A stretch of 60,655 nucleotides of DNA, filler included, from Basidioascus undulatus (Eukaryota), in NCBI GenBank assembly GCA_000826855.1. It is 8 parts of 8 records of this genome, joined end to end, with 100 filler letters (N's around TTAATTAATTAA, not from the genome) between each part and the next. Parts side by side here need not be neighbours in the genome. Positions count along the whole stretch, not along the records: positions 10,019 to 14,909 come from JTLS01002049.1; 7 more parts are not named here. One strand, 5' to 3'. Shown here piece after piece: positions 1 to 60,655 of the stretch (its first letter is position 1; each line of letters opens with the position of its first letter). The translations under genes and the position numbers were made by a program. A model generated the notes under the pieces. The model saw only the letters and a program-made list of their open reading frames with translations, had not been told where the DNA came from and did no database searches.

Positions 1-785
1 ATGTGCTGCTTTCACGCACGTAAGCTTGCGTTCGAGTGGGATGGGAACTGAAGAAGTAGCGCTCGCGGAGGTGCGAGCGGAGGATGAGGGTGAGAGAGGT
101 GGGGCGCATGGTGCGTTGATTTGCTTGGTTGGTTGTTAAAGTGGGTGAGTGGTATGGAGCGTGTGTAGAACAGGTTGTGGCGAGAAGGCAAGAGAACAGC
201 AAGCGAAGCGGGAAGATCGCCCTGCGCCGGCGGGCCGATCTCCGCCGAGGAGGCTCCCAGCAACTCCCAGGGGTCTTCTCACTCGCTGGTTCCCAACAGT
301 CGCCGACACACATCACACACATAAACATATTCCGAGTGAGCGGGACATGTATCTTCGGAAACGACAGATGGAGAGACGGAGTATGAGCGAGACAGAGGCG
401 TGGAAACAACTAGAGTACTATGAGAGACGAGAGACGTGATAGCGAGTGTATAGGGAGCGTGGACACAGCCAGGCAGCGGTAGCGTGAGTGGGACGAACAG
501 GGATGCAGAACCATAAAAGCGGCGGGTAAATGTTAGAGAATAGAAAGAATCATGCGTGGGTAAAAAGTAAGAAGCAGAGGGGTAAAGGCAGGGCGTGAAA
601 CCAAGATGTTCGCGTGGGGGGATGGGGAAATAGCACAGATGGGTATCGCCGGGAGAAAGCGTAAGACGGCTGGAGAAGAGCATGTCAGCACGGGTTTGTC
701 GAAGGAGATGGAGGGGGAGAAAGGGCGTACGTGACCAAAAGAAGCGACAGGAACGGAAAGGGGGACCAGCCGAAACAAAGGGTGT

Positions 786-2710
786 TTACAGCAGACCGCA
801 ATCCCGCTGTTGCCCACGGCAAGTTCCGTCAGTACATGACGTTGGCGGAAGGGAGAGACAAGAGAGGCGGAAACGCACGAGGTTTGCTTGGATGACGATG
901 TCGTTGATGGCCGAGAGGACGAACTTGATCTGGTTCGTGTCGGTGGCGCTGTACATCCACCCCAACAACCGGCCGCGTCAGCAAGTGCGCTCTCGCCCCC
1001 CCAAAACAGCAGCGATCGGGGAGAGCGAAGATAGGTAGAAGAGTAGAAGGGAAAATGGAGAAGGGAACGCACCAAGTGTAGTGCGCGTAAATCTGCTTCA
1101 CCTCGCTCTGGTTGAGGCTCACAAACCGGTTCAAGATGTACTCGCACGCCGAGTCGTAGTCGTTCGCGCCCTCGTAGTCGGGGAAGAACTCCTTGAGCGG
1201 CGAGCGCGGGAGCTTCTCGCGGAAGATGTCGATCTACCACCCACAACACATCAGTTTCTTCCTTTCCTTCCTTCCTTTTTTCCGTTCCTTTCTTTCGAAG
1301 GAAGGAAGACGCCGCATGCGGTGGGGTGGACGAACTTTGTTGAGGAAGAGGATGATCGACGTCCGGACGAACCAACGCGAGTTGCAGATCGAGTCGAAGA
1401 GCGTGAGCGCCTCTTGCATGCGGTTCTGGGCGGGCACGATTGAAGCTCGCGTGAGCGGGTAGTCTTGACAGAAAGGGGCTGCTGGGCAGATAGGGGACTT
1501 ACGACGCTCTCGTCCTCGTACAGCTTCTGGTCGTACTCGCTGATAGCGACAAGGAACACGATAGCGGTGACCTGCTCGGGCGCGTGTCCATTCATCAGTA
1601 CTTCCTCGTCGGGGGTAAGGGGAGGAAGGGGTAGGGAGGCAAGGGGGAGGGGGAGAAAAAGCGACGCACGTTCTCGAAACAGTGGATCCACTTCTTGCGC
1701 TCGGAGCGCTGCCCACCGACGTCGAAGAGCTTGTACGTGAGCTCGCCGATGCGGAACGTCGTCTCCGTGATGCCCGTCGTCTTGACGCGCGAGCGGAGCA
1801 CGTCCTGGTCCGTCGGCAGGTAGTCGGAGGACGCCATGCGGTTGATCGCGTCGAAGTAGCTGTGTGACATCCATCAGCAACCGAACTTGTAGGAAAGGCA
1901 AATGGGGAGGGAAGGAAGGGAGAAGGGAAGAAGGGAAGGTCGAGAAAGGGAAGGTGGGAAGGTGGAGAGAAGGGGGCAGGAGAGCGACTTACTACTTCGC
2001 CGAGTCGTTCAGCTGGAACTCGCGGCTCTTTGCAAACGTGTCCTGCACGCCGCGGTCCTTCCAGAGGCGGTCGATGGCGTCAAACGTCTCAGGCGTCATC
2101 ATGTCGAGCTCGATTTGCGCGGGGAGGTTCATGATGATCTGCGCCGGGCGCTGGCACGACGCCTTGTCCGCCAGCTGGATCCCCATCATCTCCATCGCTT
2201 CGAGGATGACCCTGCGGTCCCAGTCCCACATCAGCCAAACCCGGGGAGACGAGGGGAGTGCGATGGAGGGAAGGGTGAGAAGAGAAGGAACGCACCGCAT
2301 CGACTGCACAGTGTTGGAGAAGATAATCTCCTTGAACGCCTCGCGCTCCTCGGGCGTGTACGACCCCTGGTGGATGAGCTTCATCTGTTTGAGGACCGTC
2401 GACTGTGCGCGCCCATCATACCCACCCCAACCTCTCCTTGTCAGCGCCCTTCCTTCAAGACCCAGCGCCGCCGGAGACGCACCTTGCCCGACTCTCCGGC
2501 ACCGAGCAAGAGCATCTTGATCTCGTTGCGGAGGTTGGCGCGGTCCTTGCGGAGCTGCGCGTCGATCTGCTCGTTGCCTGTTCCGTCCCGCGCCCCCACC
2601 CCAATGAGCCATGCTCCCCACCCGGACCAGGATACGTCCTAGATGGCGAGTAGGAGTGGCGACGTACGGGCTTTGCCCTCGGCGTCCTCAGTCGACTGCA
2701 TGCAACCCAT
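786..2710 (-). CDS. gna-1: Heterotrimeric G-protein alpha subunit, fungal group I (Galpha-i-like; Neurospora GNA-1 / Cryptococcus Gpa2 type), multi-exon, complete
   Basis: Spliced translation begins [15 protein letters not shown] (ATG 2710; myristoylation/palmitoylation MGC). It contains [23 protein letters not shown] (P-loop), [38 protein letters not shown] and HYTCATDT, and ends NLRDCGLL* (TAA 786-788). Introns are GT-AG. Confidence 0.97.
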
Positions 2711-4913
2711 ATTTGTCGACTAGCGGGGGATGGGGTGTGGTAGGGTAGGGTAGAACGAGCGGCGGGGTAAGCGGTGGGACGGGGAAGGGTAGTCCTCGTG
2801 CGTCGCCAAGAAAGGAGTAGAGAAGGTGGATGAAGAGGCGTCGGGGATCGGCGCGGCGTATGGGCTGAAGGAAGAGGAGGAGGAGGAAGAGCGGCGGTGA
2901 GCCTGATTGTCCAGAACAGAGAGGGAGCTGGCTGAGTGAGAGAGGACCCGAAAGAAAGGGAGCGACCGCCCGACAAGGCTTCGCTTCCCTCCCCGAAAGG
3001 GGAGCGCAGACAAGCGGTCTGAGCGACGCTCAGGCCCCGCGCACCGACGAGCTGCACCCTCGCTCACGGCCTTGCGCGCGCCCTCCACCCGCACACGCCG
3101 AACACCCTGCAACTCTAGGCAGTCTGGGGGAAATACGCACCTCGCGAGGGGGTATCTACGTGGGAGGAGGAGGAGGTGAGGGAGGGAGAAGGAGACAAGG
3201 AGACAAGGAGAGCTCGATCGTTGAAGTTGGAAGGCCCGTCGCAGCGCTGTCTCGACGCAACTTGCCTTTCCTTTGCCGACACGCTGCGTTTCATACCGGA
3301 TGCCATGTGCCAGACGTCAAACACGCCACAAAGCTCGCGTGCATTCATTTTCCCCCTCTTCTTTCTCCCTTCCTCTCAAAACGTTTCTGCCTTTTAAGTC
3401 GCGGCGAGGAAAGCTGCACACCGCGATATTTAAAACTTCGCAACACTCGCAGATCACATCCCGGCCCGACTCGGGTCAAGAAAGCAACAACAGCCGACAC
3501 ACTTCACAGGAACACCCCGCGCGGCTTCAGGTCTCAGGTCTCAGGACCACACATCGTTCACAAGTTGATGAACCCTCCGCCGTTTTTGTGCGACAGGGCG
3601 ACGTCCACGTCAATCGAAACGTCTTTGAGGAGCGGGTTGTTGAAAGGATTAGCACAGCCGCCATTACGTTTCATTTTCAGCAAGCGAGCAATGGCCGATC
3701 ACGGCGGCTTGCGCCCATAAACCGTTGCCGTGTGTCTTCGCTTGGATGTGAAGTAAGTGCTATCGCACGAAGAAGCCCTGACGTAGGTGAGGAATGCGAG
3801 AGGGACGAGCGAAACGCAGACAGGCTCTCGCTTGGATCGCCCAGGCCGCTCGCAAGTTGGAGGCGCAGCACATTTGTTGCTGTGGTGCTGCAGAGCCTGG
3901 TCGCTTAAACATGGTCAAAGCATGGAGGAGCGCTGCTATGGGGCGGCGCTTTGTGATGCGATGAGGGAGGAGGAAGGACAATTAGCACTTGAAGACATGA
4001 AGAGGGTATTGTCCATCTGCGCAAGCAATGGCTTGGTGTGGTGTTTTTGCCTTTCTTGACTTTTAAATACTTAACATTTGTTGTACTTGATACAGCTTTG
4101 ACAGTATACCTGACAGGTTGTGCATTACAGTATTGAAGGTGTTGTTTGGTCAGTGTCTTCCCGAAGTCCCCAGGGGATACAAAAGGCGTCTTGAGTTGCT
4201 GGCTGTGGCTTAGCTTCGGCATCAGATATCCGAGCGCCTCCCTGAAACATGGTGCTAGACGGACAAGAAGAATCGAACTCGCTATGAATCAGTATCGAGC
4301 CCTGGAGCGCACAGGCGGCGACAGGCTGCAGGTCAAGAATTGGGCGAAAACCGCCAAGCACGACTGAGACGTCGACAGGGGTTCCAGCGACCATCACCAT
4401 CTCCTCCACTCTCGTCTCCGCTTCAACATTTCAGGCTCTACCGATGGTACTTGGGCCTTGATCACTGCAGTGGGTTTCAACTGGGTCGTGGGATTTGTTC
4501 GTAAGTCGTCAATGGGGCTCTCTGGGAAGAGCAGTTCAACGTTCTCATTGTATACCAAGGCAGTCCTGCGATCGGCCCCGGGGCCAGCCGCTTCTCAAGC
4601 CGACGGGAAGGGCGGTCAAGGTGCGCAGACTCACGACCATGGGCGCCATATCATGAAGTTGATTTCAGGAACAACAGGCTCCAAACCTGCTCCGGCGGGC
4701 GATGCATGCTTTGCGGCCGAAGCCACCTGGATTCGTTCCCAATCGCGAGCTGGTGCTTCATCAACTTTCCAAGATGCACCGAGACGACATAAAAGGATGC
4801 TGAACCTCTGTTCCGTTGTCACTCAGCCCGCAGAGGCCCTGATAGCCCAGAATGACTCAGGCATCCTGATCCATCTTGTTTCAGCATTCGAGCTTGTCAG
4901 GAAGGCGTACAGC

Positions 4914-5013
4914 NNNNNNNNNNNNNNNNNNNNNNNNNNNNNNNNNNNNNNNNNNNNTTAATTAATTAANNNNNNNNNNNNNNNNNNNNNNNNNNNNNNN
5001 NNNNNNNNNNNNN
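4914..5013. other. Artificial contig spacer N44-TTAATTAATTAA-N44
   Basis: Exactly 100 bp with a central 12-mer that gives stops in all six frames; identical at all seven gaps. Confidence 0.98.
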
Positions 5014-5105
5014 CGAGTCGTGCGTTCCCGTCCCTCCTTCCCCTTCTCCCCTCTCCATCCCCTCCCTTATTCACGTCTCATTGTCATCGCCGCCCCCATC
5101 CGCAG

Positions 5106-5589
5106 GATCATCACCCGCATCGCAGCCGCGACGAGGCTCCTGCACTACCTGTGCATCCCCCCTCTCACACCGGACCCGCTCGGCGGCGGGGGGTTCAAGA
5201 TAGCTACAAAACTTCACGAGGGCGCCGGGGGCGTGTACCACATGTTCACCGTGGCGTTCGGGCGGCTGAGCTTTGCGTACCCGCCAGAGTGGCTGCCTGA
5301 GCCTGATCAGCGCGAGCTCGAGACGCTTGCAGGTGCGTCTTCTCTGCTGGCGTGGGTTTGTGGCAAGACGCGCAGCTGATCCGTTCGGCGTGGGTGCGAT
5401 ACAGATGTCGCTGCGGACGTGCTCGACAGCGCTTGCGAGGCGTGTCCCGATGCAGACGCCATCTTCGATGCTCTCCAAGGCTCGGGCGACGAAGAGGGGC
5501 ATGCGGAGGAGATGGACGTTGTCCCGCCGGATGACAGCCAGACGCAGGTGGACGAGGAGTCCATGCGAGCGGCAGGATGGCAAGACTAG
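5106..5589 (+). CDS. 3' exons of an unidentified protein (5' part lost at gap)
   Basis: CAG acceptor ends at 5105. Exon reads IITRIAAATRLLHYLC...YHMFTVAFGRLSFAYPPEWLPEPDQRELETLA, then a GTGCGT...CAG intron, then an acidic terminal exon DVAADVLDSACEACPDADAIFDALQ...GWQD* (TAG 5587-5589). GC3-rich codons. No family assigned with confidence. Confidence 0.7.
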
Positions 5590-5858
5590 GCCGCGCGGCT
5601 CATGCAATGCATTCACAGGACTTTCACGTAACGTTGCGCTTCTTAAGAGTATGCGTGTTGAATGAGCAGAAACAAATCAACAGACTGCGCAGAAGTCTAG
5701 ACAGCGGGACGAGTGCGGGTATCGGTGTTTACAAGGACAGCCCGATAGCGGCGACAGACACGAGAACGGAAGCGCGTGGGACCAATATGAGCAATTGAAT
5801 GGAGATAAGAAAAAGCAAGGACGCCAAGTGGCGAGGAAAGTGGAAGACCCGTCACGTT

Positions 5859-8800
5859 CTAGACGGTCGAGACGATCCTGCAGTAAGAGCACCGCCGATG
5901 AGCCAAATCCGTCGATCCGTGCGAAAGAAGTTGAAACAAACGGGATGGACACGCACTCGTCCGCCCGGTTGAGCGCCTCGACCATCTTGATACACTCCTT
6001 GCGGCGCTGGACGACAAAGTCGCTTTCTTTCATGAGGTCGTCGAGCACGTCGGCCTTGTAGAGCTCCTGCAGCAGCTCCCGCTGGAGGTTCTCCTTCGAG
6101 TGGTTGACGAGAGTGTACGAGATCGCCTTGGGCACCATGTCGATCATCTCGCGCTTGACGATGTTAAAGTAGGACGTGATCAGAAGCTCTGTGGGAAGGG
6201 AGACTTGTCGGCACCGGACCGAGATATCAATCAGGCGCCACACGCACTGATAACCTCCGTTTCCAGCGTTTCCCGGTCGCTCAGAGCCGCTTGCGGACGG
6301 ATCTGCGCGGGAGGCTGAAAAATAGAAAATAGGAGCATGTCAGTCCCGACTCGCCGGCAGAAAGACCAGACGCGAACGACGGACCGCCTCCATGACCGGC
6401 CCACCCTTCTTCTTCGCGGTGCCCTTGGCAGAGAAGAAGCTGCCGAAGAAGCTGGGCTCCTCCTTCTTGATCTCGACGTCCAGGTCGCGGTTGTTGTTGA
6501 TGGCGCCCGGCGCGAGCTTGCCGCTCTTAGGGTCGGTCGCGGGCGGGGGCGGCTTCGCGACGTTCAGGCGGTCGGTCACGATAGCCATGGCCTGCGAGAA
6601 GCGCGCTGCCGCATCAGCATCGTTCGCTGCTGAGAGACAAGAGCGAGAAAGCGGGTACCTTGTGGCCGTTCAGGAAGTCGGGGTGGGTGGTGTTGATGTA
6701 GCAGGCTTGCATGCTGTTCAAGGACGAGCGTGGTCAGCAAACTGGAGAAGGGCGACGCAAGTTGCAGCGGCTTACCTGACCATGTCGGTAACCAGCTTCT
6801 GCGTCGGGTCCATTGCGCGCTTGAAGAACGCGATGACGACCGAGTTGAAGCGATCCTTCAGCGCGGGGTAGCGCTTGAAGGCTTGCTGTGAACGTTCACG
6901 AGCGGGCGTCAGATACAGCCTCATGCTAGAGATTAGCCAAGCGACGCACGATCTTCGACAAGAGCTGCGCCAATATCCGGATGAGCTCGTCGTAGACCAG
7001 GTGGGTGCACTTGATCGAGGGGTCCTCGAGGCGGCGGATCTGCTGCTTGACGATGACCTCGAACGCAGTCGTCCCGACGAAGAGGGAAGGAGTAGATCCC
7101 TGCAACACAGCGGTTAGCATGGGCAGTCCGCGGCATGTGACAGAACGGAGATGAGCCGCACGGAAGAGTTGTACAGGATCGTCCGGATGTCGCCGTCCTT
7201 GACCTGGTCGAAGGGGTCGATGGACTTGATGCCGTTGTTGAAGAGCTCGTGGAAGACAAAGCTGATGCGAGCACCGCCCGAGAGCTCGTTGAGCGACAGG
7301 TCGTGCGTGTTACCATCGATCACCGTCCGGAACTCGTTCGTGAACTCCGTGATGACAGCGAGAACGACGTTGCCCTGCGCAGAGACGCCGGAGTCAGCAT
7401 GCTAGCTGTTGAAAACGGTCTGGATCGGTACGTACCCCATTGTTCTCGCCCTGGGCGCCACCGAGCGATTGAAGCTCCGCGTTGAACTTTGCGAGCGAGC
7501 TGGAGATCTTGGCCTTGATGTCGGGGAGGGTGGACTTGATGTGATGCATGAGGATCTTGGGCAAGGAAAGCGCAAAGTTAGCATCGCCCCTTTCACGTCC
7601 CCCGCCATTCGGAGCGCACCATGTTCAGCTTGCGAGACAGGAACGGCGTGCCGCAGTACTGCGCCTTGCTCCGGTAGCTCGGGTGGTTCTCGAAGTACTG
7701 GCGCTCCGACTCGAGCGCAGCCGAGATAGCCCGCTTCTGCTCGATGTCGCGCTGGCCGCGGTTGACAACGGGGACGTAGCCGAGACGGAGAGGGATGACA
7801 CGACCGGCGAGAATGTCGACGACGTCCGTGCCCTGGTCCATCAGGTCGACCTTGGTCAGGACACCGATAGTCCGGGTACCTGCAGTTCGCGCCCACTCCC
7901 AAGTCAGCTTTACATGAGCGTGTTCCCTGACCAGCCACAACGCACCCTCCGGGTCCACCTCCCGCGCCAGCTTCAGACCATCAGAGTTCGCCAAGTCGGT
8001 GTTCGCCGCGGTGACGGCAAGAATGATCGCGTTCGGCTTGCTGATGTACTTGTAGAGCATGTCGCGGATCTGCCGCTCGATATCTCGGGGCTGATCGCCG
8101 ACGGGGACCTGAACAGCCCAGCGAAGGTGAGTGCTGAACTCCCAAGCAAGCATCAAGCCAGATTGCGTGCGCACCTTGGTAAGGCCCGGCAGGTCGACGA
8201 GGGTGAGGGTGAGGACATTCGGGGAGTAGATGCGAAGGTTGATGGGGAGAGGAGAGATGCCTATCCAGAGCCCGCATGAGCACACCGCGTTCTGTCCTCC
8301 AGCTTCCTCCAGCACGGTGGCCACACTGCCACTCACCAGCATTCTTGCCAGTCTTCGCCTCCGTGTCCCGCACAATCTCGTCACGAATCTTGTCGAAGTC
8401 GTGGAACTTCTCGCCAGGGAGATGAAGGAACTCGCCCCACTCGTCCGGGTTGCTCTCGTTTGTCCGGGTAGCTGTGTACCACACAGACACGCGCGTCAGT
8501 GCCTTCCCGCGACCAGTGCCAGCGCGAGCGCGGGAAGACCGCACCAGGAGTCTCCGCACCGTCAACAACACCGTTCGAAGCGCCCGACCTTGGCCGGTTG
8601 ATCAGTTGAAGAACCTACACAGAAAAATATCAACTTCGCCATCAGTCCTAGCTCCAGGAGGCGAACGAAGGCCGGCGGTGGCGTACAAGGGGACGGCGGG
8701 TGACGATGCCGGTTCCACGGGGAAGGAAGTCACGCCCGACCTGCAACCCTCCAGTTCAGTCCATGCATCTTTAGGCATCCAGATGCATAATGGAACTCAC

Positions 8801-9158
8801 GATGTTCTGCCAATTCCCATTCGCCATAGGCCCAAGCCCGCATCAGTTCCGCCCCTGCCGACACAGCCTCAGACCAGACCGCTTCCAAACCCACCTCCAG
8901 CACCGACGACTTGCCGCTGTACCACCACAAAGTCAGATTGTTAGATATCCACTTCTCGCGCCCAGGGAAGCTGGCTGCGCACCTTGACTGCGAGCCGATA
9001 ACGGTGATCTGCGGCAGATCAATGGGGTTGGCGATGCCGACGTTGGCGAAGGCATCCTAGAAGCGGTCCCAGCTGACCATCAGCGTCCGGAACAAGGGCA
9101 CACGGATTGATGTCTTTACCTGCAGCTTGTTGACGATGCCGATGATCTGCTTGTCCAT
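5859..9158 (-). CDS. VPS1: Dynamin-related GTPase Vps1, multi-exon, complete
   Basis: Starts [16 protein letters not shown]...[41 protein letters not shown]. Contains [70 protein letters not shown] and [25 protein letters not shown]. Ends ADEIVSTV* (TAG 5859-5861). The GHKAMAIV and FFGSFF segments favour Vps1 over Dnm1. Confidence 0.95.
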
Positions 9159-9670
9159 GATGCCGACCGAGCAAGTAGACGAGCGCGGGGGTGGGTCGGG
9201 TGCTGGCGCGGCAGGGAGATTGCGAGTGAGTACGCGCCTCATAGGCACCGAGGACCTCTTCTGCACAAGCGGTGTCTTACTATAAATGTACGTGAATTGG
9301 TCGTATGCGACGCTGGTACGGAAACGAGCGAGCGAGAATGCGAGGCGTGATGAAGGTCGAGGGTAAGGTGCGATCCGCACACGCGCGCGACTGAGTGCCA
9401 CGCTCAGGCGGGCCGTCGTCGCAGCTGCGGTTCCAATGCGGTTCAGTTTGAGCGGACGCTTTCAGGGCAGCGCTAGCAGACCCGTCCTGCTCACATTCAT
9501 GCTTCAGGTGCAGTTCATGAATACTGTCGCCAACTGTCGCACACGCTTGTTGCATACGAGTATAAAATATCGCCCTGCCTCGCCTTAATCATACATCGTA
9601 ACGTAGTCGAATGGTCTGAAAGCGCAAGAAGATGCTCTGCCCGTCCCACCCATACCGACCCCTCAAACGC

Positions 9671-9859
9671 TCAACGTCTCCCTCCTAAAGCACCCCCCGG
9701 GTTGTTTGGGTCGAACCCTCCCGGACTGGAACGGGTCCCCCACCCCACCCCGTTGCTCGCGCCGCCGTAATTGCCATAGCCCGCCGGCGGCGGGAGGTAC
9801 CCACCATCATAGGCGTTACCAGCATAGGCCTTGTACGCTAGGGGCTGCGGGCACCCAGT
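9671..9859 (-). CDS. Probable terminal exon of an unidentified gene cut by the gap (Gly/Tyr/Pro-rich tail)
   Basis: GCTCAG branch-like motif and CAG acceptor at 9860-9862, then an open frame TGCPQPLAYKAYAGNAYDGGYLPPPAGYGNYGG...GGRR*. Confidence 0.4.
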   Translation of the reverse strand, partial: TGCPQPLAYKAYAGNAYDGGYLPPPAGYGNYGGASNGVGWGTRSSPGGFDPNNPGGALGGRR

Positions 9860-9918
9860 CTGCACCGGCGCCTGTGTCGGCTGAGCGTACGCGCGGCCCG
9901 AGGCGGACGGGGCAACGA

Positions 9919-10018
9919 NNNNNNNNNNNNNNNNNNNNNNNNNNNNNNNNNNNNNNNNNNNNTTAATTAATTAANNNNNNNNNNNNNNNNNNNNNNNNNN
10001 NNNNNNNNNNNNNNNNNN
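9919..10018. other. Artificial contig spacer
   Basis: N44-TTAATTAATTAA-N44. Confidence 0.98.
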
Positions 10019-10069
10019 ACGCGTAGCGGATGGGGCGGAGGTGGGAGATCGGCGAGGGAGGGGCGACAG

Positions 10070-12090
10070 ATGGTTCCCTGGTCCGCTGATCAAGAGCGTG
10101 TTTGGCGAGCCGACGGGGACGAGCGCAAAGTTCGCGAGCATGATGAAGGCTAGTGTGTGGGAGTACTTGTGAGTCCATTCCCCCCTCCCCCTTCTTTCTC
10201 TTCTTTGGGAGGGTGGCTGAGTGTTGGATGGATGCAGTGTGGAGAAGCACGGCCTCCAGCTGGACAAGATCACGGCGATGCCGCTCGAGGGGGAGGGCAA
10301 GGTCGAGGACCGCGTGGACAAGCTTTATCGGCAGCTGCTGGGGAGGAAGGAATGGATACAGGTATGTCGGGTTGCGCGCGGTCGGGGAAGGGGAAGAAGA
10401 AGCTGATGGGGATTGTCTGGGGGAATAGGATCTCTATGAGGCAGACGTCGTGTTCGTCGCTACCCACTCGCAGGGCACAGTCGCCTCCACGGTGAGTGAA
10501 ATCCCATGTGCCCTGAGCACACGAAAGAGCGCACGCGGCTTAACCCTCCATGCACCAGATGCTCCTCCAGCGCCTAATCGAGCAAGGGCACGTCCGCACG
10601 CGTGCCTTCCCCTCGGGCACGGAGCCCTACGTCCCCCCCACCCCCATCTCCCTCGGCTCCTCCACCACCTCCTCCTTCCGCCGCACCGCCTCCACTTCCT
10701 ACCCCACGCCCCTCCGCGGCGAGCAGCGCATCGCGCTCCTCGCCATGTGCGGCATCTCGGGCGGCCCGCACGCGTACCTCGGCTCCAGCGGCGTCGGCAC
10801 GTACTTGCAATACTTCGAAACAGCTGCGGCGAGGGAGTTGTTTGAATTCCAGGTGCGTTCGCTTTGCTGGGGAGGGGGGATGGAGGGAAGGGAAACTGAG
10901 GTGAGGGTGCGGTGCGGTGTTGGGGGATCCAGGACACCCAGAGCGCGCCGGCGAGGAAGTACGAGAGTGCGCTGAGGAGGGTGCTGGACCATGGGGTCAA
11001 AGCGAGTGCGTTGCGCGTTGTTTGGGCCGATAGAAGAAACACTCGAGAGCATGCCTAATCGTATGGGCACGGTACAGTCTACGTTGCGGGCGTCGCGGAC
11101 CAAGTCGTCCCCATCTACTCGGCGCTCAACTTGCACAGCCATCACCCTAACATCCACCGCCATCTGTACATCGATGGGCATGCGTGCGTCTTGCGGCTTG
11201 AAGGAAAATGGCAGGGCAGGACGGGGCGCAGTGCTGATGTGGAGAGATGGGGAACAGGTACCGCTCGAGCGACTTTTTGACCAACTTGCTTGTGTTCGCG
11301 ACGAACCTGCGAAACGCCGTGAGCCCTCCTCGAGGGCGGTTTGATAAAGCGGATAGATAGCTAACGGTGAAATGGGTGTGGAATGGCAGGGCATCGACGA
11401 CGACGGGCTGATCGTGCACCTCTCGGAGCCGATGGCGGGCGCGCTGACGGGCATGGGCCACTCGACGGTGTACGAGGAGCGCGGCGTGTATGACCTCGCG
11501 TGCCGCACGCTCTTCGAGACGACGGGCCCGATCCACACGCCGGAGGCAGCGGCCGCAGCGGAGGACGGGAAGCCCGTGCCGAGCCTGCGCGTCGAGCCGT
11601 TCCATGCGCTCGAGCCGAGGAGCGAGTTCGCGCTGCCGTGGGTGCGTTCGGGGTGCTTCCTCTCTTTGTGTTGGGAGAGCTGGGTACTGAGGGAGGTCAG
11701 GGTGGTGGGGCGAAGATTCTTCGTGGGATTCTGGAGAACCCGGACGTGCAGGAGCTGTTTGGCGGGGACTTGCAGGAGCTCCGGGAGGGGTTCGACCACT
11801 GGCACCCCCAGACCAAGCCGCTCAAGTGCGTTGCATTCTTTTCAATCACTTCGCCCAAGCCAGCGTTTTCTCACCCGCCGCACTCGCACAGAGACGTCCG
11901 CAAGAAGCTCGAGCCCCTCGCGTTGCGCCGGCGCAAGGTCTCATCCACCGGCGGCGGGGGCGTCACGGCGTCCTCCTCGCCTGTACTTCCCACTCCTGCG
12001 ACCCCCAAGACTGTTAAGAGTCCAAAGTCGGGGGCGTGGACGTCCCAGACACAGAAGGGCGGCGGCGGGAGCGGGCCATCCAAGTTGTAG
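10070..12090 (+). CDS. YML020W-like alpha/beta-hydrolase-fold protein (5' end lost at gap), ends in SKL
   Basis: Spliced motifs WFPGPLIKSVFGEPTGTSAKFASM, PLEGEGKVEDRV, VFVATHSQG (nucleophile elbow), AARELFEFQ, DQVVPIYSA, LIVHLSEPMAGALTGMGHSTVYEE and WHPQTKPLKDVRKKLEPL, matching the yeast YML020W family as I recall it. Stop TAG 12088-12090. Confidence 0.85.
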
Positions 12091-13313
12091 ATTTCGCTGC
12101 AGCGTTTCTGCCCTTCCTCCTTCGTCTTCGCCTTTTTTTTCCTTCTTGATCTCATTGTGCCATGCCCTCCTCCCTCCTTCCTCTGCATTTATCTCACATC
12201 ACAAACACATATACCCGACGCTTCGCGCCCCACGCCTTCGACTTTCAACACTACACTTCACCGCATATGGCTTGCTCGTGTTTCCTCTATTTTCTTTTGT
12301 ATCGCGCCTTACGTCTTCACGCACCCTACACGACCAAGCATCACCAAACCGAACTGTACTGTAGAATGCACACCGATATGCTCGTTGTTTGATCTGCCCA
12401 CGTGCTGGTGCGAACAGATGTGCCCGAGGACAAGGAGAATTACTGGTCCAAACATATGACATGGTGTGACTCTCGAGGTGACGAAGGCGGGAGAGGAGCT
12501 CTGGTACACAAACGAGCGGACGGACGAAGACAATTAGAGACCGTGCGCTCTTGTCATGGCATATGCTCTACTATCAGAATGCTGCAAGACAAATTGTAAG
12601 ACAAAGCAAATGAGACAGCAGGCAACAAAACACATCAACTTGACTGCGTGCCAGGTCCAATCCAGGGGAAGATCGGCGACAAACGCGGCCGGCGGACCAG
12701 TCGCGCTGTGTTGTATCCTTGTGGACGAGCTGGAGGAAGAGCTGAGGGAAGCGATAGAGCGCGTGAAATTGAAGGCTAATAATCCATCTGTACAAGTTCC
12801 CCCTCGCACAGACATCCAGAATTTCCCTCGATGCAGACATCCGCTGGAAGCTGTGAGTGACAAGCGTTCGTAGGCCGCAGGTGAGCTCAATGGCGCCTGA
12901 CTACTTGTAGGGTGCCTTCACCATATTATTTTTTGTAGAACTTCCTAAATTATAGGGATCACGACTCAGAGTGGGACATGGTTGTGAGGTCTGTCACAGC
13001 ATCGTGCAAAGGCTGCGTCGGCGCCGATGTTGAACACCATGCCTGACTTTCTTGCCAGCCCGTTGCATCCATTTCGTGATGGCTTTTGCTACGGTTCAAA
13101 TTCAAATGTTGGATGTAGCAGCCACAAGCGGTGTGGCGGTCGAGCACATAGTGCGTGCCATTCCTCCCTCCCCATCCGATTTCGCACGTCCTCGCAGCTC
13201 CCAGCGCTCGTTCTCCCCCCTCTCTCACTCTCACTCTCGCCACTCGCCTCGCCCTCTCTGCCTCACCCTCGTAAACTTACAGTCACCTCCTCAAGATCCA
13301 TCATATGGACACA

Positions 13314-13581
13314 GGGTGCCTCTGCGGACCATTCAGGCCCTGCGCATTTCGTTCTGTTCTTCGGTGCCTCCGCGCACTCCATCCATCCTTCTTCTCCGTC
13401 CTGGGTGCCTCTGCGCACTTCAGCTCTTGCTCGTCTAGGAAATTTCTCGTCCTCAACCCCACAGAGGAGGATTCCTCTTCCACCCGAGTGCCTCTGCGCA
13501 CTCGTTTGGCTTTCTTTTGTGGTGCCTCTGCGCACAACGTTGCTCTTATTCCCCTCCTTCTGCGGGTGCCTCGGTGTACTC
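13314..13581 (+). repeat. Array of six 15-nt repeats (consensus GGTGCCTCTGCGCAC) with unique pyrimidine-rich spacers; each copy can form a small hairpin
   Basis: Copies start at 13315, 13363, 13404, 13487, 13521 and 13565, with a degenerate half copy near 13336. Core GTGC-6 nt-GCAC is self-complementary. Confidence 0.85.
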
Positions 13582-13859
13582 CATTTTCTTAGCCCAACCT
13601 CCCACCCCCCCTTCTCGCGCACAGCGCACCTGACTGGCACTCCCCTCCTCAGGCGTTTACCTCAGCGCTGCGATCCGTTCCTCAAGATCGACTGGTTCTG
13701 CATTCACGCAAAAGGCGCTAACGAACTTGTGCATCAGCGCATCAGAAATGACACTGGCATAAGAAATTGGGCAGGGCCGACTGCGCCGTTGCTCGCCAGT
13801 GACGGTCCTTCCTCAACGCAAAGGGGGCAGCGGACCTCCAGGTCGTCGCCACCACCGCC

Positions 13860-14200
13860 CCAAACCTTAGACTTTCTTCCTTTCCTAGAAAGACTCAGAC
13901 ACAATAGCACCCTAGGAACTTTCAAACAGAACACACTGCAGGGGGCCCGTTCCGCACTCTTTGATCCACTGCCCTCTCCACCCACTTACAGAGTTGGACT
14001 GCGCCCCCATGACGACCTCTGGAGACTCCAGCAGCGCTTGTGCATGATTTCTTCCCTCAGCTGTAAAATGTATCGACAGCACTGACCATGGATCCCACAT
14101 TGTGTTGGGCATTACTTTCTTTCGCGCCATGCAGACTTCTTCGAATCTGGGAAGCATGCAGGCTGCCTCGTTCCTCGTAATCCTCTGAATCCTGGATCCG
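13860..14200 (+). mobile_element. Possible degenerate retrotransposon gag relic
   Basis: Frame-hopping translation NTLQGARSALFDPLPSPPTY...HDDLWRLQQR / VHDFFPQL*NVSTALTMDP / VGHYFLRAMQ loosely resembles the Retrotrans_gag pattern. It has stops and frameshifts, and no pol domains are seen. Confidence 0.3.
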
Positions 14201-14471
14201 TCGACAATGGACGTGAGCCGACAAATGTCCTCTTCCCACTCGAACCCCAAGCGTGCGGCAAGAAACGCGCAGTAGGTACTGGCAGGCGGCCGCAACGGTG
14301 CCGGCTGTGAATGTCCGGCAAACATCCAGGGCGACCCGGTTGGAGTACGCTGGACGTGTGTGTAGCTCGCGCGACGGCCGCAATCGGAGCAGGCTAGGAA
14401 GCTGAAACACCGAAAATCTGATCGTCATGTCGTATGCTGTACATACAGTGCCCTCCCCCTCTCCTCCCCTC

Positions 14472-14909
14472 CTAGTTCCTAGGTCTCCACCGCACCCCAA
14501 CAAACGCCGCCGTCCCCACACACACAGCCGCAAAGACCCAGAACACCCTCCCCTCTCCCTCGCCTGGGGCTTTCCGGAGCGCATCGCGCAGGGGGAAGAA
14601 CAGCGCGCCGACGGCGAGGTTTGCCGCCCAGTTGAGAGCGAGGGCGAGGGAGGCGAGGGCACCCGCCAGAGCCGGATCCGGAGCGGGGTCGGCATGCGCG
14701 TGTCGGGAGGGGGAGGAGGAAGAGGGAATGGGGGAGGAGGGAGGAAGGAGCGTGGGGAGGATGAGGAAAGGCAGCGGGCCGAGGCCGACGGCGAAGGAGG
14801 TTACGAAGAGGAGGATTGTTATGCCGGAGAGGAGCGTGAGGTGTGACGAGAGGGAGATTGAGAGGAGGGAGGAGGATAGGGCTAGCCCCGCGAGGGAGAG
14901 CAAGGTCCA
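14472..14909 (-). CDS. C-terminal part of an MFS sugar porter (Vps73/YBR241C-like), 5' lost at gap
   Basis: ILLFVTSFAVGLGPLPFLILP...ALASLALALNWAANLAVGALFFPLRDAL...VFWVFAAVC corresponds to TM10-12 of the sugar porter family. Stop 14472-14474. Confidence 0.85.
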   Translation of the reverse strand, partial: WTLLSLAGLALSSSLLSISLSSHLTLLSGITILLFVTSFAVGLGPLPFLILPTLLPPSSPIPSSSSPSRHAHADPAPDPALAGALASLALALNWAANLAVGALFFPLRDALRKAPGEGEGRVFWVFAAVCVGTAAFVGVRWRPRN

Positions 14910-15009
14910 NNNNNNNNNNNNNNNNNNNNNNNNNNNNNNNNNNNNNNNNNNNNTTAATTAATTAANNNNNNNNNNNNNNNNNNNNNNNNNNNNNNNNNNN
15001 NNNNNNNNN
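14910..15009. other. Artificial contig spacer
   Basis: N44-TTAATTAATTAA-N44. Confidence 0.98.
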
Positions 15010-15052
15010 TCTTCTTGTTTTTGTGGGCACTGACATGGGAACGGGGCGCCAG

Positions 15053-15621
15053 AGTTCAACAACACCCTCGACGCGACGACCTTCCCCTCCGAGCACCCAG
15101 CGACCATCATCCTCTCCGACGGGCGTATCGCCCGCGCACGCTCGAAGCGCGAGCGGAAAAGGGCGAAGCGGATGGGGGAGAAAGGAGAGGATCTGGATGG
15201 AAGCGGAGCGACGCCGTTTGCGAGGACGTCCGGCGGCGCAGCGGTTTCAGGGGCGGCGGGGGCAGCTGTTGCGTTTGGAGCCATGGGGCTCGCGGGGTGG
15301 GCGCTTCTCGGGGAGGTCGATGACTCGAGCATGTTGGATGCGGAGCAGATGTCGAAGGGGCAGTGCTGCGCGGTGCGTCTCAGCTTCCTTCACTCACCCA
15401 CCATGTCTCCCATCCCTTGCAACCCTTAACGTTGGCGGCCCATACTAAAACATCTTCCTGTGGTTGAGGGTTATGGCATTCCGTACTATGGTGGAGCGAT
15501 AGGCGGGTGCGGCGCTGCAGGTGGTGTTGGAGGCTGTGCGGGCGGCGGATGTGCGGGCGGAGGTTGCGGTGGGGGAAGCGGCGGAGGTGGAGGGTGTGGA
15601 GGAGGAGGTGGTGGGTCCTGA
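15053..15621 (+). CDS. 3' end of a protein with a Gly/Cys-rich tail (glycine-rich-domain GRDP/DUF1399-like), 5' lost at gap
   Basis: Exon EFNNTLDATTFPSEHPATIIL...SKGQCCA, GTGCGT intron, then last exon GYGIPYYGGAIGGCGAAGGVGGCAGGGCAGGGCGGGSGGGGGCGGGGGGS* (TGA 15619-15621). Confidence 0.6.
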
Positions 15622-16336
15622 GCTTCCTGCGGCACACAGAGCGAGAGACTCTGTCGTGCGTGCAGGGCACAATCGTACTGTAGTCTCTGTTTCTAGCGTC
15701 GTGTCTGTGATACACAATCGATATAAGCGTGTTGGCTAATTGGATTACAACCTGGCTGATACACTGGAGTTACAGAAGAGGTTAAAAATGGTGGTGATCT
15801 GAAAGCTGCGTACTTTCGGTGTCGCCGGTTGCGAAGGGCCTACGTATTGTAATTTCACGACTGAGCCGACTCGAGTCACCATTCTATCTAGCTATGTACA
15901 AGGGTAAAATGTCATGCATTTGGGAACATTGGGGCACAATCTCTAGAAGGCAGCAAAGTACGCAGTCGATCTTTTATCGTCTGGCTGCATGGGTTTATAG
16001 GTTGAGACGGTCGCTGCCTGCAGCACCACATACTACGCACGAGACAGTGACTTTCAACCACACAAAATATGTGCTGTTCCTTGAGGCAACTGTTTAGATT
16101 AGGTGTAACAGAACAGTGCGTACAGTGCCAAGCTGCACAGTGTAACGCGACCTCTGTACTCCGGATCCTGCAATTGGGAGTCCTTTGCTCCAGAAACGGA
16201 TATGTTTTGCATTAACCACTACACTATGTTATGTAGGTGTGGATTCTTACATAGAGAGGCCCGATGTGGAGGTTGACTGATTCTCCCCTTTCTGAAAATT
16301 ACTTACATTTTTTGAAACAAGGTTATTCCGTGCATG

Positions 16337-16437
16337 GGCTTGATGGTCTAGTCGTATGATTTTCCCTTCGGGTTACCCCCGTGCAAGCATTTGCATCTAA
16401 TTGGGAGAGGTCCCGGGTTCAATTCCCGGTCAGGCCC
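16337..16437 (+). tRNA. tRNA-Pro(CGG) with a 29-nt intron (16373-16401) at the canonical 37/38 position
   Basis: Acceptor stem GGCTTGA/TCAGGCC, anticodon stem TTCCC/GGGAG with loop TT-CGG-G (anticodon 16369-16371), T arm CCGGG-TTCAATT-CCCGG, oligo-T Pol III terminator immediately downstream. Confidence 0.93.
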
Positions 16438-18547
16438 CTTTTTGCGTTGCTCTTTGTTTGACAGCTCCAGCGTCGCCCCAGCCTGCACAGTTGGGAGACA
16501 TTACCTTCTGCAACTACAACTCAGACCGTTCTTGTCCTGCATGCAAAGTATGGACATTCAAGACTCAGTGCACTCTTCCAATTTCGTTGAGGATCGCAGA
16601 CACTCAGCGGTAGCTCGCTGTAGCTCCAGCAACCCTTGGATACAATACGACCGTGTAATCAAGGAAAATAGAAAGCAAACCGCGTGTTTGAGCAGTCTTG
16701 CAAGAACGAAAGCTGCACATGGTGAAAGGGTGGGCGCCATCAGATATCAGATGTTGTCGGTCCTGCTGATCTTGAAAAGAACCCCCGCATCGAGCACTTG
16801 ATTTGCACACCACGGCCCGCTTCCTGAACATCTGCAAGTCAATGAGCACAAAAATACGCCTCGCTCCAGAAATTCTGCTCAAAAGCATACACGTCGATTG
16901 CAGTCCACCCGGGTCTTTCTTGACATCCGTTTCGCTCGGCTCTCTGACAAGCATGTATTCTCGCTGCACCTTGAGGAAATACATATGGCCGCCCCCTTTG
17001 TTTGGCCTTGAATATTGGGTTTGGACACGAACTACGTGCATCCGCAAGCATCCGAGCTGCATTCGCATCTGCCTATTTCACGGGCCACTCTGCTGCCTGA
17101 CTGCTCCCTCCGCTCTCCCTTTGCGACATGTCTGATCCCTCGAAGCTTCCAGATTCCTCTTCGGTCCTGATGTAACACTACCCTTATCCGTCAGCCAAAT
17201 ATTCCGTCATTTACACGTTCACTGGCATGAGGAGACGTGGCAAGGACGTCTGCTGTCGTGCGCCGCCCAGGACGGCGGATGCTGGTTTCCCAACCACCAG
17301 ATTGGCGTGGGTCACAAGAGTAATGAGGGATACGGAGCTACAACCGACTACGCGCGTACGCTCTCAAGTATCGGCACTGCGACGGCCTAAAAGGATCTCC
17401 GAGCCCAGACGCTCAGAGAGTTTCCGGACGCAAACGCGGTGATTGCCGTGACCTTGGAAACGGCCATGAGCGCCGTGCATCTGCATAGCGGCAACGTCAT
17501 TTATGTGCGGTCCTGGGTCGCGTCAGGGATACCAGTCTATCTCGAGGAGACCCCGGAGGTGCGTGCCTCCGCTGCCTTCCTATCATCCTTCGCCTCGGGA
17601 ATCCTACTCAATAGGATGCGCACCCGACATGGCTTCGCAGACTCTCCTGCGGCGAGCAAGGTAACGATGGTGCCCCAAGGACCACCGGCGGCGGTAGGTG
17701 CATAGGGCTTAGGGCTGGAGATGGGAACGAATTGGCTGAGGGTCGTTGTATGCATTCCCATGCACCCGGCTGCCGGGCGCATATGCAATCAAAAGCCTAT
17801 AGGGACGAAAGCGCTCGCTACCCACTCTTCAAGAGCCGTGGAGACTGCAAGCTCAAAATCTTTAGTCAACGCGATGGCGATTTCAGGTCACGCGAGCAGA
17901 GTTAGAAGCTGAACATCATAGGGAGCGAAGGCGAGCGGCTTTAATGAAACGCGCGAGGCGAGAATGAAGCAAGAGATGGCCGTCGAGGACCGAATGGGGG
18001 CGAGCGACGAGTAACGGAGGCTCAGGATCGGGATGAGGTGACCTGATGAGGACGACCCGTGCCGTCGAGGGACGGCGAGACTAGTTAGTGGGGAAGTGAG
18101 GGTGTAGGAGTACCATCGCGCTGGGGCTACGGACGGCGGCTAGTTCAGGGTCGGTGACGTCAGGGGGAACCGAAGGCTCGCGGTCCCAGGCCGCACTTCC
18201 GCGGGATGAGAGAGTGAGCGTGGAGTGAGCGAACGAGCGAAAGCCACGGGTGACGACGAGTAGGAGTTAGGATCAGGATGGGGTGAGCTGAACGGAAAAG
18301 GGGTGCACTGGAGGGTGTGCGATCGTGAGCAAAAGGGTGGCAGAGTGATGGTGGTGTGGGTGGCGGAGCAGTTGAAAGCGCACGGAGAAAACGGGCGGGG
18401 TGTGCACAGGCCCTGTCGACTTCGCACAAGCGCTCGCGGACGTACAGGCCCTCGAGTATAGAGACGCGCAGATATGGCAGCAAAAGACGAAAAACCTCGT
18501 ACACAGCCTGCCCTTCCTACCACTGCTCACTCCCAACCTCCCGCACT

Positions 18548-19902
18548 CTAAACGCTCTGCGCCGGCCCCAAGCCGCTCCCAAAGCCCTTCAGCAACCCAG
18601 CAGTGGCCTGCTCCCCGAGCCGCTTCGTCTCCCCATCCAGCTGGCCGAGCAGGAGCATGCTCTGGAGCCTGCTCGGCTCCTGGGGCAGGCGGAACTGGCG
18701 CACGATCTCCTGCTCCGTAAGCGGCTTCAGGCCCTGCGCGGCGCGCTGGGCGTTCTCGCGCTGGACGCCGTGGTCCGCGCGGGCGCGCTCGCGCGCGAGC
18801 TGCCGCTGCTGGAACGCGACGGTCGCCTGCTCGTCCTTGTATGCGTCGAGGGAGGCGAGAACGGAGGAAACGGAGGACTCGAGGGTGGAGGAGAGGGACA
18901 GGTCGAGGGAGGTGTACGTTTGGGTGAGGGGCGCGGCGGTGGTGGGAGCAGTGGGGGAGGGGGAGGAGACGGTGGAAAGGAAGGCGGAGGCGAGGGAGGA
19001 GGTGTGGATGGTCAGGGGGTAGGGGACGAGGATGGACGAGAACGTGAGCGAGTGGTCGACCAGCGAGGAGGTGCTGAAGTTTGCTTTGCGGAAGGCATCC
19101 GCGAAGGACGGGGAGAGGCGGAAGGCGCGCAGGTTCGCGTTGCCCGCGTCGGAGGAGGAGGTGTCTTGAGAGGCAGAGAGGGAGAAAGGTTTAGTGACGA
19201 AGCATTAGGCGAGCGAGAGGCGGACGCACCATGCACAACAACGAACCCCCTGTTCTTGCCCATGTTGACGAGCAGGGGCACGTTCGCGAACAGGCTCTCG
19301 TTCAAGAACGCGCCGAGGCGGGCCGAGACGTACACGCCGACGACCTGGTCGTCGCCGCCGACGTCGCGGAGGAGGCGGAGCATGGTCGCGTTGTATTTGG
19401 CGCGCGCGGCCTTGCTCTTCTTGTCGTCGTCCTCGGATGTCTGCGCGGACGCGGGAGGGAAGGGCAGCGACGGGTAGCTGTTGGAGATCTCCAGGACGCT
19501 GTTGATGTCCAGCCCGAGGAGCTGGCCCGAGACGGGCGCGGGGGAGAAGTCGCGCGCGTGCTTGAGGATCTTGGAGACCACCTGAGGGGAGAGGAGGGGA
19601 GTCGGTAAATGGGAGTGGGAGGGGTGGGAGCTGGAAGGAAGACGCACCATCGCGTCGACCTGGACAGTGTGCACCGGCACGACGTTCTCGATGTCCACAG
19701 CGGACGCGCTGTTCCCATCCCAATCCCATACCAGTCAGCTCCCGCCCACTCATCCTCGCATGCAGCAGCGCCACGGAAAGACGGACAGGGACGCAGGGAT
19801 CTTGATCTGCTCCTGGGGCGTCTGTACGCCCTCGGAGGGGGTGGGGGTCGCCGCGGCCTGGCGGGCGGCGAGCATGGCAGCGAGGTTGCTGGAGGTCGCC
19901 AT
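18548..19902 (-). CDS. eif3h: Translation initiation factor eIF3 subunit H (MPN domain), multi-exon, complete
   Basis: MATSSNLAAML..., VQVDAMVVSKILKHARD...VSGQLLGLD...LEISNSY, YNATMLRLLRDVGGDDQVVGVY, GFVVVHD...LRAFRLSPSF and C-terminal ENAQRAAQGLKPL...LPQEPSRLQSMLLLGQLD. TAG 18548-18550. Confidence 0.92.
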
Positions 19903-20200
19903 TTTTGTGGAGTGCGGATGGGGAGGAAAGAGAGGACGACAGGAGGCAACGGCGAGCGCGACGTGGGCAACGGCGAAGACTGGGAAAATGGTGGCAGGCC
20001 TCGAGCAGCCCTACCGGACTTGCTGGATTCAATGTCGGCGATAGCGAGGCACGAAGGCGCTCAGGCGCGTGCAGCTCGCCTGAGTGCCTCGAAGCTCATC
20101 AGGCCATCTCGACAGCTGTTCGCTGTCTTTCTTTCCCTTTATCGCCATTTGCCACACCAACACACACTCTTTTACCGGTATACCCACACACACAGCAACC
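19903..20200. promoter_or_regulatory. Probable bidirectional promoter between eIF3h and IDI1
   Basis: Only 298 bp separate the two divergent ATGs; pyrimidine-rich leaders face each gene. Confidence 0.6.
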
Positions 20201-21330
<1,130 letters not shown>

Positions 21331-22749
21331 TGCCAGCTTCGGGAAGGTCGAGTCGGGTAGGGGAGAGAGGTGGGAAGGTGTCGGTTAAGGGGAGGGGGGT
21401 GGAAGGGTGCGAGGGAGGGTTGATGAAGACGGACGGACGGACGGATGGAGGGGGGTATAGAGGCGGATGGAAAGGGGACACTAGAGCTTAATAGTCGCGC
21501 TCGGTGGAGCGACGCAGTCATCATACCCCGCATGGTCCATGGACAGAGTGCACTTGCTTCCTTTTTTTTCTTTTTCCTCAGGTAGGTTGGCGTGCTCGCA
21601 CTGCGTGGGTTGCACTGTAGAGTCCACGAGCAATCGTTGAGGGTTCGTAGTCTCCAGCTGAAGAGCTTCGCTCGCTGTCGGCCAGCGCAGAGCGAAACAT
21701 AGTGGTTAATTTCGAAGCAGTGATGACGTTCTCATCTATGTGCAACAGTTCAATGAGCGCTGCGCAAACATCCCATGATGCATGAGACGCTGCGGCAAGC
21801 GCCTCGCCTCATCATTGGTGAAGTCAGTCTTGCTGTAATCTGTATGGTTGTAGCTCTCCTGGAACTCGCTTTTCCCCCATTGAAACACTTATCTAGACGA
21901 GGTACGGATACCTGGAGAGTGGCAGGCTGAAGAAGCGATATGACTGAGCAGTGGCTTAAGACTGCAGCGCTGCAGCTGCTGCACACATGCCGTTCTCCGG
22001 GCGGATGTATACTGTCTGTCGGTGAAAGCACAGACTCGAGATCTCTTAGAGGTATTAGCATCGACAATGTATTCTGCAGCTGTCCACAATCTTTGCTTCG
22101 CTCATGAAGAACTTGAGAGAACAGGCGTCCCGTTGCGCGTTGCGTTCGGAATTCCACCGCATCAGCGAAGAAGCACCTTCGAACCGACGGCGCCCGCGGG
22201 TGATTCATTAGCCTGTCGGCTTCCGAAGACTCTCATAAGTTGAAGTTCTGTTCCGTTCATTCTTGTTCTGGCTGGCCTGGTTGGCTGGCGCAACACGCTC
22301 GCGTGACTAGTGGCGAGCGCACCTGACGTTCTGGAACTTTGTTCGTTCGCTCGCACTCGCTGAAGATCGGGTTAACGTCGTGCGACACGGACCCGGTTCT
22401 TCTGCAACACGAATTGCGGAATGGGCGCAGAAGGCGGGGCGAACGTTCTGTTAAGTCGATCCCCCTGTCACGCGAGCTGGTCATAGGGGCAGCACGCACA
22501 GGCCGGGTACAAAAGCATGGCTTCATCCACACTTTTGTCCGTGACCTCTTCACTACTCGATAGCAGACCTTTCTTAATTTCCTTGCATTTTTTTTTACTT
22601 TTGAATCAAACAAGCGCAAAACATGTTCGCTCTCACTGCTAGGAGGGTCTCTTGCGCTGTGCGTCGTATCTGTTCGTTGTGTGAAGAAGACGGCGCAGTA
22701 CTCGAGCTCATGCCTTCTTCTCTCAGACCGCCACCCGGCGCTACGCGAC

Positions 22750-23084
22750 GATGAACCCAGCTCAAGGCCAGCACCATCAGGCGAAGGGCGGCTCGAGCGC
22801 GCTGTTCAAGCTCGGTGTGGCGGCTGTGGTTGGGGTGCGTCGTGCTTCCTCTAGGGCTGGTGCGGAACCTCCGGCTCAAGGTAGCATCGTGGGAGAAACA
22901 GGCTGGACTGCTCGCTGTGAGCGGGAGTGTGAGGAAGGGTTCGTCGGCGGAGCGGAAATTCGTGGGTGGGGGCGAGCACCGGCCAAACCCATCCTGGCTG
23001 AGTCGCGAGAAGCATATCCGCGATGTGCATGGGTGGGGCGGGCCTTGAGTTGGTGTGGTGAGGAAGGTCGTGTAACGCAACCAT
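22750..23084 (-). pseudogene. Highly decayed F-box-like relic
   Basis: Starts MVALHDLPH (similar to the F-box start at 23777). NFRSADEPFL, resembling an F-box helix 3 exit, lies in another frame. Multiple frameshifts and stops. Confidence 0.3.
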
Positions 23085-23776
23085 GACAGCGATGATAAAG
23101 ATGACAATACATTTCTCAAATCACCCCCTCTCCGGAGTGCATTGCTCGTACCTTTGAAATGCTGAGCTCTGGAAGTGAGGCCGGCCTGCGCAGCTATAAA
23201 GAGGTCCTCGGTACATACTGCACACGGTCCAGATTTCCACGATCAACCATTGCGCAGTTGGTTGGATCGCTCAGGTGAAGGAGAGTTTCTTAAAAGAGAA
23301 CCAATAAGCGTAGGCCAATCACATCAATTCGCAGAATTCGCAGACGTTCTCCAGTCCGATCAAAGGGAGCTGCGTTCTTGCCCGACACCGTAAGCAACCC
23401 GGCAGCAATAAGCCTGACGCCTCGACAAGCCGACATAATCCCGGACTCCCTCAAAGCGTCGTTGTGGTGGAGCTTGAAGCTTTCACTCCCGCATTCGTGT
23501 CCGTGAGGGAAGTCTTGTCGGAGTCCGATTGCACCCCTTCGCTTTATTGGCTGGGAGGTAGCGGAATGTCAAGTATGCTCCCTGAAACTACCGTTGCGCA
23601 TCCCCAAACAAAGACAGTGCAGAACGCGGTGACCTGTTCGGGTTCCGTTCCGTCCGCTCGCGCCGGCGCCTCAGTGCTCCACAGGCTGTGTATTCTCCCC
23701 TTCCCCGTTACCACTTTGTCCACGCTCAACTTGCTATATCTTGTCAAACGACACTCTCTGATTCACGCTCAACATC

Positions 23777-24770
23777 ACGGTATCGCTTCTTGACTTGCCC
23801 ACCGAGACCTTGGACGACACCTTTGCTCTCGTCTAGGCCCGCATCCCTCGCGACGACCACTCCCAGAGCGCGCGCTGGCAAGAGACATCAGGAGCCGGCG
23901 GTCTCTTGATCTGCAAACGCTTGCACGGAGTCGTGGAGAGGGCCATCTATCGCACGATTCCTCTCACCCGCATCAAGTCGTGCATCGTCCTGTGCGCCTA
24001 CGGGTCCGAGGAGGGCGCCGCACGCTGCCGGTCCTTCACACCATCAAGGCGCCGTTCAGCAGCAAGAGTTTCCCTCTGATTCTATCCTCTTATCGAACGT
24101 ACAGCACCTCGACTTGACTTTCTATACCACGATGTCAACCAGCGGTCAAAGCCCACTCTTCGAAGCTCTCAAAAGAACTGCGTCCGTTGAGATCGATTTG
24201 ACTGCCCTATTAGACTACTCGTCTGCGTACAGATTCCTTGCCCTTAACCAACCTCTTGCCTGTTGGTCGAATCATGCTCACGAGGCCGTCGCTTTGAGAC
24301 TTAGGGGATACGTGCCATCCAGAGCGTTATTGAACTTGGGAATTTTGCGAGGCCCTTCTGTAACTCTTCAGGGCCGCTCGAGCTCGGACTTCAAGTTGTA
24401 CAACTCCATCACGAAGAATCCATTTGCCCGCTACGTCGAGCTTATCTCTCGACAAATATCCAGGTCTGGTCAACTGCCTCTCCTTGATCTGCCAACACGC
24501 ACCGCGCCGTATGGAGGACTCTTGCGACTCGTCTGGAGGTCGTTGAGCGCAGGGTTTGATAGGCCAAAGGGAACGGCCTTGGGCAAGTGCAGAAAGGTGG
24601 GTCGAATTACAAGCGGCTCTTATTGGTGTTTCTCTCTTCTTTGTATTTCGCGTGGGTGGAAAAACGCTCCGTGAAATACTGCGTCTTGGACAGGATTGAT
24701 GTATTTTTGCATGATGACGTTTGCGATGGCTTGAACAGTGCGGTCCCGTGTTGCTCCACCCAACACTGAA
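23777..24770 (+). pseudogene. F-box (F-box/RNI-LRR-like) pseudogene
   Basis: ACG in place of ATG (23777), then VSLLDLPTETLDDTFALV*(TAG 23834-23836)ARIP...LLICKRLHGVVERAIYRTIPL, a typical fungal F-box pattern. Leu-rich fragments follow in changing frames. Confidence 0.6.
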
Positions 24771-26541
24771 TAGACCACATTGCACGTGAGGGGTTGTATC
24801 GACCTTCGTGAGATTCCCGGCGGCGGACGACATCCTCTTACGGGATATCATTCAGTTCAATTGACCCTCCTCTTTGCGTCTACACTGCCAGTGTACTTCT
24901 GCAACGTCAATCGCAACAGCAATTCACATATGTACCTCACATTATAGTGGATATATGTCAGCTAGTTGAAGGTGGCTGAGAATGTTTGCGTGCTTGTCGT
25001 TGGAAGGGACAATGAGCTCACCCTTGTCATGTAGAACGTCCCACGAACAGCATCAATCCCTTAGGGTAAGTAAAGCTCCCCAATACAAGAACCAGCAGGA
25101 GAATTTAGTATGGCTAGTGTTCATTTTCCGGCGAGAATATGGCGTAAGGGGCCCTCAGCCGACTGAGGTCTTGAGGCAAAACTTCCTCGAGCTGCTTGTG
25201 GTGGCCGGCATAGGGGCTTTGGGCGGCGTGCGCGCTTTAATTAGAGCCCTTCTATTTCTCACCGTAGGCAAAGCCGACAAAGGTAGTAGCCGGTGTGGCA
25301 AAGGTGCTCGGCGAGCATTAATCTGAGCTGTTCGAACAACCAGAGAAGCCTGGAGACACAGCAGCCTCAGGCTAAGCCTGCGAGCAGTACTCGAGTAGTG
25401 TGACAGAACCCCTCCGGGCCCCATCACCTCCATTATGCAAGTATTTTGGGTATTCAGCCTCGGATGAGACAACCTAATAAGATACACACCGCGCGAAAAG
25501 GTGGCTGGCAAGGCGCCGTCTAAACCTGCAAGCTTTCATTCGTTCGCTCTCCCGGCAGTCACCGAGCGACACCTTGAGCTCGAGGGAGGTTCATGGTGCG
25601 ACTTTCTTTCCTCCTCAGGTAAAGAGAAAAAGGGTGATCACCTCATGCTGTGGTCGTGTGCTTTCGCAATAGCGAGGAGCTACCTACACACGGTCAGGTA
25701 GTGTGGACAGTGTCGAATTTCATTGAGCCGAGTCCTTTCCGCCCGGTGAGACCGTCTTGGGAGTTGGTCTGTTTCTACAGGTAAGATAAAAATGAACGCT
25801 GCCGGATCGTGAAACGAGGTGGAAGACTTCGGAAGACACGCGCGCCCGCTGACGACGCGAAGGTATTTTGGAGTCTAATAAAATTGAACTTTCAAGCCCG
25901 CTACGGGCGGCCAGCGCGCTCCTCCTTCTGCCTCCATCTCTCTACCAAAAATACTGACATTTTGGTATGTGACAGAAGTCTGGTATCAAGCGCTATAGCT
26001 TGCCTGGCACTCAACTGTCAATTCAATACTAAATCAATCTTGGTCCGGCTCGCGTCGACGTGCTGCCTGCCGCAGGCTGGACGTCTCCTGCCAGACTTGG
26101 CCAGACCGGGTACAACTGACGCTGAGGCCTGCCGCCGCTCAAGCGCGTTGCTCGGGCCAACTCGAGCTTGCTGTCGCTCGCCTAATGGCCTTGGCTGCGC
26201 TCAGCATCGCGGACACTCCTATCTGAGCGTAGAGTACGGGGTATAGTTGGGTCCATGGCAGACGGCGGCAGTCTTGTCCGGCCACTGCCACCTCCATCTC
26301 ACCATCGCCTTCGTCTCCGTTCTTGCTCATGTCTCACGCCTCCCTAGCGCCCTCGCTGGTCTAGCTGCGCGCTCTTATTTGACCGACCCATGTCCAGCTG
26401 AGCATTCCTGGGCAGCGACTCTGCGACTCACTCACCCTCCTTAAGGAGCCTGACCGACCTCGATCCCGGTCTTCGTCCTTCCCTCATTCTCCTCATCCTC
26501 GTCCTCACCCCGTAATCGCATCTTCCCCATCAACCGTCGCC

Positions 26542-27619
26542 ATGCCCGCCGTCGCGAGCCCCTCCTACTTCCCGACCCTTCCCTCTTCCCACCTGACCCC
26601 TCCCCCCTCTCCATCATCGCCCTCCCGCGCCGCGCCGGAGCCCCCAGAGCTCGCAGCGTTCTGCACAAACTTCATCACCGCGCTCTTCCAACCCGCATCC
26701 TCGACCGCATCCCTTCACACCTTCGTCACGTACGTCGTCCCGCGCGCCGACTACCCGCCGCACGCGGTGCTCGCCGCGCTCGTGCTCCTCAACCGCCTCA
26801 AGCTGCGATACCCGCATGTGCGAAGCTCGTGCGGCCCGCGTTTGTTCCTCGCGAGCTTCGTCATCTCGAGCAAGTGCATGTTCGACATCACCTACCGCAA
26901 CGAGTCCTGGCGAGGTGAGTCGGCAATCCACGATCTCAGGGCGCACGTCGTGGCGATGCAGGGCAAGCGGCTAATGAAAGGGTTGGTACGGATGCAGAAA
27001 TCGCCGAAGGCTGTGAGGGGATGGACTTTGACTTTGAGCTGGAGGACATCAACCTGAGTGAGTTTCCCCTTCCACTCCTATGCCCATTTCTCCTCTAAGG
27101 CGAGGTCATCCATCCCGTCGCGGCGCTGACGACCTCCTCTCCCGCTTCACAGTGGAACGCGAACTTCTCGAACACCTGTCCTGGGATGTGGTCGTCCGAC
27201 CAGAAGAGATCGAGCTCCTTCATCAGCTCCTGCTGAACCCGCCCTTGCACCCGCTCCGCCTTTCTGCCGCGCGACGCCCGTCCGACCCCTGCGCCTCACC
27301 AGGCTACCTCACTCCTCCCCCTTCTCCTATCGAGGCCCTCCCGCCCAAACCCTCCCTCGCACCTCCCATCGAGCTCCCCACGCGCACGCCGCCGCTCGTC
27401 CCGCGCTCGACGGCCTCTCGCACGCTCAGCCTCGACCTCAGCCCACAAAAACAAGAACGCCAACCGCCTCACAAGGTCGAGCCGATTCCCATCCCCGTCC
27501 CGCCCGCGTCCGCAGCGTTCTCTCCTAGGCCGGAGTCGGCGCTTCTCTCGATGCCGCTCGTGCGCATGCGCAAGCTGTCGACCAAGAGCCCCGTGCATGG
27601 CCACCGCAGGTGGTTGTGA
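26542..27619 (+). CDS. Pho80/Pcl-family cyclin, 3 exons
   Basis: AVLAALVLLNRLKLRYP...GPRLFLASFVISSKCMFDITYRNESW / FELEDINLMERELLEHLSWDVVV forms a Pcl cyclin box across two GT-AG introns. Pro/Ser-rich tail; TGA 27617-27619. Confidence 0.88.
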
Positions 27620-28693
27620 TCTCGACCCTAACCCGGATCTGCCACTCCATACCTCATCCTTTACCGTCACTCCCTCGCCGACCTGTCCTACATCTCTCGC
27701 CTCCTTCCGTGCTGTTGCAATCTCACTCGTCCGTTTCGTTTTTATACTCGCATCGCATTTGCACATCAGGTCACACCCGCTCCCTAATAACCTCCCTAAT
27801 CCGCTGTTTAATTTTCCTGTTTCCATCGATGTTACACATACCACTTGTACAAGCATTCCCTCGCATTCGCATACCCCGACCAATTGCATTGACTCTTTAA
27901 TAGCTATTAACTACCCGTAGTCTAGCTCATGACCTACACTACACCACCAAAAGACGACCATGTCACGACCCCAATCTATGTATGAGAAATATGAAAACGC
28001 GTATGCCTATGACTGTCGCCAGTGTTTCCCACCGTCCGTAAAGGCTGACAGTAGAAAGAATGCTCTGAGCCGAGCATTGGTCTGGCCTTTACGGCATACC
28101 TTTCTGGACGGAGATACAAATGGACCTCGAACGTGACAGTTCATCAGCAGGATGCTTCAACAGGGGCAAAGGCGGCGCGTTTAACCGTGAGCTGACCAAG
28201 GTCAAGCTCGCAGTGCTCCGACCGCCCTCCAGACTTCGCCGGCTGGGGGCCCGCTCCCTTATGTTGGGACAGCTCCTGAATGGCACGCTAAAAAGGAGCT
28301 CTCAAATTGGGCAATCATACCCTCAAGTGCTCCCGATATAGCTTGGACCGTGTTGGGTGCTGCACAAATCTTTGCCTCTGATTCGGGGGCAAGTCCGCAC
28401 CGCCTCATATATACTGGCGGAAGTCCCATAGGAAGACTATGGAAGATCCTTGCGGTTACTCATTAGCGCTGAGCACATACTGAATGAACCTCGCCGCAGG
28501 CTTTTGAGCGGCCCAACAGGACGTGCGGAGCTTTGCTAATAAAAATATCCCATGCTGCTGAGATCGCCGGCGTTTAGTCTGCCAATAGAAAATAATGCCA
28601 CGGAACTTATCACGTAACGTTGTCTGACAATCAAGTCCTGCACACTTTTCTTTTTCGGGCGTCCACGCACCAGCGTTAACTGGTCTCGTCCAC

Positions 28694-28729
28694 TCGCTCT
28701 TTACGCCAACATCGCTCTTTACGCCAACA
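28694..28729. repeat. Perfect 18-bp tandem duplication (TCGCTCTTTACGCCAACA x2)
   Basis: Two adjacent identical copies at 28694-28711 and 28712-28729. Confidence 0.9.
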
Positions 28730-30250
28730 ACTTGCACTGAAGTAACACCTAGATGGCTCCCAAAGGTATTGCCTCTAGTAAACATTTCAGTCGAGGGCAA
28801 CACCCGATCGGGACGTGCCATAACGTCCCCTGCAGCAGGCAAGCTACTGCCACGAGGCCTGTGGGTCCCAAGGTCTGCAGTCACCGTAAGAATTCAGAGG
28901 CTGCGCACCATACAAGTACCTATCCACATCGAGGCCTGCTTTTTTGGTCTTGGTAAGGCGCAGTTGCGGGTGCTCTCGCATCGGGGACGAACTGTCGTAT
29001 GAGCAGAAGATGATCCCGGTTCTCAGATGAAAGGGGGCCCTCGTGTTGGCGCTACGGTCCTGGGAGTTCATGCACCAGGAGGTCTTCATGACCACCGTTC
29101 GGCCTGGGCTGCGTTACCGCACTAAGTGACCCAACCTGCTCTCGACTCCCTGCGCGACAACAGCCTGCGGTCGGTCACGCTCGAGCAGCCTCCATTCAAG
29201 CTGAATGAATACTCTGATACCTCTCCAGAGTTGCATTGGAGGCGTACCTCAATGCTGGGATAGCAAGCGAAGAGATGGGCATGGGGAACGTTCCGTATTC
29301 GCAGCGAAACGAACTCATTGACTGTACGATGTTCATGACTGGTTGAAGTACTTACAAATATGGCTGCGGGAGACGAGCTCAGACGAGCTAGTAGTATAGT
29401 GAAACTTACTGTGATAGTGCCGTTGGATTGTGTGCTCAACTTTGCGACTTTATGGTATGCTGTAGCAACGCTAGGGCGCTGCCTAAAGCTAAGACGGAGT
29501 GAACAACGGCTGAAGCGTGCGGTTCATCTCGCCAAAGCTGGAATGTTATCTGGAAGGGTGTGTGGAATGCTTTCAGCATACGAACGTCGACGGTCCATGC
29601 ACCTACTGCTGAGCGCCCGACGGGTTGGGATAAAGACAGCCTGCTGGCAGGAGCTTGAAAGGACACTCTCCATTGTTGTGAAGCAAGAAAATGCCTGCAT
29701 GTAGACACTTTTCCCTGTGCAATTTCTTGTATAAGCCTAGACCGATAGCGCGTCTTCGGCTATCCGATGGCGGCGTTGGAAATCACGGTATCGCGCCGAA
29801 CAGCAAAGGATGTTCTTGCTTTCCGTGTTTCTTCTGAAGTCCACACTCTTGGAACGTTGGAATTGTGGATATACGTGCTCAACTAATGTGCAAGGATCTA
29901 GATCTCTCTCCAGAACCTTAATGAAGGTACAGTCAGCTTCAACTCTCCAGCGGGCATGCGGACAGGCCTGGATGTCCGGCCCGGACGCTCCTTGGTCTCG
30001 CACCCTCACGTCCTTCGCGACATTTATGGATATTGGCTGGAGTCGTCTCGGGTTTCCTCGCAGAGTAAGAGAGAAAATGTTTCGTTCGTGGTCGCAGGGT
30101 CCGTGTGGCCACTGGCTGCTGTTGTGGCTGGACTCCTACAGCGTCATGGCGTGCCTGGGTCCACCGCTTGAGGAATTTCGCACTCGCCAAGTACCTGCAT
30201 TTGCTGAGATTTAATAAGCTTACAGATTCCATATCCGTTCACAAATAGGC

Positions 30251-32573
30251 ATGTTTACTCTTACCACTGCAACCTTCACCGAGGCGGGGCCCAGCGCGCT
30301 GCCTGCCGCAGTGCTATCCTGCACCACGTCTACAACCTCTAAAGATACCGGCCTCCCGTCTCCGTCTGTTACCTGCTCTCCAGCTCCCACCAGCACAGAC
30401 GAGCTTCCCGCAGCTGCTGACCCGGTCGGTCTCCTTGCCGACAAGCGCAAGGAAACGGTGGCGCTGGCGGCAATCTTTGGGTCCATGTATGTGATGGGTT
30501 GGGTGAGTCATCCAAAAATTGATGTTGAGTAGGAGCCTTGCTTATCAGTAAGGGCAATAGAATGATGCTTCGACAGGTCCATTGCTGCCGAGAATGAGAG
30601 AGCACTACAACGTGAGTATCAGTCCGGATGACCAGTTCACCGCTTACATCTTGTCCTGTTTAGGTCGGCTTCACGGTAGTTTCGGTGAGCAAGCTCATGC
30701 ATCCCCTTCGCCTGGAGGGATGTCCATAGAGCTTGAATGATCTTTGTAGATGCTTTTCGTCAGCAACTTCATTGGTCCGTCCGAGCGTATTACGGCCTTG
30801 TGCAGCTACTGAAGGTGTATGGCCTTCCGCAGGTTTCATCCTTGCTGCAGTCAGCAACATCTGGGCGAGCGACCGCTTTGGATTCGGAAAGGTTCCCAAA
30901 GTTTTCTTTGAGCTGCCGGTGAAACCCTTGACTAGATCTAGTTGTGCAGGTGATCGCTTTCGGCGCAGCGTTGCAGATTGTCGCGTATGCGCTACAAGCC
31001 TGGGCACCGGTCCGCATTTCTTTCAGTGGAACCCTCACTTGAAACTTTCGGCTAAACATACATCTTAGCCCTTTCCCCTGCTTTGCGTCAGCTTCACGCT
31101 TGCAGGAGCAGCCTGTGGGTTTCAGGTATGCGGTCTGTATCTGGACGGCTCGCCTTTCCGCGGCTACTGAATAGTTCCTATGTCCTCAGAATGCACAAGC
31201 GAACACATTTGTGTCATTGCTTCCTAATGCGAGCCCGAAACTTGGATTTACCCACGCACTCTACGGTACGCCAGTATCCGGGCGTCACTCGTTACTTCCA
31301 TTGGCTGCGCGCTTACCGCCATCAATGACGACAGGCGTAGGGGCATTTTGTGCTCCGCTTGTGGCAACGCAGTTCTCACAGAAGGATAAATGGTCGTTTT
31401 ATGTAGGTCTTATTCACTCATGCAGCTCTGTTCAATCTCATCGGTCTCGTCGTAGTACCTGGTTTCGCTCGCGCTCGCAGTGCTCAATACGGCTTCGTTG
31501 ATCTACGTCTTCCGCGGCCGTTCGGGAGATAAACTTTTGGGGGAAGGCATATCTACACATGAGATTAGTGCGACCCCGGTCAGTGGGCATGCGAGCGGTG
31601 CCAAGCTCAGGGACATCCTCTGTCGCTCGCTCGTGCACGTCTTTGCGACCTTCATCCTGTGAGTCGTTTACACATGCAACGAATCCGCATATTTTTTAAG
31701 CTGGCGCATGGAAACCCTAGGGTATACGTGGCATGCGAGGTCACGGTGTCGGGTTGGATCGTTACCTTCATGCTGGAACATCGCGATGGTGGACCGTGAG
31801 ATCTTCCAATTCCATGCATCCAGCTGAGGGCGTTTTGGACTTACGCTATATGTCTGACACATTGTAGGTCTTCTGGATAGTGCGCATCCTTTTTTGTGGC
31901 AGGGTACGCTTACATGGGATGCTGAACGACGATGTCATATGTGATGGGCAGTGTTTCCTCTGGTTTCTGGGCAGGCCTCACAATCGGTCGCGTCGCTCTC
32001 CTGCCGCTCAACAGCTGGGTCGGGGAGCAGAGGGTCATTTACCTTTACTGCATCATTGGGATTGCCCTCGAGCTCATCGTCTGGTTCGTCCCGAACCTTA
32101 TCGGTGGCGCCGTGGCCGTGGCGTTCCTCGGTCTGGTGCTCGCACCGTTCTACCCCATTGTACGAGTCCTTCGTTGCATTTCAAACCTCAAAGGCAGAAC
32201 CCATCGCGGCTTACCGGAGAGCTTTCAGGTAATGTCGTCGTGCACTAAGCTGCTGCCGAGGCGTCTCTGCGGGGCTGCCGTGGGGTGGATCGGGTCGACC
32301 GGGCAGGCTGGCTCAGCGGCTGGCCCGTTTCTGACAGGCGCCCTGGCTTCGAATGTGATCAATCTCTCTATTTTATCAATGGATCCGTACTTATACATAG
32401 TTACCTTACTCAGTTCGGTGTCAAAGTTCTGCAGCCCATCATTATCGTACGTCGATCTGGTCGTACAGCGGCTGGTGGTTGACCCACATGCCTCGCACCT
32501 TGCTCAGGGAATGCTCGTCGTCGACATGATCTTGTGGTGGTTCGTCCCTACAATCCCTCGTAGGCTGGAATAG
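30251..32573 (+). CDS. MFS transporter, Bsc6/fucose-permease-like, many short exons, apparently complete
   Basis: Spliced: YVMGWNDASTGPLLPRMREHYNVGFTVVSMLFVSNFIGF, WASDRFGFGK, AWAPPFP, NAQAN, HALYGVGAFCAPLVATQF, YVACEVTVSGWIVTFM, GYVSSGFWAGLTIGR, LAPFYPI and GQAGSAAGPFLTGALAS. TAG 32571-32573. Confidence 0.88.
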
Positions 32574-32718
32574 TGTACCTCTGTCCCAGCTGTGAGCATG
32601 TATCGGGTTGCAGTGCTGTGTGAATGTGTGTTGAAGCTCGCGTTTGCATTGAAATTTCTCCAGATCTCGAAAATTCGTCCCCGACAGCATGAAGGCTAGT
32701 CTGAAGTCACGATCTTCA

Positions 32719-35700
32719 TCACGAGGCGACGACAGCGAACAGCTCCCCCCCCTCCTTCCTCAGCGCCTCCACAAACTGCTCCCCGATCCGCTTCTTCCCT
32801 CTTGCCCGCTTCTTCCCTATCCTAACCGCCTCAACATCCTCTAAGCGACTGAGCACCTCCCGCGCTCGCTCCTTGACCGTCCTCCCTTCATCTGCGCCGC
32901 TTAACCGCCGCTCCCATCGCTCTGCCATACCCAGCGCGCCCACCGCCACACGCCGGAGGGTCTCCGTGCTCGTTCCGTGCGCAGCGGGCTGCAAGAGCGT
33001 CTCAGCAATGGTCGAGCGCAGAAAGTGCTCCAGGAGAGTGGAAATGGGTGCATAGGGCAAAGTTGATGGTGAGGCGAGGAGCGCGGAGAGAAGAGGCGCG
33101 GCGTGCGGAGGCAAGGAGGCGAGGTAGGATGAGAGTGCGCGCGGACCGAGAGCGGAGAGGGCTGGGCGGATCGAGAGGAGGCGGTTGAGGTGTTGAGGCA
33201 TGGGGGAGGCGAGGGCGAGCTCGACGGTTGTGCGCATGGTTTCTTCCCAGGAGGCGGAGCGCTGTTCAGCTGCGGAAGGCAGAGAGGCTGCAGCCGCAAG
33301 GTCAGCTACGTGAACGCGATGAACAGCTCATGAATCAAAATGGGCACACCCTCGCCATTCGCGCCACCCCCGCCGACGCTCCGCTCCTCCAGCGCCTTGC
33401 GTACGCCCTGCGCATCGAACGCCGTGCCCTGGATGACGATGCCGAGCGCACGGTCGCTGAGAAGCCGGAACAGGCTGCCGCGCACAAGTTCGAGCACAGC
33501 AGGCGGGCAGGACGTGGGAAGGATGAGGCTCTGGAGCGTTTCGAGGTGGACCGTCGCAAAAAGACTGTTGAAGAAGGCCGGCGGGGTCAGTTCTGTCAGG
33601 GTGATGACAGTTGAAACGATTGGGCGCACCCTTGACGGGGAATCTCGGCACAGAGCCACTCGATCACGCCCGTCAACGTCCAGCTCAGAAGATCCTGGTT
33701 GAAGTAGCTGCATGCCAATGAGATGAGCGTGAGTGAGCCATGTTCGGCGTGAGGTTGTGGTGCGGACGCGGTTTACCTCAAACCGCCTTGCATCGTATCC
33801 ATATCGATATGGCGCATGGAGCACGCCAAGATGCTCTGCGCAAAGAGCGTCGGCGCAAGCCTTAGAAGATCCGCAGGCTTGGTCGTCCTGGTCAAGTGTG
33901 TCCCATCTTGAACTCAGCATCTTGTGCGGTAAAGAATCGGAAGGCTGGCGGACGCACCTGAGCGCCTCATCGGAGATCCCCTCGCTGCCGAAAAGCGCCG
34001 TGACCCACGTGCCGACTAGCTCGCGATCCGCAGGGAAGAGCTCCGAAAGAGTGTGCGCGAGCGAGGACGCCGAGTAGAAACGGGTGTCGGCGAGGTGGTG
34101 CTTGAGCTGCAAGCAATGCGTATGGGTCCGTCAGTACATCAAGACACGTCAAGAGGGAGTAGACATGAGATGGGAGTAGACGCACCTGATACCGCTGCAG
34201 CACGAGTTGGTGAAAGAGCGTAACGGTGCCGAACTGCGAGTATCCAGACTGCGCGTCACCTGTTCGCCGACGCGGATGAGCACAACCTAGACGGGCGAAG
34301 ACGGCAAAAGAATGCAGACGAGCCATGATGGTCAGACAAGTTGAACGACTGCACGAACGCGTGAAGAGCGTCCAGGAACGGCGTTGCCTCTGCGTACAGA
34401 AGCGCTATGTCAAGTGCCGCGGGCCGGGCGGTGAGAGCTGAAGCAATGTGCGCGAGGGGATCGAGATCATGCGAAGACGCGAGAGACTCAATGCGCTGGT
34501 TCACATACGAAGCGTCAGTATCGCTGAAAGGTGTGTCTAGCGTGAAATAGCGGCAGACTTTGAAGAGGACAGAAGAGAAGGCTGGGTGAGAAGCAATCGA
34601 GGGGAGGAGACGGTCGAGGAAGAGCTGGACGTCTTCAGGTGCGGAGTCCAGCGAGAGCTGCGCTTCGATGTACGCCTAATTCAAGAGAAAGAAAGGCGAT
34701 GAGCAAGGCCAACGAGATGATAGGGGACAGCTCAAAGCGCACCTGCGGAGAGGAGCCTGCAGCCTGAGCTAGCTCCTCGATCGCGTCCGCTGCGCCTGCG
34801 CCGCCTTCAAGTTCGGCGTCGATGGGGAGGAGGTCTGCGCTTCGAAAAGAACGCAGTACGGCAGATCGGAGAGACGGGAACCTGGCCCATGTAACGTTGT
34901 TAGTCTGTGCTTTCGGTTGTGCAGAACGGGTTTGGGCGCACGAGAGGGTTTCGGCGGACGAGGCGGGATCTGAGCTGAGCATGGCGATGGTTGGAGAGGA
35001 GTCGAGCTGAGACGCGAGTTCCGCTTCCGAGAGTAGTGCGGACAGCGCGGTGTGATGTTGATCAGGCTGCAACGAGAAAAGGGTGAGCCGCTCGCTCCGC
35101 AGAGCACAACGGTGCAAGTTTCGCACATGCAGTTCCGGAATTGCCGCAAGAAGTCCCGCTACCTGATCACACCCCGCGAATGTCAGTCTGCAGGCGTCGT
35201 TCGAGATGAGGTGAACCCGGGACAAGGATGTACCCGCTGCCCGATGAAGGAACGCCAGACGAGCCACTCGCGCTCGCTGCGCCGCATCTTGATGGGGTCG
35301 AGCGCCTCCGGCTGTTTGAGAGAGGACAGAACGCCCAGCGCGGCGCGTAGGATCGTCTCGCTAAACGCGGCTGCGGGGGCGTGCGCCCACCCGTCCAGGG
35401 CGGCTCTCAGCCGAGCGACCGCGGCTGGAGTGCAGCCCCCGCCCAGCGGCGTGGCTCGATCTTGGACCTGTAGGAAACGCCCTGTGAGGTTTTCGTGGGC
35501 AGGTATGTAGAAGTTTGCGGACTTGCCAGTTGGCGGATCAGCAGCTGAACCTCAGCGTCGTGCAGTTCCCTCGGAGGCGGCGCCTGCTCAGTCTCGGCTG
35601 GCGGCTCAGACGGGAAGCCGGGCGGCGGGGTAGGGTCGACAGGGGTGAAGGGCTCTGCAAAGATGGTTGCGAGCAGGCCGAGGTTGACCTTGAGGTCTTC

Positions 35701-36355
35701 CCGCTGCTCGACCGCAGGGCTCGCCAGCGCCTCCTTGACGAGTCTTCGAATCTCCCTCGCCTCCTCTCCGGCCGTATCAAGCCCATCGAGGTTCAGGCTT
35801 GCGGGGAGTGCAGCAGCAACATTGCCAAGTGGTGTGGTTACAGGAGAAGCCCGGAGGAGGAGCGCGAGGATCGCGGCGATGTGCAGAAGTTGGCCGGAGG
35901 GTGAGTTAGAGAGGAGCGCGTGGAGCGCGGAGGGCTGGGCGTAGGAGGATAGGAGGGAGATGGTGGAGGGTGGGGATGTGAGGGGAAGCTCGGTGAAATG
36001 CCGGAGGTAAGTGGATGGGGTAATGAGAGGCTGGGCTGAGACGGCGGCGTGGAGGTATGAGATGAGGAGCACCGGAGGTGTGGGCGTGGACAGGATCAGT
36101 CCAAAAAGCGCGGCTGTGACCCTACGCTGATCAGCTGGCACTCGGGAAACATTTCAAAAATTTAGACTCACAGCACAGCTCGTCAGCGCCGTCCTGACCC
36201 TCAAATCCACCAATTCGCTCTCGGATAAGGCGTTTCCACTACACATCACACCGGCAGATCAGCATACGTGCATCTTGAGTATGAGCTCCGATATTCACAG
36301 TGGACGCTTGTAAGTCTCTGGACCAGCATGTTCGAGTGATGAGCTCGATCGACAT
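32719..36355 (-). CDS. MED5: Mediator subunit Med5 (Nut1), multi-exon
   Basis: Contains YSQFGTVTLFHQLVLQRY and [43 protein letters not shown]...DMDTMQGGLSYFNQDLLSWTLTGVIEWLCAEI, the fungal Med5 signature. Probable start MSIELITRTCWSRDL at 36355; the exon 2/3 junction is uncertain. TGA 32719-32721. Confidence 0.85.
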
Positions 36356-36818
36356 CGTCGGAATGGTCAGTACGCGAAAGAAGGTGAACGTCGAGGTCCA
36401 AGTCGTAATTACCGGCATCAAGGACGCGAGGCGACGTGCTGACAGACGTCACACATCATGTGACGTGAAAAGAAACTTTGTCTCCCCAGACGCAACAAAC
36501 AATGATTTTCATTCAGAACAAGGTCGTACTGGGTCAGCGTGCAGCGATCGACAAAATGCCCTTTAATTGCCTGAGCTTCCATTAATCAAGCACTCCAAGG
36601 CAAGCATTGGGCGATGGCTGAGTGGCGACCGGTACCACCCAGTTCAACCGGAAGTTCTTCCTCTTCGTAATGTTTATTGAACAGCTATTGTATTCCGCAC
36701 TCAAAAGACCCTGTCAACCCATTCGTAGCCTGGCAAGTTCAAGCAGAACACGTCGAAACACGACCAACTGTTGCGATTCCACGGAACCAACTACGATGTA
36801 CATCAAGCGCGATGCCTT

Positions 36819-37354
36819 TCACTTGTCATAGCAAGCGTTGAATTCCGGCAAGCACCCATCGGCGATGACTGAAGAGACTTCGTAAGTGGACCGCTCATTG
36901 TCATTTTGAGTGCTGTGAAAGATTGGCAACGCACCCGCATACGGCTGCGTCGGCTGCGGCAACGAGGTAAGAGGACCGCCGTTCCCAATATTCTGAGTGT
37001 TTCCACCGTTGAAGCCGCCCCCGTTGAAACCGCCGCCGCCGCCATGGTAGCGACCCGATCCTTTGCGGCCCCGGTAGCTGCCGCGACCGCCGCGACCCTT
37101 TCCGCCGCGACGATGGCCGTGGCGTTTGTGCAGCTCGTCCTACCAATGTGAGGCAATGCTCGTGAGTTAGATGTAAGAAATGAACTACTCGAACGAGTAT
37201 ACTGACCGTCTTCGAAGACTCTGGAAGATGTGGCTATCAGTGAGAACTTGAAGCTGATGACGAGCGTGAAAGACCCACCAGGGATGGGGGCTGCCGCGAC
37301 GGTGCTGCAGACGAGAAGGACGATGGCGAGGGGAACAGAAATGTAGAGCTTCAT
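36819..37354 (-). CDS. Small secreted prepro-protein with a KR (Kex2) site and a Gly/Arg/His-rich mature region; 3' end uncertain
   Basis: Exon 1 MKLYISVPLAIVLLVCSTVAAAPIP (signal peptide). A 14-nt microexon at 37207-37220 adds ESSKT. Exon 3 from 37139 reads DELHKR-HGHRRGGKGRGGRGSYRGRKGSGRYHGGGGGFNGGGFNGG...QPYA. Exon 4 reads VIADGCLPEFNACYDK*. All junctions are GT-AG and phase-compatible. Confidence 0.7.
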
Positions 37355-38192
37355 TGCAGAAGATTGAATGAGCTGTTTCTTATCTGGGATGAACGAAGAC
37401 CTGCAGCGTGCCCGCTATTTATCAGAGGGAAGGAGAAGCTGCGGGACAGTCCGCAGGATGCCCATGCAACGCAGCAGCAAAGGGGGCTTCCCGCCCCAGA
37501 CGGCATTTGGTATTAAAACGTGTGGATTTCTTCTTTCAAAGTATTATGTTTAACAAGAGACAAACGGGACCTCGCCAAGGCTCAGACGTAGGGGCGTGAT
37601 CCTCAAGGGTAATGGCGGGTTGCGAAGGGGAAGGTGGGAGGGGCGGTGGGGGGGTTCATAGTTTCCTTCAACCCGGGGGCCATTGAAAATTTGTGCACCA
37701 ATTTATTTTCAAGGAAATCGACAGCAACGTCGCTGTGTGAAGGGCAAGGACCACACGAGGAAAGCCTTGGAAAACACAACCTTCACTGTGCTAAACAGTG
37801 AAGGTTCCACATGCAAGAACTCGATTGATATTCCCATTCCCACTGGTCCGCACCCATATCTGCAGGTGATTTCGCGCCGGTCCGTAGACTGGTGCGGAAG
37901 TAGTGCGTGCGTTCGAAAGCGAGTTTGACTGCACGCTTTCGAGTCTTCGCCCCTGGGCAGACTACCATTGCTGGACCTTACATTCATACAGTCTGACATG
38001 AGTATTCCATACCCACGATCGTCACTCAGAACGCGGGAGTCAGTTCCTGTCCTTAGGCAAATTAGGCAGGCGTGAGAAAGTTTGTTGACGTCTCTTTCCA
38101 CACAAATAGCCCAATAAGATGCATTGACCAAGCTCGGGTTATTGCACCATCGTACCATCGGGCTTACAGAACAGCGGACAGCGACCTTCCCT

Positions 38193-39100
38193 TCAATGCG
38201 AATTGCCGTTTGCGGCAACCCTTGTCCCTTCGCAACCAACAGACGAATCTCCGTCCCTCCTAGCTCGTACCCAATGCAACGATCCAGGCGCGCTTGTCTG
38301 GCCCGAAGGCGTTCCAGTTCGCAAAGTCCCCTCGAGTAGCAGCCGTCTCAGCTGTGGGAGTCGCTCGGGTGAATGCTTCCCGAGGGGTGCAACGAACCCC
38401 GTCACAATTTCGGCGCGGTCCGGCCATTGCACACGAAGGTATAGCAGGAGCAGTGTCGGATCACTCAAGTTGAGCATGGCTCCCACACCGGCATTGTCAG
38501 GAGGGAAATGCATGTCGAGCCGTAGAAGATGCGGGCAGAGGCGCGGAAGGGGTGGGAGCAGGTCCTCAGCTTTGCAGAGCCCACGATGTTGAGAAACTCG
38601 ACGTGTTTCCCGACATTACCAAGCACAAAATCTATGGGAGTGGAGGCAGGCTCAAAGCTCTTGAGCCCGAGAGAACGAAGTGCAGGTAGATGGAATCGGG
38701 ACAGCATGCGTAAAAGAGGCTCCGCATTGCCGATAACGGCAAAGGCGAGGTCAATCAAGTTGAGAAGGGTGAGATTATTCCCGATAGGAATCTAGGTGGG
38801 GTCTTCGAGAGAGATATGAACAAGAAGGACTTCGAGTTGTGCGGCTGAGCGCAGGAGGATGACGCGGTAGAGGAAGGGGGTAGCGAGCGTCTGCCGCACA
38901 ATCCGTCGTCTTTAGACACCTTGGAAAATGAAACAAGATTGACGCTTACCTTCCAGTTCTTGCACATAAGCACCAGTGCGGCCTTCGTGGTCTGATGGAC
39001 GTCCCCAAGCACCTTGTCGGTGGACGGGATGAACCCCGGTGGCAAAGCCGTAGCGAAGAAGAAAATAGCCTCAAGATTCTCAGGCGAAGGCAGATCATAA
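38193..39100 (-). pseudogene. F-box/LRR-like pseudogene
   Basis: LPSPENLEAIFFFA...AALVLMCKNWK | GTAAGC intron | TLATPFLYRVILL...EDPT*(TAG 38792-38794). LRR-like LPALRSLGL and LPQLRRLLL lie in two different frames. Confidence 0.65.
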
Positions 39101-40404
39101 TGCGTTTGTAGTCGGTACAACGGAGAAGAAAGCGTTTCAGCGATTGGGAGTGGGAAGTCGACCAGAAGGTGTGTAGACGATGGGTAGACGATGGTGGCCG
39201 AGGGCAGGGAGCGCGGATGCGGCTGTTCAGCGCCCACGGTGCGGGCGAATGCGCGCCGTACCACGCCCTCGACTCTTCCAAGGAGCATTCTAGCGGGGTC
39301 AGCCAAGGCGTTCGTCGAAATGGGGACACTACGCTTGTGTGCTCACTACCGACGCTGCTTGTGCGCATCCTGAGAAATCTGAACTCCACTGTCCTCGAAA
39401 GCGCTGGGCGACACATGGCGATCCAATAGAGGTCTCCGCATAGGCTACATTCTCCATCATCCTTATTTTACTGGCAATAGTGGTGATGTACGACTCTGAT
39501 AACCATCAAGTGTGTGGTCAGAGGCTCTCCAGATCACGAATCTGGCGCTCGGAGGTGTACCACCGGTCTCCAAATACCCTTAAGCTTCCTCCCCGCATGC
39601 TTGAACGCTGCTTGATAGCTCCGCTAGCTCATTTTGGTCATACTGCATTCCTTATTAGGGACAAGCAACACCTTTAAGCTTCCCGGCTATGGTCTAGTCC
39701 ATGCACCCTGGCATGTCCTGCCGTCGAGCAGCCTGAATTTGCCCCATTACGAGTCCTAAATCTTGGAGTTCTACTTCTCCCGAAACCTTGCTAATACAAA
39801 TACATAGAACCCGCAGACCAATTGCCAGCTACAGGGCGGGCTGGTCTTGAGAGATACTGCCTTCTGGCAAGCAATCGAACCGGGCTTGGCGTGGAATTTA
39901 CAACGTTGGGCCATCAATAAGAGGGATGACGGTTTTCAGTCATACTATGACCTTAGAAAGATCTTCTGTCGAGATTTTACACGGGCTCATAGGGAGGAAA
40001 GCCCCCGAACGCGAGCCTTGTGTACGGTTGCGAGCAAGCGTGGCAGTCACAGGTTGTGGCGTCTTACTACTTTACTTCAGACGCACTGCTTGAATACCTA
40101 TGCGTATTGAAAGCCGTTCTTGATGGAGGCTGCTGCCCGGCAGGTCTCGATTTGCTAAGACGTGGGCGAGGCAGCAACGGCTTTTCAACTCTCACAACGA
40201 CGTCAGTGCATTCTTCTCCCGGAGTACACGACATTTCAACCCTCATTAAAGGAATAGTCCGCTGTTGATCAGCGACGGACCTGTACAAAATCACCAGAAA
40301 CCAGCGCTCCTTCAACTCTCGGCCGGTTCAGACCGACTCTCGCACTCCCCTCTCGCACACCGGCCAAACCCCCCAAAAAATCTCCATCAACCCCCTCTTA
40401 AGTC

Positions 40405-40767
40405 CTACCACTCCTCCGCCAGCCTCACCCGCCCATCCTGCTTCCGCTTGCTCCCCTTCGCGCGGCCCACAGCATTCGCGCCCTTCCGCCCATGGTGCTT
40501 CCGCGCCTGCTTGTGCGCGCGCTTCGCCAGGTCCTGCGCCACGCGGGCTTTCAGATCGTCCGCCCCCTCTGCGGCGGCGGCAGCTCGCGGGGCGCGGGAG
40601 GGGGCGTGCGATGGGGCGAGGGAGTCGGGGTCGGAGTCGGGGTCGGATTCCGGGTCGGAGGAGTCGTCGGGGTGAGAGGATGGGTGGGTGGGGGATGGTG
40701 AGCGGGAGGAGGCGCGGAGGGAGAGTTTGACGATGTCGAGGAAGTACTTTGCGAGGAGAAGGGGCAA
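40405..40767 (-). CDS. RIO2: C-terminus of probable RIO2 kinase (rest lost at gap)
   Basis: Acidic linker followed by LKARVAQDLAKRAHKQARKHHGRKGANAVGRAKGSKRKQDGRVRL, resembling basidiomycete Rio2 tails as recalled. The kinase domain is not in the window. Confidence 0.6.
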   Translation of the reverse strand: MPLLLAKYFLDIVKLSLRASSRSPSPTHPSSHPDDSSDPESDPDSDPDSLAPSHAPSRAPRAAAAAEGADDLKARVAQDLAKRAHKQARKHHGRKGANAVGRAKGSKRKQDGRVRLAEEW

Positions 40768-40867
40768 NNNNNNNNNNNNNNNNNNNNNNNNNNNNNNNNN
40801 NNNNNNNNNNNTTAATTAATTAANNNNNNNNNNNNNNNNNNNNNNNNNNNNNNNNNNNNNNNNNNNN
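40768..40867. other. Artificial contig spacer
   Basis: N44-TTAATTAATTAA-N44. Confidence 0.98.
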
Positions 40868-40895
40868 AAGGAGAGGGAAGAAGCGATGGACTCAC

Positions 40896-41118
40896 CTCTT
40901 GATGCTAGCCAACTGGCTCGTCGGGCCCTTCTTCGCCTCCTTCGCGTTCCGCTCGCGCTTCTGCTGAGCCTTGGCACCCTGTTCATCGCACCCCCACCCC
41001 CCCATCCCACGTCTCTCCCTGTCAGCCCGCACATCCACACATCCCGGAAATTGGCGAGGGGGAGACGGGGGAGATGGAGCGCGGGGAGAGGAAGGGAGGA
41101 GGGACGGACGTTGCCCAT
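40896..41118 (-). CDS. 5' exons of a small conserved ZNF706/At2g23090-like (4F5 + zinc finger) protein, 3' lost at gap
   Basis: A 9-nt first coding exon ATGGGCAAC (41110-41118) and exon 40896-40978 give MGNGAKAQQKRERNAKEAKKGPTSQLASIKR. Confidence 0.8.
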
Positions 41119-42442
41119 TTTGAATCTGATGAAAAGAGAAGGGGAGAGGGAGAGGGAGAGGGACGTGGCGTGCGGTGAGGTGAGTGGTGGTGGGTGGGAA
41201 GGTGAGAAAGGGCGAGGAGGAGGAGGATAAGGAGGAGGTGAAGGCGGCGAGGCTGGGCTGGAGGGGGCGCGGCCCAAGAGGAAGAATGCGCGTGAAAAGT
41301 TGATTGATGCAGCGATGATGATCAGGGCCGCACGTGCAACGAAAAAAAAAGAGCTCTTTGCATGCTCCAGCATTTCCTGTGCGAGACGAATGTTAGTGAT
41401 GTTAGTCGTTTTCGAGGAGGTGAGTGAAATATAGAGCTCGAAGGGGAGTGGATTTGAAAGAGGCGACGAACGATGATCGTCGCGCAGCGAAGACGCATGT
41501 TTCTCAGCTGGCCCTCATCTCAAAAGAAATTATCAGGGAAAACTGGCTGTATTGGGAAGGTCAGAGGCTCTAAGCGCTTGAAACTTTATAACTTCAATGT
41601 GAATGTTTCATTGGGAGAGGAGCTCGTAGCGGGTGTCAGAGAGCGAACTGAAGGACCCGCGCAGTGCTCGTTCTCATGCCTCATCTGTGCAAGTTTTGTT
41701 TTCTATCGCAGGGAGTTTATACGGAATGTTATATATCAGAATATTCAAGCCGAAAGGCCATTTTTTTCATACAGGCGACAACAAACGAGCACTGTCACGG
41801 TGCGGCGGCGGTTCGACGTTCAGTGGGCCGGGCCCTTCATTCAATCGCGTTCTTTTGAATCAAAGATGAGCAGAGTGAGACTTAACTTCTTCGTGATTTT
41901 AGGTAAAAATAAAAAATAAAAAAGGGTGCAAAGGCGAAGGGGAGAATGCGAGAATACTGCCTGGCCGCTCGCGAGTCGCGGACGTATGCTTGGAAGAACA
42001 GCTTGTCCTCAGTCGCTATTGGGGCAACGGTTAGTTTAATCCGCTGTGATTTTCCTAAGATTCAAGGAGTGATCGTTTCTTGGGCTCTTTCCGTGCATTC
42101 AGGGTGGAGTGGTATGCACTTGCTGTTTCTTGAGCATAAGAGTCCACAATGCAATGCGAAGCTCAAGGTGTTGCTGTAGACCGATCGAAGGCATTGGTTT
42201 AGCATGTAGTTGAGAGGACGGAACTTGAACTGTGTTTATACAAGCACAAGAAAAGAAATAGCTATCAAAGCTGGATAGGCGCGATGTGAAGGTACTAAGT
42301 TCTTTCTCGCTGCTGAAACTGATTTTTCCGCGATCTACCAGTGTCCATCACAAAGTTTCCTTAAAGGAATGGCATGCATATTTTAGATTACGTGTTTGCA
42401 GTCTCTCCAAATACGATCCCAGCCGTCTCCATGATCCCCGCA

Positions 42443-43354
42443 TCAAAGTTCGACCCGCGAGCTTATCCTCGCCGGGGGCGTGTAACTGGGCGAGTAAATC
42501 CGCGGGTTGTCGTCGCCCATGATCGTGCACATCATCTTGAAGTACAGGTCTGTACAGTCCTCCGAACGGTCAGCATGTGCTTGGAGTGGCCAGAGGAGGT
42601 GGATGAGGGGACAAGAAGGGGAAGGACGCAACCGATGACGGCCACCGCACAGAACCATCAACGTCCCCAGCAAAACCCAGCGCTTGGCGAACACCTCCGG
42701 ATTGTCTGTGTTGCAAGAAGTCAGTCTTTGGAGCCATAAAGCAATATTCAAAGTGAAAGTGAAAGAGAGACGCATGCAGAAGGGCGCTGATGCCGAGGAA
42801 GATGAGCAGGAAGGAGATGAGGAACGCCACAGAGCCATAGACTAGCCAGAGGAAAGCGTCGAGGATTCAGGGGAGGATATTATTCAAAGGCTGGTACCGC
42901 TCGCTTGGAATGAAGCCTTGGTAGCCATGAGGATGCTGGGATACAAGTGGGAGGGCAGTTTGAACATGTTCAACACGTCGGTCGTCATCTCCTCCGCAAA
43001 CTTGAGGAAGAGGTCTGTTCGTTATTCTAAGGGAATTGCTAGCTGCGGTTCTTTGTAAAGAAGGGTAGAGGAGAAGGAGGGGGAGGGAGGAGTGGAAGGC
43101 TGGGCAAAAGAAGGACGATCGACGAACCGAGCACCACGACGTTGCACAATCCCAAAGAGATCCCCAAAGTCGCCCGCCGGGTCGCAAACAGATCGTCCGG
43201 GGCTGGAAAACGCAGAGTGTGAGCTCTGATACGCTTGGAACGGGCCAGAAACGGACATACCGGAAAGTGCGGCGTATCCAACACCGACGAACAGTGCGAC
43301 TGGCAGGAGGAACAACATGGCGAACACGCTAATTGGTATGACCGAGAAGCCCAC
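42443..43354 (-). pseudogene. Unknown membrane-protein gene or relic made of two similar units
   Basis: Two hydrophobic units with similar sequence and matching intron positions; in-frame stops precede each unit. Confidence 0.4.
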
Positions 43355-43654
43355 GTCCTACTCCACATCCTCGGTGTGTCCGTGAGTAGCGTGGATATGG
43401 AGAGAGGGACTCGGTTGCTGGGAGAAGTTCTGTCATGGCTTTCAGGTTTGCTTGACCAACTGGGATGCGAGGTTTGGGTCGTTGCAGGACGACGATCCGA
43501 GTTCCTTGATGTCCAGAGTATTGGAACACTTTCTCCCTCCTCACACTGTGAGTCCCTCGTTTAGACCTGAACATAAGTTTATGTCTTCGAACCCTTATTC
43601 CTGACATTTACTCCCACTTTCAGCTCTCACTACGACCCTGTCACGACCCTCTGT

Positions 43655-43908
43655 CCTTCACCGGCCCCCATCCGCGCCTCCCGCCCACCATCGGCAACAT
43701 CATCCTCCCCGACAAACCTCCGGACGGACGCGGTCGACTGCGTTGCGGAGACTACCCCAGATTCCAGACCATTAGTTCGCAGTGGTTCCGCCCGGCGCGC
43801 GCCAACAACCCCTCCGCCGTATGCGGCCTCGAGCTCGCCGCTGCGCCGTCACACCATCCAGACTGCCTCCCCACTCTGTGGCCATACATCGGGTATAAGG
43901 GCGGCTAA
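43655..43908 (+). pseudogene. Possible F-box-like fragment
   Basis: HPRLPPTIGNIILP...RFQTISSQWFRPARA without a start codon, ending at TAA; weak resemblance only. Confidence 0.25.
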
Positions 43909-45756
43909 CGCGTGGACGTCGCGGACCAACCGCGGTGAGACGGACGCTGGGCCGTCACGTACTGCACGCAGCGTGGATACGTGAGGCGCTGGAGTCAGCT
44001 GGTCATGTACAAGCTCTGGGTCGGCGCAACCTGGGCTCGGTCCACGTCCAGTTCACTATTCATAGAGTTATTCTTCCACTTATCTATCTCTATGTACCGC
44101 CGAAGACGTTCTGCAATTGCAGCCGGGAGGTCCACGCATGTAACGGGGTGGCCTGCTCTGCTTGCCAATCAATTGTCCCAGTGCCCGACGCAGCGTGAAT
44201 TGTACTTCCATCAATTACTACAGGAATTTCTGGCATATAGCATTGCGTCTTACTAGTGTGCATCAAGCTCTGAGCAATCTGGGCAAAGTAAAGGTAAAAC
44301 AGTGGGATTGCCTAGCTTGGCATTTCGTGCGGCTGCCCGCGGGTGGTGTAGGACGAAATTGCTTTGAAGCTGCTCTCACCTTGCAGAATTTTTCTAACAG
44401 TGTCCAGCTGGACTCTCGAGCAGCCGGTCATTAGATATCGTGCGTACGACTGCGCCGCTACGTTGCTGTGGTACGGCCCGTGCAATCGCATACGGTGAAG
44501 AGATGGGATATATATAAATGAACATTAGAGTGTAAAATTCAGTGAAAGCCTAGTGTGAGCATCCGCGGACCTGGGCGTGCCAGGGACAAGATCCGCACAA
44601 ACGCCAACTCGAGACCACATCCTCATCTCCTACCACAACGCCACTACTCAACTGCCTTCTCGCCATGATTTTCAGCGCAACCTAGTCTCTCGCTCCAGAC
44701 GACAACATGTGCAACTGCGTTAACGCGTTCAAAGCTCATCTTGCGCTTCCGCCGGTCTACTGGAACCCCGAGCTCGAGCACCGCTGAAATAGGATCGGCC
44801 ACAGCGTACGACCGTGGCCGCAAACTCGGGCCGAGCTGGCGTGCCGCTTCGCTTTTCCTATACTTAGACACCAAAGAGAAGGAGCTGTATTGATTGGCGA
44901 GCCAGCGCATCATCACTGGCTACGACAGGGCGCATGCGAGAGCTTTCATCAATCTTATGGAGGTGCAGGCGAGGGTCAAAGGAGACGCTGAGGAGTCGCG
45001 CCGAATGAGTTGCGTTCATTCATCCTCACGGCTATTAAAACAATGGGTATCTGCTGTTCTGGAGCTGACGTTTGATAGCCCTTGTCGGAAGAAAATGACG
45101 TCCAGCGTTTCCTGGCCTGGGAGCAAGCCGGCGGTAGTGGCACCAAGCGAGACTTTGCGAACCTCGAAGACCCTTTCCCGTACGACGACGCCCGCCATCC
45201 TATAACGCGGCCGTATGTACTCCCTTCCAGTCCAAGTGATGAGCGGGTGTGGGGGACGGACGGGCTGGCGGTTGTCTCCGCGCCGCACGCTCCGATCACG
45301 CATCCCGCTTGGAACTTCAGGTCATGGGCAATGATCCAAGTGAAATGAGCGTGTGTGAATTTTTATAAGTTTCCACCAGCATTTCTGAGCAAAGGAAAAG
45401 GTGGGCGCTGCGAGCCCTTTGACGATGTTGTGCACTGGCTCTGCAAGCTGCTACTGTGCCGTCTCATCGACCTGATATCCGTTCAAGCTAAATACCAAAC
45501 ATGAAAGTCTTTCAAAACGGAAGGCCATCAAGGAATGCACAGCTCACTGAATGAGCTCGCACATTTCAGTCTTAAGCAGTGCATTCCGCAGACCGACGAT
45601 CGCGACCTCACACCCTTCTCTTTCCACTCTTCTATCCATCCCCTCATTTCCCCATATTCCGCTGCATATTTCACGCTCAATTAAATTCTCTGCCACTCAT
45701 GGCCATCCTCGTCCCCCTTCCACTCCCTTCCCCCACCCCATCTCGTCGCATCTAAC

Positions 45757-45856
45757 NNNNNNNNNNNNNNNNNNNNNNNNNNNNNNNNNNNNNNNNNNNN
45801 TTAATTAATTAANNNNNNNNNNNNNNNNNNNNNNNNNNNNNNNNNNNNNNNNNNNN
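45757..45856. other. Artificial contig spacer
   Basis: N44-TTAATTAATTAA-N44. Confidence 0.98.
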
Positions 45857-48800
45857 CGCTTTTGGGGCTGGGACGAGAACGGCGGGAGGAGGAACGTCGG
45901 CGGCGGCGGGGGCTGGAGCGGTAGGTTCTGGGGATACGGACGGTGCGGGTCGTACTGGTCGTGCTGGGCGGCGGGGGGATGGGTGGGGAGGATGGTGTAC
46001 GAGTGACGCGCGGCCTGCATGAATCGACTGCCGTCGTGCGTGCACAATCAACACGGCGGCGGCGGCTCGCGGCTTCGATTCACGCCGCAACGGGATGGTG
46101 GATGCGCTGGTGGTGTGGTGGTGGTGATGGTCAACGACCAAGATGGACCGGGCGATAGAGCGAGCGAGCAAACAAACACCGTCCAGCGCGGGCGATGCGG
46201 GGATTCGATTCGAGCGAGCAGGGGATGGCGACGACTGCATCCCCGCGCGAGCTGTGTCCGAAGCGTGTGACCGGGGGACCCAGTACACAGACACCGTTAT
46301 CATCGTTTCTGCCTCGCAGCCCACACCCGCAACCGCAATCTTGGCCTTAACCATCGCATACCTTTCAGGGACTCAACAGTATTCTTGTCATGATCCAAAG
46401 TACACCCTGAGTATCCATAGTCTCGCCAAACACCGACCGAGCAAGTTTACCAGAGGCACAAGGCGCGGTCCGATGCTGATGAACAGCCCTCGGGTCCCTC
46501 CTGTCTCCTTGCTGTCAATCACCATCATGCTCGTCCACCAACGTAAAATTTGCATTTGTGTCTACCGCATGCGGATAAACTGAGCGTAATGAACCGTGGA
46601 GTCGCGCATGCACGTATACAGTCGACTCGAGCTCACACCCCGGGCCTGCACTGCCTTGTGCTCCTCAACCCCGGTCTGATCGGGTTTGTACTTCCGGGGT
46701 CTGAGGTGGTTCTTTCGCTCGAATATTTGGTGCAGAAATCTTCAAAGTTCCTTTGAGAGTCTGGTTCAAAGGACGGCGCAGAAAGAAACTCATGCTCTCT
46801 ACTACTGCTACTAGCAGATGCCGAGCAAGCTGCTGGCTACTCGCGAGCAGCAGTGTTATTATTCGATCCTCACGTACGGCAAGTACGGCCATTCCATAGA
46901 GACGGCGCACATTTCTCTTCGATACATACCGATAGAGTCACCCTCGATAATAGATTGGCCATCGCAGCCACGCGGCTTCCTCTGTTTCACCCAAACGCAT
47001 CTGTTCTCCTACCCAGTCGGCCTGGGTTTTCAAACCCTGGTTACCTTCCGTCTCTTTTAGGGCTCGTAGGTGATCGTGCTTAATCCCCCGTGAGCCTCCA
47101 GCCCAGCAACTGGATAGTCGACTTGGTGTACCACCCCTCACCTCCCGCACCTTACCCTGCTCCTGCTTTTTGATCGTCAGCGCGGCCGACCCGCTTCTTG
47201 TCCACTTCAACCAGCAGGGTTACATCATCATCAACCTTTTCCTTGGCGTACCCACAAAAAGAATCAATCGAACACGAAGCGTCATCAAGGGCGTCGAGCT
47301 TCCCTCCCTCCGCCTCCGCAGGCTTTGATGTGAGACCACACCCTAGTTCGCCCGTCAGTTGTTTTAGTACAATATACGTACACAACTCGGTTCAAACATA
47401 AGGACGACATGCATCCTAACCTTCTGCGCAGGCACTAGTCTTCGAGACAGGGAGCCTCCCAGCGCGGTCGCGAGGAATCGCACTGTGGTGCGGCCACCTG
47501 CGCTATCCATTCCAGACAAGCTTTCACTGCCCAATGGGAAGTAATTAGGACAGCCAGAAAAAACTCTAGTTTGCTCCTGGAGCGCGGGAAGCGCCCAAAA
47601 GACATGGAGCATGGGTCAGCTGCAGGCTGCCTCGTCGACTTGCTTCACGTCCACAGCATCACAATACTATCGTGCCAACCGGGCAGAAGTTCTTGGCTTA
47701 GATAGCCTCTACGCAGATGTTCAGGCAACCATCCCCCTATGAGCTGTCCATTCACACAGCGTAACAACATTCGAACCACAGCGGCCAGCGTGACGGACGC
47801 CCCCTCCAGCGTACTAGCTATTTAACCTCATCAATGCTAACACAAAGTAGCTATATCAGAGGTATGGGTTTACGGGCATATATGTGTAGAGCTTTGACAC
47901 TTTTCAAATCCTGGTCGGAACCTTCTACTGTTACCCGTGACAGAGGTGTCGCCGAAGTTAGGTTTCAACAATGGTACCTGGCTGAACCGCTAATACCTCG
48001 CATCGAGGATAATGAATTTTGTGGGACAGGACTCCCAGAAAAGCCTAAAACAAAATACAAACAGGCCAAATGGACATATCAGTGGAATGCGTCTCGGAAG
48101 TATAGACAACGTGACACGCTGTTTCCCATCTCACAACACGCACCGCCGTGCACCAGTCCATCTCTTGGCTTTTTTTCATACTCTGTAGGCTTAACTCTAA
48201 GAGCTCAGCTTACACTACCATTCCCGCTTACCACAGCACCCCCCCATCGGCTCTCCCTCGAGCGGTGCGACCCCCGACGTCCCATCCCTCACCTCCAGCG
48301 CCCCGCCGGAACCCACCAACCAGTCCTCTCGGGGGTTCAAGGAGGCCCTGGAGCTGCCGCGTCCCCCTACTCTCCGTTGCGGCCTCGCCGGCGTGGCGAA
48401 GGCGCTCAGCCTTTCGGACGAGGAGCCTACGACTTGATGGTTTGCGCTCATTCTCTTCAAATCGAAATGTTTCCGCCGATCCTCACCACGTCCCGCGTTC
48501 CTCATGTCGTCGCTGTCCGTCTCGCCCAAGTCCTCGACCCTCATCTCCCCGTCCACGAGCAACCCGACATTGAGATCTTTGAGCTCAAAGCTGCCTCCGT
48601 GAGTCGTCGTTGCCCGCGCAGCCCTCGCTCGTTGACATCCTTCTTTTCTGGATTGTGCTGCAGATTCAAAAGGAGATGCGGTGAGACGTGTACGTGCACG
48701 AGAGCGAGAGCAGCCTAGCAGCCGGGATCCCTGAGCACTGGGTGCTGGAGCGGGCGCTCGAGGCGATTAGGTTGGGGCAGGTGGAGTGGTGAGACTGTAG

Positions 48801-49964
48801 GTGGGGAGGACGTCGCTTGTTCATGAATATGCATTCATGACTTCATCCCATGCCTTCAAACTTTTAATCAGCGTTTGGCTTTTGCATCCCGATTCTGCAG
48901 AGCGTCTAGCACTCGCCCAAGTGTGAACAACGGTGTCTCACGCCTAAACATAACGTCGTCTCGTTTTCTACCCATCACACCAACCTTGATATGGCCATGG
49001 AGTGCTCCCTTCCAGAAACAAAATTAAGCATAACAAACAGGCGCACTGTATCGAACTCATCATGATCAGACAGCCTTGTCGTTTGCTTGCCCACTGCCTG
49101 ACCCTCATCGACCATTCCCACCTCGCTCAGGCCAAGCAATTCAAAAGCAAGCAAAAGCAAGGCAAAAGAATTGTACGCCCCAAAAACCTCAGGCTCAATG
49201 AAGCAGAAGGAATGCTTGAACCGTGAATCGAACACGGGGCGGGTCGAAACGTCGGATGGCAACGACCCAGGTTACCACTACCCCACCCAAGCTTGTCCTA
49301 TGAATCTTTCCCATCACCTTTGAGTTCGTGGAATTGTCCTTTATTGTCCTGTTGTTATCTCAATTCCGTGACAGAGTTTCTTGATTCGTGGAAGAATATG
49401 AGGAGGCTAGCCACCAAGAGAGACCCAAGTGCAGCGGTCAGATGGGAGTCGCACCGGGCCGAGGCTAACGCACCCACTTCGAGAGTGCAGTTGAGACTGC
49501 CCGAGTGCGCCGTCTGCACGGATCAGATTAGCTCAGAGTGCGTAAAACTCTCAGAGGTGCCCACCCACCGCGGCCTCTGCGACGATCCGGACGGCTGTAG
49601 CTCAAGAGCCCGTCCGGCAGCATGCGTCCAAAGCCGCTGCAATACAATCAACGACGACCTTCCTCCCTAATAAGTAAAGGAGTTTGCTGACGACTGCGAC
49701 TGCCACTCGCACTGCATCTCCCACTCCCCCCGCCCTATCCCCCAACTGCCTCCGTGACCGCCGCGAACAAAAGAGAAGCCCAAAAGAACAGTATCAATGC
49801 ACCATCATAATTTGTGGGAGTCACAACAAGCACGCCCCAGAAGCGCGGAGGAATCAAAAAGAGAAAGAAGAAAATGGGCGAGAACCCAGAACCCCCTATG
49901 CGTGACCACACCCGCCTGCACCCACACCGCACCGGCCCTAGGGAAGGGGACAGGGCGGGGAAGG

Positions 49965-50696
<732 letters not shown>

Positions 50697-50698
50697 CG

Positions 50699-50798
50699 NN
50701 NNNNNNNNNNNNNNNNNNNNNNNNNNNNNNNNNNNNNNNNNNTTAATTAATTAANNNNNNNNNNNNNNNNNNNNNNNNNNNNNNNNNNNNNNNNNNNN
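50699..50798. other. Artificial contig spacer
   Basis: N44-TTAATTAATTAA-N44. Confidence 0.98.
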
Positions 50799-51747
50799 AG
50801 TCGCCGTGCAATGCGGGAAGGCTCACCGCGCCATCCAGGTTTCATGAGCCCCGGATGGCCCCTCAAGGTAAGTATGAGGGGCAAAGAAAGGAGCGAGGGA
50901 GGCTGATGAGGAGTTGGCGCGCGCACTGAGCAGGCTCGTGGACCTGGACCCGCATGCTCGCCGCAGGTCGACGACTGTTGCCAACGTTGCCAGTGCATGC
51001 CTTCTTTGTACGACTGTGTGAAGATTTATCTCAAGCAATCCTTGAGAAATTGAGTTGACGGTGCACTCAGAGTCCGATGTGGTTGGTGGGCTAGCCACTG
51101 GGCCTACACGCCGTCCATCGGCAGAAACAGCTTGCACTCGTCGTGTTTGCAAAGTGTAATGATTTGGATCTGGAGAGTCCTTCTTAGCATTTGTAGATGA
51201 ACAACGCCTTCTTCCGCTGATGATCGATTGCACACATGACTGTAACACACTCGCGAACGAGGCAACTGCTCAACCACACCTCTGTTTCACTAACCACCTG
51301 TAAACTTTCTCCTTACCGAGTTGTTTTCTTGGATTTCAAGCGAAAGGTGGCACTTATTCAAAAAAAAAAAGGTGTGAGCACATGAGCAAACCGTGAGTTA
51401 TGTAAGTGAAGTCCGGGGGCTGCATCACGTCTCGATGCCTCATCTCAAACATACAGCGAAGGACTACCACAGGCTGTCGAATATTGTTGGAAATGCTAGG
51501 TTTTTCTTCACCGTAAACCTCAGAAACTTCTGACAGATCTAGCATCAGCGCAATGGATACTGAAAGTGCCAAAAAGAATAGAATGAGAGAACAATACAAC
51601 ACTCAGGTGACACGCTGGTGTTCAGGCTTCAACGCGTTCTGGCAGCGTGAAGTGAAGCGAAAAACATACCCAGGCATGATGCAACGTCAGCGGGTCCATA
51701 CAAGCTTAGCCACGACTGCGGGAGATGCAGAGACGGGCAGAACGAAG

Positions 51748-52720
51748 TCAGTTCAGCACCTGCCTAGGGCTAAGTTCACGTTTGACAGCGCCTTCCGCCC
51801 GCAGCGAACTTCCGAAGCAGATCGAGAAGATGCGGGTCAATTGGCCGTGCAACACAGGCAGGGCAAGATAGGGCATTCTACAAATTGCGAGACAAATCTC
51901 AGTAACATTCATGCCTGCGATCGCAACGAGTTCCCGCAATCGCCCATAGCCCTCTCCGCTCGCCACATCGTCCAGCGCTCTCCCAAGCCACTCCGCCACC
52001 TCTTCATCCCTGATGACAGCCTTCACCCTGTCAAGGCCTATTCAACCCTTCATGCATCACTTGGCCTGCTCCGTCGGCACCGCGTCGGTCCCGTAGTAAT
52101 CGACCCTGTCGCCCCATGGCCACTCAACGAGGCGCAACCTCTTCACGCTCGGCGCTTCGATGCTCCAGTCCCAAGGCCAGTGCACCTTTTCCTGCAGAGA
52201 TCCCTTCACTTCTACTTCCTTCACCTTCAGCCAGAATTCGAACAAGTCGCGGAGCGCGTACTCCCTGATCGCTAGGCCCGCCACCGCCGGCGGCTGAGCG
52301 GGCCCAGCTGAGAGCGCCGCCACCCAGTCCGGGCGACGGCCCGCCGTCCACCGCGTCCAACTACCACAGAACTTGGCGCGCTCGAGCGCAGGCGTGCACG
52401 CGCCCCGAAGATCGCGCTCAAATGCTCGATGTCGGTGTCTTGCTGCAGGCACAGGCTCGTGATGTGGCCGGCGAGGTCGGGGCGCGACTTGAGCACCTCA
52501 GGGAGAGCGAAAGAGTAATATCGCGTCGGATTGAGTATCGAGCCACTCTTTGTGGAGATGGATGCTGCCGAATGCGAAGGGGTCGGCGAGCGTCCGCCAG
52601 ACAAGTCTGAGGGAGAGGAGCTCTCCAGGAGAGAGGATGAGGCGTGTAGGAAAGGATCTCCCGCTCGATCTCGATGGGCAGTTTGAGAGAAGGCTGGACG
52701 CGAGATTTGTTTTGGGTTAG
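51748..52720 (-). pseudogene. F-box/LRR-like pseudogene
   Basis: SLKLPIEIEREILSY (F-box), LPEVLKSRPDLAGHITSLCL, CTPALERAKF, APSVKRLRL and YGRLRELV are spread over three frames with internal stops. Confidence 0.6.
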
Positions 52721-53247
52721 TGACTGAGCAGTTGCTGAACGCGATGCGCCGCCAAAGACATTGCAGCATGGAGCAGCTTGCCATGGTGAGTTGCCGCTCG
52801 AAAACCAAAAGAGCGACAACTTCAGTTGGGAACCCCGGCCTCGTACAATTGGGGGAACGCACACTGGGTGCACTCTCGTGTCCTCGAGCAGTGGATCCGC
52901 AGTGAGCAGATCCGAACCCCTTCACGCAAGGCCAAACGCGATGCAGGAAACCCTCAACGACACCACGCCAGATCAATAAGAACGAATACATTGTTACCAC
53001 TACACAATACGACTCAGCGAGAGCCCAAGAAACAAGACGCAAAAAAACAAAGTACGACAAAGCCGCGAGAAGAGCGAAGAGCCGAAAAGTGGAAGTCGCG
53101 TGGGAGGGAAGAGCGTCATCAAGAAGTTCATTGCGAGCGTGAGCCTTTACATGGGGCGTATCTTGTATGCGAGGTAGAGTAGGGAGGAGGGAAAGAGGGA
53201 AAGGAGGGAGGAGGTGGGGAGGATGGAGGATGGAGGATGGAGGGGGT

Positions 53248-54449
53248 TCAGTAGTAGCAAACGGTATGCAAGATCTGGTGCGGGTGCTTTGCCCGCTGCG
53301 CGCGGATGATCCCCGCTATCTCTTCGTCTAGGTCCGTGGCATTCTCGATCTGTTTCGCGTGATCCCATCAGTCCGAGGCTAACTGGGAGGTGGAGAGAGG
53401 AGGCAGGCGTACAGCGTTAGCGAGGTCCAAGATCGCCTGGCCGGCGATGAGCGCCTCCTCGTGGTTGTCCTTGATCTCGATGTTGATCACGTGTACAGGG
53501 CGGTTGTAGGACCCGCCGCGGTGCATCAGGTCTGTCCTCGTCCCCAACACAAACACAGACACATTCAGCATTTAGCATCGGGAAAGTGGGAAGGGGGAAG
53601 GAGGAGGGGGGGTAGGGGGAGGCGCACCGTCGCACACCGCATCCCAACAGCGCTCCTCGCACGTGATGACCACGTCCGCGGTGGGCGGGCTGTCGGCCCA
53701 CCGCTCGGGCGCAAGCTTGATGCGCCGGTTCCGGTCGAGCATGGGGAGGAGGCCGTTGGCGGTGTATCTGCTCGCCGCCTCACCCTGCTCAGTCTTCATG
53801 CGCCGGAGAGGGGAGAGGGAGGACGGGGAAGGAAACAACGGACAGTCGACGGTCTTTCCGCTCCAGATCCTCGAAGATCGTGTTGTAGGGGGTACCGAAG
53901 GGATAGATGTTGGGCTTGTCGATTGAGGGGCCCGGGAGTCGCACGGCTGAGCCGGTCCCGAAGGAGGTGACGCGGAAGTTGGCATTCCTGTGGGCGTGAA
54001 CAGTCGCTGTTCAGCTTCGTCGCTCACTCCAACGGGCCCCACCAAGCCGAGTGTGTGGGGTATGGGGTAAAAGAGACATACGCCAGGACTTTGTGTGCCT
54101 CCATGGATCGATTCTGTTTGTGCCAACCCGCGTGAGCGTCCCCATCCAAGCCACAGCCACGCCTCGCAAAGCAGCAGCGCACCTGGTTCGACGCGCAAAC
54201 GACACAGAACAGCGGTCTGTTCTCGCCCGTCTTGCGCACGGCAACAGTCGCGGCACCAGCGACGACCTCGCCCTGTGCCCGGGCACCATTGGGGGGCGCG
54301 ACGGACGCGACGATTGCCTGGGCGGCGGCGGTGCTGGATGTGAGTGGGCGAGCGGGCGGCAGGGGGGTGGGCGTGTAGGATGGGAGGTGCTGTGCATTGC
54401 GCAGGCGGGGGTCGGAGGTGGGCCGGCCACGGAGGCGGGGGTCGTCCAT
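53248..54449 (-). CDS. SSU72: RNA polymerase II CTD phosphatase Ssu72, multi-exon, complete
   Basis: [19 protein letters not shown] (CX5RS active site), [62 protein letters not shown] and [15 protein letters not shown]. Ends LHTVCYY* (TGA 53248-53250). Confidence 0.96.
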
Positions 54450-54971
54450 GGCTGGTGGCTGGGAGAGATGCGGAGCACGGCAGGTGAGCGGATGCGACGA
54501 GAGGGTGAATTTGATCGATTAAGGATGGCCGTGAGCGGTGAGCCTCGGAAGTATCTGAGCGGAGGGTCCGCATTGATGCCCTGCCCTGGCTCGTGAAGCA
54601 AGAGCTCCGAGCAGGGCGGGCAGCTCGAGAGGGATGATATCCATGTACTGTGTTTCGTCTCTGGCTCGCGTGACGCCCGCGGGTGCCTCATCCGATACCA
54701 CGCGCAATATTACTCACCTGTCACGCTGTGTGCTAGGGAATAAATTTTGATGAGATGGTCGGTGGGTCTAGAGCTGGGAACAGGCGTGGAAGGGGCGGGA
54801 GGAGGAAGGCGGAAGGGAGGGAGAATGGAGCGTGGGAGAGCTGGGAGAGCGCGTCGAGGACGAGACGTCACTGGCGTTGACCGGCCTGTCCTTGACGACC
54901 ATCTTCTCACAGCGCAGCTAGCGGGCTCACAGCAATACACACACTGACGCAACAATACCGGGGCGTATATC
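54450..54971. promoter_or_regulatory. Probable bidirectional promoter and 5' leaders between SSU72 and HBS1
   Basis: 522 bp between divergent ATGs; contains a GTGAGT...CAG leader intron on the SSU72 strand. Confidence 0.5.
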
Positions 54972-55499
54972 ATGTCGAGACACCGTTATGTCAGAAACAT
55001 GGACCTCGACGGTGCGTGGCTCTGGGCGAGGTGCTCCAGACGGGGAGCTCACATTCCCGGAGCATCGCAGAGGAGCTGGACGACGCTGCTTTCAGCGACG
55101 AATATGAGGAGGAGTACGGTGCGTCTGCTCTATACACTTGATGAGTGTCGTCTATGACGCTCACGAGTGAGCCTACAGAGGGCATCACGTCGGAGCAACA
55201 AGGTCCTTCGCCGTCCCGAGCCTCTCCTCATGGACGTACGCTGACCCCTGCGGCACTGGAACTCTTTCAGTCGAGATGGGCGAAGGGCTAGCGACCATCC
55301 GAGCCACTCTACCCGAGAGCGCTGCGTCGGACAAGGAGATCAAGGACGCGCTGTGGTACTACTACTTTGACGTCGAAAAGAGTCTGGCATGGCTTCTAGG
55401 TGCGCGCGATCGCTCTGTTCGTCCTTGACCCACGCTCATGACGGGATGTATGAAAAGAGGAGAGTGCGAAAAAGGCGGAGAAGGAACGAAAGAAGAAAG
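54972..55499 (+). CDS. HBS1: N-terminal exons of Hbs1 (HBS1/SKI7-like GTPase), rest lost at gap
   Basis: Spliced MSRHRYVRNMDLDEELDDAAFSDEYEEEYEGITSEQQVEMGEGLATIRATL...SDKEIKDALWYYYFDVEKSLAWLLEE corresponds to the HBS1_N domain. Confidence 0.88.
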
Positions 55500-55683
55500 G
55501 TTAGTCGTTCTCTTCCTTGCGGTCTTCCTTTCCCTGCCCGCACCGCACCGCAGCCCCTGCTGCTGCCCCGCTCCACTCTCTTTGCTTTCTCCCCACCCCT
55601 TTTGGCCTTCTCCTTCCCCCGCCCCCTCCTCCCTCTGCCTTTACCCTCTCTCGGCTCTAACCCACCCCTATTCCTCAAACGCA

Positions 55684-55783
55684 NNNNNNNNNNNNNNNNN
55701 NNNNNNNNNNNNNNNNNNNNNNNNNNNTTAATTAATTAANNNNNNNNNNNNNNNNNNNNNNNNNNNNNNNNNNNNNNNNNNNN
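55684..55783. other. Artificial contig spacer
   Basis: N44-TTAATTAATTAA-N44. Confidence 0.98.
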
Positions 55784-55823
55784 GAGAGAGAGGGGAGGGG
55801 GGGGGAAGGGGAGGAAGACGGAC

Positions 55824-56385
55824 GCGGGTGATTTCTGAGGTGATGCGCTCGATCTCGCGCTCTTCGGAGGTGCGGTCGGTGAAGCCGGGGAGGACGTGCT
55901 TGGCGTGGAGTTTGTCGAGGTGGGCAACTGGCGAAGGGGGGAGGGGTGGATGAGGAAGGGGAAGGGGAAAGGGCCGGCCGAGGGAGAGTGAACTGACTGC
56001 GTGTGCGGACGTGGGTGAGGATGGACTCGACTTCGTCGGATATGTCCACCCTGTCCACCATAGCGCATCGTGTACCCAAACATCAGTATTCCCTCCTCCG
56101 AGCTGCACGACCGCCAGCAGCACCAGCCCGCACTCACCACCTCGGCGGCAGCCCCCCCATCTCTATCCTGACATCCCCCGCCTCCCCAGCGCTCCCCGCA
56201 CTAGCAATGAGCCCTTGCGCCTCGTCCGTGCCCGCCTCCGCAGCCGAGGCGTCATCGTAGTACGATGGCGGGCGCGCGCTGCTGGAGCCTGCGCTGGGCG
56301 CTGTGCGCGCGAGCGAGTCGCGGTAGGAGAGGTAGAGGCCGGTCCGCGAGCGCGTGTACGGCGCGCTGCTGGATGTGCTGGCCAT
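55824..56385 (-). CDS. TLG2: Syntaxin-16/Tlg2 t-SNARE, N-terminal exons (3' lost at gap)
   Basis: MAST...TRSRTGLYLSYRDS (Vps45-binding N-peptide), LPPRWVDISDEVESIL and LDKLHAKHVLPGFTDRTSEEREIERITSEITR. Confidence 0.92.
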
Positions 56386-57743
56386 ATATTTCGGGTGGTG
56401 GACGAGCGAGAACTCCGGGCGGGGATGATGGATGAATGCGAAGGAGCGGATGAGGGCGTGGCTCCCAAGCTCCGGGCCGTGCGCCGTGGCCGCCTTGACG
56501 CGTCTTGGGTGCGGCCTGTTCCTCCTTGTCCTCTTCCCGGATTGCACTCTGACCCTCCCTACTGAGCGGTCGTCTACGATAACATAGCTTTCGAGAATTT
56601 TACGATTGCCTTGCCATCTTCGTTGACACTCAGCATGGCGCTTCGATCCCAGCCCCACTCGAGATCTTATCGTCGAATCGACCATTCCCTCACACCGACC
56701 CCCATCGCAGCTCTTCAATTCGATCGAAATTTGAACTCATATTCTTCTCAACCGTGACACATATGCATCGTTTAGGGTTCATCTCGATCAAGCCATGGTA
56801 CTGGCGGTCCCACATGATGTCCTCTGAACGAGCCGGGCACTGCACTGACCCAGACCCTAAGCCCGACGGAGGACTTCGATCTACAGCCCCATATATGCAG
56901 CAATTATGTTGTTTCCGATATATCTGTCTCTTCTGAAGTGCCTATTTGATGCGTCTGCCAGCGTTCTCTCGGATTGAGAGAAGCTGTAGCTGTCCTGGAC
57001 GTGGACGATCACTGCTGCTGCTGCCGCCACTTTCTTTTCTCCAATCCATTGTTACTTTACCGCAAAGAGAGTTCGAATTCTTCACACTCCAGCTCGGCTG
57101 TACAGGACCTTGGTCTAACGCCGAGTGTCTAATCAATGCGCTAGACACTTCGACCGAGGTCGCAACCCGTCCATGCCTGCCGACCTTGTCCTGCATTTAT
57201 GCAAGACAAAAGGACGCACATTATATTTGGCAGTGGTCAGTTCAAGTTCGTTAATGCACGTTCGGGACGTCCCAGGTAAGCTTGAGCAAACGTCGTGCCA
57301 GCGCAGGCAGAACCAGGTACCATCGTAGTTCAACAAACGAAATCAAAGAGCCCAACCGTGAATAGAGGCTGTGACTCTACTGCTTCCAATGCTTCTTGAC
57401 TGAAAGTACTTCCTAAACTTATCATTTGGGCTGAAAGTATTGAATGGGAGGCGGGGGGGAGGGCGAGGAAGCTGCAGCTCAAGTGTGCCTTTTCCGTACT
57501 TGGATTTCCGACATCGGCAAAGGGAAAAAAAAAGCTATACCGCTCTAACTTAGTTCTAGCCCTCTTTAAGCCTGAAAGGTCAAATACTGTGTCGGAAGAG
57601 TTCTAACTACGTTCTGGTTCCGCATTGCTCTCAGTTCTCACTCGCAGACTTTGGCCACATCCTCTGTCCCCCCTTCCCCTTCCCATTTTGTCTTGACCGA
57701 CACCACCCAAGAATGCCATCCCAAGCTATTATATTATAAAAGT

Positions 57744-58098
57744 ATGTCAGAACCCCTGAACGACAACATCGACGTTTCCTTCGTGGTGCTCCTTCCCGAC
57801 GAACAATTCCCGCCGAACTGCCGTCTCCTCACCAAGCCGGGGCTTGCCACGACCGGCTACGCCGAAGACATAATCAGGACTGATGGATACCACTGCGGTC
57901 GGCCCGCACGATCGCATCATGCCTTGGGAGGGCGTGCAGCGGGCGCACGAGGCAATACAGCGCAAAGCGGTCGCCATGGACGGGAACGTGGTGGTGGTGC
58001 TCAACACACACGTCCAGGAACATACACGCCCGCTACCAGTAACGGAAGTTCTTCGCGGTGGGGGTAAGAGGCAGGGGATGGCCCATCAAAGGATGTGA
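57744..58098 (+). pseudogene. Frameshifted YbjQ/UPF0145-like small ORF
   Basis: VVLLPDEQFPPNCRLLTKPGLATT in one frame and VQRAHEAIQRKAVAMDGNVVVVL in the +1 frame resemble the two halves of YbjQ; the shift is near 57875. Confidence 0.35.
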
Positions 58099-58710
58099 TC
58101 CGTCAGTGGCCTTGTGGGGCATACGTTCGAGATCCCCCAGGTCTGCTTGCATTTCGTTTCCCAGATCGGTGAATGTAGAGCTAATTTGATAGGCATTACT
58201 TATCTAGGGAAGGATGGAAAGACTCTCCCGGCCAAGTAGAGGGGGTGTCTATCGTGAGACAATGCAGGCCGCCTGAACCGCTACTGCTGGACAAGGGCGC
58301 GGGCTGCGTTGGAGATTGTGAGTGAGGCAGGTTTGATGAACAAGAGGTGTCGCGCTGTGCCGTCTTCCTTTGAATGAGGCGAAAACCAACTTGATAGAGC
58401 AGAGAGGGAACTGTGAAAGCGTTGGGTGCTGTCGCGAACAACCGGCCTGTCGGGACGACGCTTTGTGAAGCTGGATGGCCCCACCTTGCTGCCATTGGGT
58501 CAACCTTTACAGTTGCAATTTTTTTGATTGCACCCTTTCAGTGCACATTCAACACCGATGGATACTACACTTCACAAACAGAAAGTTCGCGATGTCTGCG
58601 GACTCTAAATCGATTGCCACTGTCTCTGTCCACCTTCAACCTCAAAAAGCGTACTCCAATCCTCTACAGTGGAAGAACCGAAGTTCTGCGACGTCTCCGA
58701 GTTTAACCTC

Positions 58711-59035
58711 ATGGACTCTTACGGGGAATATGTCGTCGCGCTTCGCCCGAAGCTCAGCGATAACGAAGCCTACTGGCAGCACGTCGCCGCGGTTGAGGAA
58801 ATTCTTCGTACTCTCAACATCCAAGAACCCTTGGACAAGCACCAGTATACACCTGGATGTATTGGGTATCTTGCCAAGGAAGTAAGTGACATTCTTTTTC
58901 CAAGTTGCTGGTGGGGCATGTGACTGAGTCAAGGGCCATTGCTGGCCGCAGGTTTGCGACAAGCTCCGTGCAGCGCAAGAGCTCGTCAAGGAAGTCCGCA
59001 ACGCCTGGACGGGCGAGGTGGACAGGATTGACTAG
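58711..59035 (+). CDS. Small two-exon protein resembling a stand-alone peptidase inhibitor I9 (subtilisin-propeptide-like)
   Basis: MDSYGEYVVALRPKLSDNEAYWQHVAAVEEILRTLNIQEPLDKHQYTPGCIGYLAKE | GTAAGT...CTGAG...CAG | VCDKLRAAQELVKEVRNAWTGEVDRID*. The YVV, H, HxY, GY and LR...V pattern fits I9. Start is uncertain. Confidence 0.5.
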
Positions 59036-59141
59036 ATTCACGAAACCGTCCTTGCTGTCCATCTCGTGCGACTTGACATGGGCGATGCACCGAGATCTTG
59101 ATGCCGTCGGGAGCAGAACTCTGCTGCTCGAGTGCACGCAC

Positions 59142-59978
59142 CAACCATTGCGCGACGTACGCGTCATTTCCCCACGTCGACAGATTGCGGTGGATCGCCT
59201 TGTAGTTCCCAGCCTCGTTGCCCACTAGAAGAAGTTCAGATCCATTCTATGAAGGAGACACTCGAGGGATGCATACACTCCAGGGCATAGATCCGCTCCC
59301 CCAAAACCTCAAACGCAGCCTCGGCCTGCTTCAAAGCGATGTCCAGACTGTCGTTGCCGAAGTTTAGGGTGACAACGACCTCAGTTTCGGGAAGGAGTAT
59401 GTCTCGGAGAGACTCGAAGTAGTCGGGTCCTTGGATCGTGCGATAGATTCCGCCGCCCTGTTGGATCAGGGTGAGTCTCCATGCGTTATTCATGCGAGGC
59501 GCATTCCGCTCTGCTCACCGGGTTGGTGATCCGGGTGACTCCTTGTTCAACTGAGGGCTCGTAGACAGAACTGTCTCTGGAATAGGAAACAGGAGGACAT
59601 GAAACTATCGACTCACTACCATACAGCTCACGACTTACTGCGTAACCCCCCCTGGACGAATCGAAGGAGGTTTTCCCGTTCGATCGGCAATGTTCTGCAG
59701 CCCAACCAAAGGTTACCACCTTGAACCGCTTCCTTGTCTGTGATGAAACAGCTCACCTGAATAAGCTGAAGTGAAAAGGTGTTCGGGTGGGTAGTGTTGC
59801 CGAAGAAGTCGGTGAAGAAGGCTGGGTCAACCGACAGCGAAGTGAGAGCAGGGTCCAGGTACTGAGAGAGCGTCGATGGCAGGTCCTCAGGGAGTTTGAG
59901 GGTATGGAAGGCTTCAGAAGGTGAAGTAGCCTTAATTAGAGGTATCAGGACTACAAGTGGGAAGAGATGGAGCTTCAT
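59142..59978 (-). pseudogene. Secreted glycoside hydrolase family 79 (beta-glucuronidase-like), N-terminal half only
   Basis: Signal peptide MKLHLFPLVVLIPLIKA, SLSVDPAFFTDFFGN...PNTFSLQLIQNIADRTGKPPSIRPGGVTQD, VVTLNFG and IYALELGNE (acid/base Glu) over five in-phase exons. No GH79-like sequence is recognisable after 59142. Confidence 0.8.
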
Positions 59979-60345
59979 CGTGGAGAAGAATATCCCCTAG
60001 GGTAAGTGTGCAAGCGGCAGTGATCAAGTGGAAGTGGTGTTTTCTGCTTCGTCCACGTATAAATGCTTGAATTTTAGAGCGTCATATGACCTCTCACAGT
60101 CACCCGCTCAGTTGTTTCCAAGGAGAAAATGACGGAGGAGCTCGAGGGAGGAGGGCGGCGGACGCTGCTCGGCCTGAAGATGTTCCATCCCGGCCCCTAA
60201 TTGCCGCAGTGGCCGGAGTGCTGTAGGAGGTCCTCAGGGCAAACTCCACAAAAGAAATGGCTCCCCCTTGGCTCCCTTATTGAAACAGTCAAAGACACAT
60301 ACGAAGACCATTTTACATTGCCCGGACTGCCCCTTCACCGCACCA

Positions 60346-60655
60346 TCACCCGTTGAAGATCCTCCACCCAAGCGGCGACCCCCCCAACCCACCGCGGCCC
60401 CCCTCCTTCTCCTTGACCTCATGATAAGCCCAAGGCTCACTCCAAAGCGATCCCCACACCCTCGCGATCCCCCTTCGCACCGCGCCCACCCATTCGGCAA
60501 CAAGGCGCCTGACGCCGCTGGAATTCCTGTCTGACTGCCTTCCCATATCCTGCTCCTCCCCGAGGAATGTACTCTGGTCCGGAGGGGGGGAGGGGGATGG
60601 GGTGGAGAAGCGCGACAGAGACACTTCGGAGATGCGCGGGAGGTTGTGCAGGGAA
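60346..60655 (-). CDS. Possible 3' end of an unidentified gene running off the window
   Basis: GC-rich open frame ...RRLVAEWVGAVRRGIARVWGSLWSEPWAYHEVKE...RIFNG*; no family recognised. Confidence 0.3.
   Translation of the reverse strand, partial: SLHNLPRISEVSLSRFSTPSPSPPPDQSTFLGEEQDMGRQSDRNSSGVRRLVAEWVGAVRRGIARVWGSLWSEPWAYHEVKEKEGGRGGLGGSPLGWRIFNG

Follow-up and report, generated by a model that had tools for sequence, protein, structure and literature searches.

The window analysed here is a stretch of 60,655 nucleotides from Basidioascus undulatus, made up of separate contig pieces joined by N44-TTAATTAATTAA-N44 linkers (4914-5013, 9919-10018, 14910-15009, 40768-40867, 45757-45856, 50699-50798 and 55684-55783); adjacency across these linkers is artificial. 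The piece that bears the array of repeated units described below spans positions 10019-14909. The array lies within a gene-free gap of 2.4 kb between two convergent genes. The main features of the locus are:

10019-12090, + strand: left neighbour, a multi-exon protein gene that faces the array, with its stop at 12090 and an mRNA contig ending at 12352.
12988-14085, + strand: stop-free frame of 365 codons running through the array, probably the gag relic of the initial annotation; an open reading frame with no protein signs.
13140-13186, + strand: upstream module common to other loci, defined by contig matches; candidate promoter or 5' end.
13160-13300, + strand: C/T-rich, unstructured leader, defined from sequence (fold z -0.18).
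14472-14909, - strand: 3' end of the right neighbour, a sugar transporter (MFS; PF00083, E 3.3e-08) that faces the array, with an mRNA contig ending at 14410.

Nine GT..AG joints of the left gene are present in sequencing run X3, and the codons of the gene score as coding; no Pfam family above cut-off was found when its exons were scanned. Since both flanking genes converge, no neighbour promoter is expected in the gap. The CpG ratio at the locus is 0.76-0.89, compared with 0.91-1.03 elsewhere, without the depletion that marks silenced transposon relics. Elsewhere in the window are two genes that we take, from their translations, to encode a dynamin-like (Vps1-like) protein (5677-9276, -) and an eIF3h-like translation factor (18548-20060, -). 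An isopentenyl-diphosphate isomerase-like sequence lies at 20344-21330 (+), the best fungal hits of its exon showing 77-81% identity and coming mostly from Ustilaginomycotina; none is a close relative, and the placement inferred from them goes no further than the basidiomycetes. Two intron-containing tRNA genes, tRNA-Pro(CGG) at 16337-16438 (+) and tRNA-Gly(GCC) at 49213-49292 (-), were found only with the intron option of ARAGORN.

A unit search with GGTGCCTCTGCGCAC bore out the six 15-nt units of the initial annotation and their start-to-start spacings of 48, 41, 83, 34 and 44. The units and their partial or degenerate relatives are:

13315-13329, + strand: unit 1, a GGAC variant whose core stem is broken.
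13339-13346, + strand: half unit within spacer 1, comprising the 3' half; seen in the sequence, with TGCGCA at 13341.
13363-13377, + strand: unit 2, a loop variant.
13404-13418, + strand: unit 3, exact.
13487-13501, + strand: unit 4, with a perfect 7-bp stem.
13521-13535, + strand: unit 5, exact; three other contigs match units 4 and 5 together.
13565-13579, + strand: unit 6, with three mismatches and two G-U pairs on the + strand.
13729-13742, + strand: possible seventh, degenerate unit, its stem kept with a G-U pair; a post hoc pick that may be due to chance.

The units starting at 13315, 13363, 13404, 13487, 13521 and 13565 carry 1, 1, 0, 1, 0 and 3 mismatches to GGTGCCTCTGCGCAC, respectively, two of the six being exact copies. 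All six share one orientation, and their consensus is a 14-nt unit, GTGC-CTCNGY-GCAC. The cluster size of six compares with a maximum of four in 100 dinucleotide shuffles of 13150-13660, and the window has no second cluster of degenerate 14-mers; a lone unit match at 34383 is the number expected by chance. The spacers are C/T-rich (63-85% pyrimidine, 19-68 nt long) and the units fall in differing frames, in agreement with the earlier description of pyrimidine-rich spacers and of a repeat that is not a protein repeat. A contig of run X2 covering 10637-14852 differs from the window at a single position, 11569, outside the array, which argues against an assembly error, but X2 may itself be the source of the window. 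Three small features were also observed around the units. On either side of the array lies one copy of an exact 11-bp direct repeat (about 13288-13298 and 13679-13689, 390 bp apart), which does not mark the limits of the region common to the other loci and may be due to chance. A hairpin with a 6-bp stem lies at 13121-13137, directly upstream of the shared module, and another, with a 6-bp stem and a 4-nt loop, lies at 13463-13478 within the long spacer 3.

Run X3 is labelled 'DNA?' and skips the nine GT..AG introns of the left gene; it is thus RNA-derived. One of its contigs falls on the array, and two candidate splice signals surround it:

13250-13464, strand not readable from the contigs: X3 contig of 215 nt over units 1-3, unspliced and with no differences.
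13151-13156, + strand: GTGCGT, candidate splice-donor motif; the commonest donor here and the only one on the + strand of the 2.4-kb gap.
13630-13652, + strand: candidate acceptor with a branch-site-like CTGAC, a pyrimidine tract and CAG; one of five such sites on the + strand of the gap.

The 215-nt contig is separate from the mRNA contigs of both neighbours and stops short of units 4-6 and of the module. The array appears to be copied into RNA, on the evidence of one low-depth contig from one sample over units 1-3, for which genomic carry-over is possible. The transcription expected from the initial annotation is in this respect supported by one RNA-derived contig, from which neither strand nor ends nor level can be read. 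X3 cover is absent over 12479-13134 and 13627-14282, an absence that by itself proves nothing.

We aligned the contigs of genome runs X1 and X2 and of run X3 to the array piece. Because X1 and X2 possibly stem from a single strain, which may also have supplied the window, they are counted here as one line of evidence. At least five other contigs in each of X1 and X2 carry the upstream module or the unit pair. Among the matches listed, the module is matched by two contigs in each run, one over 13140-13186 at 41 of 47 positions (six differences), the other over 13141-13257 in a gapped alignment with 15 differences and 11 gap letters. Units 4 and 5 (13487-13535) are matched by three of the contigs listed, with 5-8 differences. 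One of these three also has a 25-letter match ending at 13170, which links module and units at a second locus. The shared module lies about 130 nt upstream of the array, with matches of 25-47 nt; by chance, a genome would be expected to contain about 1e-10 such module matches and 0.026 unit pairs. The family is read from five contigs, short low-complexity chance matches in the same table having been left aside. At the contig ends, one sister locus shows an extra unit before the pair and another an extra unit after it, and the spacers of the sister loci differ in register from those of the array. One sister spacer equals window spacer 2 at 10 of 11 letters and is preceded by the loop variant seen in unit 2. 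With up to one mismatch allowed, the window has 12 occurrences of this 11-mer, so the likeness is only a hint of whole-array duplication. Judged from these alignments, the array is a member of a dispersed family with a common upstream module and not a one-off, which is the main point that we add to the initial annotation.

Two-unit patterns were also searched in other collections. In viral contigs they returned 0 and 1 stretches, the one being a plain duplication. In metagenomes they returned 13 stretches, of which eight are ordinary tandem repeats or duplications and five belong to one unrelated transcript family. A blastn comparison of the collected stretches with the 2.4-kb gap gave two unit-length matches only, both to stretch L001, and the upstream module has no exact match in the viral and prokaryote collections. 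A GC-rich metagenome family (L005, L007, L009, L010 and L012; in L007 at 731-1004) has six to seven GTGC-6-GCAC units at irregular spacing. One of these units has both stem arms changed, and the units surround a duplicated, hairpin-like segment of 90 nt. Blastn does not connect this family to the window, Rfam gave nothing for the three members scanned, and the family may be an independent hairpin array.

No frame between 12110 and 14390 scores as coding under a codon model built from exons of this organism, in keeping with the non-coding reading proposed earlier. The 365-codon frame scores -0.68 bits per codon with a GC3 of 0.58, compared with +0.36 and +0.14 for two held-out genes. It found no homologue among 1.84 billion representatives save one weak low-complexity hit, nothing in two word-based searches and no usable hit in Atlas (best 0.77). 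Its single-sequence structure prediction was uninformative (pLDDT 35). A Pfam scan of 48 frames gave the neighbouring transporter as the sole family above cut-off, and zinc-knuckle, protease, RT and integrase motifs are absent from the gap. The frame has no homologue, Pfam hit above cut-off, retroelement motif or host codon bias, and its description as a gag-like relic is not supported; gag/ORF1 and pol remains were likewise not found downstream of the array at this locus. A stop-free run of 365 codons was reached by 2 of 500 block shuffles. The frame is thus longer than chance, which counts against a purely non-coding reading, and it is possibly an orphan or relic frame. Among element structures that were considered, a solo LTR, a Helitron and a TIR element fail on inspection and repeat search. 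A TGTTGG..CCAACC pair (about 13108/13594) falls beyond the region that the loci share, and its flanks do not match. As to Helitron ends, the shared region begins with TC but after a G, and the contig matches share no 3' end.

The initial annotation had each copy folding as GUGC, a 6-nt loop and GCAC. Taken alone, four of the six copies give such a hairpin, whereas copy 1 carries GGAC and a G.G mismatch; the sequence does contain the stems that had been described for copies 3, 4 and 6. When the array is folded as a whole, copy 4 is the only one to form its own hairpin. Compared with shuffles, the whole array shows no better folding on the + strand (z -1.38) and slightly better folding on the - strand (z -2.22); the stretch 13440-13559 gives z -2.46 and z -2.56, respectively. 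The four core pairs are Watson-Crick in 22 of 24 cases over the six copies, the departures being a G-U on the + strand in copy 6, from a C-to-T change, and the G.G in copy 1. The three flank pairs comprise A-U, G-C, C-G, U-A and G-U types and are Watson-Crick in 8 of 18 cases, against 5.0 expected (p 0.05). Variation had been said to tend to preserve pairing on the + strand. This is reflected in the 83% of cells that are paired there, compared with 71% on the - strand, but the covariation is borderline (p about 0.03-0.18) in a test that comprises six copies and three flank columns only. On the + strand, four of five pairing measures were reached by 14-28 of 500 shuffles and the fifth by 95 of 500; on the - strand, each measure was reached by 58-98 of 500. 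The permutation test gave p 0.05 with Watson-Crick rules, 0.08 with RNA rules and 0.18 with energies, and pair counts spanned 0.05-0.25.

The tolerance of G-U pairs was earlier taken to point to an RNA structure. The two core substitutions do not establish this, one being kept as G-U and the other breaking the pair. C-to-T changes are the commonest class of mutation. A C-to-T bias is also described for fungal repeats in the part of PMC3318451 drawn on here, so that the apparent G-U tolerance is possible without selection, although CpG is not depleted at this locus. Conservation of the loop is about equal to that of the stem, which a DNA site would explain equally well. Taken together, the RNA-hairpin reading is slightly favoured over the DNA reading. 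Rfam gave no match over the array at E values up to 5, and none at gathering score in the window.

The array and its sister loci probably make up a small family of non-coding elements, each of which would bind a protein repeatedly. The explanation that we tentatively prefer, with less than even confidence, is a dispersed, lineage-specific family of non-coding RNAs acting as a multivalent protein dock. We prefer it because the sister loci carry the module and the unit pair, because the units are kept while the spacers are unalignable, because the RNA-derived contig is separate from both neighbour mRNAs, and because pairing is better on the + strand and CpG is not depleted. The family would be small and old, comprising this locus and at least five others, and each locus would consist of a conserved 5' module of 25-47 nt, a leader rich in C and T, and a series of 14-nt units set in drifting pyrimidine-rich linkers. 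Transcription would proceed on the + strand from the module or the leader. Each unit is predicted to form a short hairpin with a CUCNGY loop between single-stranded linkers, and one RNA-binding protein would occupy several units together, making the RNA a decoy or a scaffold comparable to CsrB or meiRNA. The copies may have arisen by whole-element duplication, after which selection would have held the units and the module while the linkers drifted. A more specific version is possible though doubtful: the loci would encode eukaryotic, multi-locus hairpin-array RNAs, by analogy a counterpart of the CsrB-type sponge, that titrate or assemble an RNA-binding protein and are perhaps freed from a long intron, or else processed into small RNAs by cleavage at the hairpins.

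The same observations may be read in other ways. The array could be the 5' end of a transposable element, either the promoter, leader or packaging hairpins of a retrotransposon or the subterminal repeats of a DNA transposon, with a body that is decayed, replaced or novel. The dispersed copies start at nearly the same base (13140 and 13141), as element ends do, they are followed at this locus by a frame of 365 codons with non-host codon use that is longer than chance, and the sister spacer resembling spacer 2 (10/11) fits the copying of a whole element. We nevertheless consider this rather doubtful: searches of the gap gave no homologue apart from one low-complexity hit, no Pfam family above cut-off and no retroelement motif, neither terminal inverted repeats nor an LTR pair could be made out convincingly, the piece has no long direct repeat, and CpG is not depleted. 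No other X1 contig covers 13627-14446, a hole that alone proves nothing, and a dead element should decay evenly and not retain its units while losing its spacers. Such retention of the units is also what speaks against a neutral, decayed minisatellite spread by old duplications, in which gene conversion or slippage would give the appearance of unit conservation. Such an origin would fit with irregular spacing, with the half unit found in spacer 1 and with low-level transcription, and the 19 bases preceding each unit are slightly more alike than in shuffles (p 0.085). The spacers themselves, however, are no more alike than shuffles (summed score p 0.70, with none of the 15 pairs below p 0.08), while the units differ on average at 1 position in 15. 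Head-to-tail units alignable along their full length, as in a minisatellite, are not seen in the array, Tandem Repeats Finder at score 30 does not list it, and the upstream module conserved along with it is not repetitive. Mutually alignable spacers had been named as the sign of a decayed minisatellite; they proved unalignable, and a simple minisatellite of this kind is very unlikely.

The units might instead act as DNA, as a cluster of sites for a dimeric protein recognising the GTGC-N6-GCAC dyad in a promoter, enhancer, insulator or chromosome-maintenance element, with the RNA as a by-product. The core is a DNA dyad with a loop conserved as sequence, the C/T-rich flanks pair with G by chance under RNA rules, and over 13440-13559 the + strand folds no better than the - strand. 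Flank pairing, on the other hand, leans towards copy-specific compensation, which a DNA site does not need, there is no downstream coding gene to regulate, and all units face one way; we regard this explanation as unlikely. Splice signals raise a further alternative, in which the donor at 13151 and the acceptor at 13652 would enclose the array in a 502-nt intron, belonging to a non-coding or unrecognised transcript and resembling an introner-like element or a stable intron RNA; in a variant of this idea, the units are hairpin-masked alternative donors with one common acceptor. The module holds the sole GTGCGT donor on the + strand of the gap, this motif starts five of the nine proven introns, a branch site, pyrimidine tract and CAG follow about 50-75 nt past unit 6, and an excised intron would account for the isolated RNA contig. 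Against this, X3 contigs show no splice joint at 13151 or 13652, the proven introns are 66-80 nt long and none of the nine starts with GTGCCT. In addition, homology already begins about 10 nt before the donor, joining the flanks yields no coding frame, and the terminal inverted repeats of fungal introner-like elements, as given in the part of PMC8469720 drawn on here, are lacking; an intron-borne array is thus quite unlikely. Finally, the repeat-spacer layout, the hairpin-capable repeats, the leader-like module and the presence of several loci recall a CRISPR-like precursor cut at its hairpins into guide RNAs from unique spacers. This we hold to be highly improbable, the spacers being 19-68 nt long, C/T-rich and of low complexity, with no effector gene nearby and no Rfam match; one spacer, moreover, was apparently inherited between loci and not newly acquired, a weak point.

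Comparison with known systems places the array among several types of repeated elements. The monomers of mouse L1 are repeats of a retrotransposon 5' leader, and CACTA and hAT transposons have subterminal repeats. As in these, the dispersed copies have a common 5' start followed by repeated motifs; unlike them, the array locus yielded no coding body, terminal repeat or target-site duplication. If the array is instead a transposon leader, it would mark an element family without recognisable protein relatives. The iron-responsive element, the U1A site, the Smaug element and copper- or metal-response elements do not fit on inspection. CsrB/CsrC and RsmY/RsmZ are bacterial protein-sequestering RNAs whose GGA loops are bound by CsrA. 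The array, like decoy RNAs, has many copies of a conserved motif with variable linkers, and by analogy it would resemble the CsrB and RsmY types in having many short hairpins with conserved loops, variable single-stranded linkers and several paralogous genes per genome. It differs from them in its CUCNGY loop and conserved stem sequence, and a decoy role is proposed here by analogy.

Among fungal systems, the array is, like the motifs of Li and Breaker 2017 (PMC5640933), a candidate structured non-coding RNA; the main text of that paper does not contain 'tandem', 'repeat' or 'Basidiomycota'. The portion of a 2025 review of fungal lncRNAs drawn on here (PMC12566771) describes nothing like the array family. 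More generally, the literature searches brought up no fungal family of non-coding RNAs with hairpin arrays at several loci, and the letters of the unit are absent from the papers searched. The array is real, dispersed and non-coding, and probably transcribed, and no described family was found for it. The introner-like elements and sister stwintrons (PMC8469720) are likewise dispersed, related and structured elements that bear splice signals. They are functional introns in genes, with terminal inverted repeats of 45-55 nt in stwintrons, whereas the array is intergenic, has internal direct repeats and shows no splicing in X3. The meiRNA (sme2) of fission yeast, as the part of PMC4077057 drawn on here describes it, is a decoy of Mmi1 with the hexamer motif UNAAAC, encoded at a single locus. 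Like meiRNA, the array would be a fungal long non-coding RNA with many copies of one short protein-binding motif, the binding being predicted for the array; it differs in that its unit is a 14-nt dyad present at several loci, with no link to meiosis. If the RNA family is real, its unit would provide a defined 14-nt bait for discovering a new RNA-binding specificity, and a eukaryote would have built the bacterial sponge-RNA design independently.
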